Of a stretch of 64,000 nucleotides of DNA, positions 1-64,000 are shown one piece after another. The stretch's first letter is position 1, and each line of letters begins with the position of its first letter. The translations under genes and the position numbers were made by a program. The notes under the pieces are model-generated. The model saw only the letters and a list, made by a program, of their open reading frames with translations. It ran no database searches and was not told the origin of the DNA. Source of the DNA: Prasinococcaceae sp. CCMP 1430 (lineage: Eukaryota > Plantae > Prasinodermophyta); the NCBI GenBank assembly GCA_013416795.1, contig RQSC01000027.1:62001-126000 (forward strand), in the 5' to 3' direction.

Positions 1-118
1 TGCCCGCACGCGCGTACGCGGCGTACGCGGCCACCGCGACCAGCGAGCCGCCCCCGACCACCAGCGCTGTCTTGCGCCGCTGCGGACCCCCGAGCATCGT
101 TGCCATCGCGGGCGCCAT
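1..118 (-). CDS. 5' end of a gene running off the left edge; N-terminal basic patch plus hydrophobic segment (peroxisomal membrane protein-like, e.g. ABCD/CTS or PEX3; unresolved)
   Basis: Not in the ORF track. Minus strand from ATG at 118 reads MAPAMATMLGGPQRRKTALVVGGGSLVAVAAYAAYARAG with no stop to the edge. RRK followed by a hydrophobic stretch resembles the N-termini of plant CTS and PEX3. Confidence 0.45.
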   Translation of the reverse strand, partial: MAPAMATMLGGPQRRKTALVVGGGSLVAVAAYAAYARAG

Positions 119-1356
119 CGCACGTGCGCGTGCGCGTGCGCGTGCGACGCCGCCGTGCACGGCGCGCGGCCCTCGGGCGCCTCGCTGGCGCCCGCCGCGC
201 GAGAAAAAAAAAAAATCCCCACACAGACGAAAATCTGATGCAGAAAATCAGACAAACCAAACCTGTGCTAGGGCTTTGAGGCGGCGAGCGCAAAAGAGAG
301 CGTAAACCGCACTTTTCATCCAGGAAATGCGAACGCGCGCGCGCGGCCGTGCTTGGGCGGGGGCGGGACGAACCCATGGAAAGAAAGGAGAGTTCAATCG
401 AGGTTTGGCAAATACAGTATGGCTACACCAAGGTTGTGTTTACTGTTTAAACTTTAAAGAGCTCCGGATCTGGCATGTGAGCTCTCCCGTGCGTTGGAGA
501 TCCTTGGCGAGCGATTTCCAACCGCCGCCGCCGAATCGACGCGCGCGAGGCGCGCCCGCGCCGGGGCGAAACACCCATCAAAACGCATCACGTTGTAAAC
601 CCCCGCAAAGAACCCAAATACTTTCACAGCAAACGCGCACACCACGATACCAGTGCGCGTAAGCACGTTCACGTACGTTCTCTGTGCTGTCCAGTTCGGG
701 GCGGGGGGGGCAGCAGCAGCAACGTGCCGTGTGATGGGGCGTGCTCGAGCCGCGCCGCGGGTGCGTTTTGATGGGGTTCGGTTCCGGTTCCCCCGCGCGC
801 CGCGGGCGAGCGCGCGCGGCGCGCGCGCGCTGCGGCGGGGGGCGGGGGTAGGTAGGTACGGGTAGTACTGTACAGTACTTGGGGGGCACCTCCAGCCAGC
901 ACCGGCCCGGCCGCTCCGCCGCGGGACGGGCGGCGCAGCGCCCGCGCGAATCGACCGCGCGCGCGCGAGCGCGCGGCGCGGCGCGTGAGGGCGGGAGAGG
1001 GCGGGCGCCAACCAAACCGTCGCGAGAGGTCTGCGCGCCGCAGCGAGGACCACAGAGCGTGGGCCGCGCGCCCCGGCGGGGGAGGCCCTCCCCCCCACCA
1101 ACCCCAGCCCTCCCTCCGCCCTCCCCAGCGGACCTCCCTGCCGCCCCACCTCGGGGGGTGGCAGCGAGTCGCGCGGTGCGGGCTGAGCGGCCCAGCCTTG
1201 GTGCTTGCGCTGCGCGTGGCACACCTTTGCGGCGAGAGGCTGGTCGGGCGGGCGCAGAGGGGCAGTGAGGCCTAGGCCGTCTGCAGGCGAGCGGGCGGGC
1301 GGGCGGGCGGGCGCGCAAGCGGGCGGGCGGGCGGGTGGCTTTTACCAGCGACGGAG

Positions 1357-4300
1357 ATGTGGGCTGCCGGAGAGGGCGGCACCGGCGCCCCGGGGGACGT
1401 GCAGGTCGGCGCAACGGGCGGGCGGCCGGCTGCGACGCGGGGTGGCTCTTTCGGCGTGGGCGCAGGTGCGGGTGCTGGAATGGGCGACAGCAGCACCGGG
1501 GGCGCGCATGACGCGATGTTGGACTACGCGGGCGCGCCGGGTGGCGTGGCCGAAGATAGCAGCGGCAGCGCGGCCTTCATGAGTCGGCCCTCGATTCTGC
1601 GCACCCCTCCAGCCCCCCCCGGCGTCGAAGCCGGCTTTATCACAGGCAAGGGAGCGGGAGCCTCGTGGAATGACTGGGGCGAGTACGGGGACTCGGCGCC
1701 CTCGAGCGCGCAGGGAGGGGGGGGGGCTCCCTCGTCGTCCCGGAAGTACACGCAGAGCCATCGAGAACAACAAGAGCGAGACCACCCACGTCATGAGAGG
1801 ACCGTCAGTGGGGCCAGAGAAGGCGCAGGAGCACCCTGGTCGAGGAAACTTGGTGGTGGCAGCAGCGACAGAAGCAACGCGGGCAACGAGCCCGTGTCGC
1901 TCACCGGATCGTCGCCGCAGCCCCCACAAATACCGCCGCAGCGCCGACAAATGTCGCCGCAGCGCCGACAAGTGCGTGCCCTGTCGCATCAGATCGAGCA
2001 GCAGCGGCAGATGCTGAAACAACAAGAGCTCGAGCTGGGGCAAGAGCAGACGCACGCGCAACGAACAAGCGAACTGCCTGCCGCGAGGTCCGTTCTCGAA
2101 GCGGCGGCGTGGCACTCCGCGCCTGCTCGAACACTCGAGGCTGCCGATCCTCTCGGCGCGAGGCGGCGCGCGGGGATGGAGGCGGCGTCGGCCGACTTTG
2201 TGGGCGCCGGACGGGAGGGGGACAAGAGCTTCGGCTTCGTCCCGGCATCCGTCGTGCGCGACCTTGACGCGAAAGACTGGAAGGTGCGCGCGGCCGCGGT
2301 GGAGACACTCGAGCGAGAGCTGGAGCGGCTATCTCCTCGCAGCGTGGACGCGCTGTCGCCTCACCTCGGTCCGCTCTCCGCGTTCATCCTCTCCCTGCTC
2401 CGAGACACAAACTTCAAGGTCTCCCTCACGGCCGCGCGTATCACTGCTGCGCTCGTTCGCAAGGCCGGGCCGGCCATCGTCGCCCATGTGCCCTCGCTGG
2501 TCAAAGAGCTCTGCCGGAAGCTGGGGGATGCAAAGGTAGTCGTGCGGCAGGAGAGCCTCAAAGTCTTTGCGCGGCTGATCAGCACCGTGGATGCACCCGA
2601 CGCGGTGCTCTCGGAGCTGCACACGGAAGCCTTCTACAGCGGTAATCCCTATGGCAGCAGCTGGCGCGCGCGAGAGGAAGTGTGCAATGTGTCCACGCAG
2701 GCTTTACTCGCGGCTCCGGAGAGGCTACAGATGCACCAGGTAGTGAACTCGCTAGCCGAGGCGCTCGCTGATGGCAAAGATCGCGTGCGAGCGGCGGCCA
2801 CTGAAGCTCTGGCAGTTGCGCATTCGCATGCGGGCGAGGCGGTCTTGCTTCCCCTACTGAGCGCGGCGATGGGCAGAGCAAATGTCAGCCCAGGCTGCGA
2901 ACGGAGCGTTATGGAGCGGCTGGCGTCCAGGGCTCCATTGCCCAAGTTGAATGCCGACGGACTGGTGGAGGTCAAAAATGTCAACGTGGCCGTGCCCGCT
3001 GCCGCTGACCTCGATATGGGTCTCGCCCACAACGACGGCGCCTCGGACGGCTTTGCGAATGGCGCGGTGGCAGGTAGGCGCGCACAGGCGGGCGGGCGAG
3101 CCAAGCTCAAGCTTGACCTGGGCAACGTCGATGGGCCCGCTGAGCGCAGGCGCTCGCCAGCGCGGGTGGTTGTTGAGCCGCGCACTCGTCATCGCAGTCC
3201 CACGAGTAGCCCGCCCGACGAGCAGCAGCGACCTGTGAATTACGGCGAGAACAGGACACCCCTCATGGGCCCCGATGTGTCCAGGAATCAGCCTCCTGGA
3301 GCTCGCATGGGGCGCCGCGAAGGCGCGGCAAGGTCAACGGTGCGCAGAGGCCTCGATTTGGACCTCGGCGACGATGTCGCTGCCACGCCGCCATTCGAGC
3401 TCAGAAATCCGCAGCTCTCACGAGGCGAGAGCGGCGCGGACGTCGGGCGCCGGCCGGATGGGAGCGATCTGTGGCTCCCATCTAGCAGCGCTTCCTTTAC
3501 AAGCGGCACGATGCACACACCGTCGGGATCCATGAGCGCGCGCGTGCCGGGAGCAACTCCGGGGTCGGTGAGGGGACGGCTCGATATCCTCAAGCGCCGG
3601 CAGGAGACCCGGCGTGTGCATTCGGCGAATCCACCCTCGACGATCAAACGAGCATCGTCGGACCTGAGTGTCTTCGCGCGCGCCGCGAGCGCGATTGACC
3701 ACTGGGATGACGGTGTCAATACCCCGCTGTCAGCCCCGGGTGGAAGCGTGCTCCGGGAGCAGAATTTTTCGCCGCATGCTGCTGAGATGAGTGAGTTCCC
3801 TGCCGAGGGCTACGTGCCCCCGCGGCGGCCGGTGCAGCTCTCAAAAGCCACACTGGCGCGTCGCGAGGCGCGCGAGCGCAAGGCGCTCGCTGAAGCGGAG
3901 GGCGGGACTGAACCCATGCGCTCTGGCAGGTCTTCGGGCAATGGCACGCCGCGCGGCGAGGGTGCGCGGACATTGAAGAGTCCCTCGCACAGTGTTCTCG
4001 AGACATCCGAGCTCACCCGCGCAGAGTCTCCAGAAGCAGATATGCGACGGACGGTCACGACCCTAACGGACGCCATCTTGACTCGCGCTACTGAGCTCGA
4101 CTGGGAGCAGCAGTTCCGCGCGATCACGATGGCGCGCCGCCTTGTTGTGCACCACGCTCAGGTAGTGGTCCCGCACGTGCATGCACTCACGCTGGCTCTG
4201 ATCCCGACGACCGAGAGTCTGCGCTCTCATGTATCCAAGAATGCGCTTGTCTGCTTCAGGGAGATGTTCACAAACCTAGGGCGATCAATGGACCCAGAGC

Positions 4301-5595
4301 TCGAGAAGGCCGTGTTACAGCTCGCCAAGCGCGCGGGTGAGGGCTCGACGTTCCTTAGTGCGGAGGCCGACCGCGCCATGCGGGCCATGATGGGATCAGT
4401 TGGTGACACGCGCGGCATCCTCGCTCTCGTCGGCGCCCTGAGCAACAAGAGCAAGGCGGCGATCATGCGCGCGGCAGCGCACCTCGACGAATACACCGTG
4501 CGCGTCGGCCAACGCTTCTTCTCCTCCAGCTCATATCGAGACTGCCTTGACAGGCTCTTCATGGCAGCCGTAGGGCTGCTCGAGCAGGGGTCGATCGAGA
4601 CCCGAACGCACGCCAAGCGCATTCTGTACCACATCGGTCAGTTCGCCATGGCAGAAGGGCCCAGTGAGCTCGAGAGAATCACGCGCAAGTGCGCTAACGA
4701 CTCCAAGCGCAAGGCGGTCATGTCAATCGTCCAAAACCCCAAAGGAGCGCCGGCACCCGTACACTCGCAGTCACGCGGCAGCCGCATCAAGGCGGGCTCC
4801 GCGGGCAGCTCTCGATTGAGAGCCAACAGCTTGGCGGGTTCGCCCAATTATCCCGATAGTGGTGGCAGTGGCAGCGCTGGGGGTAGTGGGCGCCAGCACA
4901 GTGGAGGAAAGGTTGCAGGCGTGCAGGGCAGTGGCCCGGCACTCGGTGGTGCGCAGGCGCAGGAAATGGAGGAGGCAGTGCAGGCGCTGCTCAACAAGGT
5001 GGGTGCGAAGGACTGGCGCGAGCGCTCCGAGGGCATCAAGGAGCTCGAGCGCGCCATCGGCATGAAGTGGCACCGGGGTATGGCCGCGCATTCGGTCGCC
5101 GTATTCGACGCTATGGTTCAGCGGCTCAGAGATGGCAACTCGAAGGTGAACGTCCTCGCGCTCCAGTCGCTTAGCCGCATGCTCCCCCTCGTCGGCGAGT
5201 CGGTGGTGCCCGTGCTCAACACTTTGGTGCCCGCCTTGGGAACAAATCTCGGCGCAACCAACTCAAATATCTCGTCCGCGGCCGTCGACTGCATGCGCAC
5301 GCTCACGCACTCGCTGTCGGACCCTTCGCGACTGGTGCAGCATGTCGCGCACTTCGCCAAGTTCACTGCGCGCGGGAAGCCGGCCATGATGCTGTCCATC
5401 ACGTCGACGCTAGGTGACCTACTGGATGGGTGCTGGGAGTCGCGACCCCAGCTCGTGCATCGCCACGTCGTCCCGTGCGTGGTAGCTCTCGCGGGCGGCG
5501 CGCAGAACGCCGATTGCAGGGCTGCCGTTTCCGACCTGAAGACTCGGCTGGTGGCCCTCGACCCTGAGTTCGCGAGCGCCCTCGGCAGGAGGTGA
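1357..5595 (+). CDS. TOGARAM1: TOG/HEAT-array microtubule-binding protein of the TOGARAM/Crescerin (FAM179/CHE-12) family, intronless
   Basis: 1412-aa ORF with three HEAT/TOG blocks: DWKVRAAAVETL...LLRDTNFKVSL; LDWEQQFRAITMARRL...ESLRSHVSKNAL...MDPELEKAVLQLAKRAGEGSTFL (FAM179-type CLASP_N); KDWRERSEGIKEL...RLRDGNSKVNVLAL. Start could be 1357 or a downstream Met. Confidence 0.85.
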   Translation: MWAAGEGGTGAPGDVQVGATGGRPAATRGGSFGVGAGAGAGMGDSSTGGAHDAMLDYAGAPGGVAEDSSGSAAFMSRPSILRTPPAPPGVEAGFITGKGAGASWNDWGEYGDSAPSSAQGGGGAPSSSRKYTQSHREQQERDHPRHERTVSGAREGAGAPWSRKLGGGSSDRSNAGNEPVSLTGSSPQPPQIPPQRRQMSPQRRQVRALSHQIEQQRQMLKQQELELGQEQTHAQRTSELPAARSVLEAAAWHSAPARTLEAADPLGARRRAGMEAASADFVGAGREGDKSFGFVPASVVRDLDAKDWKVRAAAVETLERELERLSPRSVDALSPHLGPLSAFILSLLRDTNFKVSLTAARITAALVRKAGPAIVAHVPSLVKELCRKLGDAKVVVRQESLKVFARLISTVDAPDAVLSELHTEAFYSGNPYGSSWRAREEVCNVSTQALLAAPERLQMHQVVNSLAEALADGKDRVRAAATEALAVAHSHAGEAVLLPLLSAAMGRANVSPGCERSVMERLASRAPLPKLNADGLVEVKNVNVAVPAAADLDMGLAHNDGASDGFANGAVAGRRAQAGGRAKLKLDLGNVDGPAERRRSPARVVVEPRTRHRSPTSSPPDEQQRPVNYGENRTPLMGPDVSRNQPPGARMGRREGAARSTVRRGLDLDLGDDVAATPPFELRNPQLSRGESGADVGRRPDGSDLWLPSSSASFTSGTMHTPSGSMSARVPGATPGSVRGRLDILKRRQETRRVHSANPPSTIKRASSDLSVFARAASAIDHWDDGVNTPLSAPGGSVLREQNFSPHAAEMSEFPAEGYVPPRRPVQLSKATLARREARERKALAEAEGGTEPMRSGRSSGNGTPRGEGARTLKSPSHSVLETSELTRAESPEADMRRTVTTLTDAILTRATELDWEQQFRAITMARRLVVHHAQVVVPHVHALTLALIPTTESLRSHVSKNALVCFREMFTNLGRSMDPELEKAVLQLAKRAGEGSTFLSAEADRAMRAMMGSVGDTRGILALVGALSNKSKAAIMRAAAHLDEYTVRVGQRFFSSSSYRDCLDRLFMAAVGLLEQGSIETRTHAKRILYHIGQFAMAEGPSELERITRKCANDSKRKAVMSIVQNPKGAPAPVHSQSRGSRIKAGSAGSSRLRANSLAGSPNYPDSGGSGSAGGSGRQHSGGKVAGVQGSGPALGGAQAQEMEEAVQALLNKVGAKDWRERSEGIKELERAIGMKWHRGMAAHSVAVFDAMVQRLRDGNSKVNVLALQSLSRMLPLVGESVVPVLNTLVPALGTNLGATNSNISSAAVDCMRTLTHSLSDPSRLVQHVAHFAKFTARGKPAMMLSITSTLGDLLDGCWESRPQLVHRHVVPCVVALAGGAQNADCRAAVSDLKTRLVALDPEFASALGRR

Positions 5596-5990
5596 CAGCG
5601 GGCCCCGCGCCCGCGCCTGCTGGCTATTGAATTTGTTTGTTTAAGCCATGGCACACGCCGCCGTTCCCAGCCCCTCCATCCCCTCCGCACCAGCCCCGCC
5701 CGCCGCCGCCGGCATCCGAGCACCGCGCCTCCGCCAACTGTCCGCCGCCGCCGCGCTACCGCCGCGAGCGGCGTTGGCGCGTTCCCCCGCTCTCGCTGCG
5801 CTGCGCTTCGCGGGACGGGGAGGGGGGGAGGGAGCGCGGCGTGGGGAAAAAAAAAAACTTCCCTCGGTGCATTCATTCTGACCTCCGTCACATCAGACAC
5901 GTTGGCGTCGGAAATGCATGCGCGGTGATGTGCGCGCACTGCCGGGAAAGGCGCGCGCGGTGCGGCCGCGCGGCGGCAAGGTAGGCGTGG

Positions 5991-8754
5991 GTGAGGTGTG
6001 CGGGCGCGGGCTGCGCTGAGGGGGCGGGCGCAGTGATAGGGCTCGGCAGGCCTGGCGCCGGCGCGTGCTCGGACGGCGCCGCGCCGCAGACGCCGCCGGA
6101 GTGCGTGAGCGCCGGGGTGGCGCACGTGGCGACAGAGGCGGACGATGTGACAGCGGCTGCGCCGCTGACGACGAGCGCTGCCGCGGCAGCAGAAGCGGCG
6201 GCGGCAATGGCGGAGGCTACAACAGTTGTTTCTGAGCCGATGGCGCGGACTGCCAACGAGCGTGAAGGGGGCGGCGGCTCTTCCGATCCGGGCGCCGCCG
6301 GGGCGTCTGTTGAACGTGCCAGTCGCATCGCCAGCGGCACGCCTCCCGAAGGAAAGCCTGCGACGAAGCGCCGCCGAAAGTCGACGGGGATACGCGAGCT
6401 GCAGTCGATCTTGAAGGATTCGGTTGCAATGCCACCGCCGATGTCCTCGCGTTCGCGGCGTCCAAGCGGGTCCTCGGATGGCCTGCTGCGATCGCCCCAA
6501 TCGCCGGCATCAAAGTGTGGTGAGGCTGCGCGCGCGACGCCATCTGTGTCACCAGAGAAACAAGCCACCCTTCGCCAGTCCGGCAAGGACGTGTCCCCGA
6601 CTAAACAGGGCACGTCACAGAGAGCGGCGCGCGTGCCGCGGCAACCTGCGCCACCACAGCGCACACGTCGCGCCGAGATGGCGGAGGAGGCGAAGAAACT
6701 GAGGGCCGAGCGCGAGGAACAGCGGCGGCTGGACGCCGAGGCGTATGCACAGGAGCGCCGCAGGCAGCGCGAATTGCGCTTCGAGGCGGCGTGCGCCAAG
6801 GAACGTGAATGGATACACGGCATGCGCGAGTGCCCGACCTTCTATCCCACAGAGGAGGAATTCAAAGACCCCATGGCCTACATATGCAAGATCCGCGAGG
6901 AGGGACAGAAGTACGGTATCGCAAAGGTGGTGCCTCCGTACGTGTCGACTATCGCGGGCGCGGACGTGCTGCGGCGCAAGGGTTTCACTTTCACAACAAA
7001 GGTGATGCCTCTCAAGATGTCACGCGGCGCGGGCAAGGACCGCGTGCTCTTCAAACACTCGGAGCGCGAGTACTCCGTGGATGAGTACGAGGAGCTCGCC
7101 AACCAATTCATGGTCCAGCGCTACGGCTCGGCGGGTGCCCTCCCAGCCAGACAGGTTGAGTACGAATACTGGAAGGTTCGTGGGCGCGCGCGCGCGACAG
7201 CGACAGCGCGCGCGACGTCCGCGCGAGAGAGCGCACTCTGGACCTTTCAGATACTGACCGGCAACACCTCACAGGAAATGCTCAAGGATGGCGCAGGCGG
7301 GCTGCTCATCGAGTATGGGTCGGACATCGAGGGAACAGCATTTGCCGACGCCACAAGCGGGGAGCAGCTCGCAGCAAGCTCCTGGAACCTGGCGACACTG
7401 CCGACGCTCCCTGGATCGCTCCTGAGCGCCATCTACGGCACCATTCCGGGCGTGACTGTGCCCATGATGTACATGGGGATGCTATTCTCGACGTTCGCGT
7501 GGCACGTCGAGGACCACAACCTATACTCGGTCAACTACCACCACATCGGCGCGCCGAAGGTCTGGTATGGCGTGCCTGCGTCTGCCGCGGACGACTTCGA
7601 GCACGTCGTGCGCACGAAGGTATACACGGACCTCAATCGCTCTAGGCAGGACGGCTGTCTTGGCGAGATGTCGGGGGATGAGCTCAATGAGATCCACGGG
7701 AAGACGACCATGTTCTCGCCGCGCCTACTTGTCGAGGCCGGCGTGCCATGCTACCGTGCCGTGCAGCAGCCCGGCGAGTACATGTTCACCTTCCCGCGCG
7801 GATACCACGGCGGTTTCTCAACGGGCTTTAATTGCGGCGAGGCTGTTAATTTTGCCATGGCCGACTGGCTGGGACTGGGCATGGACTCAGTGAGACGCTA
7901 CCGCAAGATGCAGCGCCTGCCGCTGTTCCCGCACGAGGAGGTGGTGGTGCACGAGGCGATCCAAGTGGACCAGGTGTGGCAGGCGGAGGATCGCGCGCGA
8001 GCTCAGGGCGAGGCAGACGCGCATGCGAAAGACACAAATGATGGCGGCAGTGCGGATGCGACTCCGTGTGGCGACCAGCACCAGCCCATGGACGCAAATG
8101 CGGGTGAACAGCCCGTGGCCGAGGTGCCTCCTAAGGTGGCGTATTCGCACGACGAGGCCGTGCACGTTGCCGCATCTTTTGTGGCCATACTCCGCAATTC
8201 AAACGCACTCCGCGCCTCCGCAGTTGCTAGCGGTGCGCAGCACTCGCCACTGCCCGAGCTTGCAGTGTCCGCACCATGTTCTCGTTGCAAGCACCTGTGC
8301 TACCTGGGGATCGTCGTTGCAGAGAAGATCGACGACCCCATCTGCCTTTGGTGCGACCGCGCCGCCCAAAATGAAGACATCGGGACACGATGCGTCCTTT
8401 TCAGGCCGGAGACGGTGCGTGTACGCGATGTGCGGCCCGCGGGTACCCCAGCACTACCGCCCTGATTGTGCTGGCCCCTCACCACATCGACGAGCACTGA
8501 CACGTGGCGCGCCGCTCCCCCATCGCCTTTGCGTCTCGCGCCTCGGCCGCGACGCCTACCAGGCCCGCTTCGAAGCCATCGCCAAACGCCTCGAGAAGCG
8601 TCCCGACGTTGCCACCAGCCTCAAGTCACTCGCGCACACGTGGCGCGTGTCTGAAGCGGGCGCGCTGGGGGATATCAACGCGCCTGCGAATGGCGATAGC
8701 AGCGGCTCCGACGCGCCTTTCGAGTGGGCAACGATACCTAACACGCCGCAGTGA
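5991..8754 (+). CDS. JmjN/JmjC histone lysine demethylase, KDM4-type (plant JMJ13/JMJ706-like), with a C-terminal Cys-rich zinc finger; start uncertain
   Basis: JmjN CPTFYPTEEEFKDPMAYICKI; JmjC FSTFAWHVEDHNLYSVNYHH...TFPRGYHGGFSTGFNCGEAVNFA with the Fe-binding HxE...H residues; CSRCKHLCY...CLWC. Introns inferred at 7176-7274 and 8415-8562; last exon 8563-8754. First in-frame ATG is near 6207. Confidence 0.9.
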
Positions 8755-8998
8755 GGCGAAGCGAGCCCGCGCGTCGGCCGAACTATGTGCCGGAGATAAG
8801 TACCACACACGACATTGCATGTATTAGAGATGACCACCATCACGACATGAGTCTGACCTTGCGAGTGCCGATACGCAGGCATGAAGTACTGTGAATGGGG
8901 GGGACAAGGCGGGTACTGTACCTCTAGCTACGCGAGAATTGACTATTGGACAAAAGCATGCAGGGCTGGCAGAGTGGGCACCGCGGACGGCGCGCTCC

Positions 8999-9795
8999 TC
9001 AGCGCATGTGCCCCGTATACCCCGCCGGCTTAGTGCGATGGTTCTCGACGAGCAGATCCCTCGCGATGGGCCGCCCCACGCCCTGGCCCAGGAATGCCTT
9101 GCCGGCTATATCAGCGGGGCGTTTGGGAACTGCGGGCGCCGGAGGCAGAGACCAAGGCAAGCGCACACGAACGCAGGCAGCGATGGATCAGCTCCCGCGC
9201 ACGGCAGAGCGCGCGCGCGCGCGTGCCAAAACATACACGCAACAGTCGACTCGCGTCATTGTCATCGCCCGTGCGCCGTGCGCACTCGCACGCCCTCACC
9301 GTGGCCCATGTATCCCGGCACATGGCTGGCCTCCTCGGAGACGGACGTGCCCGCCTGCAGGTCTTTCGTCTCGAACCGCATGTCTACGGGCCTCGACCCG
9401 AAGAAGCCCGAGCCTGTGGGGCCGGCGGAGTACGCCTCTACCTGCGACTCCCTGGCCGCGGCCCCGTTGTGCTCGAATGCCGGCACCACCGCCTTGCGCA
9501 GCCTGCGTCGCTCGCTGCGCTCCGCCTCGCCCGCGCACTGCGACTGGTAGCTCGTGGCCCAGCGATCATCCTCGACAAACGTCCCCACGAGGTTCGCGTG
9601 TGAGGCATTCGGGTAGGGTGCACCGCCAGGCGCGGCGCCGCCCGCCGCGCGGCGAGACATAGCGCGCCCTTCCTCGATGACGACGGCGCCTGGGCCGAGG
9701 CACTCGCGCGTAGGCTGTGCGACGTGCCGCTTCTGCTTCTGCGGGAAGTCGCAGAAGACGCCATCATCGACGGCGAACGGCGGCGCGTTGGCCAT
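8999..9795 (-). CDS. Small protein with PGYxGH-type repeats, probable axonemal microtubule inner protein (FAM166/DUF2475-like)
   Basis: Exons 9795-9300 and 9129-8999 (intron 9130-9299, G|GTGAG...GCAG). Splicing gives HVPGYMGHVPKRP...KPAGYTGHMR*. Start uncertain. Confidence 0.6.
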
Positions 9796-10269
9796 CGCAG
9801 GACACCTACCCTCCTCACTCGCTCTTCCCCTGCCTACCCCGCCTCCCGTTCGTTCCTCGCCGTTGGCGACAGCACCCTCGCCCTCCCTAGTCGCGTCCTT
9901 GGCGCGCGCGAAACTGGGTCCGCTCCCCAGTCTCGGCCGCCCGCGCGCCCGTCCGGCGCGCGCGCGTCGCTCCTCCCCTTCCCCCAGCCACGGTTAGGAA
10001 AACGCCGCGCGCGCGCGCGCGCGGCCAACAGCTCTTTTCAAACTTTGAATTGTGTTTTCATCGTTCATGCCAGCAAGGTGATGCCACGCGGGGCAGCAGC
10101 CCGGCCGGCCCCAGATTCCATCCAGCGGGGTGTGGCGACGGCACGCTCGTCGCAGGTGTGGTTTTTCCCAGCTGACCGAGCGGAGCATCCAGCCACGCGG
10201 CCAGGGCGCAGCGCTCTCGGCCGAGCGGCCGCCCACGAGCTGGCTGGCGCCGCCGCGCCCGCGCGCGGC

Positions 10270-10284
10270 GCATGCGTTTTGATG
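10270..10284 (+). promoter_or_regulatory. Recurrent upstream motif GCATGCGTTTTGATG (copies also at 574-588 reverse, 762-773, 32809-32823, 45888-45902)
   Basis: The exact 12-mer TGCGTTTTGATG occurs five times, always intergenic and on the sense strand of the next downstream gene. Confidence 0.55.
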
Positions 10285-10472
10285 GCGTTGGCCCGCCCGT
10301 CCGCGCCGGCGGCGGGGGTGGGGGGGGGGGGGGGGGGGCGGGGGTGGGGGGAGGTTTTCGTGGGACCTGATCGTTCGCGCGTGAGTAGAAGCAGCCCGCG
10401 AATCGAGCGGCTGGGGCTCAGGGGCGAGGGTGGCGGCGCGTGGCCCCGCGGGCGAGCTGGTGGGCGGCGACG

Positions 10473-12411
10473 ATGGGCTGCTGCGTGTCAGCGCCAGCGG
10501 TCGAAGAAGCGCCGCCAGGTAAGGGGGCGGCGGGCGCGGCGGGCGCGGTGAGCGGCAAGGACGGTGGCAAGGGCGGGTCGCGAGAAGATGGCGCGAGGTC
10601 CTCGGAGGCTGCGAGCAATGGCGGAGGCACCGGGGCCAGCCAGGAATGGGGCGCGGGCGCAGCCGAAGGTGCGGCGCGGCCCGGGGGGCAGAACGGAGGT
10701 GGCGAGAGCACACGCGGCTCGGAGTCAGGCGCGGGGGCAGGCGCGGTGAACGAGGGTGATGGCCGCATCGTGGGCGCAAGGGCTGCATGTGGCACGCCGG
10801 CGGCTTTGGTGCCCCCCGGGGCCCCGGCAGGTGAAGACGTCGGTGCGCATGTCTCATCCACTTCGCCGATGCAGCTTTTCTTCGATTCGATGACAGACGC
10901 GTTTGAGATCGATTCGCAGATCCTAGACGACGTCGAACGCGACTGGGCGCAGCGAGAGTCGGAGCAAGCCGCCGCTCGCGACGGCAGTTTGGCGACCAAC
11001 TCCGATCGTGATAGCATGTCCGGGGCCCGTTCCGACCACCAGCGAAAGCAGCAGCAGCAGCAGCAGCGGCAGCTGCAGCGCAAGAACTCGGGACGTCTGC
11101 GCGGCGGCCAAGCACAGATTTGGGAAAAGATTGAGATTTGCCAGACGCTGAATGCCGCGACCAAAGACGACGGAAGTGGCGTGTCGTCATGGGGGCAGTC
11201 CCGCGAGCCGAGGTTTCGGCTTCGCGGCAAGAGGTACATGACCGACCGTGCGAAGTACGTTGCGCCGAACGTCAGTCTGTACAAGTGCATCGGCGCCGAC
11301 ATCTACCGTGGCTCTCGGCGACTTCTCCACGTCGCGCGCGGCCTCAAGCTGCCGCCTGCGCCGGAGAGACCGAAGCACCCGCTCCTCAAGGACCTGCCGC
11401 CCTTTCTCATCCTCTGCTGGATGTTTCCGGATGGACAGGCGACGCTGGTGAGTGCCGCAGCTGGCAGCGCGCGCCGCTCGCGCGTGAAGTGCGCGCTCAT
11501 AGCTGCTGTCTGCTGACACGGCTCTATGTGCGTGGGCCGCATATTTTCCTACACCAAGTTCGGCAAGCAGAGTCCGTCAACGCCTAGTGGCATGATCATC
11601 CAGTATATGCAGCTTGACGAGGAGGTCGCGATGCAGTACGTACAGTCAGGCATGGTTGGGCTCCTCAATGCGCTGGCGAAGGACCCGCCACCGGGCTCGA
11701 GCATGCCTAATATGCGCACGGATATGCGCGACAGGCTCAAAGCCGTGCCGAGACTCTTTAACCCAAGCGGCGTCAAAAAGATGTTTAGTCTGCCCGAGTG
11801 GAGGCTCATTTCGAGCTACAATGGGAAGGTGCGTACCGGCGCGCAAGGCATCGGCAAGATCCAAACGTTCGGGGTTGGCAAGCAGCAGAGTGTGTGCTCT
11901 GGAGGGCAGTCCCGCGCTGCGTGACCATGCCAGCGAAAGGTCTCAGGCGTTCTGACCACCCCTTCCCCTCCCCAATCCCACCCCGCGTGCGCCTCTAACC
12001 ACCCCGCCTGACCCACTGCACCCACCCGTTACACACCTCCGCGTCCCCCGTCTGCCCCATCACGCTCTTCTTCACCGTGCGCGGCTCCCCGCACAGCCTG
12101 TGCTTACGCGGCCGCAGCACAAATTCTTTCGCGGCGAAAACTACCTTGAGATCAACATTGACTTGTACGAGTTCGCGTACCTCGCGCGCAAGGCCTTGGA
12201 GATGTTTCGAACGCGCGTGTCCAAGGTGACGGTGGACATCGCCTTTACCCTCGAGGGTCGCAACGAGAAGGAGCTTCCCGAGATCCTCCTCGGGAGCACG
12301 CGCCTGTCGAAGGTCGACTACTTTCAGGCGCCTTACTTCCCGGAACACCTGCTCGACGATGACGCCGACAAGGTGCGCAGCAAGGCGAAGCGTGGGCGGG
12401 CCAGAACATAG
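10473..12411 (+). CDS. DUF1336 / EDR2 C-terminal domain protein with an N-terminal MGCCxS acylation motif
   Basis: Exons about 10473-11447, 11559-11828, 12097-12411. Motifs FRLRGKRYMTDRAKY, SYNGK|PVLTRPQHKFFRGENYLEINID and FTLEGRNEKELPEILLG are characteristic of DUF1336. The first acceptor was chosen as the first AG after the branch site and is uncertain. Confidence 0.85.
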
Positions 12412-12706
12412 CCTCATGAAGACCGACCTCTGTCCCCTGTGCACGCAATAATTGAGGCACGCACAACCCCAAGGCTTGGATGGGGCGCCGACGCGCTGGC
12501 ATGTCTGCCTGTGTTGGTAACAACGCCTAATCTCAGATTCTCCCAATGGACGACAGCCACCCAGCGCGCGTGCCGCGCTCGGGTGGCCGCTCCAGCGCCT
12601 TGGGCGACGCAAGCTGCCACGCTACTGCCAATGTTTCGCACCGCTTTGCTATCTTTGATACAGGAAGCTTACAACCGCATTCATAGCGATGACCAGGGCA
12701 CGGCGC

Positions 12707-13180
12707 TCACCGCATCGCGGAACGGTAGGTTCGCAGCTCGTCAAGAAGCTGCTGGAGCCTGTCGTCGTCGAGCTGTTCCCGACCACCTACGTTTTCGAGC
12801 GACTGCACCAGCGAGCGCGCCTCCTCCGGCGTGTCAGGGCATAGGTTCATGAGCGCTCCGATCTCGAACTCTTGACATTCCGCGCTGGCGAGCGTCGCGC
12901 GGAGCTGATCCATGGCCTCGACACTGTCGAACACGTAGAAGCGGTTGACGTAGTCGATCGTCTTCTGCGTCGCCGCCGAGAGCTGCACGTTGCCGCCTTG
13001 CGACGCCTTGCGTGTAAGGACGACCTTGTCGAGAATGAGCTTCAGCTCTGAGTTGGACAGCGCCTGCGCGCTGTTCTCAAAAATCTCCCCCAGCTTGAGC
13101 ACAGACGAGTCCTCATCAGCCGTTTCGTCCGCTGGCTTCGACGAGCCAACGTTCACCGCTTGCGGGGCGCCCGCGCCGAG
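12707..13180 (-). CDS. RPB4: RNA polymerase II subunit 4 (start unresolved)
   Basis: DEDSSVLKLGEIFENSAQALSNSELKLIL...KTIDYVNRF...EFEIGALMNLCPDTPEEARSLVQSL...LQQLLDEL matches the RPB4 pattern. No in-frame ATG at the expected N-terminus. Confidence 0.9.
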   Translation of the reverse strand, partial: LGAGAPQAVNVGSSKPADETADEDSSVLKLGEIFENSAQALSNSELKLILDKVVLTRKASQGGNVQLSAATQKTIDYVNRFYVFDSVEAMDQLRATLASAECQEFEIGALMNLCPDTPEEARSLVQSLENVGGREQLDDDRLQQLLDELRTYRSAMR

Positions 13181-13910
13181 CAGCTGCGATACAACGTGCG
13201 CAACGACAAGCCGTCGCGCCGCGAAGAGTATGTCCTGGGTGGGCTCCCAGGTGCGCCCCGTGACCGAGGCTTTGTCGCCGTCCAGCACCACCCCGTCCAC
13301 ACCACCCCCACCAACCCTAGCGAGAGGCGTCGCTCGCGCTTTTTTGACTTCCGCGTCATTTCCGCGTGATTTTCCGCTGCAAAGCGTCGGAAATCCCCCC
13401 GAAACACAACGGAGTCGCCCTGCTTTTTGCCCTGCGGCGCGCGCGCGCAGATTCCCGCTGATTCCGTTTCCGGGGCCCGCGGCGTTCTGATGGATGCGCG
13501 GCACCGCCGATATATATTTTCTTTTTACCCACGGGAGACTTTGCTCCGCGCGCGGAGGCGAGGTCGAAACGCACCCGGGGCGCGCGCGCGCGCGCTGTGT
13601 GGCGCCGGAAGCGCGAAAAGCGCGCGAGAGCCTCGGCGCGCCAGACAGACGCGCCCGCCGCGCGGCAGGCGAGCAGGCGCGGAGACCGACGGGCTGCTCC
13701 CACCACAACCACCACCACCCCACGACCCCCCGGCGGGCACCGCGCCGCGGCCGCCGCCGCGCCCGCCACGCTGCTTCGCCTCCAAGTGAACCCTCCCCTT
13801 AACCTCANCCGAGGCGCCGGACGGCGCGCGCGGCGGGCTCGGCGGCCGAGGGGTCGCGGGGTCCCGGCGGCGACGGTCGGCGCGGAGCGGAGCCCCGCAG
13901 GACTCTTCGT

Positions 13911-15068
13911 ATGGGCCTCGACTCGGGCAGTGACAGCGACATGTTTGACGTGCGCCACCACAGCACAGGCAACTCACGCACGGACCTGCAGTCGTACTTG
14001 CGGCTGCCGCACCGCATCGTGCTCGTGCGGCACGGGGAGTCTCTGGGAAACGTCGACCCCGAGGCGTACACGCGGATCCCTGACCCGCAGATCCCGCTGA
14101 CGCGCCGCGGCCACAAGCAGGCACGCCTGGCGGGTGAGAACGTCGTCCAGATCATGGAAGATGGGCGCGAGCCGCACGAGGGAGAGCAGCGCGCGTACTT
14201 CATCATGTCCCCGTACCGCCGCTCCAAGGAGACCTACCTCTCGATGCGCAAGGCCTTCAAGCAATCGCAGGTCACCGGCGTGCAGGAAGAGGTGCAGCTG
14301 CGCGAGCAAGGTGAGTCCATCCCCCCCCGTCACCGCCGCCACGGCAGACGCGGGCGCCGCATTCTCAAGCTGGGGCTCTAGCTAGACACGCCGCTGACGC
14401 CCGCTGTTACCGCGCTTCCGCCCGCTCGTGCGCGTGCCACTCCGCGCCTGTGTGCAGATTTCGGCAATTTCCAGGACGCGGCGAGCAAGCGTCGTGAAAA
14501 GGACGAGCGGCTGGAGTTTGGACGCTTCTACTACCGCTTTCCCAACGGGGAGTCGGGTGCAGACGTGTACGACAGGCTAACGATCTTCGAGGACCACATC
14601 GTCCGCGACATGAACGCGGGACGGTATGCCAACGTCACGCTGGTGCTGATCACGCACGGCCTCGCTCTGCGCATCTTCCTGATGCGGTGGCTCCACTGGT
14701 CCGTGGAGGAATTCGAGCAGGCGTATAATCCGCCCAACTCCCAGCCCATCGTGCTCGAGCGGAGGCCGTTCAAGGAGCTGCAGGAGGAGGGGTGGCACCT
14801 CGGCAAGGTGCACACGAAGGAGGTCTACCGCATGACGGAGTACTCGCGCTTCCTGGTCCCTGGTGTCACCCCCGAGATGTGCGCCACCACACGCCTCTCG
14901 TGCATCACGTCCGACTATGGCGGCGCCTATATCGAGGAGCCAACAGCCGAATGCGAGCTGGGCGCCGACTCGTGGGAGCCGCCCGAGACATTGACGAATG
15001 GCGACGGGCGCAACGGACAGGCGTCCTCCTTTGTTGACTCTCGGCAGGGTGGCACTGACGGACAGTAG
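13911..15068 (+). CDS. Histidine phosphatase / phosphoglycerate-mutase-like protein (AT74-like)
   Basis: RIVLVRHGESLGN (RHG motif), SPYRRSKET, LREQ|DFGNFQD, YRFPNGESGADVYDR, LITHGL. Exons 13911-14310 and 14458-15068. Confidence 0.92.
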
Positions 15069-15352
15069 TCCCCTTGCCCACCGCACCCGGAACCCCAAAC
15101 GTGTCGGCACGGCAGCCAGCGCCGCGACTGAGTCCACGCGCTGCACACGGCCTGCTCCGCCTTTGCATCCGCGAGCGCGGAGATCAACGGAAACATCGTT
15201 GCCTGGACGGTAGGTAGGTGCCGCTGCGTTACGCTGTGGGATGTAAGAAGACATTCATCGTGCAGCTGGTAGGTTTGGTTTGGCCTTGCGCGCGCGCGCG
15301 CGTGCGCACGACGCGGCTGGCCAACAGTACGCCACTCTTACTAGCCGACGCA

Positions 15353-16753
15353 TCACTGCGTCGGCGAAGCGGGTCCCGCACACGGCGCGCTCTCCTCTTC
15401 GAACTCTGCGACGCGCTCGAGGCACCACACCGTGTCTGTCATCAGCTCTTCAAGAGCATCGAGCGTCTTGTCCATCTTGTTGCTGCCCGCGGGCAGCGTG
15501 CCGATCGCCTTCACGCTTAGCTCCCACAGCGAATCCAACAGGCGGCCCGGGCGCACGAGACGCCTGTCCTTGGCCTCAAGGTCGCGCACCGCCCGCTCAG
15601 CCGCCTTTATTCCCTCGTTCTCACTTTCGCGCATGACGCCCAACTGGTCGAGCACATCCGACGACACGTACGGGGACCCGTCGGCGTTGAGGCGCTCCTC
15701 CCGAGCGCTCTCCTCCTCAACGTCCTCGAGGTTGCCCTTGGCGATGGCCTCGGCCGAGCGATCGGCCGCGCTGCGCTTTTTCTTTGCCTCCCGCAAGCGA
15801 TCGAACGCCGCCGAGACCGTCGCTGGCGGCGCAGCATTGCCGCCAAGCTCTTTGTCGGCCTCGTCGTCGCGGTATACCCCCTCCCCCGCCCATCCCTCGT
15901 GGATGATCTTCATCAGCAGTGCCCTGCGCCTGTCGCGCGCCATGAAGCCCGCGACGCCCACGAGCTCCTTTATGACCGTCGCCTCGTGTGCGTAGAGGTG
16001 CCCGCCGTCGATCTGGCTGGGGAGCACGTCGCGTGTTGCCGCCTCGCGCGCGCACTGGCGCGCGAGGCACGTGCGGGCGAGCAGTCGCAGGCGGTCGGCC
16101 GTGAGAGCGCCGTTCTTGGGCGCCTCCATGTCGGCGAGAAGCTGGCCGGCGGTGAGTGCGACCTCGTGCATGGGCTCACCGCAGCCGCGCACGGCGTCGC
16201 GCAGCGCCAAAGCGGAGCGCGCGCGCGAGGCGGCGTCGAGGGCTCGCACGGTGCTCGGTAGCTCAGCCTCGAAGAGCTCCAAGGTAAGCTCGCGCATCAC
16301 CGCGAGCATCGCCAGGAGGTCAGCCGACTCAGGGTCGCGCTCGGGGGGGCGAGCCTTGTGCAGCGCGACCATGGTGGCATCTATGGTCGGCAGGAATGAC
16401 GTCGTCAGCTTCGGCATGATCCTGTGCAGCGCGGCGCGCATGCCTTCTCGAAGGTCGGCCGCCACCGTCTGCGCGGACGGCGCGGACGCCGAGTTGAGGT
16501 ACTCCACGCCGCGCGTCGCCAGCAGGTGCTGCTCGGCCTCGTGCAGCACGCGCGAGATGTGCGCGTTGCACTCCTCGATTTCTTCCTCGGCCTCCGCCTT
16601 GGCGTCGCGCCGCAGCCGGCGCGTGCGCTGCTTGGCGCGCTCGGCGGCGGGGTCCCGCTCGGGCGGCGCGTCGCGGAAGACGGCCTGCTCGCGCGGCGCC
16701 GTGAGACCGAGCGACGACTGGGGGCCGTGATCGCAAAGCTCGAGGAGCCCCAC
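15353..16753 (-). CDS. Hypothetical helical protein, no recognised family; start uncertain
   Basis: 466-codon ORF with balanced composition and coding-like codon usage, unlike the Arg/Ala/Pro-rich shadow ORFs. No motif recognised. Confidence 0.65.
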   Translation of the reverse strand: MGLLELCDHGPQSSLGLTAPREQAVFRDAPPERDPAAERAKQRTRRLRRDAKAEAEEEIEECNAHISRVLHEAEQHLLATRGVEYLNSASAPSAQTVAADLREGMRAALHRIMPKLTTSFLPTIDATMVALHKARPPERDPESADLLAMLAVMRELTLELFEAELPSTVRALDAASRARSALALRDAVRGCGEPMHEVALTAGQLLADMEAPKNGALTADRLRLLARTCLARQCAREAATRDVLPSQIDGGHLYAHEATVIKELVGVAGFMARDRRRALLMKIIHEGWAGEGVYRDDEADKELGGNAAPPATVSAAFDRLREAKKKRSAADRSAEAIAKGNLEDVEEESAREERLNADGSPYVSSDVLDQLGVMRESENEGIKAAERAVRDLEAKDRRLVRPGRLLDSLWELSVKAIGTLPAGSNKMDKTLDALEELMTDTVWCLERVAEFEEESAPCAGPASPTQ

Positions 16754-17402
16754 CCCTCCCCCTCGCCTGCACCGCGCGCGGTGTGTGGCACCAGCCGCCG
16801 CCCGCGTGGCGCGGCAGCCGGGCCGCTCCCCCGCATCTCAACTGCACTGAACCACGCCAGTCGTAGGAAGAAACCCTCGCAAAAGACCCCAGAAAAACAT
16901 CCGGAGCTCGACCCCTTTCCACTTTAAATGCGGCACGAGTTCACGACTATGGGGTGAAATGATGGGTATCCAGACCATCGTCGTGTGGCGACGTCCGACG
17001 ATCGATCTGGCTGGCTGTGCAATCTGCAGCCGGCCAGCAGCTGTGCCATCGCGGTCCGACTGCCTGCACTCCGAGACGCCCTGACCGACCGTCAGATCCA
17101 TGGTGACGAACCTCGCGCCGAGCGCGGCCCGCCACCGGCCGGCGCGGCCCGCCGCGCACCCTCACGAACTCCTACTGACCGACTGAGTGACACACGCCGG
17201 CGCGCGCGAGGGACGTGCGTGGTGGGGGGGTGGCGGCGGGGGCCGCGGAGGGGGACGGCGAGGACCTCCTCCTCGCCCAGCGAGCTCGCGAGCAGCAGCC
17301 ACCATCCGATTTTGATTTTTGTGTTTTTATTTTTGTTTCATTTTTGTCTCGCGGCCGGGCTCGCTCTCACTTCCGCTCGCCCGTTGGGGAAAAATAAAGA
17401 TG

Positions 17403-17438
17403 ATCAAAATCAAAATCAAAATCAAAATCAAAATCAAA
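17403..17438. repeat. (ATCAAA)6 microsatellite
   Basis: Six exact tandem copies of ATCAAA, read directly. Confidence 0.95.
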
Positions 17439-18033
17439 TCCGCACGGGCGGCGGCTCGCTCAGTCGGGGAACGCGCCCACATCAAATCGCAGGCGGCCTG
17501 CGCGCCGGCCGGCCGATCGAACCGCCATTTTTTTTTCCCAACTTTTTGCGCGCGCGCGCGCGCGGCGCCGCGCGTCAGTGTGGAATCCATCTCCCCGTGG
17601 AACCCATCTCTGTACGTTTTGAATTAAAGTATGGCGTGAGATATGGAATCCATGAATGGAACCCACGGATTTACTTTTACTCTTATCGCACGCACGCGCG
17701 GGCGCGGCGTCGCGCGCGGCGTGTTGCGCGCGGGCGCGGCAAATCGCGGTGTGTGCAGGGAGGGATGCGCGGCGCGCTTGTAGTGTACCCTGCCTGCCGC
17801 GCGGCGCGCGAGCAGCGGCGGGGGGCGAGCGCCCCCCGGGTCCGCGCGGGAGGGCGTTGGCGGTGCGGGAGAGGGGCAAGGCCGTCCGCCCCGCTCCCCT
17901 TCCCCGCCCCCCTTGCGCTCCACGCTCCGCGCAGACAGCCAGGGCGGCGAGCGCCTTGAGCGTCCGGGGGCGCCGCTGAGGGTTCAAGCAAGTCCGTAGA
18001 GGGAATTGCCAGCAGCGCGCGAGCGCCGCGAAG

Positions 18034-21000
18034 ATGAGTGGTGAGGCAGAGGGCGGCAGCGCTGCGCAGGATGCGCCGCCCTCGACGCTTGAGGTCGAGA
18101 GCGGGCAGCAGGGGATGGCCGGTAAGGGCAGCGGCGAGGAGGTCGCCGACACGTTCCAGGAGAAGTCGTTATTCATGGGAAAGAACCACTGGCTCCGTGC
18201 AGTCGCCATCAGGGTCGTCTGCCACCGGATGTTTGAGGGGGTGACCACTGGCATTATCCTGCTGAACTGCATCCTGCTCACGCTCTATCGCCCGAAGGAG
18301 GACTTTGACTCGAAGTGGAACTCCACGCTCGATGACATCGACAAGTTCTTCCTTGCGGCGTTCACGGTTGAGCTGCTCCTGAACGTCATCGCCATGGGTG
18401 CGTGGCGCTACGTGACAGATGCCTGGAACTTCCTGGATTTCGTCGTCGTGGCGAGCGGGTACGCCGAGCTCGGGCTCGGGCCTGGCAGCAGCGTGAGCGC
18501 GTTGCGCACGTTCCGCGTGCTGCGCCCGCTGCGCACGATAAACTCGCTGCCGGGCCTGAAGCTGCTGGTGAACACCATCCTGGGCGCATTGCCGCTCATG
18601 GGCAACGTGCTGGTGCTGTGGGTGTATCTGTTCCTTGTGTTTGGCATCCTCGGCACGCAGATGTTCGGTGGCGAGCTCGACAAGCACTGCGTTCCCCTGA
18701 CTGAGGCTGGCATGGCAGCGGTTGCGGCGCTCCCGTCGAACTACACCTACCACGAGCAGCAACAGTATGTGGAGGAATTGTTCTATGCGGGTGCGGTGCC
18801 ACGGGTCCTCGATTACAGCAACGCCACCGAGTATGACTACTGCACCGTGGGCGCCGATCTCGGGTGGAACGGTCACTACTGCCAGGACACCGAGGCGTGC
18901 ATCCATCTCGAGGACCCTGACTTCGGCAAGACCTCGTTCAACAATTTGCTGTGGAGCATGCTGACGGTCTTTGTCGTGGTGACGCTTGAGACCTGGACCA
19001 CGATCATGTACGCGACGATGCGCACGACGTCGGGCTGGGCGCTCATCTTTTTCTACCTGGTCGTTTTCCTAGGCTCTTTTTTCATGGTGAACCTCGCGCT
19101 GGCGGTCATCGCTGACATATACGAGGAGAACGTGGAGGAGTATAAGGAGGCCACGCTGCAGGAGCACCTGAAGCTCGTCGCGTTGCACGAGGCGGAGGAG
19201 AAGAAGCGAAAGCTGCGCGTCCTCCGTCGCAATCGGAGCGCAAGGTTCGATCTCCAAAAGCAGCTCAATTCGGAAGAGGCCAAGCGTAGCCCCTTCCAGC
19301 AGATGTTGGTGTCTCTTCGCGCCAAGTGCGCGGCAATCTATGACACGGCGTCCTTTACGCACGCTACCACGGCGCTCATTCTCGGCAACACGCTGGTACT
19401 GTCGATGGAGTACCACAACATGCCCCAGAACTACGCCAAGGGCCTCGAGGTGACCAACGAGGTGCTCACGTGGCTCTTTGTAGCCGAGATGCTTCTCAAG
19501 CTGGTGGCGCTGGGGCTGAAGGGGTACTGGAAGGACTCTTTCAACAAGTTCGACACCGTGGTCAACATCGTGTCGGTGATCGAGCTGTATGCGACCTCTA
19601 ACGGCTCGCTCTCCGCGCTGCGCGCCTTCCGCATCCTCCGTGTGATGAAGATCGCCGGCACCTCGCAGAGTCTCAAGCTCTTCATTGAGACGCTCAGCAA
19701 GACGATCGTCGAGTTGGGCAACTTTGCGCTCATCGTGGCCTTGATCTCCTTCATCTTCGCGCTTCTGGGCATGCAGACATTCGGCGATCTCTTTCACTTC
19801 GAGGTGTGCGAGTCGGCCGCCAACCCAGAGACGGGCGTCGAGGTGGTCGTGTGCGAGATTGACTCGCCACGGTCCAACTTTGACACGCTGCTTTGGGCTT
19901 TCGTGACCGTGCTGCAGATCTTCACTGGGGAGGACTGGAACTCGGTCATGTACTCAGGCATGCGAGCGAAGGGCGACGCCGCCTCGCTCTACTTCGTGTT
20001 TCTGGTCATCATCGGCAACTACATTGTGATGAATCTCTTCATCGCCATTCTGCTGAGCTCGTTCTCGTCGCACCGCGAAGAGCGCTACGATGCTGTGGGC
20101 GTCATGCCCACTATTGAGGGCGGGCAGAGCGTGGCCTTCTCAGACTACTCGGAGACATCGGGCAATGGCGTGAGTGTGGAGGCCAACGAGACTGCCGACG
20201 TGGCTGCCCAAGCCCCGGCTGATAGCTCCGAGGGTGAGGACGGGGATGAGAAGGTCGCGAAGGCGGAAGTGGAAAATGACGCGGCTTTCGAGGACGCTGT
20301 GAGCGTCCTGAAGGCCCAGAATGAAGAGAAGGACGAAGAGAAGGACGATGCTGCGGCGACGATGGAAAAGCCCAACGAACTCAGGCCGCTGGAAGACTTC
20401 ACTCTGAATTCTTTCTTCGTGTTCTCGCCCGAGAGCTCGGTGCGCCGTGCGTGCTATAAACTCATCGCACACCCACTCTTCGACAACATCATTCTGACGT
20501 GCATCATGGCCTCCTCCATCATCATGGCTACCGAGAACCCTGGGCTGGAGGACAACCAGACCTTCCAGGACGTGGTGAAGGTCATGGACATCATCTTCAC
20601 TACCATCTTTGCGGCGGAGATGGTGCTCAAGGTGACTGCGCTCGGCTTTTACGGGGAACCCGGGGCGTATGTCACGAGCGGGTGGAACGTGCTGGATGCC
20701 TTGATCGTCATGGTGTCCGTGCTTTCGCTGGCGCTGTCGAAGCTCGATCTTGAGTGGGTTCGCGCGGTGCGCGTCCTTCGCGTATTGCGCCCCCTGCGCA
20801 TGATCAGCCGCATCCCCGAGCTGCGAGTGGTCGTGAACGCGCTGTTGGCCTCATTCCCCGGCCTGGGCAACGTCCTCCTGGTCATGGCGCTCAACTGGGT
20901 GATCTTTGGCATCCTCGGCATGAGCCTTTTCATGGGCAAGTTCTACCGATGCAACGACGACGCCGCCGCGGGGGTCGAAGAGTGCGTGGGCACGTACGTG

Positions 21001-23112
21001 GACAAGTTTGGCTTCGAGCAGGAGCGCGAGTGGGCCAATCAAGAGCCCAACTTCGACAACATCTTCTTTGCCATGGGGGCCCTCTTCGAGATGTCGACGT
21101 CGGAGGGCTGGCTGGACCTTATGTACAATGGGGTGGACTCCACCGAAGTCGGCAAGCAGCCCAAGCAGAACAACGCGGAGTGGGCGGTGATCTACTTTGC
21201 CGCGTTCATGCTGTCGTCATTCTTCTTCCTGCTCAACCTTTTCATCGGTATCATCATGGACAACTTCGCGCAGCTGCGCGAGGCGAATTCGATGACCTCG
21301 CTCTTCATGTCAGAGCGCCAGCGCATGTGGGTCGAGGTCAACGAGAAGCTCGCCAAGGCCAAGCTCGTGCGCCGCGTGGACCGTCCGAGCAATTGGCGGC
21401 GCTCGATCTACGATTTGGTGCAGTCGCCAGTCTTCGAGAACGCCGTGCTGCTTGCGATCTTGCTCAACGTGGTCTTCATGGCCACCTCGCACTCGTACGA
21501 GCCAGAGTACTGGGCCGAGGTGGTCGAGGTTGCCAATCGCATCTTCACGTGGTTCTTCTTTATTGAGATGGTGCTCAAGCTGATCGGCCTCCTGCCGCAG
21601 AACTACGTGAGAGACGGCTGGAACAACTTCGACGGTGTGGTGGTCGTGGTGTCGCTGGTGGGCGAGTTCACGGAAGTGGGCGCCGGCGCCAACGTGCTGC
21701 GCATCTTCCGTCTCGCGCGCGCACTGCGGCTGGTGAAGCGCTTCAAGAGCCTGATGATCCTCTTCCAGACGTTGCTGCAGGCTCTGCCTATCCTCATGAA
21801 CGTTGGTGGCCTGCTCTTCCTGCTGCTGTTCGTCTTTGCGGTGCTGGGTGTGCAGCTCTTTGGCAAGGTCAACTCGGACCAGGAGTTCCTAAACGCGGAC
21901 GCCAACTTCAGCAACTTCGGACAGGCGATATCGCTGCTGTTCCGCATGGCTACTGGCGAGGCGTGGAACGGCGTCATGCGCGATGTCATGACGCAGCCCG
22001 ATGACGGGGTGTGCTCAAAGGAGGCGGGAGATTGCGGCGTGCTCGCGGCGCCCGTGTACTTCTTCGCGTTCGTGATCTCGGGGTCGTTCGTGCTCCTTAA
22101 TCTGTTCCTGGCCGTGGTGCTCGAGAACTACGACAATGTCAAGGAGTCGAAGAGGCACGACGACCAAGAACAGGACGGCACTGCGGTGACCAACGACGAC
22201 ATCGACGACTTCAACAAGAGGTGGGCCTTGTTCGACAAGGACGCCACCGGATGGATCTTGGTGGCTGACCTCGACAGGCTCCTGCTCAACCTGCCGCCCC
22301 CGCTCGGCATCCTCGGGATGGACAACAGTGATCGTACCAAGCTGTCCGGCGGCCAGCTGCTGAGCCTGCAGAGCAACCTCAAGATCAACGTGTACGTCTA
22401 TCCGGCCACCGGCGAGATGTACTGCTCCTACTCGGACGTCCTGCAGAAGCTCACCATGTACTCCTTCGGTCTCACCGTGGACGACCTGCCTGCGCAGGTG
22501 CTCGAAATGCTCAAAAAGGAGCAGGATGCCACGCGCAAAAAGACCACGCGCAAGCTCGTGCAGAAGAAGGAGGCCGACTCGAAGCGCGACCTCGACGTGA
22601 TCCGCCAGCGCGCCCGCGGCCTCGAGCGCATGATGACCACCAAGAGCAACAACAGCGACGCGTCGATGACGGGCGCGAGCAGTGCGTCCTCGTTCGCGTT
22701 GACGCGCTCGGCTTCTTCGATCAGTCTGAAGGCAGCAGCCGCCGCGGGTCACAACTTCACGGAGGAAGAGATGAAGGCCATCGCGCTCGCGCAGACCTTC
22801 AGCAGCAGCTCGCGCTCGCACACGGGCAACAAGGGGGAGGTCTCCCCCGAGATCAAGAGGATCATGAACGAGGTGCAGTCGACGCTCGCCGCCGACCCAC
22901 TGGAGAAGGTGTCGCCGCACGAGCTGGTGCTGTGCAGGTACACGACGCAGCACGTCACTGCGACCTCGCTCATAAAGGCGTACGTTGGCGGCTGGATCAA
23001 GCGGCGGATGAACACCGAGCACCTCCAGATGCTTGAGAACAGCCAGATGCTCGAGGGCCTTGGCAAGGGCCTGGACCAGCTCGGCTTCGTGCTCAACCGG
23101 ATCGAGGTCTGA
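18034..23112 (+). CDS. Four-domain voltage-gated Ca2+ channel alpha-1 subunit (EEEE filter), intronless
   Basis: 1692 aa with four 6TM repeats and S4 segments (LRTFRVLRPLR; LRAFRILRVMK; VRAVRVLRVLRPLR; LRIFRLARALRLVK). P-loops are TLETW, TGEDW, TSEGW and TGEAW. C-terminal EF-hand-like FDKDATGWI and an IQ-like segment. Confidence 0.97.
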   Translation: MSGEAEGGSAAQDAPPSTLEVESGQQGMAGKGSGEEVADTFQEKSLFMGKNHWLRAVAIRVVCHRMFEGVTTGIILLNCILLTLYRPKEDFDSKWNSTLDDIDKFFLAAFTVELLLNVIAMGAWRYVTDAWNFLDFVVVASGYAELGLGPGSSVSALRTFRVLRPLRTINSLPGLKLLVNTILGALPLMGNVLVLWVYLFLVFGILGTQMFGGELDKHCVPLTEAGMAAVAALPSNYTYHEQQQYVEELFYAGAVPRVLDYSNATEYDYCTVGADLGWNGHYCQDTEACIHLEDPDFGKTSFNNLLWSMLTVFVVVTLETWTTIMYATMRTTSGWALIFFYLVVFLGSFFMVNLALAVIADIYEENVEEYKEATLQEHLKLVALHEAEEKKRKLRVLRRNRSARFDLQKQLNSEEAKRSPFQQMLVSLRAKCAAIYDTASFTHATTALILGNTLVLSMEYHNMPQNYAKGLEVTNEVLTWLFVAEMLLKLVALGLKGYWKDSFNKFDTVVNIVSVIELYATSNGSLSALRAFRILRVMKIAGTSQSLKLFIETLSKTIVELGNFALIVALISFIFALLGMQTFGDLFHFEVCESAANPETGVEVVVCEIDSPRSNFDTLLWAFVTVLQIFTGEDWNSVMYSGMRAKGDAASLYFVFLVIIGNYIVMNLFIAILLSSFSSHREERYDAVGVMPTIEGGQSVAFSDYSETSGNGVSVEANETADVAAQAPADSSEGEDGDEKVAKAEVENDAAFEDAVSVLKAQNEEKDEEKDDAAATMEKPNELRPLEDFTLNSFFVFSPESSVRRACYKLIAHPLFDNIILTCIMASSIIMATENPGLEDNQTFQDVVKVMDIIFTTIFAAEMVLKVTALGFYGEPGAYVTSGWNVLDALIVMVSVLSLALSKLDLEWVRAVRVLRVLRPLRMISRIPELRVVVNALLASFPGLGNVLLVMALNWVIFGILGMSLFMGKFYRCNDDAAAGVEECVGTYVDKFGFEQEREWANQEPNFDNIFFAMGALFEMSTSEGWLDLMYNGVDSTEVGKQPKQNNAEWAVIYFAAFMLSSFFFLLNLFIGIIMDNFAQLREANSMTSLFMSERQRMWVEVNEKLAKAKLVRRVDRPSNWRRSIYDLVQSPVFENAVLLAILLNVVFMATSHSYEPEYWAEVVEVANRIFTWFFFIEMVLKLIGLLPQNYVRDGWNNFDGVVVVVSLVGEFTEVGAGANVLRIFRLARALRLVKRFKSLMILFQTLLQALPILMNVGGLLFLLLFVFAVLGVQLFGKVNSDQEFLNADANFSNFGQAISLLFRMATGEAWNGVMRDVMTQPDDGVCSKEAGDCGVLAAPVYFFAFVISGSFVLLNLFLAVVLENYDNVKESKRHDDQEQDGTAVTNDDIDDFNKRWALFDKDATGWILVADLDRLLLNLPPPLGILGMDNSDRTKLSGGQLLSLQSNLKINVYVYPATGEMYCSYSDVLQKLTMYSFGLTVDDLPAQVLEMLKKEQDATRKKTTRKLVQKKEADSKRDLDVIRQRARGLERMMTTKSNNSDASMTGASSASSFALTRSASSISLKAAAAAGHNFTEEEMKAIALAQTFSSSSRSHTGNKGEVSPEIKRIMNEVQSTLAADPLEKVSPHELVLCRYTTQHVTATSLIKAYVGGWIKRRMNTEHLQMLENSQMLEGLGKGLDQLGFVLNRIEV

Positions 23113-23959
23113 GTGGGGTCGCGACGTGTATGTACTGTATCCGAGCGTTGTACGCGGTGCCCCGCGCGGCGCTCGCCCGGCAATTAATTTCGGTCCCCAT
23201 GCTCGACCCTTCTCCCCCGCGGCCGCCGCCGATCGCGCGCGCCGCCAGGCGCGCGCGCGCGTGGCGTCCCGCGGAGCTTGGCGTGCCTAACCAAGGCTGC
23301 GCGCCGCGAAGCGGGAGGGGCGACCGCCTCAGGGCGGTCCCCCCTCCCGCACAGCGCCCGTCACCGCACCGCGGAGGCGCGTGGCGCAGTGTTCGAATAG
23401 CCGCGGGCGGTCTTTTTTTTTGTGCCGGCTTCAAGATTCCATACAGTAAATAAAAAAAAGGGGAAAAAAGAGTCAAAAAGAAGAGTCACACTTTCCCGTG
23501 GGGAGTGTGCGGCCAGGCCCGGGGCGATCGGCATCGAATCGCCCGCGCCCGACCACGTGCGCCCCCCCACGTGCTCGGGTGTCACAAAGTCACAAAGCCT
23601 AAAGAGTAAAGACACACAGATTCACATTGATGAAGACTCCGTCGCGGCGAACCTCGCTGCGATCAGCCAGTCGGTCGGTGGGTCGGTGAATTGGAGGTGG
23701 GTCTCCGATCAATCCACGCTCGTGGGGCTCTGCGCGGCGCACCGACGCGGGCGACGCGCGCCCGCGGACCCTGCGTTCGTTCCGGTGCGGGCGCGCGCGC
23801 GCGCGGGCGCGTGATTCGTGTTTGCATATACCGACGTGTGTGGCCCGCGCTGCCGCCGAAATATCTCGCGTTCGCCGGATCGGGGTCCGTCCGGATCATT
23901 TGCGCGGCTCCGCACCGGGACGGTTGCGCTGACTGCATGCAGCACTTTTTTTTTGGGGG

Positions 23960-24099
23960 NNNNNNNNNNNNNNNNNNNNNNNNNNNNNNNNNNNNNNNNN
24001 NNNNNNNNNNNNNNNNNNNNNNNNNNNNNNNNNNNNNNNNNNNNNNNNNNNNNNNNNNNNNNNNNNNNNNNNNNNNNNNNNNNNNNNNNNNNNNNNNNN
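23960..24099. other. Assembly gap (140 N); single Ns also at 13808 and 45437
   Basis: Directly visible. Confidence 1.
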
Positions 24100-24508
24100 G
24101 CGCGAAAGCGGCCGGCGAGGCGCGTGACCGCCGCCGCGGGCGCGCACCCTCGCCCGGGTCAGGGGCCGCGGCGCGCAGTGCAGTGCCGCAGCGTGGACGG
24201 TTATCGCTGTTTCTCATGTTACAGGTGTGCATGTGCGAGTGTTTGGGCCCGAAGGAGGAGGGAGACAGGGGTGTGGCGATGGGACGGGCGGGAGGGGAGA
24301 CCCTGCGACCATGCGTGCGAGCATGCTCGGCGCTCTCTCCCAGGGTGGCAGGGCCACCCTCGCCCCCGCCGTCGCGCGCCCGCTGTCGACAGCCCAGCTC
24401 CGCGGATGTTTCCTGTGTATGTGTTGCTCGCGCGCCCGATCGACGAGCAGACGGGAGCGCAGCGCGCGGTTTCTACGGGGCGTTTTGCTTGCGGCGTGCA
24501 AGCTCGAC

Positions 24509-25622
24509 TCACTGCGCGGCTTCGAGCAGCATGAGGAGGCCGTCCATGGGCTTGCCAGGCTCGGCCATTGAAGCAACGGGCGCGTAGATGCGAGGCTTCT
24601 GGGTGCCATCCGAGTCAGAGAGCGACACGGAGCCTTGCCGGCGGAACGCCCTGAAGCTACCGCCGGAGCTGCCCCCGCTCTTGCTGTCACTCTCTGTGGG
24701 CGTGACGGGCGCCGTCACCAACGGACTGTCGGAGCCGCCGTTCGCCGAGCGGCCAAGCGCGGCGTGCGCGAACGCCGCGGCGTTGGTGACCTGCGCCGCC
24801 TGCTCCTCCCAGCTTCTCGCGTAGCTGATCATGCCGGGAAAGCCCGCGTAGCCCGCCGGGCCCTGGCCCTGGAGCGCCTTCGACGCCTGCTCGTACGCCG
24901 CGATGGCGCTGTGCTGGCTCTCATACTGGCCGAGCGGCACCAGCCGACCGTTCGCCTTTATCTGCGCCTTCCAGTATCCTCCCGAGAAAACGACCCCACG
25001 GAAGCGCGCCGGGCCGCCGCTGCCGGTCTGCCGCGAGCGCAAGCGCTCCTCCGAGCGGCGCAACCGCGCGACGAGCGCGTCCATCGGCTCGGCGTCGAGC
25101 GAGGCGAGCAGGTCTTTGCCGTATGAGTCGAGCTCGAGGTTTGTCACCGCGCGGCGGCCGTAGGTCTTATACGCCGCGAGGTCATATGCGGCTGCCGCTT
25201 GCAGTGGCGTGTCATGGTAGCCGAGGTAGATCAGCGTGCCGCGCACCTGTGAAGGGCGCGGGCGTGGGTGCGCCGCGGACGCGTGTGCGGCGACGCACCG
25301 ACGTCAGCGCATGGCGCGCGCGAGGGGGGGAAGGGAACGCACAGCACGCACGTGCACGCGGCCAGGCTCTAATCGGATCGGATCGGCGCGGGCGGTGGGC
25401 CTAGGCCTCCCGCAGCGGGAAGCGGGGCGCACACAGAGCGGCGCCCCCGCAGACAGACATAGGGTTCGCCTCCGCGGCGCGCGTGCGCTTGGCGCCGCGC
25501 ACCTTGATGCGGGCCTGCCACTTGCCGTGATGCGCGCACACCCCGCGAAAGCTGGGCGCGCCCGCCTTGGCGGCCTTGCCGCGGCGCGCCGCGAGGAGTC
25601 TGGGCTGCGTCGTGCGCGTCAT
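24509..25622 (-). CDS. AP2/ERF transcription factor with two AP2 domains
   Basis: Exons 25622-25503 and 25246-24509. Spliced AP2-1: SFRGVCAHHGKWQARIK|VRGTLIYLGYHDTPLQAAAAYDLAAYKTYGRRAVTNL. AP2-2: RFRGVVFSGGYWKAQIKANGRLVPLGQYESQHSAIAAYEQA. Confidence 0.9.
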
Positions 25623-26420
25623 TGTTGGCGCCAGCGCCACACGTTGCGCCCTGCGGACGTTCGGCGGCGCGGGTGCGCTCCGCGGCCGGAAAAAAGTTTG
25701 TAGGCGGCGTTCCGCGCTCGCGACGCACGGCGAGCACCCAGTCCGGCGGTCCTGTCTCCCCTTCGGCCTTCCGCGTCCCCGTCCCTCTCGGCAAGGCCCC
25801 CTTCTGCGGGAGCCGAGCGCGATCCCTACTCCGGACACCGCCGGCTTGCCGTCCCCGCCTCCCCGCGCTCTCCGCCGCGCGAGGGAGCGGGCGGTGTGGC
25901 ACGCGTGAAGGGTGCCGAGGCAAGGCTCCCCAGGGACCCAGCCGCGGCCGCAGCCCCCCCCCCCCCCAGTCCCTCACGCTGAGCCTGCCCGCGTACAGTA
26001 CACTGTACGAGCGTACACTGCAGGACCCTCACTCAACTTTACCGTAAAACTACAACCGAAACCTCCGATGGATTTAAGGGGATGCGCAAAGCTGCCCAAA
26101 AAAAAGCACGCGCGAATCCGACGAGGGTCTAAATAAAAAACCTTAAATGCGGGGTTCCGGTCGGGCGCTGCGAGCTGCGAGGCGCCGCGGCGCGCCTGCG
26201 CGGCGTGCCACACCGCGCCTCCCCCAGCCTCCCCCAGCGCCCTGGGGCGACCATGCCCTCCGAGGCCGAGGCCGAGGCGGCCGCTGCCGTGGAGCTGCTC
26301 CAGGCCGGCGGGGGAATCGGTGCGCGCGTGAGCTGGCGCGGCGCGCGCCACATCAGCGCGCGCGCGCGAAAGCGGCCGCCGGCCCGCGAAAGCGCCTGCG
26401 CGCCGACCTCGAACGTGCAA

Positions 26421-26660
26421 ACAGACCTTCGGCGAGACCGCGTGCGATTTGATTCTAGCCATCGCGGCCGCGTGCGGACAGACCTTCGGCGAGATCGCGT
26501 GCGGTTTGACGGCAGCCCGCGCGGCCGCCTGCAGAGAGACGTTCGGCGAGGCGGCGCTCGGCGCCTGCGTACGTTTCTCGGGGCATGCGGATGCGAAGGG
26601 AGAGACGTTCCGCGGGGGGCCCACGTGCGCGCGCGTGCGTTTTGACGGCGATGCGAAGGG
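26421..26660. repeat. Degenerate tandem repeat, about 57-bp unit, 3-4 copies
   Basis: Units start at 26421, 26478 and 26535 (period 57) and at 26601 (more diverged). Core A(C/G)AGAC(C/G)TTCGGCGAG...GCGTGCG.TTTGA. Confidence 0.75.
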
Positions 26661-27710
26661 ACGGCTCCCGCGCGTTCGGAGTGATGACGGAGAGATTCTT
26701 TTCTTTTTTTTGGGTCCGGGGTTTCCCGTTGGCGCGACGACGCCTCAAAGTTTTTAAATCGCGTCATTTCTGTGTATTTACGCTAAGAAAATAATGCGTT
26801 ATATCAAATATGATTTGTAATGAGAAAAAAAAACAAAAACCGTACGATACGTTGTAGTGAAAACCACTTCATCCCCTGGCACGGGAGCTAGGGCTTTCTC
26901 GTTGCTGCTGAATGAACCCCTTCGCGGCGGCGGCGACGACCATCGGCCGAATCCGGAATCCGGCGAAGTCCGCGTTCCCCGAGCGCGCGCGCGCGCGCCC
27001 GCGGCCCGCCGTCGCGTGCCGTTGTGATGAGCACCTGCCTGCGCGGCCCGCGTTTGTTTGTGCGCGCGCGGGGGAGCGGGGGGGCGGCGGCGGCACGCAT
27101 GCGCATGCGCGAAACCCCCACCTCTCACCGACCGGGCGGGGCTTGTTGTTGTTGTTGTTGCGCCTCGATCGATGAACCTGACGAGTTGTGTGTGAAGTCT
27201 CCGGCTGTGGCTGGTTGGACGGACGCCCGCTCGCCAACCGTCCAAGCCCCAGCCAGCCGGTGGCGATGATCGGAGACGAGGTTGGTTGTCAGGTTTTCAC
27301 CCACGCGAGGCTGTGTCCTCCAGGGCGCTCGATCGATGGATACACCATCGTTGGTTCGGCAGCGCCACACAGCGCGTGCGGGGAGGCGATCGCAGGGCTG
27401 GAGGCGATCGTGGGGCGGCGCGGGCGCGGGGCCGCGGCTGGCGCGGCGGCGGCCGTGCGCTCTAGTCGCGATCGGGGGCGGCCGCACCGCGCGCGAGACT
27501 GGGCGGGCGGGCCGCGTGCCGCTGCGGAGTGCTGCGCCGCCGGCGAGGACGCGCTCGCGCGTGCGCTCGCGGCCGGGCAGGGACGAATTCCGGTCCGCAC
27601 ACCCCGCCCGCGCACACGCCATCGCGCAGCTGTAGCTACGCGCGCGCACGAGCGCGTACGCGCAAGCGAACACACTTGCCAGCAGCGCGCGCGTGCACGC
27701 ATCGGCCGCC

Positions 27711-29861
27711 ATGATCCGCTCGTCGAGCTACACTACCATGGGTACGACCCACAAGCGGTCCGCGAGCGCCGAAACCGGCTTTGGCGCCGGCGCGGGCGCC
27801 GGCGCGGGCAACGGCGGTGCGAGCATGGGTGGACCAGGCGGGAGCGCCAGCGGCGGCGTGCCAACGACGACAGCGAGCGCCTCTATGACGTCAATGGGCC
27901 GCCACTCCCGCACCAGTAGCTACGCCAACTACGACAGCTTCGAGGTGGCGCCCGTGCGCGCGCCGGGGCTCAAGCACTCTGGGATGTGCGTGGTACACTT
28001 GCACGCACACGTGCGCACACGCGCACATTTGCGCGCATGCGAACGCGCGCACGCGTGCACGCGCGCGTCCACACGCACCTGCGCTCGTGCGCGTGCGCGC
28101 GCGCCCACGCTGACGCACATACGCCCGCGCGCCCGCAGTGCCATGAGCTCGCGCTCGGCGCACGCGGGGCGCCTGCGTTTCGCAAAGGGCGACCGTGGAT
28201 GGCATGTCGCGCTCAGTCGCAACAGATGGGGGCTGGTCTTCCTGGCGGTGCAAGCGGTGCTTCTCATGCTGCTGGCAGCGCGTTATTTTGGAGGGGAGGG
28301 CGCCGGGGGGGGAGGCGTCCCCAGCGGCGCCTCATCGCCATCGCGAGGCACGGAGATCTCGGCGGCGGCGCGTGCGGCGCGGTCGCAACAGCACGCCGAG
28401 GCGCTTCAGGCACAGAGCGAGCGCGTCGCCGAGCGCCGGCGCGCGCGCGCCGAGGCGGCCGCGGCGGAGGAGGCGGGTGCACAGGCGCGGGTGGAGGCCA
28501 ACGCTGCGAGTGCGCAGGTGGAAGAAGAGGCGAAGAGGAGCTCGCAGACGCAGGAGGCGGGCAAGGCGCAGAGGGTGGAGGCCTCCCCGACAGTGGGCCC
28601 CGAGATAGTGGATGCCAAGCGCACGGCCACCAAGGCCGCTGCGGCTGCCGCGACGCTCTCGGGCGCTGCCAGGCACTCCGACCCGGGGCGGGCGTACGCG
28701 TACCCACACATGGCCGAGGCGCCCGTGTTCGGCGAAACCCGCAAGTTCCTGGTGTACCAGCCCCAGTTTGGCATGGGCAACCAGCTCTTGGCACTCAAGA
28801 GCGCCGTCGCCATGGCCACCGTGCTCGACCGCTGGTTGGTTGTGCCGCATTACCACTCGAACAACGCGCACGGCAAGTACGTACCTTTTGAGGACATTTT
28901 CGACTGGGACAAGTTCCAAGAAATGGTCCCGCGGTCGCTGCCCATGGATGAGTTCCTGGCGCTCGGCGTCCGCCCGACGCGGCTATTTGACATGTTGCTG
29001 CCCCTCAAGACTGTGCACCAGCACTTCGATTACTTCACCGACCTGCGCGTGTTCGGCGACGCTCGGCAGCTGAACGAGTCCATCAGCCGCGTCGATGCCA
29101 ACGGCGTAGAGCACCACATCAAGCTCAGCGACGAGGATGTGAGACGCAAGTACGGCGTGATGGAGGACCAGGTGCTGGCGTTCAGCACGACCTACAAGAT
29201 GTTCTCGCACTTCTCGGACGGCAGACTGACGCGTAGTGTGGCGAACTCCTGGTCGCAGTCGATCATTCCGGCGCCGCGTGTGCGCGCAGCCGCCGAGGCC
29301 GCCGTGGCCGTCCTGCGAGGCCCGAGCGGCGACGGCAAATTCTCCTGCGCCCACGTGCGCCGCACTGACTTCAACGAGCTGTGCAACGTCGCCGATTCGG
29401 GCTGGCTTGCCAGCCTCAGCAGCCGAGGTTACATCTGCTGGCCCACCATGGAGGAAATCGTGGATCAGCTGCAGGTGCTAGGCGCCGAGCGCGTCTTCGT
29501 GGCTTCAGACGCGCCGCAGGAGGTACGCGCACACGCGGGCTTCGTGGGGGCCTTCGACGCGGCGTACGGCGACGACTTTGCACACCTCCTCAGCGGGGGT
29601 GTTGCCGACGCCGCCATGCCGCTCATGGAGGTCGAGGTATGCTCGCACGCCGACACGCTGGTGGTCAACCGATACTCGACCTTCAGCCTTTTCATGGCGC
29701 ACTCGCGGCACATCAGGAAGCCGTCCACGTCGTCGGAGTTCTGGATGCGCACGGACGTCATGAAGAAAGTGCAGGCCGCGCAGGAGAATATTCAACGCAA
29801 GAAGCAGGAGGACAATGAGGCCAAGGCGGACGCGCAGGCGGAGATGCGCAGGCGGCTATGA
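27711..29861 (+). CDS. Type II membrane O-fucosyltransferase-family (POFUT/O-FucT-like, GT-B) glycosyltransferase
   Basis: TM segment WGLVFLAVQAVLLMLLAARYF; FLVYQPQFGMGNQL; CAHVRRTDF; VFVASD; EVEVCSHADTLVVNRYSTFS. In-frame intron inferred at 27986-28138. Confidence 0.85.
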   Translation: MIRSSSYTTMGTTHKRSASAETGFGAGAGAGAGNGGASMGGPGGSASGGVPTTTASASMTSMGRHSRTSSYANYDSFEVAPVRAPGLKHSGMCVVHLHAHVRTRAHLRACERAHACTRASTRTCARARARAPTLTHIRPRARSAMSSRSAHAGRLRFAKGDRGWHVALSRNRWGLVFLAVQAVLLMLLAARYFGGEGAGGGGVPSGASSPSRGTEISAAARAARSQQHAEALQAQSERVAERRRARAEAAAAEEAGAQARVEANAASAQVEEEAKRSSQTQEAGKAQRVEASPTVGPEIVDAKRTATKAAAAAATLSGAARHSDPGRAYAYPHMAEAPVFGETRKFLVYQPQFGMGNQLLALKSAVAMATVLDRWLVVPHYHSNNAHGKYVPFEDIFDWDKFQEMVPRSLPMDEFLALGVRPTRLFDMLLPLKTVHQHFDYFTDLRVFGDARQLNESISRVDANGVEHHIKLSDEDVRRKYGVMEDQVLAFSTTYKMFSHFSDGRLTRSVANSWSQSIIPAPRVRAAAEAAVAVLRGPSGDGKFSCAHVRRTDFNELCNVADSGWLASLSSRGYICWPTMEEIVDQLQVLGAERVFVASDAPQEVRAHAGFVGAFDAAYGDDFAHLLSGGVADAAMPLMEVEVCSHADTLVVNRYSTFSLFMAHSRHIRKPSTSSEFWMRTDVMKKVQAAQENIQRKKQEDNEAKADAQAEMRRRL

Positions 29862-30099
29862 GCGCGCGCGCGCGCGCGCGCGCAGTTGGGCGCGCGCGGC
29901 TGGCGCTCGTGGGGTCGCGTATGGTGCGGCGCGCGCTATAATTTCGTGCTTCGTGCCCCAACGTGTATGAAAGCCCGCCCGGTCGGACTGCGATCACTGC
30001 GCGCTGCCCCGCGCGCTGGCATTTCTCAGTCACTACTGTTTGTCCGGACTTGATCGCTCTGCGCCGCCACAGCCAGCTGGCACGCCCCAGTGGCCGCCA

Positions 30100-32342
30100 C
30101 TAGGCAGGCACGCCGTCCTGATCCGGCTGCCCATCCGCACCCGTGGCGCCGGGGCGCTGCACGGCAACAGCATCCTCGAACTCGTTGCCCGTTGACAGGA
30201 CGCCCCCCGCCGCATCGCTAGAGTCCTCTTCAATCTCCGGGACGCCGGGATCCGTCGCCCTCGCGTGCGAGCCATCTAGCACGTTCGCGGGTTGCGGTTG
30301 GACAGCTGCCGGGCTGCCGCGTGGCGATGCTGGCGCGCGCATGAGTTGGGCTCCGTCGTACCAGCTACCGAGAGAGGGTGCTGCTGCGTTGTCCCCTTTG
30401 TACTCAAAGCCACTCTGCTCGATGAATCGGAAGATGCGAGAGGAGTTCGGCGTGAGGCCACTCGAAGTCGGCGGGCCCAGGATGGCGTCGAAGACGCTCA
30501 GATATTTTGACTTGAATACATCTCGCTCTGTGGCGCGCGCGGTCGAGCGCGCGCACGCACGTGCGAAGCGGCCAAGACGACGGATCGCGAGCATGTCAGC
30601 AAGGAGTGCACACACAATCTCGCAACGCGCAGCCGCTCATCCACGCCACCGCGCGACCGCGGCGTCACCGCGCACGCGTCCCCAGGGAAGGCGAGGCCTT
30701 GGTGGAGGGCGTGCTCACCTTGCTCGTAGCAGTGGAAAAGGGTGCCCGTTGCAATTGAGAACATGACAGTGTCCATGCGCGTCAGCGCAGCGAACATGCT
30801 GCTCAGGCGTTTGGATGGGGGGGGGCGGGGCCTTTCCTTGAATCGCGCGTTTTGAAGGCATCTGCCCGAGCTGAGTTCGCTGATCTGCGTTGTCAGCGCC
30901 TCGGCCGCCTTGGCCGCGCAAAACAGTGCCAGCTCGAGCCGCCGGCTCTTTGCCTCGAACAGCCCTGCGAGCCCGCCCGTCGAAGTGCCAAGAAGCAGGG
31001 TGAACAAATTGGCCGGGAGGCCGTGGAGCCTGTCAGGCAAAGCAGTGCCGCACATCTCGAAGAGGATGCCCGACACCGTGAAGGCATTTGCAACGTAGCT
31101 CGCGAGAAACGCACTCGAGCGCGCTATGCCGACGGCGTTTAGCCTGGTCAGTTTGGCAGGCTCGGTAAGCCATCTGCGGCGTTGCACGACGACGGAGGTA
31201 GTAATGTACACTGCCAGATACATAGGCAGAGCGCGTGTGTACTCGGCAATCCACGTGCGAACGTAGTACCTGGCAGGATTGCCCAGAGGGTCGAGAATGC
31301 GCGCCATGCGCACGCCCGCGCGCGCAACGCCGACCGGCGCGATCGATGCCATGGCCTTGCCCGCAGCCGCGCCGTACTCCTTCGCGTATGGCCCCACCAA
31401 CGCCTTTATGTCGACGGAAGACTTGTCATCCTTGCCCAGCACGGTGTGCCGGAGCGCGCGCATGGTCTCAGGAGTGCGGCCGCCGTGCTTCTTGAGGAAA
31501 TTCAGGTAGCCGCCATCCAGCGTGTGCGGTACCGCGATGAAGGTCGCCAGGAGGTGCGATGCCGTCGCACAAAGCAGCACGACGTCGCTATGCTCGTACT
31601 CAGCGCCAATGGCACGCAGGATCTTCTGCGCGCGAGGGCGAGTATCTTTTAAGCCACAGCGCACGAGCAGCACCAGGGCGCGCACGAGTACGTACGTCGC
31701 GAGCGACATGTGACCTTTCGCGTCGCTGCGTTCGTTACCGCCGGCCAAAAGGAGGGATGGTCCAACGAGAAGCCCGGCGAGCGCGTGTCGCCACGAGCGG
31801 CTCTGGTTGTCACCGTAGCTCTTGGAGAGCGTTTCATCGATGCCGATGTAGCCACCCGAAAGCACCCCGAGGAATGCGCCGTAGCGCAGCGTCTCCACGA
31901 CGCCCTGGCGCACCGCGCCAGGCTTGTTGCCCCCCTTGTTGCGAATGCCAACGAGCAACCGCAGCGCGACAATGCCGCCGCGCAGGGCCGCGCCTGTCGC
32001 GAAGCCGCGCCCCCCCGCGGCGGCGACACGCTCGAGGCGGCGCACTGCGCGATCCCAGTATGGCAGTGGTTTCCGCCGCCCCTTGACGCTCAAGTTCTCC
32101 ATGCCCTCCACGCTTCCGCGCCGCCCGTGCCGCCCGCGACGGCGGTGGCCGTGCGCACAGTTGGCACTTGCGCTGGCGCTGCCAGCGCCAGACGCGTCGG
32201 CGCCAGCAGGCGCGTCGACACGCTCCCATGCATCGCCGGACGCGACGTCCGCACCGACGGATTCCAACCCTCCCTCGCTGCCCCGCGCGGCCGGCGGCGC
32301 ACTCGCCCCCCGCGCCCGGCCCGCCCGCCTACCCGGCGCCAT
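30100..32342 (-). CDS. TMEM135: TMEM135 / peroxisomal membrane protein family (plant At1g34630-like)
   Basis: Exons 32342-30719 and 30527-30100. FEAKSRRLELALFCAAKAAE and TLFHCYEQ|ERDVFKSKYLSVFDAILG match the plant TMEM135-like C-terminus. Start could be 32342 or the downstream MENLSV. Confidence 0.8.
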
Positions 32343-32523
32343 CGGCCTCTGACCCAGTGCCAGTCCGTGCCGCCCTCCTCCTGTCCGGCACCCCCGCTCC
32401 GTCCGCCGCCCTCAACCCCCACACCCGCCTACCCCATGCCGCGCGGCAGCGCGCGCGCGGTGGCAACAGCTGTCGCGTCTTGCGAACGCGCGCTGCCTGC
32501 GGCCCCCGCTCGCACACCAATTA

Positions 32524-32546
32524 GGGTAATATTCTATAGGGTTTAA
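32524..32546 (-). promoter_or_regulatory. Telo-box (AAACCCTA) within a composite TTAAACCCTA..AATATTACCC motif upstream of TMEM135-like
   Basis: Plus strand reads GGGTAATATTCTATAGGGTTTAA; a near-identical copy lies at 40029-40047. Confidence 0.5.
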
Positions 32547-33134
32547 TTTACACGTCAATCACCACGCAGTGTCCCCCCGCCCGTTCAGCCTGTGGCATGC
32601 CAACCCTATGGCAACAGCATGAAAGCACATCAGCCGGAATCCGGGATGCGTCGCACGTCAAAGCGCCTGCGAGGGCTATGATCGCCCGTGGGTACATGTC
32701 ACTCTCGCGCGCGTTCGGGCCGCGCGAGCGCCTCGGCGGCGCGGCTTTCGTCGGTTGGGGCGCAGCGCATGCGAACTGAGCAGGGCGGGGGCGGCCGCGG
32801 GCGCCCTCGCATGCGTTTTGATGAGGGGAGAGCCCGCAGCGAATGCGCGCGCGCTGGCCCGTAGGCGACGGAGAGGTGCGCGGGTGGGGGCGGGGTGGCG
32901 CGCCACACCGCTGGCGGGCGGGGCGCAGAGGGGGAGCGGCGGCCGAGACGCGCGCCGTGAGCGCTCGCGGTCTCCCGCACACGAGCGGTCCCCAGCGCGC
33001 GCGCGCGCGTGCACGCGAAAGAGGGGAGTTGGGGTGGGGGGCGCCGTGGCGGCCCGTGCCGGCTTTTCTTGGCGCGCGCGGCGCGCGCCGCTGCCGGGGT
33101 GGGGGAAAGGGCTGGGAGGAGAGCCCCGACAGAG

Positions 33135-34284
33135 ATGGATGGACGCGCGGGGAGCGCGTCGCCCTCGGCGCCAACGAGTGCAACAGGCGCAAAGCTTGAC
33201 GCGGCTGGGGGCTCTGGTGGGGGCGAGGTGCTGGGCGCGGCCAACGGCGCCGTGATGACACCGTCGGCGAGTGTCGGTGCGGCGATGGACACGCTCAATG
33301 CGGATGCGGATGCCAGCCACGAGGATGACGAGCGCGTCGAAGGCAGCGACGACGATGACCAGGTCGAGGGGGGAGTGCACGCTAGCGTGGAGGAGGGCGA
33401 GGAGATGGACGACGAGGCCCTGGCGCGCATGCTGCAGCAGCAGGAGCATGGTGCGTCATGCGCGGATTGGGGCACGCTCGTGCAGCTTGGCGGGCACGTC
33501 CAACGTACAGCGCGGCGGGCCGGGCGGGGAAGCGCGCTGCCCAGTGTGCTGCAAAGGAAGTGCGAGCGCAGGGGCGCCCGCGGAGGAAAGAGGTCAATTT
33601 CGGAGCCGGGTTTGGTGGTGGGTGGTGGTGGGCTCGGGGCGTAGGGGGGCGCGGCGCGATGCACACAGACAAGAGATGTCCCCCCTGTCGACTCGCTGAC
33701 TTACTTTGCCGTGCGTTGGCTTGTCCCTGTTCGCGCACGGCGGGTGCTTCCTGCGGCGGCGGCCAACAGCATATATGATGCTCGCGCAGCAGCAGCTAGA
33801 GGAGCAGGAGGCCGCCGCGCAGGAGGCGGGAGAGGAGGAGGACGAGGACGCGCGGCTGGCGCGCGAGCTGATGCGCCGCGAGATCGAGGAGCACACCGCG
33901 ATGCTCCAGGCGCAAGGAGGGCTGGCCGGTGGCGAGTACGATGGTGAGGGGGAATTCACAGACGACGACGTTGAGCCTGACGACATGACGTACGAGCAGC
34001 TCACCGCGCTGGGCGAGATGGTGGGCACGCAGAGCAAGGGTGCTGGCAAGGATGCGCTAGATGCTCTCAAGGTGGCAACGTACGCCGAGGTCAGGGCAGG
34101 TGCTGGTGGTAGCGCGGGCGCCGAGGAGGGCGATGAGCAGTGCGCAGTGTGCCGCTGCGAGTTCGAGCCCGACGAGCTCGTCAAGTGCCTGCCGTGCAAG
34201 CACTACTTCCACGTGGATTGCATCGACCAGTGGCTCAAGGATCAGAAGACGTGCCCGCTATGCTTCGTTGAGATTGGGAAGTGA
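33135..34284 (+). CDS. RING-H2 E3 ubiquitin ligase, BIG BROTHER/BBR-like
   Basis: Exons 33135-33450 and 33770-34284. DVEPDDMTYEQLTALGEMVGTQSKG followed by CAVCRCEFEPDELVKCLPCKHYFHVDCIDQWLKDQKTCPLC (C3H2C3). Confidence 0.9.
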
Positions 34285-34598
34285 GAAATCTCTGAGGACG
34301 CGCACCTCTCTCTCGGCAGCAGCGCCAGCGACTTTGGGACACGAGCCGTGCGAGGTGCCCGCCATCAAGCCTTTCACTCGTAGCACCCGCTGGTTGGTTG
34401 GCGGGCGGGCACGCTCGTGCGCGCTGCGCCGCGCGACGAGGATTGCGTCGCAGCCTCCTCAAGCGCGGCGGCTGCTCCCTCTGTACTGATAAGCGATTTG
34501 GTTCGAGGCCCGGCAGTGCCAGCAGCGACACGTGTCTGCTGCAGGGATGGGCGAGCCATATTATACTGTGTGTGCGCTCGCGGCGCGCCAGCGCACGT

Positions 34599-35105
34599 TC
34601 ACATGACATCCCGCACACCGATTCGGGTCGTGACGGCATCTGCCAGCGAGCCGGTTTCGAGCTCCTCGGGCGTGATCTTGAAGATTCTCTTGATGTCGTC
34701 CACTTGGGCGCGCTCTGATAGCTGGGCCACGTCGCACGGCTGCGCGCCGCGCTCCTCCATGAGCTTCTCCACAGCCGCCCTGTCCGCGTCAGAAGCGTCG
34801 AAGCGCGCAACGAGCACATCGAGCGTCACGCCGCTTGCGCCACAGTCCTCCATGGGCATGCCCAGCCGCCTGAGCGACTCGCCAATGTGCCTGCTTGCAG
34901 CGAGGTTGACGATCAGCTCCGAGTGCAGCGACTTTGTGACCAACTTGCCCCTCTCCTGCGCGCTGAGCGCGCGGTGCGCGGCCGCGAGCGCGCAGAGCGC
35001 GTCGGGCACGAGTCCCGCCCTGCACAGCGCGAGCTCGGGCCGGAGCGCGCTGCCGCCGCGGCCGCCGCGCCGAGTGGCGCGCGCGTGGCGCAGCCGCCGA
35101 AGCAT
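34599..35105 (-). CDS. CGI121: KEOPS/EKC complex subunit CGI-121 (TPRKB)
   Basis: AAAHRAL...LVTKSLHSELIVNLAASRHIGESLRRLG...LVARF...IKRIFKITPEEL...LADAVTTRI. Start uncertain (first ATG at 35105). Confidence 0.88.
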   Translation of the reverse strand: MLRRLRHARATRRGGRGGSALRPELALCRAGLVPDALCALAAAHRALSAQERGKLVTKSLHSELIVNLAASRHIGESLRRLGMPMEDCGASGVTLDVLVARFDASDADRAAVEKLMEERGAQPCDVAQLSERAQVDDIKRIFKITPEELETGSLADAVTTRIGVRDVM

Positions 35106-35266
35106 GCAAAAGCGCAAGCTCCGGGAAGGAGCTCGCTCGCCAGGAAAGGGGAGAAAAAGCCTGAAAAGGACAAACTAAAAAAGCTTGTATGTGTGCATAC
35201 AATACTATATCAACAAATGGAACCACGGGCGATCGAACATTTTTTTTAAAAAATGTTTCGCGCGCG

Positions 35267-36505
35267 TCAGAGCTCTTGCATCTCATCGGGGCTGTAGTAC
35301 TCGCTGAGCATGCGGTAGATGTCCGACGGCGTGTGCCCCCCAGTATCGGTGAGGAACAGCGTGATGAGGTCCGGGGGGATGTAATCGAACTCGTTGTTGA
35401 CGACGTGGCAGCGGCCGCCGCCCTGCGCACACTCCGAGAGCACCTCGGCGCTGAGCACCTCGGCGGGCGCTCGAAGGTCGCCCGCGAGCATGTCCTCGTT
35501 GGGCTGCAGCAGTGGGCTGAGCTTGTGCATGCCGAAGAGCACCACGAAAGGCACCGCGTGCCTTTGCGCGGCGAGCGCAACCATGTGCAGACCGGCGGGC
35601 GCCATCACGCCGCCGTTGGCCATCACGGCGCTCGCACCCACCACCACCATGTTGGAGCGCGCCATCATGGCAAAGACGGTCGCGTCAGTGATGAAGGTGG
35701 TCTGAATGCCTGCTCCAGACAGTTCGCGCGCCATGCGCCTGCCCGAGCACAGCGGCGCGCCCTCAGCGACCACCACCTGAAAGTCACGCTTCTTGCCCGC
35801 CGCACGCAGGAAGAGAGACGTCGCCCTGGAGTAACCTAGCGTGAGGATGACCTCATCGGTGTGGATATGCTCCAGAGCCTGCTCTGCGATCTGCTGCGGC
35901 ACGCCGTCGAGCTCGTCAATCATCTCGTTCACCGCCTCGATGACGCGGAGCTTGAGCTCCCACGGTCCCTTGCCACCGCGCATGCCATGTGTAGCGGGGC
36001 TGCCGCTCACGTCGAGCAGTGAGTGCAGGCTGGGCGGCCGCAGCAACTGCGTCTGCGCGCCCTGCCCACCGCTCGTCCCCCCGCTCGGGGCACTCCACTG
36101 CACCCGCCGCGAGCCGCCATTGCCGTGGCCTTGGCCGCTGCTACCCCCACCTGCTCCGTCGCCGCCATCGTCGTCGCCTGTCGCATCTTCGTCCTCATCG
36201 CTCTCGCCATCTTCGTCGCCCTCGCCGCCCTCGGTGTCCATCTGTAGCTGTAGGTCCTCCTCACGAATGATCGAGAGCACGCGGCGCGCAACATTGCCGG
36301 GCACAACCTCCTGCGGCCTCGCGGACGTCAGCCGGCGGCCGAGCGTGCGCACGGTCTCTAGCAGCGCGCGAAATGCCTCGAGCTCGTTGGAGCCTGCAAT
36401 GCGCCGATGCTGTGAGATCGCCTGGCGGATCAGGTTCGCGGTGCGCTTGGCTACGTCCACGCTCGAACTCGAGCGCCTGCGGCACAGTACGGCAGAGGGG
36501 ATCAT
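35267..36505 (-). CDS. EIF2B2: Translation initiation factor eIF2B beta subunit
   Basis: [32 protein letters not shown]; [17 protein letters not shown]; VVVAEGAP; [13 protein letters not shown]; [29 protein letters not shown] at 36505. Confidence 0.93.
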
Positions 36506-38717
36506 GGCCAAGGGGATGGCAGCACGCAGGAGTCGGGCAAAGGCAGGGCGAGGGCGGGGAGGGAGGACAAGCGGCGGCGGCGGCCGGCGAGCCGGTGGAC
36601 GCCGCGACGCTGGCGAAGCGCGAGAAGCGCGCGGCGGAGAAGAAGGCCAAGAAGGAGGCCGAGGCGGCCAAGAAGGCCGCCAAGGCCGCCAAGCGCCAGG
36701 CGGGCCAGGGCGGCGCGTCAGGCACCGTGCAGATCGCGGGGGTCAAGCCCGTCATCGACCTCGCACCGGTCAGCGGCACGCGCGACTTCTTCCCCGATGA
36801 AATGCGTGCGCGCAACTGGCTCTTCGGCCACTTCCGCGACACGGCGCGCTGCTGCGGCTTCGAGGAGTACGACTCGCCCGTGCTCGAGCACGAGGAGCTC
36901 TACAAGCGCAAGGCTGGCGAGGAGATCACGCAACAGATGTACAATTTCGTGACGCGCGGCGGGGAGGCCGTCAGCCTGCGCCCGGAGATGACGCCCACCC
37001 TCGCGCGCATGATTCTCGCGAAGGTGCGAGCCAGCGCGAGCGCGAGGGCGCGAGCGAGCGCGGACGCGAGCGCACGGACGACCCTCGCGCCTTCTCCAGC
37101 CGGACCCCTACTGAGTGTCCACCGGCTCCGGCGATTGTGCGGAGCACTATGCCGAGCGCGCGGCACGCCTGCGTCTGCGGTCTCGGCTGCGGCCGCCGCG
37201 TGCTCGCGCCCCCGCGCGCGCCAGTTGCTGACGCGCATCATTCGCCCGCGCGCCCTGCCCGCAATGGCTCTGCGCCGCGGCACGCACTCGGCCCACGCAG
37301 GGCCGCAGCCTGATGCTGCCGGCGAAGTGGTTCAGCGTTCCGCAGTGCTGGCGCTACGAGAACACGACGCGCGGGCGCAAGCGCGAACACTATCAGTGGA
37401 ACTGCGACATCATCGGCGCGCGTGGCGTCGCTGCCGAGGCGGAGCTGCTCGCGGCGGTCACCCAGTTCTTCGGTCGCGTGGGGCTCACGGCCAAGGACGT
37501 CGGCATCCGCATCAACTCGCGCAAGGTGCGATAGAGCGCGCGTGGGCGCCCCGTCGCGCCGCTGGAAGCGCGCGCACGCACGATGCTGTGACGACCCTCG
37601 CACTTCTTTAGTCGGATTCCCACTGAGGGGCCACCGGCTCCGACGATTATACAGTGCATCGTTGCCGAGCGCTCGTGCGCGCACGCCGACGTACGTGAGC
37701 TCGTGATGCGGACGCGCGCTTCCTCCTGCGATCCACTGACGCGTCCGCACACGGCACGCGGCGGCACTGCCGCGCATGTTGCAGGTGATGGGCTCTGTGA
37801 TGACCGCCCTCGGAGTGTCCGACGATATGTTCGCGCCGGTGTGCGTCATTGTGGACAAGCTGGACAAGATTGGCGCCGAGGGCGTCAAGAAGGAGCTGCT
37901 TGAGAATACAAAGCTCGAGAGCGACGTCGCTGACGCCGTGATCGCCACAATGTCTGCGCGCTCGCTGGAGGAGCTCCAGAAGGCGTGCAAGGGCGTGGAT
38001 CCTGCCGCAATCGAAGAGATGCAGACGCTGTTCAAGCTTGCCGAGGGATACGGGTACGCTGACTACCTGGCGTTCGATGCCAGCGTGGTGCGTGGCCTTG
38101 CGTACTACACCGGCGTCGTCTTCGAGTGCTTCGACAGGGACGGCGAGCTGCGCGCCATCGCGGGCGGCGGGCGCTACGACAAGCTGCTGTCGCTGTACGG
38201 CTCGGAGACGGAGGTGCCAGCGTGCGGCTTTGGCTTCGGTGACTGCGTCATCATGGAGCTCCTATCGGACAAGGGCCTGCTCCCCAAGCTCGACCGGGCG
38301 TGCGACTACGTGGTCGCGGCGTACAACAATGACATGCAGGCGCCCGCATTGGGCATCGCCTCGAAGCTGCGCGCGCTCGGCAAAAGCGCAGACGTGCTCA
38401 TGGAGCCCAAGAAGCGCGTCGCTGGCGTGTTTGACTACGCGGACCGCGTGGGCGCGCAGCGACTCATTTTTGTGGCGCCTGATGAGCACGCCAAGGGGCT
38501 CGTGCGCATCAAGGACCTGCGGGTCAAGGAGGGCGAGGGTGTCAAGCAGGTGGACGTACCGCTCGGCGAACTCGACACCATCGACGCCGCATTCGGAGTC
38601 GCGGGTGCCGCCAGCAGCACGGGTGGAAGCGGCAGCGGGAGCGGCCCGCACGCCGCGTCAATGAGCACGGGCGACATGCTCGCGGAGCTCCGAAAGCGTG
38701 GTTTCGTCATGCCATGA
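36373..38717 (+). CDS. hisS: Histidine--tRNA ligase, organellar type; start uncertain
   Basis: [69 protein letters not shown]. Exons ...-37023, 37301-37525, 37785-38717. The only upstream in-frame ATG is at 36373. Confidence 0.93.
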
Positions 38718-38969
38718 GCCACGACCGCCTTCGGTAAATGACACACACATACACGCGCACATCTGCACGCGAGCATGCGTGAGTCGCGCCGCCCTGCACG
38801 CGACGCGCGGCCTGCCCGCCCGCTGTGCCCGCCCTCGCCTTGACAAGAGGCGCGCAAGCCTGTTTCTCGCGTCATTATCTATTTGTGTTTAAATGTGTAC
38901 AGTAGCCGCGAAGAGCAGAGAGTGGCCCTTGGCGTCGCTGCACCGCGTGCCGCGGCGGCGCACGGCTGC

Positions 38970-39599
38970 CTACGCGGGCATTTTCCTGAACTCGTTGAGC
39001 ACAGGGTAGATGGCCTCGAAGGCTGTGTAGATTTCCTTGCGGCTCTTCGCGCCCGTGAGGACGACCTTCCCCGAGACGAATATTAGTAGCACGATCTTGG
39101 GCGAGCGCATGCGGTAGATGAGCCCCGGGAACAGCTCGGGCTCGTAGTTGGAGAAATGCGAGTGCGAGAGCGAGATGCCCTCGAGGCGGATGGGAAACTT
39201 CACGTCGCACGAGCCCACGATGTTCTGGATCTTGAAGTCTTTGAAGTTCACCTTGAAGCCGAGCTTCTGGACGATGCGCGCATACTTCTTCGCCGAGGTG
39301 CGCGCGTCGGCCTCGCTCTTGGCGCCAGTGACCACCATCTTGCCGCTGTGGAAGATGAGCGCGGTCGTCTTTGGCTCGTGGATGCGCAGGATGACCGCCG
39401 AGAAGCGCTTTGGGTTGTACTCGGCGTTGCGCGCCGTCAGCGCAATCTTGTGCAGGTCGAGCTTGCAGTCCATGTTCACGGTGGCGACGAGGTTCTGCAG
39501 CTTGGGGACGATGCCGGAGGGGTGTTTCGTGAGGTCCACAGCTGGTGCCGCCGCGGCAGTGGGCGCCTTTGTTGCCGCGCCCGAGCCCGACGCCGCCAT
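38970..39599 (-). CDS. TBP: TATA-binding protein, intronless, canonical DNA-contact residues
   Basis: [15 protein letters not shown]...[15 protein letters not shown]...[17 protein letters not shown]...[10 protein letters not shown]...[13 protein letters not shown]...[15 protein letters not shown]. Confidence 0.99.
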
Positions 39600-40028
39600 A
39601 GTGGCGGCCGCCGCGCGCGCGCGCACGCGCGCTGCGCGCGAAAACGAGACGCGAAAGCGGCGGGAGCGGCGCGAGTCCGCGCGGGCGTAGAAGGGAGCAG
39701 GCGTCGAGGGAGGGGGAGGGGGAAGGGGAAGGGGCGCGCAGGATCCCCCTTGTCGACCCTCCTTGTCCCCCCCAACCCCACCCCACCCACCGCCACCGCC
39801 ACCCTGGTGTGCCGTGCGCCGCGCACCCTACGCGCGCGGCCACCGCCGCTCGAGGGGGGGGCGGCGAGCGACCTTGCCGCGGCAAAAAAAAAAAAAAAAA
39901 AAAACGCGGCCGGAGGCGTTGGTTGCAACCTCGAGCCAAAAGATTGCATGCGAACACAAAAAAAGGGGTGGGAAAAAATCAAATCACCGCTCGCGAGGCC
40001 ACCTGAACAGCCAGACGCTCGCGTTTGG

Positions 40029-40047
40029 GGGTAATATTAGGGTTTAA
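40029..40047 (-). promoter_or_regulatory. Canonical telo-box AAACCCTAA about 430 bp upstream of TBP
   Basis: Minus strand reads TTAAACCCTAATATTACCC. Confidence 0.5.
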
Positions 40048-40048
40048 C

Positions 40049-40999
40049 TCATGTACCATCAGATGGTTCCATCGGGATGGTACGTGTGCGTTTGGCGTGG
40101 GCTGGCGAGCTCGCAGGCCGAGCGCGCTCCAGGGGCGGGTGCGCTGGCGAGGCGGCCTCCTCCGCGTGCGCGACCAGCAGCACGAGGGTGTCGTCGAAGC
40201 GCACGACGCCGCTAGCCTCGCCGCCGGCGCCCTCGACGGCCTCGGCGACGCCCGCCTCAAGCGCCGCGTCGTCGAAATGCTCGCGCGAGAGCGTGCTCCA
40301 GAAGCGCGACCGCAGTAGTTCGCCCCACTCGGCGGCAGGCATGGTGACAGCGTAGGCCGCCTCAAACTCGTCAACGCGCGGTGTGCCATGCGCACCGCGA
40401 AGCGACTGAGCCCACGCGTGCGCATCGGGCTGCTGCCGGCGCCACACGCGTTTGGCTGCCTCAAAGAGAGCAACTGTTGGCTCGTGCGGCCGCGTGACGA
40501 CGACGAGGCGCCCGCCGATGCGCAGCCCTGAGACGAGATTACGGAGTGCCTCATCTGCTGCCACGCCATCGAGGTGGTGCATGATCTCTTTGAGCAGGAT
40601 GATGTCTGCCTTGTCGGCCTCACCTGCGGCGGCGATCTCGCGGCTGTAAGTGACAGCATCGGCCTTGACCGCATGCGCAAAGCCACCGACCAACGCGAGC
40701 ATGTCAGCGGAGCAGTCCACGACAGTTGGCTGCGCAATGATGCCCGCGTACTTGCACAGCGCGCGCGTGAAGTTCCCCGTGCCGCCGCCTACATCGACGA
40801 CGCGCAGCGTGCGCTGCGAGCGTGGCGCCACGTCTGCGGCCACGAGCCCGCATGCGCGTGCCACGACGCCCAGCTGCCACGTCTGATACTCGCTGCCGTC
40901 GGCGTAGAAGAAGGCGCGCTCGTACCCAGCGGCTGAAGCGCTATAGTGCCCACTATGCGAACGGCGCGCGCCCTCCTCCTCCAACTCGCAAACCCCCAT
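40049..40999 (-). CDS. Class I SAM-dependent methyltransferase, substrate unknown; start uncertain
   Basis: Motif I VVDVGGGTGNF, VVDCSADML, DIILLKEIMHHL, GGRLVVVTRP. Confidence 0.85.
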   Translation of the reverse strand: MGVCELEEEGARRSHSGHYSASAAGYERAFFYADGSEYQTWQLGVVARACGLVAADVAPRSQRTLRVVDVGGGTGNFTRALCKYAGIIAQPTVVDCSADMLALVGGFAHAVKADAVTYSREIAAAGEADKADIILLKEIMHHLDGVAADEALRNLVSGLRIGGRLVVVTRPHEPTVALFEAAKRVWRRQQPDAHAWAQSLRGAHGTPRVDEFEAAYAVTMPAAEWGELLRSRFWSTLSREHFDDAALEAGVAEAVEGAGGEASGVVRFDDTLVLLVAHAEEAASPAHPPLERARPASSPAHAKRTRTIPMEPSDGT

Positions 41000-41527
41000 T
41001 GCCGCGAGCAGCAGCAGCTCGCCGCCGCCGTGTCCGCCGCGCGCCGCAGCCCCAGGTGCCGCGAAGCTCTCGTCCCACACGCGACACCAGCCAGCGGCCA
41101 GCGCCGCTCCGGGCGGGGCGCACTCGGCGGCCTCGCCGATACCCAGCCCTGGGAGGCATGCGCCGTGCAGCGGAGCGCGCGCACACTGGCGCCGCGAGTC
41201 GCACTCGGCAGGCCCACCCTGCGGCGCCGCGCCAGCTGCGGCACCCGTTAAATGACATACTGACAACCGATATGGCTGCATGGTACAGCGCTGCAGTTGA
41301 TGAGGCTCCGAATCCACCTAAAATCCTGTGAGTGCACGTAGCAGGCGTCCGCTCCACGATGCAGCGTGGGCGCCATGGGCTTCGACTCGTCACTGACCTG
41401 CAGCCAGGCGCGTTCACTCCACGGCGACGACAACTCGTGGCGGCCGCTGCCGCAGTGGGCTACCTTCGATGCGGGCGGGTAGCCCCCGCTGTATTAATTG
41501 TGATGGATTAGACGCGCGGACCAGATA

Positions 41528-44500
41528 CTACTCCGCGGCGGTCGCTGAGGCGGCGTCTGCGGCGGCCTGCTTCCACTCGGCCCTCTCCTCACCAGAGAGC
41601 GCACGCCATCGCTCTCCGACGACCTTCATGACGTCTGAGGTCTTGCCATCGCCGCCAAGGCTCGAAGACTTGATCTCTGCAAAGTTGCTCTTGAGGAAGA
41701 ACGCGTATGCGTTCAGCGCGCGTTTGGCCTCGGGCTTGGCCTCACCCTGCGCGTCGCTCTCTGCGGCGCCACCGGCCGACGCGCCCGTCTCAGCCTCGTG
41801 CGCCGCATCGCGCATCGCCGCATATTCGGCCTTGTCGCCGTCGGAGAGCTCCTTCCACCTGGCAGCGATGAGTTTCATGCACTCGGGTGCGCTTGCGTCT
41901 GGGTTCTCACCCTTGACAGTAGGGTAGACCACTTTCACGAAGAAGCTATATGGCGTGGGCTTACGCTTGGAAGCATTCTTGGCTTTCTTGGCCTTCTTAG
42001 CCGAACCCTTCGCCGCCGCTTTCCCCGCCTGCCTCCGCGAGTATCTCGAGTGCCTCGCGCGCGTCAGCAGCTCAACTGCCTCGCTGTACTCCAGCCCAAG
42101 CGCCGCCTCCAGACCGCCGCCGTACTTCTGCATGAGCCCCTCGTCCTTGGTGATGCTCGTATAGCCAAGATTTTCGTTGCTCACATTGAAGCCTAGCTTG
42201 CTCGCCTTCACGATCATCTCACCTCCGACTTCAGGATGAATACCCACCACCCGCGGACACTGCAGCAGGCCCATCGCGCGCTGGAGCGTCATGGGTTCGT
42301 TCTGCAGCATATCCGGCACCGCACACGTCCAGCCCTTCTGCCCTGGGCGCTGCATGTTTTCGTGGCTCACGTACCAGCCGAAGCGCCCACGCCGCAGGAG
42401 CACCTTGTTGCCAGTCTCGGGGTGCTCGCCCAGCTCTCGAATGCTCGCACCCGCACCGAACATGTTGCCATCACCGTCGCCCTCGGCGTCATTCGGATAG
42501 AGGTCACGCACGTACGTGCAGTCTGGATAGTTTGTGCATCCGACGAACGCACCGCCGTATCGCGCCACCTTGACGGTAAGTTTTCCACCGCAGCCCTCCT
42601 CTGGGCAGCGGTCGTTGAGCTCGCCGGAGCTGCTATCGCGCTCGAAGATGACATCGGCGAGCTCATGTGTGAGCATGTCGTTGATCTGCGAGGTGCGCAC
42701 TTTTTCGACGCCCCCAAGAGCCTCTGTAATCTCCGCTTGAAAAGCCTTCATGACGTCCTCCCACTCAATGCTGCCGGTGGTGATCTCGTCGAGCCGGTTC
42801 TCCATGTCGGCGGTGAAGCTGTAGTCGACCAACTTGGGGAAGTACTTGGAAAAGAAGAGCGTGAGCACACGGCCCTGCGCGGATGGCACGAGCGTCTTAC
42901 CCGACTTCTCAACGTACGCGCGCGCCGCGAGGGTGGCGATCACGCTCGCGTACGTCGACGGGCGTCCGATCCCCATCTCATCTAGCGCCTTGACGAGGCT
43001 GCCCTCATTGAAGCGAGGCGGTGGGCGCGTAAAGTGTTGCGTGGCGTCGGGGCCTGATGCGATGGACACAATGTCACCCTCTGCGAGCGGCGGCAGGAAG
43101 CGCTCGCCGCGCCCGAGCCCATCGCCTCCATCACCGTTGTCGTCGTCGCCGTCGTCAGTCTCGCCCTCGCTGTCTGCGCCTTCCGAGGCGCGGCGTGCAT
43201 GCAGCGTGCGCATTGAGTCCACCGCTTGGAACCACCCAGGCTCGACCACAGTGGAGCCCGTCGCTCGCAGCGTGATGTCACGAGAGCCGTCCGCGGGCTC
43301 AAGCTCAGCGGCCGTACGGTTGAGTACGGCGTCTGCCATCTGGCTGGCCGTTGTGCGCTGCCAAATGAGCGTGTAAAGCGCGAATTGGTCCTGGTCGAGG
43401 TAGGCCAGCATGTCTCGCGAGGGTACGCGGCGCAGGTCCGTGGGGCGCACGCACTCGTGCGCCTCTTGCGCGTTCTTGGACTTTGACTTGTACACGCGCG
43501 CGTTTTCAGGCACGGCATCCTTGCCGAAGAGCTCTACGGCGCACTCACGCGCCGCCACCACCGCCTCGGGCGCCATGTTGACGCCGTCGGTACGCATGTA
43601 CGTGATGAGCCCGCCCACGGGTTCGCCGCTCGCGTCAGTAGCACCCTCGATACCCTGGTAGAGCTGCTGCGCGACCGCCATGGTGCGCTGGCCACCCCAC
43701 CGAAGCTTAGCCGCCGCATCCTGCTGCAAAGTGGACGTCACGTACGGCGCTGGCGGAGAGCGTCGCTGGCGGGATTGTGTGAGGCTCGACACGAGGAAGG
43801 GCGCGCAGCGGACGACGCGCTCGGACAGCGCGAAAGCCGCCTCCTCGTCGGCCACGCCCATCTTGCCCAGGCGATCGCCGTCTACCTTCCACACGGCCAC
43901 AGAAAATTCAGTGCCCGCCGGCGCACCCTCGCGTCGAACCTCCGCAGTGACCGTCCAGTACTCCTCGGGCACGAACGCATCGCGCGCGTCCTCGCGCTCG
44001 CAGATGAGCCGCAGCGCGGGCGACTGCACGCGCCCAGCGGACTTCGAGCCCGGCAGCCGGCTCCACAGCACGGGCGAGATGGAGAAGCCAAGCTTGTGAT
44101 CGAGCGCGCGCCGGGTGAAGTACGCCTCCACGAGTTCGTTATCCAGCGCGCGCGGCGCCTGGACGGCAGCGCGCACGGCATCGCGCGTCACCTCCGTGAA
44201 CGAGATGCGCGCGAAGCGCTCGCGAGGCACCGCAGCGCCGGCGCCTCCTGCGAGCGCGTCCTCGGTGCTCAGCGCCTCAACCAAGTGCCACGCGATGCCC
44301 TCGCCCTCCCTGTCCGGGTCTGTGGCCAGGAGCACGCGGGTCGCGGACAGCGCCTTCTCCCGCAGCGACCGCAGCACCTTTCCACGCCGGTCGTTGCCCT
44401 GGGCGTCGACGCCCCACTCGAGGCGCACAGCTTCACCGGGCGCACGGGCGCCGTCTGTGCGCACCTCGACGGCGGACGCTCTCGGCACCAGGTCACGTAC

Positions 44501-44770
44501 GTGGCCGTACGACGCCTCGACAACGTAGCCTGCGCCGAGGTACTTCTCGATAGTGCGCCCCTTGGCGGGCGACTCGACGATGACGAGCGTGTGAGTCCCG
44601 GCAGCGGCGGCAACGTTGCCGCGTGCGGCGGCAGCCGCTGCCCACCTTCGCGCGGCGACGCGGCGCCCTGCTGGCCGCCGTGCGGCGGCGGCGGCCGCCG
44701 CCGCACGCGCGCAGCGGGGCCCGTGAGCCATCGCGCCCATTGCCATAGCAGCGCTGGCGATGCCCACCAT
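41528..44770 (-). CDS. topA: Organelle-targeted bacterial-type DNA topoisomerase IA with two C-terminal HMG boxes, intronless
   Basis: Ala/Arg-rich N-terminal presequence; TOPRIM LVIVESPAK and ATDPDREGE; SAGRVQS; catalytic GLITYMRTD; GIGRPSTYA; C4 zinc ribbon CPEEGC...GCTNYPDC; C-terminal repeat LGEHPETG; HMG boxes KRKPTPYSFF...ARWKELSDGDKAEY and KRALNAYAFF...ERWRALSGEERAEW. Confidence 0.95.
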   Translation of the reverse strand: MVGIASAAMAMGAMAHGPRCARAAAAAAAARRPAGRRVAARRWAAAAAARGNVAAAAGTHTLVIVESPAKGRTIEKYLGAGYVVEASYGHVRDLVPRASAVEVRTDGARAPGEAVRLEWGVDAQGNDRRGKVLRSLREKALSATRVLLATDPDREGEGIAWHLVEALSTEDALAGGAGAAVPRERFARISFTEVTRDAVRAAVQAPRALDNELVEAYFTRRALDHKLGFSISPVLWSRLPGSKSAGRVQSPALRLICEREDARDAFVPEEYWTVTAEVRREGAPAGTEFSVAVWKVDGDRLGKMGVADEEAAFALSERVVRCAPFLVSSLTQSRQRRSPPAPYVTSTLQQDAAAKLRWGGQRTMAVAQQLYQGIEGATDASGEPVGGLITYMRTDGVNMAPEAVVAARECAVELFGKDAVPENARVYKSKSKNAQEAHECVRPTDLRRVPSRDMLAYLDQDQFALYTLIWQRTTASQMADAVLNRTAAELEPADGSRDITLRATGSTVVEPGWFQAVDSMRTLHARRASEGADSEGETDDGDDDNGDGGDGLGRGERFLPPLAEGDIVSIASGPDATQHFTRPPPRFNEGSLVKALDEMGIGRPSTYASVIATLAARAYVEKSGKTLVPSAQGRVLTLFFSKYFPKLVDYSFTADMENRLDEITTGSIEWEDVMKAFQAEITEALGGVEKVRTSQINDMLTHELADVIFERDSSSGELNDRCPEEGCGGKLTVKVARYGGAFVGCTNYPDCTYVRDLYPNDAEGDGDGNMFGAGASIRELGEHPETGNKVLLRRGRFGWYVSHENMQRPGQKGWTCAVPDMLQNEPMTLQRAMGLLQCPRVVGIHPEVGGEMIVKASKLGFNVSNENLGYTSITKDEGLMQKYGGGLEAALGLEYSEAVELLTRARHSRYSRRQAGKAAAKGSAKKAKKAKNASKRKPTPYSFFVKVVYPTVKGENPDASAPECMKLIAARWKELSDGDKAEYAAMRDAAHEAETGASAGGAAESDAQGEAKPEAKRALNAYAFFLKSNFAEIKSSSLGGDGKTSDVMKVVGERWRALSGEERAEWKQAAADAASATAAE

Positions 44771-44945
44771 CCGAGGGAGCTCTCCCCGCCTACCCCACCC
44801 CACCCAACCGTCCGCCTACGCCCCCTCTCCAGTCCACCCCACCCCACCCCACGCGCTGGCCAGAGTCCGCCGCACGCGCGCGAGCGCGCGCTGGGCACCG
44901 CCGCGCCGGGGGCGGAGCCAGGCGCGGCGGCGGGCCGGAGGATGC

Positions 44946-45436
44946 GGTGAGCTGGTGCTTGAGCAGGCAGTCCCCCCGGACCCCTCAACCGCCCACCCCC
45001 CCGGGCCACACGTGCCAGCTCGCGCTCGCGCGCGCGGTGTGGCGCCGGGATCTGCATGGGCTTCCCGAAGCAAGCGCAGGACGCGGCGGCCACCGCCGCT
45101 AGCGCGGCGGGCACTGGATCTCAGGGCGACGGGGACGGCGCCCGTGTGAATGTGTGCCCGCGCTGCCGCACGCACGCGGCCGAGCTCCCGGCCATCTGCG
45201 CGACGTGCGACCTCACGCTGGCGTCGAGCTTGCAGATGGCTCGCTCGTACCACCACCTGTTTCCTCTCCCGCGCTCAGTGCTCGCGGACGCTGGATCCGT
45301 GGCGGCGGGCGCAGCGTGTGGCGCATGCGGCAGCACCTTTGTGCTCGGCGGAAACAGCGACCGCAGCGCGGCAACCACAACCAGCAGCAGTGCGGGCGAG
45401 GTCGTGCTACGGCGACCGTGCTGCGGCACACTCCTG
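44946..45436 (+). pseudogene. GTF2H2: C-terminal fragment of TFIIH p44/SSL1 lacking the vWA domain, frame-disrupted, ending at an N
   Basis: [10 protein letters not shown] (one frame), then ICMGFPKQ...[39 protein letters not shown] (another frame; diagnostic p44 motif)...CGAC. The sequence after N45437 is unrelated. Confidence 0.7.
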
Positions 45437-45966
45437 NCTCCCCCCCCGTGCCCCGCGCGGCGCGATCCGCTCTCCGTCCGCGCGCGCGATGCGCTGACTC
45501 AGCAGCCTCCACGCATCCATGCATCTGATGGTACATGGGCAGCGAGGAGCACCCCGGGGCAGTACCGCCGCACCCCGCGCATTTTCGGACTATTTCATTT
45601 TTCCCGGGAATCAGCCCCTGAATTTTCTCACTTGCACATGTGCACTTTACAGTAGCTAGACTCGTCTACTAGTGTCCGGGTCAAAATGTGACGTGTCGCA
45701 ATTTTTGGTCGGCGGCTACATCCAGCTCGCTGCGATCCAGCCGCCGCCGAGGGGCGTTTCGGGGCCCTCTCGCCCATCTCCATATGGAACTTAGCGCGAT
45801 TCCGCCCCTCGCGGGGGGAAGGGGGCGCGCTCGCCGATGGTGGTTTACGTTGATTTTGACCATGTCACAGCGCGGCCACCCGGACACGCATGCGTTTTGA
45901 TGACGGGGGCCGACGCGGGGCGCGTTGGAGTTGGGCGCGCGCTGTGGCTGTGGGTCACATGGGCGG

Positions 45967-47832
45967 ATGAGGGTTGGGTGCGCGCCGCGCGCGCGTGGCG
46001 GGCGCGCGGGCGCGCGCTCGCCGCGCCGGACCCCTCCGGCGCGGGTGACGCCGCGCGCGCCGCCGCCGTCGCCCGACATGGAGGAGCTGGCCGCGACGCA
46101 CCTCAGCATGCTCACGTCAGTGCTGGAGGGAGACCCCACGTCGCTGAAGTGCTACGTTCGCGCGGCAGTCAGCGCGCCCGATGCCAGCGCGCCGGTTGAG
46201 GTGCTGCGCTTGCAGCTCGTCGCCGAGACCAAGGGCACGACTGCCACCGTCGTGCGCGCCCAGGGCCAGGGCGCGACGCTTGACCTGAGCTCGCTGGCGC
46301 ACTCCACGTCGCCTGAGGACGCCTCAGCGGCCGTCGAGGAGTCTTTGGTGTCGCAGCAGGCGGTTGAGCTGCCCTCGGCTGCCCTGGTGGTCCCGCTTGC
46401 GGCTGAGGCGCCCGGCGGAGGGCTGGCGCTGGTCGGGCTGCTGGTCGCCGAGCGCCCTGGCTGGGCGGCGGAGCGGGCGGCAGCCGGTGGCAGCGCGGCG
46501 GCAGGTCGCCGCGGCACGTTCTCCGCGGAGGAGCGAGCCTCGCTGGGCGCTCACGCACGCGCGCTCGCTATCGCCGCCAAGATGGAGCTCGCGCGCATGA
46601 GCGCCGCCACCGCTCGCCGTGCGCTCGGCGGTGGGCTTTCGCAGGCCCGTGGGCAGCTGCGCGCCATCCGCACCCTGAGCTCACTCATAGGCCAGCAGAG
46701 CGCCGAGGGGGGAATCGTGTTCGACTTGTCCTCCGACATCGAACGCCAGACAGGACAGCTGTCGGACGTGGTTGACGCGCTCGAGGCCGCTCTCCACCCC
46801 GCTGAAAGGCACGCTGCGCACGCGCATGAAGGCCCACCCATGCTTGTCGCCGAGCCGGCGGGTGCACGCAACGCGGGCAGCAAAAGCCTGCCCCCACCGG
46901 CGGAGCAGTCGCAGCCAGAGGCGTTGCCAACAGCTTCTGTTGCAGAGGGTCTCGAGCCTCTCGCTGCCATGGCGATAGACGCGGGCGCGCGCGAGGACGC
47001 GCGCGACACTGTGAACGACGGCGACGGTGACGCAGCGGGCGACGACGAGAGCTCCACCAGCACGGGCAGCAGCAAAAGCGCCGGCGTCCCGTCGCTCACG
47101 GTCGAGATTGACGACAGCGAGGGGGATGGAGACGGCGGCTTCCCTGCCTCCTCTTCAGGGGACGGCGCTTCGGTGGACGACTCTGAGACGCTTACGCGCG
47201 CGTCCAAGGCGGAGATTGATGACGAGCGCACGGAAGCGGAGTCGGGAGCGCAAGATGCTGAGGGCATGGGCACTGCGGAACAGTGCAACCTGTGCTCATT
47301 TCTTCCACAGCTGGGGGTGGCGGCCGAGGGCATGGCACGGGCGCAGGGTTTGGTACTCACCGCCTCGGTGCCCGACTCATTGCCCCCAGTTCGAGTACCC
47401 CTTGCAGCGGCGCGCGGCGCGGTGAATGCGGCCGTCGACGCGGCGCTGCGTGCCGCTGCCCCATCGTCCACGCTCGAGCTCGAGGCGAGGTTTGACGGCG
47501 GCGGCGATGCGGGCGACGGCGCAAGTGCAGCGAGTGGTGCTGGCGTCGCTGTGACGTTGCGCTACACGCAGGCAGGCGCGCGAGCGCATGCGGGCGGACA
47601 GGACGGCTACGGTATGCGCACCGCCGCCGCCTCCGTGGCCGCATTGGGTGGCTCGCTCACACACGAGTGTTGCTCGACCGGACTCGGGGGGGGGTCCTCT
47701 CTTTCGGTGTACGAGGAGGCGGTTGCGTCAACGGCCCCGGCGGCGAGCGCGCTCACGTCTTCGCACGAGGCTACCATCAATCTCCTCTTGCCGGCAGCGC
47801 ATTCTCATTGGGCTTACGAGGAGGTGCGATAA
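45967..47832 (+). CDS. CSK: Chloroplast sensor kinase (Hik2/CSK) homolog: GAF plus modified histidine-kinase domains
   Basis: Collinear with plant CSK as recalled: LKCYVRAA; AVEESLVSQQAVEL; VGLLVAERP; FSAEERASLGAHARALAIAAKME; LSQARGQLRAIRTLSSL; DLSSDIERQTGQL. Transit-peptide-like region from ATG 45967. Confidence 0.8.
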   Translation: MRVGCAPRARGGRAGARSPRRTPPARVTPRAPPPSPDMEELAATHLSMLTSVLEGDPTSLKCYVRAAVSAPDASAPVEVLRLQLVAETKGTTATVVRAQGQGATLDLSSLAHSTSPEDASAAVEESLVSQQAVELPSAALVVPLAAEAPGGGLALVGLLVAERPGWAAERAAAGGSAAAGRRGTFSAEERASLGAHARALAIAAKMELARMSAATARRALGGGLSQARGQLRAIRTLSSLIGQQSAEGGIVFDLSSDIERQTGQLSDVVDALEAALHPAERHAAHAHEGPPMLVAEPAGARNAGSKSLPPPAEQSQPEALPTASVAEGLEPLAAMAIDAGAREDARDTVNDGDGDAAGDDESSTSTGSSKSAGVPSLTVEIDDSEGDGDGGFPASSSGDGASVDDSETLTRASKAEIDDERTEAESGAQDAEGMGTAEQCNLCSFLPQLGVAAEGMARAQGLVLTASVPDSLPPVRVPLAAARGAVNAAVDAALRAAAPSSTLELEARFDGGGDAGDGASAASGAGVAVTLRYTQAGARAHAGGQDGYGMRTAAASVAALGGSLTHECCSTGLGGGSSLSVYEEAVASTAPAASALTSSHEATINLLLPAAHSHWAYEEVR

Positions 47833-47981
47833 GCGCCCCTGGCTTCCGCTCCGTTCGCTTCCGCTTTCTACGCGCGTGGCTTGCGCTGGGGCGCTGCACT
47901 TTCCGATCTTGCACGCGGGAGTTTCTGTATTCTTAAAATAGGGATTGGGGGCCAATCACCCTAGTCGCCAGTGCGCATGTA

Positions 47982-50672
47982 TCAGCGCATGAGCTTCATC
48001 ATCTCCTTCTCGATCGCGGCCTCTCGGTCCTCGTGATCGTCTTCTGGCTCCATGTCTTGGTCGACCTCGGCGCGCCACAGCTTCTCCAAATTATCAAGCT
48101 TCAAGAGCTCGTCGGATGACGTCGTCGCTAAGAACTTCTCAATGACCTTCGCTTGCGCGGCCTTCTTTTTCTCCTCCTGCTTCGAACGCCTCTGCCGCAA
48201 CATAGCCTCATCGAAGTTGCTGCCGACAATGCTGATGGGAAGGGCAATCACGAGCAGGCCCGCCACGGCCGTGATCATACAGAACACCTTCCCCAACGCA
48301 GAGATTGGGTAGATGTCGCCGTACCCGACAGTGGTCATCGTCACCAGGCACCACCAGAAGCTCTCAGGGATGGACTGGAAGGGAGAGCGCACCCAAAGTC
48401 TCTCGCAGTTGCGGTCCTCGCGGTGGCGATTGTGGACGAACTCGCGACGCGGAAGTACCAACTCACCCTCCTCAGTCTCCACGTAGTACGGGGCCGTGGG
48501 GCAGTAGGGCAGGCGAACGCTAGTGCACTCGTAGTCACACTCGTACCCGCTTGCCAGCATCCACAGCCCGGTGTCCTCGTCGTACGAGCCACGCTCGACA
48601 TAAAACATGATCGAGGAAAAGACGATCATGCCGATGGCCACGAAGAAAACCAGCATACGCAGTGCCTGGAGGGACTCGTAAAAAGTATCGGAGAGCACGC
48701 TGAGCCCGTCCTTGAAAGCGGTCAGCAAGCGCAGCACGCGCGCCAAGCGTAGCACGCGCAACACGGCCAGTCCAGGCACCTCCACACCGGACAACGCGAG
48801 CTCGATGTAGAATGGCAGGATTGCAACCAGATCGACGAGATTCAGCGAATTGGAGAAGAACTTGCCCTTCTCGGGGTCAGTGAGGAAGCGCCCACTCAGC
48901 TCGACAGTGAAAATACTGATGGAGACAGCCTCGAACAAATCCCAAGGCAACGCGAACGTCCCCGCCTCAGTGAAGTAGCGGGGCATGCTCTCAAGCACCA
49001 TCGTGACGGCGCTGAAGAGGATGACGACCAACATCGCGATGGAGATCGCCGACGCAGCCATGGAAGACTCGGGGTCGTTAAGCAGCGTGTGTATACGCCG
49101 CGAGAGGGTCTGCTCGGTGTTCTTGGCGGTCGCAGACTCCTGCGCCTTTGCCTCCGAATCGAGCGATAGTAGCCGCCGCACCATCGAGGGGTGTCTCAAG
49201 GCGCTCATGCGCCTCTTGTTGACCGAGCTATCAGAACTTCCGGCAGCACTCTCCCCGTCCGCATCGCTGCTCAGCGGCGGCAGCTCGTGCGGCGGGCAAG
49301 CTGTCCGCGCGGAGCCACCAGGCGCTGCACTAGCATCAGCGGACGATGCCTGCGAATGCGCATCGGCACCGCCATGGCCGCACTCGGCGGCGGCCACAGC
49401 GCCCCCTCCACTGATGAGCGGGGCGTCGTCGTGAGGGAGAGGAGTGTCTTTGAACACCTTGTGCGCATCCGTGAGCGCATCCCCAACTGCTCTCGCGCTG
49501 GAGCGCAGCTTTAGCGCGAGCTTCCTGTCCAAGACACGTACAACCGCGCCATCCACGAGCTGCTCCTCATGTTTCCCTACCTCGAGCCGGCGGAGCTCGG
49601 TGTAATGATTCGCTGCAAGCCGCACGGCAAACTTGGCCGCCGAGTCATTTTCCGCTAACAGCTCAACAGCGTTGGTCGGGTCCAGGAACGGCGTGGCCCT
49701 GTCAACCATGCCGTCATCAGTCACTTGGAACGTCAGCAGCACCTGGCGCTCAAGCTCTCTCACGCAGCTGCCGGACACCCAGCGAAGTCGCCTACAATGC
49801 AGGATGCCAGGCACGCTGCGGCGTGCGTGGAACGCGTTGGAGTTGCGCAGAGATACGTGCGTCGTGAGCAAAGTCAGCTTCAACGGCGGCACGGGCGGCG
49901 GCGCAAGGGCGCGGTCGTGCTGCAGAGCCACGGAGCAAGGTGCAGCACAGCACGCCACTCGCGGCTGCGGCAGCTGCCTTGATTCCGGCCACAGCGGGCC
50001 GTGAGAGATTCTGACCGCTTAGCCGGGCCACGTCCGCGTGCTCGAGGGCGCGGAGCGCCCGCGCAACAAACGCGCCGCTGGCGCGTTCGAGCTGCAAGCG
50101 TAGGCCTCGAGATCCTGCGGACGCCGCGCGCTCGGCTAAAAACAAATCGAGGGCGAGCGCTCGCATACGGCATTTGGGGCGCGCGCGAACGGCGCGCGCT
50201 CGGACCCCACGGGTGCTGTTGGCGGGGCTGGGGGGGAAGAGGGGGAGCAGCCATCACGATGGACGCGAGCTCCGCGCGCGTTGCTCCGTGTACGAGAGTA
50301 ACGAAAGGTGGCGGCGCGGGAGTGGAGGGAGGCCTCAGGCGCGCGCGCGATGCGCCCCTTTCCATCCTCCCCCCCACCACCACCACCCCTCCCGGGCTGG
50401 AGGCATTCTGCCTCGTTTCCGTTTCATTTCCATTTCCGTCACGGGCCCCGCAGCGTGCGCTGTGCAACGCACCTCACGAAGATCTCGACCGAGTTTCGCC
50501 ACGCGCCGGCCTCGCCCTCGCCATCCAGATCCCTGACCGCGCCCGCCATGGCATCGCGCATGACGGCCTTGCGCCCGGGCGACTCGTCCTCGCCGCCGGC
50601 CGCCCAGGCCTTGGCGGCGGCGGCCTGCGGCGCATCCGAGGTGGGCACGGCCACGACGACCTTGCCGCTCAT
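47982..50672 (-). CDS. Voltage-gated K+ channel, Kv/Shaker-superfamily-like 6TM, no T1 domain recognised; 5' exon structure uncertain
   Basis: Main ORF 47982-about 49815. NDPESS, NLVDLVAILPFYI, S4 LRVLRLARVLRLL, FQSIPESFWWCLVTMTTVGYGDIYP, VIALPISIVGSNF. A probable first exon at 50672-50478 (MSGKVV...EIF|GTGAGG) is tentative. Confidence 0.92.
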
Positions 50673-51160
50673 GCACGTGCGGTGCGGTGCGCCTCGGCGC
50701 GTCGCGTCGCGGGTCGCGTGGGTCGCGCGCGCAGCTCGCGCTGGCAGAGCCCCCCCCGCCTGCCAGGCCCCCCCGGGTCGCGTGCCGGCGCGCGCGCCCC
50801 GCGCCCCACTCTGGCGACTCGCGCGCCGCGCCCACATGTGTACGCCCGCCAGCCAGCCATGGATTGGGATGGCGAGAGAGCCCGAGGAGCGTCCGGCCGC
50901 AATTCGGCCCGATTCGGATTCGGATTCGGCTCCGGCCCCATATTTTTTCATTGTGTGTGCGTGGCGAGCTCGGCCCGCGCGACCGAACCCCGCTCTCGAC
51001 AGGCCCGGGCCGCGGCGGCCGCGCGGAGAGCCGCGCGCTCGCGCATCGCGCCGCGCGCGCACCGCAGGCCCGGCGGGCGCGGCCGCGAGAGGCGGGGGTG
51101 GCCGTTGGGGAAAGGCAGCAGACCGCAACGGGGAGGGGGGCGGTGGCTGTGGCGATCGCC

Positions 51161-52150
51161 ATGGGGGCGGGCGACGTGGGAGCGAGTTCGGCGTCACAGC
51201 GGCCGGTGGACATCGTCGGCGCGGCGACGTCAGCGCCGCTGCTGCTGCTGGCGTCTAAGGCGCTGCTGGTGTCGTGCGTGGACGCAGAGGCGGACGCGGG
51301 GCTCGCAGTGGCGAGCATAGACTGCGGCTTCCTCCTGTTGCTAGGAGCGCTCTCGGGGGTCGTCGTGCGTGACTCCAAGCAGGATCACCCAAAGCTTGAC
51401 GCGCTTATCGACCCGCTCATGCAGTGCGGGCTCGGGCACCTGTTCTTTGAAATGGTGTACAACGGCGTCATCCTTCCGCGCCAGGTGCGTTGATCTGGCT
51501 CGGCGTGAGCTGCTGCTCACGAGCGACCGGCGGTGCCCACGGTGCTGACTACCACAGTTGCTTGCTGTCCCTCCCACGACCGCCCGGCCCCGCGCTCGCC
51601 GCATGCACGTTGCTGCCCCTCCCGCCCTCAGGCGCCTGGCGCGACGTACCGTCTCACGCCCGATTTGTGGTTGCATCACGTGGCGGCGCTTGGCTGTGGG
51701 GTCTTCACCACGCTCGCTGGCAACGCGATGTGCGAGCACGGCCTCGGCCGCGCGTTTGTGCTGCAGGGCTGTCGCATGGCTGCAACAGAGTGCACTTCCG
51801 GCCTGCCAGTGTCGTTTTCGCAGGCGCTGCGCACGAAGCGCCTAAACGGCCCGCGCTCCCTGGTGCTGGGTGCCACTATGGCGGGCTCGTTCGTGTGGCG
51901 CACGATGCACTCGTTTGACATCCTCCGCGAGTTTAACCGCGGCGTGCGCGAGAGCAGGGAGGGCGGGGCGCGCGGCGTGCCCCACGCATGGGCGGGCAGG
52001 CTCGCTTGTGGCACGATTGCGGGAGGCAACGCCGTGTGGACCTTCCGCATTTTCAAGGGGATCGTGAAGATGCTCCGAAAGGGGAAGAGGAGCAAGGCGC
52101 GGGATGGCCCCGGACGCGCGAGCGCCGCCTCCAATGGAGCGCCAAAGTAA
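51161..52150 (+). CDS. TLC (TRAM/LAG1/CLN8)-like membrane protein
   Basis: Exons about 51161-51484 and 51632-52150. LWLHHVAAL, MAATECTS and GNAVWTFRIFKGIVKML resemble TLC motifs. Confidence 0.55.
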
Positions 52151-52696
52151 ACACCAAAGCGACCCCTGGCCACCCTGCGAGCGAGCAGGCTGCGCTCGCG
52201 CTCGCAATGTTCCCCTTCCCCTCTGCCCTCTCTCATTTTCTCAGGCCGAGTGCACGACGCCATAGCAGCTCGCGCGCCAGCGCAGCTGCTCGCTTGCTCA
52301 TTGAGGGCGCGCGCACCCTCCTGCCCGCAGAGCCCTGCACGCGGCCTCCACCCTCCAAGCGAACCACGCGCTCGTACTGGTCCTGCTGGGGCCGAGACAG
52401 CCCCCCCCGCACGTCGCCTACCGCATTATGCCAAAGAGTCATCAGAAAAGATACCGCGGCCCCGAGCTCGTGGGGCCCGCCGTGCCTCTAGGGCCTGCCA
52501 CACTGCGCGCCGCAGGCGGCGACGCAGCCTCGCCCCCACGGGTGGCGCTGGGCGCCTCGCGAGCGTGGCCGCTGCCGCCGGCCGGGCGGCAGCGGCCACG
52601 TGGTGCCGCCTCCCCCCGTACAGCACTGGCGCATCACCAACGCGCGTCGCTCCTTGCGGGTGGAGGCGCGCACTCGCTCCGTGCGCAGCTGTCCCG

Positions 52697-54559
52697 ATGC
52701 TGCTGCGGCGCTCTGCGCTGGACGCGCGCGCCGCGTCAACCTTTAGCCTGAGCGGTGGGAAGGGCAGTGTGAGTGGTGAGGTCATCACCGCCACGTACGC
52801 GGGCCTTGGCGCCAACGCCGATCGCGTCGCATCGGCGCTGCGCGCAGCCGTGGCGACGCTCCCTGACGGCGCAAACGCGGTCACAGGGGGCATCAAAGGT
52901 GATGTCGGAGGCGTCTCGGTGGCGCTCATGGCCGACCCTGGCGCAGAGTACGTGGCGGGCACGCTCGGTGTTTGGGCAGCGGGCGGTGTGGTGGTGCCAC
53001 TTGCGCTGTCGCACCCCGACCACGAGCTCAAGTACGTGCTAGGGGACGCACGCGTGCAGGTGGTACTGGCGACAGCGACATACGCGCATCGGCTCGGCCC
53101 ACTCGCCGAGGCGGCGGGCGCCAAGCTCGTTGTGATCGAGTGGGACGCCCCCCCTCCAAATGCGGCAAGCACGGGTGCGAGCGACTGTGCTGCTGCGCCG
53201 GAGGATGGCGACGCGTGGTCGCGCACAGTGGCGGAGGCATGCGAGCGGCTGGGCGATGACCGTGGCGCGCTTGTGATCTACACGAGCGGCACGACTGGCC
53301 GGCCGAAGGGCGCGCTGCACACACATGGCTCTATTTCGGCGCAGGTGTCGTCGCTGTGCGAGGCATGGGAGTGGGACGCCTCAGATCGCATCCTGCACTG
53401 CCTGCCCATGCACCACATCCACGGCATCGTGAATGCGTGCTACTGCGCGCTCTCTGCGGGCGCGACGGTGGAATTCCTCCCGAAGTTCTCACCCACGTCG
53501 ATTTGGAACCGCCTGATTGATGGATACGAGGGCCGCGCGCCCCCCTTGACGCTCTTCATGGGCGTTCCTACCATGTACGTCCGCCTGTTGCAGGCCTATG
53601 ACGCGTACGACGAGGCAACGCAGGCGCGATGCCGCGCCGCGGCGAGCGCGCTGCGGCTGGCTGTGTCGGGCTCCGCGGCGTGCCCCGTGCCACTTTTTGA
53701 GCGATGGGAGGCGGTCACTGGTGCACGTCTGCTCGAGCGCTATGGTATGAGCGAGATCGGCATGGCGCTCTCCAACCCTTTTGCAGGCGGTGAGCGCCGT
53801 GCCGGCGCGGTGGGCGTGCCACTGCCGGGCGTCGAAGCGGTGCTGGTCGACTTCGCCACAGGTGAGAGCTGCCCGCCAGGCACGGCCGGCGAGATCCGCA
53901 TCAAGGGCAGGAACCTTTTCAAGGAATACCTCGGCAGACCCAAGGCAACGGCGGACGCGTACGATGAACATGGCTACTTTAAGACGGGAGACGCGGCGGT
54001 GATCGAGGACGGCTACTGGCGCATCCTTGGGCGCGAGTCGGTAGACATCATCAAAAGCGGCGGCTACAAGGTAAGGCAGCCAACAAGCAGCGGCTCGTAG
54101 GCGCTAGTTGCGTGCACTCTATGCGCCTTTTTGCGCCTGCCCACCCTCGCGTACGCGCGCTCTGACTGAAAGCACTCGCGCATGTGGGTGCGCGCGGAAA
54201 TGCAGCTGTCGGCGCTGGAGATCGAGGGCGAGCTCCTAACACATCCAGACATACTCGAGGTGCGCGCGCGGATGACTGCGCGCGGGCGCCAAGCGCTCCC
54301 AATGCCAGGTGCTGACGCGCCACTCGTGCAGGTTGCCATTTGTGGTGTCGAAGATGAAGTGTATGGCCAGGTCGTCGGTGCGGTGGTTGCCCTCCAGGAC
54401 AGGGGCACAGCACTCGATATCAAGTCGCTAAGAGAATGGGGCAGCAACTTTCTCGCGCCGTACAAGCTGCCCAAGCTGCTCAGACTCGTCGAGAGCATCC
54501 CACGCAATGCAATGGGCAAGGTCAACAAGAAGCAGCTCGTCAAGATATTCGACGCATGA
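52697..54559 (+). CDS. AAE13: Malonyl-CoA synthetase / ACSF3 (AAE13-like) acyl-activating enzyme
   Basis: IYTSGTTGRPKG, LLERYGMSEIG, YFKTGD, ILGRESVDIIKSGGYK|LSALEIE. Introns at 54071-54205 and 54260-54331. Start uncertain. Confidence 0.88.
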
Positions 54560-54739
54560 CGAGTATGTTACGTACTGTAGTATGTTCTTGAAGCTTTGTC
54601 CACATGTGACGCGAGGGTAGTGTGATTACATCGTATTACCGGGTGGCGACGCCTCGGGGTCGTCCGCCCTCGTTGGGGACTTTTGCGCTGCTTGTTGCAC
54701 TGGCTGTCTGTCTAAAACTTGGCGCGAATGTCCTCGCCG

Positions 54740-57700
54740 CTAAGGCCGCGCCTCCTCTGAGTTCTCTCGCTCGCGTGCACCGGCGGCCGGAGCAGGCGCA
54801 TCGCCTGCTGTCGAGAAGGGCGACTTGAGCGACAGCGACCTGCTTTCAATGCTCGACAACGATTGAGACGCGGAGGAAACGTGGGCGACCGCCTTGGCCT
54901 TCCTCCCCGCTGATCGAAATTTCCTCAGTCGTCGGCCCTTCCTCTCGGCGGTCGCAAGTGCGAGCGTCAATTTGTTCTTCAGGAACAGTGCGGTCTTGAC
55001 CTTGTCGTCTGACGGCGCGCCGCCGGCGATGTACTCGGCGCAGTATTGACACATGGTCGTCGCATCGTCGAGCGTGAGGCACGCGAACATCTCCAACTCA
55101 GGAATGTTCCGAAGCGAGCTGAGGATGCCTCCCTGCAGTTGCCTACCCATCAGCGGGAAGTCCTGCACAATCTTGCCTACAGTCTTGCGCGAGAGCACGA
55201 AGAGTGCCACAAGTGACGACGCCAATGCAGATACCGTCGAAGTTGCCTCGATGATCGCGGCGTGCGTGCCGAACACCTGGTCTCGCGCTATATTGAACAC
55301 GTGCTCTGCGGCATCGAAGGGTTCCTCACCGGCATCGAGCGGCCTCCGCAGCTGCATGATGCGCATGTGTCCCTCTGTCACCAGGAACATTCCCTCGAGG
55401 TCTTCGCCCTGCCGGACAACGATGTCGTCGGGCAGATAAAATCTCAGCTCGGTCATGCCCGTGAGGTAGCTCGCGAGCGTGTCATCGAACGCCATCAGGA
55501 AGGAGTGGCTCTTGAATTGCTCGCGATTGATATGCAGCAGGACCTCACGCCGAAGCACATCAGTCAGACCGGCCAGAATGTCCTCTTCGTCGAACATGGA
55601 CGTGTTCGTCAGGTAGTGATCATAGAAGAGCCGCACTTTTTGTTGCAGTTTCGGTGAGATCTTCCGCTCACGCATGTACTCGCGCAATACTTCGAGTTTG
55701 TCGTTGTGCCTCTCCTTGATCTGGTTGAGGCGGCCCACAAGGCTCGCCATTGATCCTACCACGTAGCCGAACACCGTGACACCCAGAAGCATGGAAATGG
55801 TCACAAAGAGCACCTCCGCAGGCGTCGCGGCAGTGACGTCGCCGTAGCCGACGGTTGTCATCGTAGTGATTGCCCAGTAGAGCGCACTTAGGTATCGCGT
55901 GCCCATGGAGATGCCCTCGACGCTGTGCTCGTCGTCATCGGGGGCGCTCGCCGAGTAGCCCAGAGACTCTAGGCACGGCACGAGCTCGAAGCCACTGTCT
56001 CTGAGCCGCGCAAGCTCGTCGCCGCCGCTACCGAGTATGGCCGCCACATCCTCGTTCATTTCCACCGCCTGATGCGTGCTCGCAAGCACGTGCCCGTGGG
56101 GCAGTCGGCAGTGCTCGTTGATCCACGCGTCCGGGTCATCTTTGCCGAGCCATCCAACCGCATACCACCCGCAGCACATCAAGTGCGCGATGAAGGAGAC
56201 CTGCCAAAAGAGCTTGAACAAGGAGATGACGGCCGGATTGACGGGTAGCGCATCCTCCACGTACATCAGGAAATTGCTCAAACGCAAGAGCTTGAGCAAT
56301 CTGAAAAGGCGCAGGATGCGGAAGAGCTTGAAGATGCGCAGGCTATCGCTGCTGGTTACCTGATCGAACGGGAACGTACTCAGGAAATCCAACAGGAACC
56401 AGCCAGTCAAGTAATTGCGGGAGATCATCGCCGGATCGACCATGAGCGCGCTCGACTCCTTGACGACATAGCATGTGCGAAAGTTCACCAGGATATCCAT
56501 CCAAAAGAAGGCATCGACGATCCAGTCGAAGGTGTACCATCCGGGCATAATCGACGCGGTGACGTTGACGTTGAAGCCTAGCCGGTACGGCACCACGACC
56601 ACACTATAGAGAATGCATATAGCAAGCAACGCATCCCAGGTCGTCCGGAATTTCGACTCTGGCACAACAAGCCACTGTGCCTCGAGCTCTTTGAGCGACT
56701 GATCCACCTCGACGAAGTCCGAGCTTGCCTTGGCACCTTCGCGGTCAGAGCGACCCGTCGCTCGCACTTCTGGTGACACTCCCGCGCCCCTGCCCTCATC
56801 GGGAGACACGTCCGCCTGCATCACTCTGAGTGTGGTACCAGAGGCACTTGGCTCTGACAGGATCCTACCCTCGCCACGGTCGACCGTCAGGTCCTGCCGA
56901 CAGATGCCTGGGCCTCTGTGCTTGCGCTGCAGCGTGCGCCACGTCACTTCCTCGCGGTGGAGCTCGCGCCTGCCGAACGCCTTATTAACATCGCCGCCTG
57001 CGCTAGCCTGCAAGTCGCCGTCGAATACCAGTGTCTGCGCCATAGTTGTGCTCGGCACACTCTCACCTTTCGATCGCGGGTCAGGCTCGCCCAGGGCGGT
57101 TACGGTGTCCGCGGAACGCGCCTTGGACATGTTTTCCACGCGCTTGGACGAGACATCCATCAGCATTACGCGTGCATCAGGGTAATACGTAAGCACGTCA
57201 TCCAGGGCCTCCTTAGTGATTGTGTACATGTCGATGTGCGTGCTGGCTCTGATGGAGGCAGTGCGCGGGCTCTGGGTGAGCAATGAGATCTCGCCAAAGT
57301 GCGATCCCTCCGCGAGTATGCCTAGCAGCACATCGCTGCCGTCTGGCTTTCTCGAAAACAGCTCGACCACCCCCTTCTTGAGAAACCACATCTCGTTGCC
57401 TATCTCCCCCTCCCAGGCGATGATTTCTCCGGGAGCCTGCGCTTGGGGTCGCAACTGAAGCACCATCGCTGCGATGAATGACTGCTCAGCATCCTCAAAT
57501 ATTTTCATCTTCTTGATGAGGTCCTCGTGTGCCTCCATGACTACCGCATTGCGGAGCGTGGAATTGAGCTCATACACTATGGCAACCTCGTTGAATACGC
57601 TCTTGTGCGACAGGTAGTACGTGTAGTGCTTCTTGATCCGCTGCTGGAGCTCTTTTGGCAGTCGCCGCTCCTTCATGTACTCGCGGAGCTCATTCATCTT

Positions 57701-59443
57701 TGCTTTCAGTGCGGTTGCGCGCACGTCGATAGTCTCGAGCAGCGTTGAGATGTTGCCGATCAGAAAGCCAAAGTACGCCGCGCCCACGAGCTGGGTCAAG
57801 ATGGCGTAGAGCATCTCACCATCGTTCTCGGCAACGATGTCACCATACCCCACGGCCGTCATGGTGGCGATCGTCCAATACATGCTATTCACGTACTTGC
57901 TTTCGAGGTCCGCGTCTTGTAAGTCGCGCACAGTGACCCATGTACGCGGAGGAATCTCGCAGGGCAGCTCGTCCTCGAGGCAGTCGGGATAGCCGAGGTA
58001 GAACCAAAAGCAACAAAGCATGTGGCTCAGGAAGAGGATAGAGAAGAGGAGCTTGACGAGCTTCAGTGCCGCAGGGTTCAGGTCGAGGGATGCCGACATC
58101 TTCTTCCAAATCTTGGCGAGCTTCTTGAGGCGCGCGAGCTTGAGCAGCCTGAACATGCGGATGATGCGGATGAGCTTGAGCTGCGACAGCCCGGCTGCGC
58201 CACTCGAGCTGCCCATGAATGCCTCAGCGACGAGGTCAATTGGCACAGTGGACACCAAGTCGATGAAAAACCAGCCCCTGACGTAGTTCCTCGCAATGAG
58301 GCGCTTGTCGGTGACCAGCAGGTCCATTTCGTCGAGGTACCCGGTGACGAAGTTGGCAACGATGTCCGTTAAGAACATGACGTCGATAAAGCAGTCGAAG
58401 ATGAAGCCCAACCCCTGGCGGTTGAGCTCCACATAGTAGCCAATGCGTACGGGGATGGCCGTCACGCTGAAGACAATGAGCACGCCGATGAAAACGTCCC
58501 ATATCACCCTCATGTTTGAGTTGGGATCGATGACTTTGGGCTTGTGCAGCGAGCTCAGCTCGATCTTGACCTGCGAGGACCGCGAGCGCAGCGCGTGTCA
58601 GCGAGTCGTGTCGAGCAGTCATATCCCATGCCATCAGGAGCTCGGCGCGCTCGAAGCTGGGATGGCAAGGTAGGTACGCGTCGCTCGCTTGTCACGCCAT
58701 ATTGTCACGTTCGCCGGCGCATATCATCATTTGTGCCCGTGCTCGCGAGCTCAAGCCGCACTCTCGTCCGCGCGAGCCAACGCACAGGCGCGCATAGCTG
58801 GGGTGCTGCCAGCCGGGCTCAAGGGGGGTGTGAAAGAGCGGAGAGGGACGACGGGCGGGGGCGGGCGTTCGCAACGACGGACCTTGATCTGGTTCACCGA
58901 GCGAGCCCAGAGGTTCCTGGCCGTCCTAATCCTCGCGGGGACGCGCGACGCCGCCTCGTGCTCATCCTCACTATCGTCGCCCTCATCCCCCTCATCGCCA
59001 TTTCTCTTCGCGAAGCTAATGAGCGCGTCGACGACATGGTCCTGACCGTCCCCATTCTCAACCTCAGTGCCCCCTATAGCCAGGTTCTGTACGGAGAGCA
59101 CTGTCGCAAAGAGCTCGGCGTTCGCAGAGCCCGACATCTCGACGCTCGCGCTGCGCCCGGGCTCATTAGCACCGTCTACCTCGCTCGCAGCCGCCTCCTG
59201 CTCCCGCTTGATATTCTCAGCATCAGCTCGCTCACGGGCTGCGTTTGCCTGGTGCGGAGCCCGGAAGTTGCCATGCGCAACTGCGTGCGAGGACAACGTC
59301 TCGGCAGCACCCGAGAAGGAGCTCGGCTGCTTGTCGATGGAAGACCGTTTCGTCACGGCCGTCCCGGCGCTCACACCACCGGCTTTGGCGCGCCTTTCTG
59401 CGCTGCCCTCCGCCACCTTGGACCCCGCAAGGCCCGCGATCAT
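54740..59443 (-). CDS. Tandem two-repeat cyclic-nucleotide-binding-domain K+ channel, 2x(6TM-pore-C-linker-CNBD)
   Basis: Exons 59443-58883 and 58570-54740. Repeat 1: GWFFIDLVSTVP, YWTIATMTAVGYGDI, CNBD FGEISLLTQSPRTAS. Repeat 2: GWFLLDFLSTFP, YWAITTMTTVGYGDV, degenerate CNBD. Confidence 0.93.
58634..58730 (-). ncRNA. Possible intronic box C/D snoRNA
   Basis: Inside the 312-nt intron 58571-58882: exact box C ATGATGA (58730-58724) and box D CTGA (58637-58634), spanning 97 nt. Terminal stem is weak and no target was identified. Confidence 0.25.
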
Positions 59444-60115
59444 GGCGGTGGAGGGAGGCCCGCCCTGTCGAAGCGGCCGCCGCCGCGCGTACGCGCGCTC
59501 ACCAGCGCGCTTGCGTTGCTCGCCCCCGCGAGCGCGCGCGTGCGAGCGCCGCCGCGGCGGCCGCCGCCACCACCGCTGCCGCAACCGCAGCAGCAGCCGC
59601 AGCAGCAGCCGTCGCGTGCCCCCGGAGAAGGGGGGGGGGGCGCCCCCCGCGCCAGAGCGCGCTCTGGCGACCCGCCACGAGCCATGCAGGTATGCAGCGC
59701 TGGGGCGTTCGCGCCCGGTCTTTGCACGCCGTGGCCGGAAATGAAAAAAGCGCACTTCTCAACAGCTACGTACAAATTTGCACGCGAAGTTCGGTCTCGT
59801 TTCGTTTCTATCTGAATCACTTTGAGCGCTGCGTTCCGCGGAATCGCAGTTGCCAGTCCAAGGCGGCACATTTCACAGTTCACGTGATGATCCGTTATTT
59901 TCGCCACTCGTGGCGGGCGCGCCTCGGTGCAGCGGAGGCGCGCCACGGCGGCGGCGCCGCTGGCCGCGGCGACACTAGCCGAGCCCAAGAGGGTGTGCGC
60001 GCTGCCTCCAGTGCTCGCGGCAGGCCTGGTGGAGGGTCTCGCCGCGCAAGGAGACAACCTTCGGTACAGTTACTGCAACAAACACACTCGCGCGCGCGGC
60101 GCGCGTGCCATAGAC

Positions 60116-60986
60116 TCAATCGCCACCGGCGTCCGCGTAGCGCTTGGCGACGTTATTCCAGTTCGTGACCTCCCAGAAGGCGCCAACGTAGTCTGGGCGC
60201 ACGTTCTTGTAGTCGAGGTAGTACGCGTGCTCCCACACGTCGAGCCCGAGCACGGGCACCAATCCCTTCGTGATGCACGGGTCCTGGTTCGGCGTGGTAG
60301 TGATCGCGAGGCGCGCCTTGGACTGGTCGTAACCGAGCCATGCCCAGCCTGAGCCCTGCACACCGACGGCCTGCGCGGCAAACTGCTTCTTCATCGCGTC
60401 CAAGGAACCGAACTCGGCCTCGATGGCGGCGAGCAGCGCGCCCTCGGGCGGCGAGCAGTCCTTAGGCGGCGCCATGTTGGTCCAGAAAATCGAGTGGTTG
60501 ACGTGGCCGCCGCCATTAAACTGCCCACGCGCGCGCACGTGCATCAGCGCGCACGCGTCAGCGCATGGGCGAACATGGATAGCGGGTGACATGCACGCGG
60601 CAGGCTATCAGCTGCACGTGAAGTGCGCGCGTCTGAATCGCGCATGCATACGGAGAAAAGCCGCAACGACCACGAGCGCACATGTGCCCGCACGCACATA
60701 CCTTGATGGCCGGCTGCAGCGCGATCATCTTCTGCGTGTTCCCCTTGGCTTCAGCCTCAGCGTACTGGTCGAGCGCGACGTTGAGGTTGTTGACGTAGGT
60801 CTGGTGGTGCTTGGAGTGGTGCAGCTCCATGATCTGCGGCGAGATGGCCGGCTGCAGCGCCCCGTAGTCGTAGTCGAGGTCTGGCAGCACGGCCGTCGCG
60901 TAGCCGCTCTGTGCCGCGGCAGCCCCTGCGCGGCACCAGGGGGCGGCCGCGCGCCGGCTGGCCGCGCGGGCCAGCTGGGAAAGCAT
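60116..60986 (-). CDS. SOD2: Mitochondrial manganese superoxide dismutase
   Basis: Presequence [12 protein letters not shown]; [17 protein letters not shown]; AIK|[13 protein letters not shown]; [11 protein letters not shown]; [13 protein letters not shown]. Exons 60986-60702 and 60520-60116. Confidence 0.97.
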
Positions 60987-61212
60987 CGTCTAACAAGCGC
61001 GGTCGAATGGGGCGCGAGGCGGGTGTGGAACAGGGGTGAGGGCGCCCGCAGGCGCGTGCAGTGTGACCGCCGCGTCGGCGCACGGTGCACGCTCCTCGCC
61101 TGTCGCAAAGTGATTTTGCACATCATTCTGCACTTTTTGATTGGCAAATGAATCCGAAGAGAACACCGGATTTATTTTGATGTGCTGCCGACTTGCAAAC
61201 CCAATGCCACAC

Positions 61213-62520
61213 ATGCGGCCGCTCGCGCGCCTCGCCGCGTGCGCAGTCGCAGCGTCGGCGGCGTGGGCAGCGGTCGGCTGGACGGCGCGAGAGGAGAGCC
61301 TGCCCGCAGCAAACTCCACGATGGTGCGCGCTGCCCGCTCGCCTCGCGCTTGCCGCGGTGGGTTTGCCGTGACTGGCCCCAAGCGCGGAGCCCGCCCTGG
61401 CAACGCCGCACCCGCAGCGGCGTGCGCACTGTTATGGCCTCTAGCTAGGCGTGTGCGACGCTGACCGAGTTCACCGTGGTGACTATCCCGTTGCGGCAAC
61501 GCAGGCATTCAAAGGCCAGCGCGCAGTAGTCGTCGGCGCCACGAAAGGCATCGGCCGCGGCATTGCGATGCACCTTGCGCGTGAGGGTGCGACTGTGCTC
61601 GCCGCCAGCCGTTCGCGCGAGCGCGGTGAGGCGCTCGTGCGCGAGATGCGTGCGGCCTCTCCTGTTGGCACGGCCACTGAGCGCGAGGGTGGGTGGTCGC
61701 ACGCGTACGTGCCACTTGATGCTTTCTCGCTCGCTTCGTGCGCTGAGTTTGTCGAGGAAGTCACCGCGAGAGCCGAGCGCGCTGGGGGACATGGGGGAGT
61801 CGACATGCTCGTGCTCACCCAAGGGATGGCCACATTGCAGGGGTACACACCCACGGCTGAAGGCCTAGACGAGAAGGTGCGCGTGTGAGCGCGCACACGC
61901 GTGCAGCTTCGCAGCGAGGACTTGCATCTAATCTGCTCGCGCCCGCGCGCGCGCGCAAATGCACACGCGCGCGGCGCTCGCAGCTCACGCTGCACGTGTA
62001 CAGCCGTGCGGCGCTGGCGATCGGGCTCGCACCCGCGCTCGAGCGGGCCCCCATGCCACGTGTGCTCACAGTGCTCTCTGCAGGCGTGCACGGGAGCTAT
62101 TCGAAGTGGGACTCGGACGTGGACCTCAGTAAGGGCGCATACAGCATCAAGAACGCTGCCGACGCGGCGGGTGTGTACAACGACGTGCTCGTAGAGCAGA
62201 TGAGCGTTGCTCACCCGAAGGTTGCGTACACGCACGCATCCCCTGGCTTTGTCAACACGAACTGGGGGGAGGAGATGCCCCTTCCCGTCAAGTTTCTCGT
62301 GCGCTGCCTGCAGCCGTTCGGCAGAAGTCCTGCCAAGTGCGCGGACAAGCTTGTAGGGGGTATGGTGGCTGCCCAGGGGGACAAGACGGGTGGGTGGTAT
62401 CTGATCGACCAGGACGGAGTGGCAAGTCCTAAGCCCGCGAAGGTGCATGAAGCCGCAAAAGGGCCCGTTTGGGAGCACATCACCCGGGTCGTCCGCGACA
62501 AGGGAACGCAGTCGAAGTAA
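61213..62520 (+). CDS. Short-chain dehydrogenase/reductase (retinol-DH/YKL107W-like)
   Basis: AVVVGATKGIG (GxxxGIG), LVLTQG, EGLDEK|LTLHVYSR, HASPGFVNTN. Exons 61213(or 61321)-61323, 61505-61876, 61984-62520. Confidence 0.85.
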
Positions 62521-62577
62521 TTATGGCGAGCAGAGAAAGCTTACGTTCAAGCATGTGCGTGGGCCGCATCTTGAGTC

Positions 62578-63885
62578 TCACTCGCTGTCGAGCGCAAGTA
62601 GCGCGACCTTCGCCCGCAGAGTCTTCAGCTGATTTTCAGCAACAGACGTCGCGAGCTCGAGGCGCGTCTCGAGGCCAGCGCCCGGCCCCTCGACGAGTGC
62701 GAGCGCGCGCGCACGTGCCTGCACGAGCGCCTCGTCATCTGCGAAGCTCGCGGCGGGCATCGCCTGCAGCGCAGCAAACGATAGCCGCTCGCAGTAACAG
62801 AGTTCCGCCCAGCCCTGTGCGTCCTCGACAGTGGGTGCGAGCGCGCCGTAGGCGCTGAGCGCGGGCCCAGCGAGCTCGTCGCCACCGTCGATCACCACAG
62901 CGTCGCCGCTCGCGACCGACGCACCCAGACGTTCGGCCTGCTCACGCTCCTCAAGCGACCACGGGGCGTCGTCCGCTTTTATGCGCTCGGTCTCTGCCTG
63001 TGCTCGTGCTGCCTGCAGGTCCGCCACGGTCACGGGGCGCTTGCGCTCAGCCCATTCGATTGCAGAGCGCAGCGAAGATGTCTCGGCATGGCCCCACAGC
63101 ATGCCATCGTCCGCGTCCTCCGACTCGGGAGTGTCCCCTTCGCTCGTCCCGTTCGGCGCGCGTCCCGTCAGGCGCTCCGCGAGCTCCATGACGGCGGCGA
63201 GCGTCGCCTCTAGCTGCACCGCGCTCTCAAGCATCGACTTGGTGAGCTGCGTGTCCGGCAACGGGCAGGGGGAGCGCGGGTCGGAGGAGGGATGCGGGAC
63301 ATCGTGGCACAGGGCAGTCAGGAAGCCCCCATCGCTCTGCTGTACGGCGTCCTCGAGCATCAGGCGACCCTCACACACAATTTCAACCTCGCACCCGACT
63401 TCGAGCCTGTCCATGCGCACGACCCGTGCGAGCGAGGCGACCGGGACGATGCCTGCCTGCCCCCCGCCCATGTCGGCCACGCAGATGTGAGCGAGCAGGC
63501 CACCGCAGCGGTCGACGGCGTCCTCGGCTGCGCCCAGCGTGCGTGCCTCGAAGAGGTGGAGGCGCTTGCGACTGCCCGGTAAGAAGGGCTCGTCGACACT
63601 GAAGCACAGCGCGGGGAGCGCCTCGCGTCCCGGCATGTACTCCCCCCGCGCCCCCTCGTCGCCCGCCTCTGCGTCCGCGCCATTGCCGCCCGCGTCCGCG
63701 GCCGCGCCACCGCCGTCCGCCGCTCCATGAGCGCCGCCATCCCTGCCGCAGGCCAACCCCCTGAGCGTCCCCGCGCCCCGACGGGACGGCGGCACGGTGC
63801 TCCCGGCGCGCGCGCTGTGCAGTGCGGGCGCCCGTAGCCCTCCCCGAGCGCGCCCAGGGTGCGGCGGCACGGAGCCGACCGACAT
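62578..63885 (-). CDS. LON N-terminal substrate-binding-domain-like protein, probably plastid
   Basis: LPALCF...FLPGSRKRLHLFEAR...VASLARVVRMDRL...VEIVCEGRL resembles standalone LON-domain proteins. No AAA+ or protease domain. Transit-like N-terminus. Confidence 0.55.
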   Translation of the reverse strand: MSVGSVPPHPGRARGGLRAPALHSARAGSTVPPSRRGAGTLRGLACGRDGGAHGAADGGGAAADAGGNGADAEAGDEGARGEYMPGREALPALCFSVDEPFLPGSRKRLHLFEARTLGAAEDAVDRCGGLLAHICVADMGGGQAGIVPVASLARVVRMDRLEVGCEVEIVCEGRLMLEDAVQQSDGGFLTALCHDVPHPSSDPRSPCPLPDTQLTKSMLESAVQLEATLAAVMELAERLTGRAPNGTSEGDTPESEDADDGMLWGHAETSSLRSAIEWAERKRPVTVADLQAARAQAETERIKADDAPWSLEEREQAERLGASVASGDAVVIDGGDELAGPALSAYGALAPTVEDAQGWAELCYCERLSFAALQAMPAASFADDEALVQARARALALVEGPGAGLETRLELATSVAENQLKTLRAKVALLALDSE

Positions 63886-64000
63886 GCATGTAGCGCCCCT
63901 CGATCGACGGCGGCTGGATCGCGGCGAGCTGGATGTATTCGCCGCATACTTTTTGCAACACGTCACATTTTGGCCAGAACACTACTACCGCACGACGGTC

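What the first reader, a model, noticed from the sequence alone, without database searches (positions are those of the whole stretch)
41528..44770. Bacterial-type topoisomerase IA fused to two HMG boxes: a possible one-polypeptide organellar nucleoid packaging and relaxing machine
Seen: one uninterrupted ORF with a presequence-like N-terminus, a complete TopA core, a zinc ribbon, then two HMG-box motifs at about 41800-41975 and 41550-41735, preceded by a Lys-rich linker (AAKGSAKKAKKAK). Established: tandem HMG boxes are the architecture of mitochondrial nucleoid compactors (TFAM/Abf2), and HMG proteins also occur in algal plastid nucleoids. Plant organellar TopIA and most bacterial TopA end in zinc ribbons or basic tails, and some carry SWIB. 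The core looks alphaproteobacterial (LWSRLPGSKSAGRVQS, RYGGAFVGCTNYP). Inference: the fusion could couple DNA bending to supercoil relaxation in the mitochondrial or plastid nucleoid. I do not know of a described TopA-HMG2 fusion.
Basis: partly seen in the sequence, partly recalled or inferred. Interest (0 to 1): 0.85.

Follow-up and report, generated by a model that had tools for sequence, protein, structure and literature searches.

The report
Green-algal organellar topoisomerase with HMG tail
A marine green alga encodes a bacterial-type DNA-relaxing enzyme, of the kind sent to chloroplasts and mitochondria, that ends in two eukaryotic DNA-bending HMG boxes; the fusion is real and runs through the chlorophyte green algae sampled here, yet I found no paper describing it.

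Summary
Window 41528-44770 (-) is one uninterrupted 1080-codon gene. It has an Ala/Arg-rich N-terminal extension, a complete TopA core with all catalytic motifs, one C4 zinc ribbon, two Toprim_C_rpt domains, a Lys-rich linker and two HMG boxes. Pfam scores the boxes at 73.6 bits against a cut-off of 25.4, and AlphaFold gives block-mean pLDDT 91-98 over most of each.

The fusion is not unique to this genome. The protein sits in a well-supported clade of Viridiplantae bacterial-type TopA. Of 20 chlorophyte-branch rows, 13 have clear HMG boxes (one to three) and two have degenerate tails. These include Pedinophyceae sp. YPF-701 and Pleodorina starrii. The five without a box all end early. Streptophyte algae carry a SWIB domain at the same position, and the three named land plants scanned carry neither.

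My best reading is that this is the chlorophyte form of organellar TOP1 (type IA). The HMG tail most likely acts as a duplex-DNA anchor that brings the enzyme to bent or crossed nucleoid DNA. It is less likely to be a bulk packaging protein.

No searched paper describes the architecture, although such sequences sit in public databases as "DNA topoisomerase" or "hypothetical protein". Localisation, transcript structure and DNA binding were not testable here. The scan had not noted this feature before.

The parts
41528..44770 (-). Complete intronless CDS, 1080 codons from the first ATG plus the stop at 41528-41530: TopA fused to two HMG boxes
   Evidence: One ORF. Pfam and NCBIfam domains all lie in one frame. 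A 99%-identical TARA copy has no indel.
44594..44770 (-). N-terminal extension, residues 12-70. The first 60 residues hold 28 Ala and 9 Arg; residues 12-70 have net charge +9. It looks like a transit peptide or presequence.
   Evidence: Composition. Many of the hits start within a few residues of the Toprim domain, whereas named plant and algal relatives carry N-terminal extensions. Not tested with a targeting predictor.
44258..44590 (-). Toprim domain with the VESPAK glutamate (E77) and the DPDREGE acidic cluster (162-168)
   Evidence: Pfam PF01751, E 8.6e-17; motif positions.
42746..44146 (-). Topoisom_bac core (domains II-IV). The catalytic tyrosine Y402 lies in ITYMRTD at 43598-43600. SAGRVQS (255) and AQEAHE (445) are also present.
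   Evidence: Pfam PF01131, E 1.2e-101. Aligned to M. smegmatis TopA 6PCM at E 2.5e-109. Motifs.
43106..43207 (-). Asp/Gly-rich acidic insertion in the core, residues 533-566, net charge -8
   Evidence: It falls in a gapped, poorly matched stretch of the 6PCM alignment.
42497..42607 (-). Single C4 zinc ribbon, with all four cysteines present
   Evidence: Pfam PF01396, 47.2 bits against a cut-off of 32. Of its four cysteines, three are invariant and one is conserved in at least 90% of the 22 aligned relatives.
42263..42439 (-). Toprim_C_rpt domain 1, residues 789-847
   Evidence: Pfam PF13368, 27.3 bits. The AlphaFold model shows beta strands followed by a helix at high pLDDT. Foldseek matches the C-terminal domains of M. 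smegmatis TopA 6PCM at E 3.4e-7.
42095..42253 (-). Toprim_C_rpt domain 2, residues 851-903. Pfam reported only one matched stretch (794-851), so this second copy is not a Pfam hit in this protein.
   Evidence: The model shows four strands followed by helices at pLDDT about 95. The region aligns with the second repeat of relatives, in which Pfam scores two repeats.
41969..42061 (-). Lys/Arg-rich linker, residues 915-945, net charge +12
   Evidence: Predicted partly helical, then disordered.
41777..41968 (-). HMG box 1, residues 946-1009, three helices
   Evidence: Pfam PF00505. Block-mean pLDDT 95-98. The best solved-structure match is the first HMG box of human TFAM, E 7e-11.
41729..41776 (-). 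Flexible acidic Ala/Gly linker between the boxes, residues 1010-1025
   Evidence: pLDDT is below 50 over residues 1012-1024. Both non-synonymous differences from the TARA copy within the linker-plus-HMG segment fall here.
41531..41728 (-). HMG box 2, residues 1026-1091, three helices, at the extreme C-terminus
   Evidence: Pfam PF00505 and PF09011. Block-mean pLDDT 91-97 over most of the box, falling to 85 in the last ten residues. The best solved-structure match is HMGB1, aligning to its first HMG box.

Best explanation
This is the chlorophyte version of the nuclear-encoded, organelle-targeted bacterial-type topoisomerase I (type IA TOP1).

Shown here:
- It is one polypeptide with an intact TopA catalytic core.
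- It has one zinc ribbon and two Toprim_C_rpt domains. In mycobacterial TopA these domains bind single-stranded DNA.
- It has a strongly basic linker and two confidently folded, architectural-type HMG boxes.
- The same tail, with one to three boxes, is found across the chlorophyte branch sampled.

Inferred:
- The Ala/Arg-rich N-terminus imports the enzyme into the plastid and/or mitochondrion.
- There the core relaxes negative supercoils by the usual mechanism, a 5'-phosphotyrosine link and passage of a single strand.
- The basic linker and HMG boxes hold on to duplex DNA through the minor groove. They would prefer bent, crossed or underwound DNA.
- This would tether the enzyme to the nucleoid and raise its local concentration and processivity at sites of torsional stress.
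- The tail would then play the part of the lysine-rich tail of mycobacterial TopA. The SWIB domain that streptophyte algae carry at the same position may be a counterpart.
For: Domains and motifs.

Fold of the C-terminal 392 residues: mean pLDDT 84.7, with three helices per box at block means mostly 91-98. Foldseek matches 6PCM for the Toprim_C_rpt part. It matches tandem-HMG proteins (HMGB1, Abf2p, TFAM) for the tail, and single boxes superpose at rmsd 1.4-2.1 A. The best sequence matches of the boxes are TFAM, HMGB1, SSRP1 and NHP6A, all architectural.

Conservation:
- 12 of the 13 rows labelled HMG-bearing in the tree fall in one Viridiplantae clade (SH-aLRT 98).
- A family-specific HMM finds an HMG or HMG-like tail in 15 of 20 chlorophyte-branch rows and in none of the rows outside the Viridiplantae clade apart from P0122.
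- The five rows without a box all end early.
- Named members are Pedinophyceae sp. YPF-701 and Pleodorina starrii.
- SWIB occupies the same position in Spirogloea and Chlorokybus.

Organelle: AtTOP1 type IA was GFP-localised to both chloroplasts and mitochondria, and the C. merolae enzyme to the plastid (PMC4166229). The N-terminal extension has no acidic residue.

Coding continuity: GC3 is uniform, and the TARA copy differs at 14 synonymous and 10 non-synonymous codons with no indel.
Against: - No localisation, transcript or biochemical evidence exists for this protein or any TopA-HMG protein.
- The HMG boxes themselves are nearly neutral (net charge 0 and +1), so much of the electrostatic binding may come from the linker.
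- HMG boxes and Lys-rich stretches are typical of nuclear proteins.
- The tail varies a lot between lineages in box number, position and sequence, which could mean weak constraint on a precise function.
Confidence: 0.6

Rival explanations
1. The tandem HMG tail makes the enzyme a bulk nucleoid-packaging protein, like TFAM, Abf2 or HBD1, so that one polypeptide both compacts and relaxes organellar DNA.
For: The tandem 2xHMG layout matches TFAM, Abf2p and HMGB1 structurally. Box 1 is closest to TFAM in sequence. A 2xHMG protein, HBD1, compacts chloroplast nucleoids in Chlamydomonas (PMC8157925).
Against: Compaction by TFAM-like proteins depends on very high copy number, which is unusual for a 1080-residue topoisomerase (my inference, not measured). 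Box number varies from one to three among orthologues, and one lineage has a box inserted between the Toprim_C_rpt domains. That fits an accessory DNA anchor better than a fixed U-turn device. The linker between the boxes is short, acidic and predicted disordered, unlike the helical linker of TFAM (my recollection).
Confidence: 0.15
2. The protein acts in the nucleus. The HMG boxes and the Lys-rich stretch would serve as chromatin-binding and nuclear-import elements, and the N-terminal extension would not be a targeting peptide.
For: HMG boxes are mostly nuclear. The linker resembles a classical basic nuclear localisation signal.
Against: The protein is orthologous to plant TOP1 type IA, which localises to plastids and mitochondria. 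The first 60 residues are Ala/Arg-rich with no acidic residue. Eukaryotic nuclear type IA enzymes are Top3 alpha and beta, a different subfamily, and the topB/Topo III models score far lower here (135-168 bits against 600 for topA_bact). HMG-box proteins do work in organelles (PMC8157925).
Confidence: 0.1
3. The long ORF is read as two products. Transcripts or internal initiation would give TopA without the tail and/or a free 2xHMG protein, so the fusion would be partly an annotation artefact.
For: No transcript evidence could be examined. GC-rich DNA gives long chance ORFs.
Against: There is no stop between the domains in this genome, the TARA copy, or at least 12 other 50%-identity clusters, including long genomic contigs. 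A Trinity transcript from another eukaryote (P0122) carries TopA and an HMG box on one mRNA. Codon-position GC is uniform across the junction.
Confidence: 0.07

Closest known systems
Plant and algal organellar topoisomerase I type IA (AtTOP1, At4g31210; Chlamydomonas Cre10.g442850 as listed in PMC4166229)
   Same: Same bacterial-type TopA core, zinc ribbon and two Toprim_C_rpt domains, with an N-terminal extension. They fall in one Viridiplantae clade (SH-aLRT 98). PMC4166229 reports an alphaproteobacterial origin for green plants.
   Different: The fern, gymnosperm and angiosperm members scanned have no HMG or SWIB hit. The gymnosperm and angiosperm members have N-terminal extensions of about 370-430 residues, the fern about 110. 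The HMG tail is not mentioned in that review or in the 2024 type IA review PMC10969213.
TopA-SWIB fusion (Chlamydia TopA, NCBIfam PRK06319) and the streptophyte-algal TopA-SWIB found here
   Same: A bacterial-type TopA that ends in a eukaryotic chromatin-type domain placed after the Toprim_C_rpt domains. PMC4758235 notes the Chlamydia fusion.
   Different: The added domain is SWIB, not HMG. The window protein has no SWIB hit.
Mycobacterial TopA (M. smegmatis 6PCM, M. tuberculosis 5D5H/5UJ1)
   Same: The best solved-structure match for the core and the Toprim_C_rpt domains. Its C-terminal domains bind single-stranded DNA. From memory, it ends in a basic tail.
   Different: It has no zinc ribbon and no HMG boxes, and it is bacterial and cytoplasmic.
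Tandem-HMG nucleoid proteins: TFAM, Abf2p, Chlamydomonas HBD1
   Same: Two architectural HMG boxes in tandem. These are the best structural and sequence matches of the tail. They act on organellar DNA (PMC8157925).
   Different: Those are small, free-standing proteins. Here the boxes are the tail of an enzyme. No free-standing close relative of the tail was found.

Membership tests
Bacterial-type topoisomerase IA (TopA, TIGR01051) | Full-length match to the family profile above the curated cut-off | tested here: met
   TIGR01051 scores 600.3 bits against a cut-off of 456.4, over profile positions 1-630 of 632.
Bacterial-type topoisomerase IA (TopA, TIGR01051) | Catalytic tyrosine and Toprim acidic residues | tested here: met
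   Y402 in ITYMRTD, E77 in VESPAK and the DPDREGE cluster at 162-168 are present. They align with the same motifs in 6PCM.
Bacterial-type topoisomerase IA (TopA, TIGR01051) | Relaxation of negative supercoils | not testable with these tools
   Needs an enzyme assay.
HMG-box domain (PF00505) | Profile match above the gathering score | tested here: met
   73.6 bits against 25.4, in two stretches.
HMG-box domain (PF00505) | Three-helix HMG-box fold | tested here: met
   Three helices per box, block-mean pLDDT mostly 91-98. Single-box superpositions have rmsd 1.4-2.1 A on BAF57, HMG-D and Sox.
HMG-box domain (PF00505) | Minor-groove DNA binding and bending | not testable with these tools
   Needs gel-shift, circularisation or FRET assays.
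Viridiplantae organellar TOP1 (type IA) | Phylogenetic placement with the plant and algal enzymes | tested here: met
   It lies in a 30-row clade with Adiantum, Welwitschia, Cinchona, Spirogloea, Mesostigma, Pedinophyceae and Pleodorina (SH-aLRT 98, quick LG+G4 tree). Chlorokybus fell just outside this clade in an unresolved position.
Viridiplantae organellar TOP1 (type IA) | N-terminal targeting peptide and organellar localisation | tested here: inconclusive
   A 59-residue Ala/Arg-rich extension with no acidic residue fits a targeting peptide. No targeting predictor or localisation data were available.
TFAM/Abf2/HBD1-type nucleoid packaging proteins | Two tandem HMG boxes | tested here: met
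TFAM/Abf2/HBD1-type nucleoid packaging proteins | Small free-standing architectural protein | tested here: not met
   The boxes are the last 146 residues of a 1080-residue enzyme.
TopA-SWIB fusion (PRK06319) | C-terminal SWIB/MDM2 domain | tested here: not met
   No SWIB hit in the window protein. PRK06319 scores 440.6 bits against a cut-off of 868.

The most novel reading that the evidence does not exclude
Green-lineage organellar TopA may have served as a platform that repeatedly captured eukaryotic chromatin modules. The evidence is an HMG tail in chlorophytes (one to three boxes, once inserted between the Toprim_C_rpt domains), SWIB in streptophyte algae, neither in the land plants scanned, and an apparently independent single HMG box on a TopA that branches outside the plant clade in another eukaryote (P0122). 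On this reading the HMG tail is a true functional coupling of DNA-shape recognition to strand passage. It would steer the enzyme to crossovers and bends and contribute to nucleoid architecture. That would make TopA-HMG a second class of organellar HMG protein in green algae, beside HBD1.
Probability: 0.3. Interest if true: 0.65.

Novelty: new variant of a known kind. Interest (0 to 1): 0.5.

Why it matters
Type IA topoisomerases are known for variable C-terminal DNA-binding domains. An HMG-box tail appears in none of the papers I could search, including a 2024 review of type IA enzymes across the tree of life and a 2014 review of organellar replication enzymes. HMG-box proteins were reported in chloroplast nucleoids only in 2021 (HBD1).

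A TopA-HMG enzyme conserved across the Chlorophyta gives a concrete, testable link between nucleoid architecture and supercoil control in organelles. The swap between HMG in chlorophytes and SWIB in streptophyte algae at the same position is a tidy case of eukaryotic chromatin domains being grafted onto an endosymbiont-derived enzyme. If the Chlamydomonas orthologue has the tail, the question can be studied genetically.

Tried and rejected
- The tail alone (residues 915-1091) searched against 5.8 billion proteins found no free-standing relative. This search depends on shared words, so the blank is weak.
- Six literature searches and one gene-id search found no description of a TopA-HMG fusion.
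- The supplement of the HBD1 paper, which lists 2xHMG proteins of Micromonas and Ostreococcus, is not held. I could not see whether the authors met this fusion.
- I looked for transcript-like contigs. L003 and L004 (P0061) turned out to be genomic, with no poly-A tract within about 500 bases of the stop and further ORFs called downstream. There is therefore no direct mRNA evidence for a chlorophyte member.
- The idea that the fusion is unique to this genome is rejected.
- The idea that rows lacking an HMG hit represent loss is rejected. They either end early or carry degenerate boxes.
- Pfam found nothing in the upstream ORF 45056-45400 (+) or in ORF 45925-47832 (+).
Full report
**What is there**

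The region holds one uninterrupted ORF on the minus strand, 41528..44803, 1091 aa from a GTG. All residue numbers below count from that GTG. The eukaryotic CDS is therefore 41528-44770 (-), 1080 codons plus the stop.

Pfam finds these domains:
- Toprim, residues 72-182.
- Topoisom_bac, 220-686, E 1.2e-101.
- Zn_ribbon_Top1, 733-769, 47 bits against a cut-off of 32.
- Toprim_C_rpt, 794-851.
- HMG_box, two stretches at 946-1001 and 1026-1081, 73.6 bits against a cut-off of 25.4.

NCBIfam TIGR01051 (topA_bact) matches end to end at 600 bits against a cut-off of 456.

The catalytic motifs are intact:
- E77 in VESPAK.
- The DPDREGE cluster at 162-168.
- SAGRVQS at 255.
- The active-site tyrosine Y402 in ITYMRTD.
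- AQEAHE at 445.
- All four cysteines of the zinc ribbon.

The N-terminal 59 residues after the ATG are Ala/Arg-rich (28 Ala and 9 Arg in the first 60), have no acidic residue and carry net charge +9. The linker before the HMG boxes (915-945) has net charge +12.

**Is it one coding unit?**

GC at the third codon position is 0.75-0.82 in every segment, including both HMG boxes, and GC2 is lower than GC3 throughout.

A TARA Oceans metagenome scaffold (L001) carries a 99%-identical copy, followed by the same methyltransferase gene. Across 1072 codons the two copies differ at 14 synonymous and 10 non-synonymous codons, with no indel or stop. Within the linker-plus-HMG segment, the two non-synonymous differences lie in the stretch between the boxes, not in the boxes.

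No transcript data could be examined, so the single-mRNA status of this gene remains inferred.

**Fold of the C-terminal part**

I ran AlphaFold2 on residues 700-1091 with a 22-row alignment of relatives. Mean pLDDT was 84.7. Add 699 to model numbering to get protein numbering.

The model shows:
- A zinc ribbon.
- Two beta-strand-plus-helix domains, at protein residues about 789-847 and 851-903. These are the two Toprim_C_rpt units. Pfam reported only one matched stretch here (794-851).
- A long basic helix.
- Two three-helix boxes, at 951-1009 and 1032-1090. Block-mean pLDDT is 95-98 for box 1 and 91-97 for most of box 2, falling to 85 in the last ten residues.
- A disordered stretch between the boxes (pLDDT below 50).

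Foldseek against the PDB matches the first part to the C-terminal domains of M. smegmatis TopA bound to ssDNA (6PCM, E 3.4e-7). It matches the tail to tandem-HMG proteins (HMGB1 A-B, Abf2p, TFAM). Single boxes superpose at rmsd 1.4-2.1 A.

By sequence, box 1 is closest to the first HMG box of human TFAM (E 7e-11). Box 2 is closest to HMGB1, aligning to its first HMG box, followed by SSRP1, NHP6A and HMG-D. All of these are architectural, non-sequence-specific proteins.

**How widespread is it?**

A full scan of 1.84 billion cluster representatives shows the protein is rather isolated. Apart from its own TARA twin, the next hit is 43% identical.

The best named hits are Viridiplantae: Spirogloea, Adiantum, Chlorokybus, Myrmecia, Mesostigma, Welwitschia and Cinchona. 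A tree of the core (96 rows, 573 columns, quick LG+G4) puts the window in a 30-row Viridiplantae clade with SH-aLRT 98. Chlorokybus fell just outside this clade in an unresolved position.

HMG boxes were detected in two ways: Pfam and an HMM built from the family's own boxes. The results:
- 13 of 20 chlorophyte-branch rows have clear HMG boxes, numbering one to three.
- P0033 has a short but significant HMG-like tail (E 6e-6).
- P0041 has a weaker HMG-like tail (E 0.002).
- The five rows without a box (P0051, P0034, P0059, P0107, P0064) all end early. P0059 stops a few residues into what aligns as the start of a box.
- Among the tree's rows outside the Viridiplantae clade, none was hit apart from P0122.

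Named carriers are Pedinophyceae sp. YPF-701 (CAG9464497.1, two boxes) and Pleodorina starrii (GLC63308.1 / UniRef A0A9W6BT26, two boxes). They are annotated only as "unnamed protein product", "hypothetical protein" or "DNA topoisomerase".

The tail therefore looks like an old and widespread feature of chlorophyte organellar TopA, not a peculiarity of this genome.

**Comparative pattern**

- Streptophyte algae carry a SWIB/MDM2 domain at the position where chlorophytes have HMG boxes: Spirogloea, Chlorokybus and the unnamed P0058.
- The fern, gymnosperm and angiosperm members scanned have no HMG or SWIB hit. The gymnosperm and angiosperm members have N-terminal extensions of about 370-430 residues, the fern about 110.
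- In the window's nearest clade, P0097, P0194 and P0080 have an HMG box inserted between the two Toprim_C_rpt domains.
- A Trinity transcript in EukProt (P0122) combines TopA with one HMG box. It branches outside the plant clade, and the relatives of its C-terminal region include cyanobacteria. This is probably an independent fusion.

**What is known**

- PMC4166229 states that plant organelles contain a TopA homologue. AtTOP1 (At4g31210) was GFP-localised to both chloroplasts and mitochondria, and the C. merolae enzyme to the plastid. It lists Cre10.g442850 as the Chlamydomonas orthologue.
- Neither that review nor the 2024 review of type IA enzymes across the tree of life (PMC10969213) mentions HMG or SWIB tails in algae.
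- PMC8157925 reports HBD1, a free-standing 2xHMG protein, as the first HMG-box protein of chloroplast nucleoids. It notes 2xHMG proteins in Micromonas and Ostreococcus without mentioning topoisomerase. Its supplement is not held.
- PMC4758235 recalls the Chlamydia TopA-SWIB fusion.
- Six text searches and one gene-id search found no description of TopA-HMG.

**Mechanism**

Shown:
- An intact type IA catalytic core.
- C-terminal domains of the kind that bind single-stranded DNA in mycobacterial TopA.
- A strongly basic linker.
- Two well-formed architectural HMG boxes on a flexible tether.
- Conservation of this tail type across the chlorophytes sampled.

Inferred:
- The N-terminus is a transit peptide or presequence.
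- The enzyme relaxes negative supercoils in plastid and/or mitochondrial nucleoids.
- The HMG tail binds duplex DNA in the minor groove. It would favour bent, crossed or underwound DNA, and so anchor the enzyme and raise its processivity where torsional stress builds up.

Compaction by TFAM-like proteins needs high copy number. Box number and position vary among orthologues. The linker between the boxes is short and disordered.

A nuclear role is unlikely given the orthology and the N-terminus. Split products are unlikely given conservation of the open frame in many lineages. Neither is excluded.

**Verdict**

The feature is real, and it is a conserved but apparently undescribed variant of a known enzyme class. 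It is of moderate interest. It is not unique, and the mechanism is plausible rather than surprising. It does offer a testable link between nucleoid architecture and topology in green-algal organelles, together with a neat HMG/SWIB domain-swap pattern.

The tree agrees with a chlorophyte placement. The scan had not recorded this feature before.

Noticed in passing
P0029 (Spirogloea muscicola), P0031 (Chlorokybus atmophyticus), P0058: Streptophyte-algal organellar TopA ends in a SWIB/MDM2 domain at the position where chlorophytes have HMG boxes. This is the same architecture as the Chlamydia TopA-SWIB fusion. The three named land-plant members scanned have neither domain.
   Followed up: partly
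L005:1423-4536 (P0097); also P0194 and P0080: In the clade nearest the window, an HMG box is inserted between the two Toprim_C_rpt domains. P0097 and P0194 have a second box at the C-terminus as well.
   Followed up: partly
P0122 (EukProt Trinity transcript, 986 aa): A TopA with one C-terminal HMG box on a single transcript. It branches outside the Viridiplantae clade, and the relatives of its C-terminal region include cyanobacteria (Moorena, Hormoscilla). This is probably an independent TopA-HMG fusion in another eukaryote whose identity was not shown.
   Followed up: partly
window 40049-41317 (-): The downstream neighbour is a SAM-dependent methyltransferase (Methyltransf_23/12/25/11). The same gene follows TopA on the 99%-identical TARA scaffold L001.
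   Followed up: partly
window 45056-45440 (+), N at 45437: A divergent upstream ORF has paired CxxC motifs followed by an SYHHLFP-like string. From memory it resembles the C-terminal zinc finger of TFIIH p44/Ssl1, but Pfam found nothing at E 0.01. A single ambiguous base (N) sits at 45437.
   Followed up: partly
window 43106-43207 (-): A 34-residue Asp/Gly-rich acidic insertion (net charge -8) lies in a gapped, poorly matched stretch of the TopA core. Its function is unknown.
   Followed up: no
window 45925-47832 (+): A 635-aa ORF rich in Ala, Gly and Ser with no Pfam match. It may be chance in GC-rich DNA or an unannotated gene.
   Followed up: no
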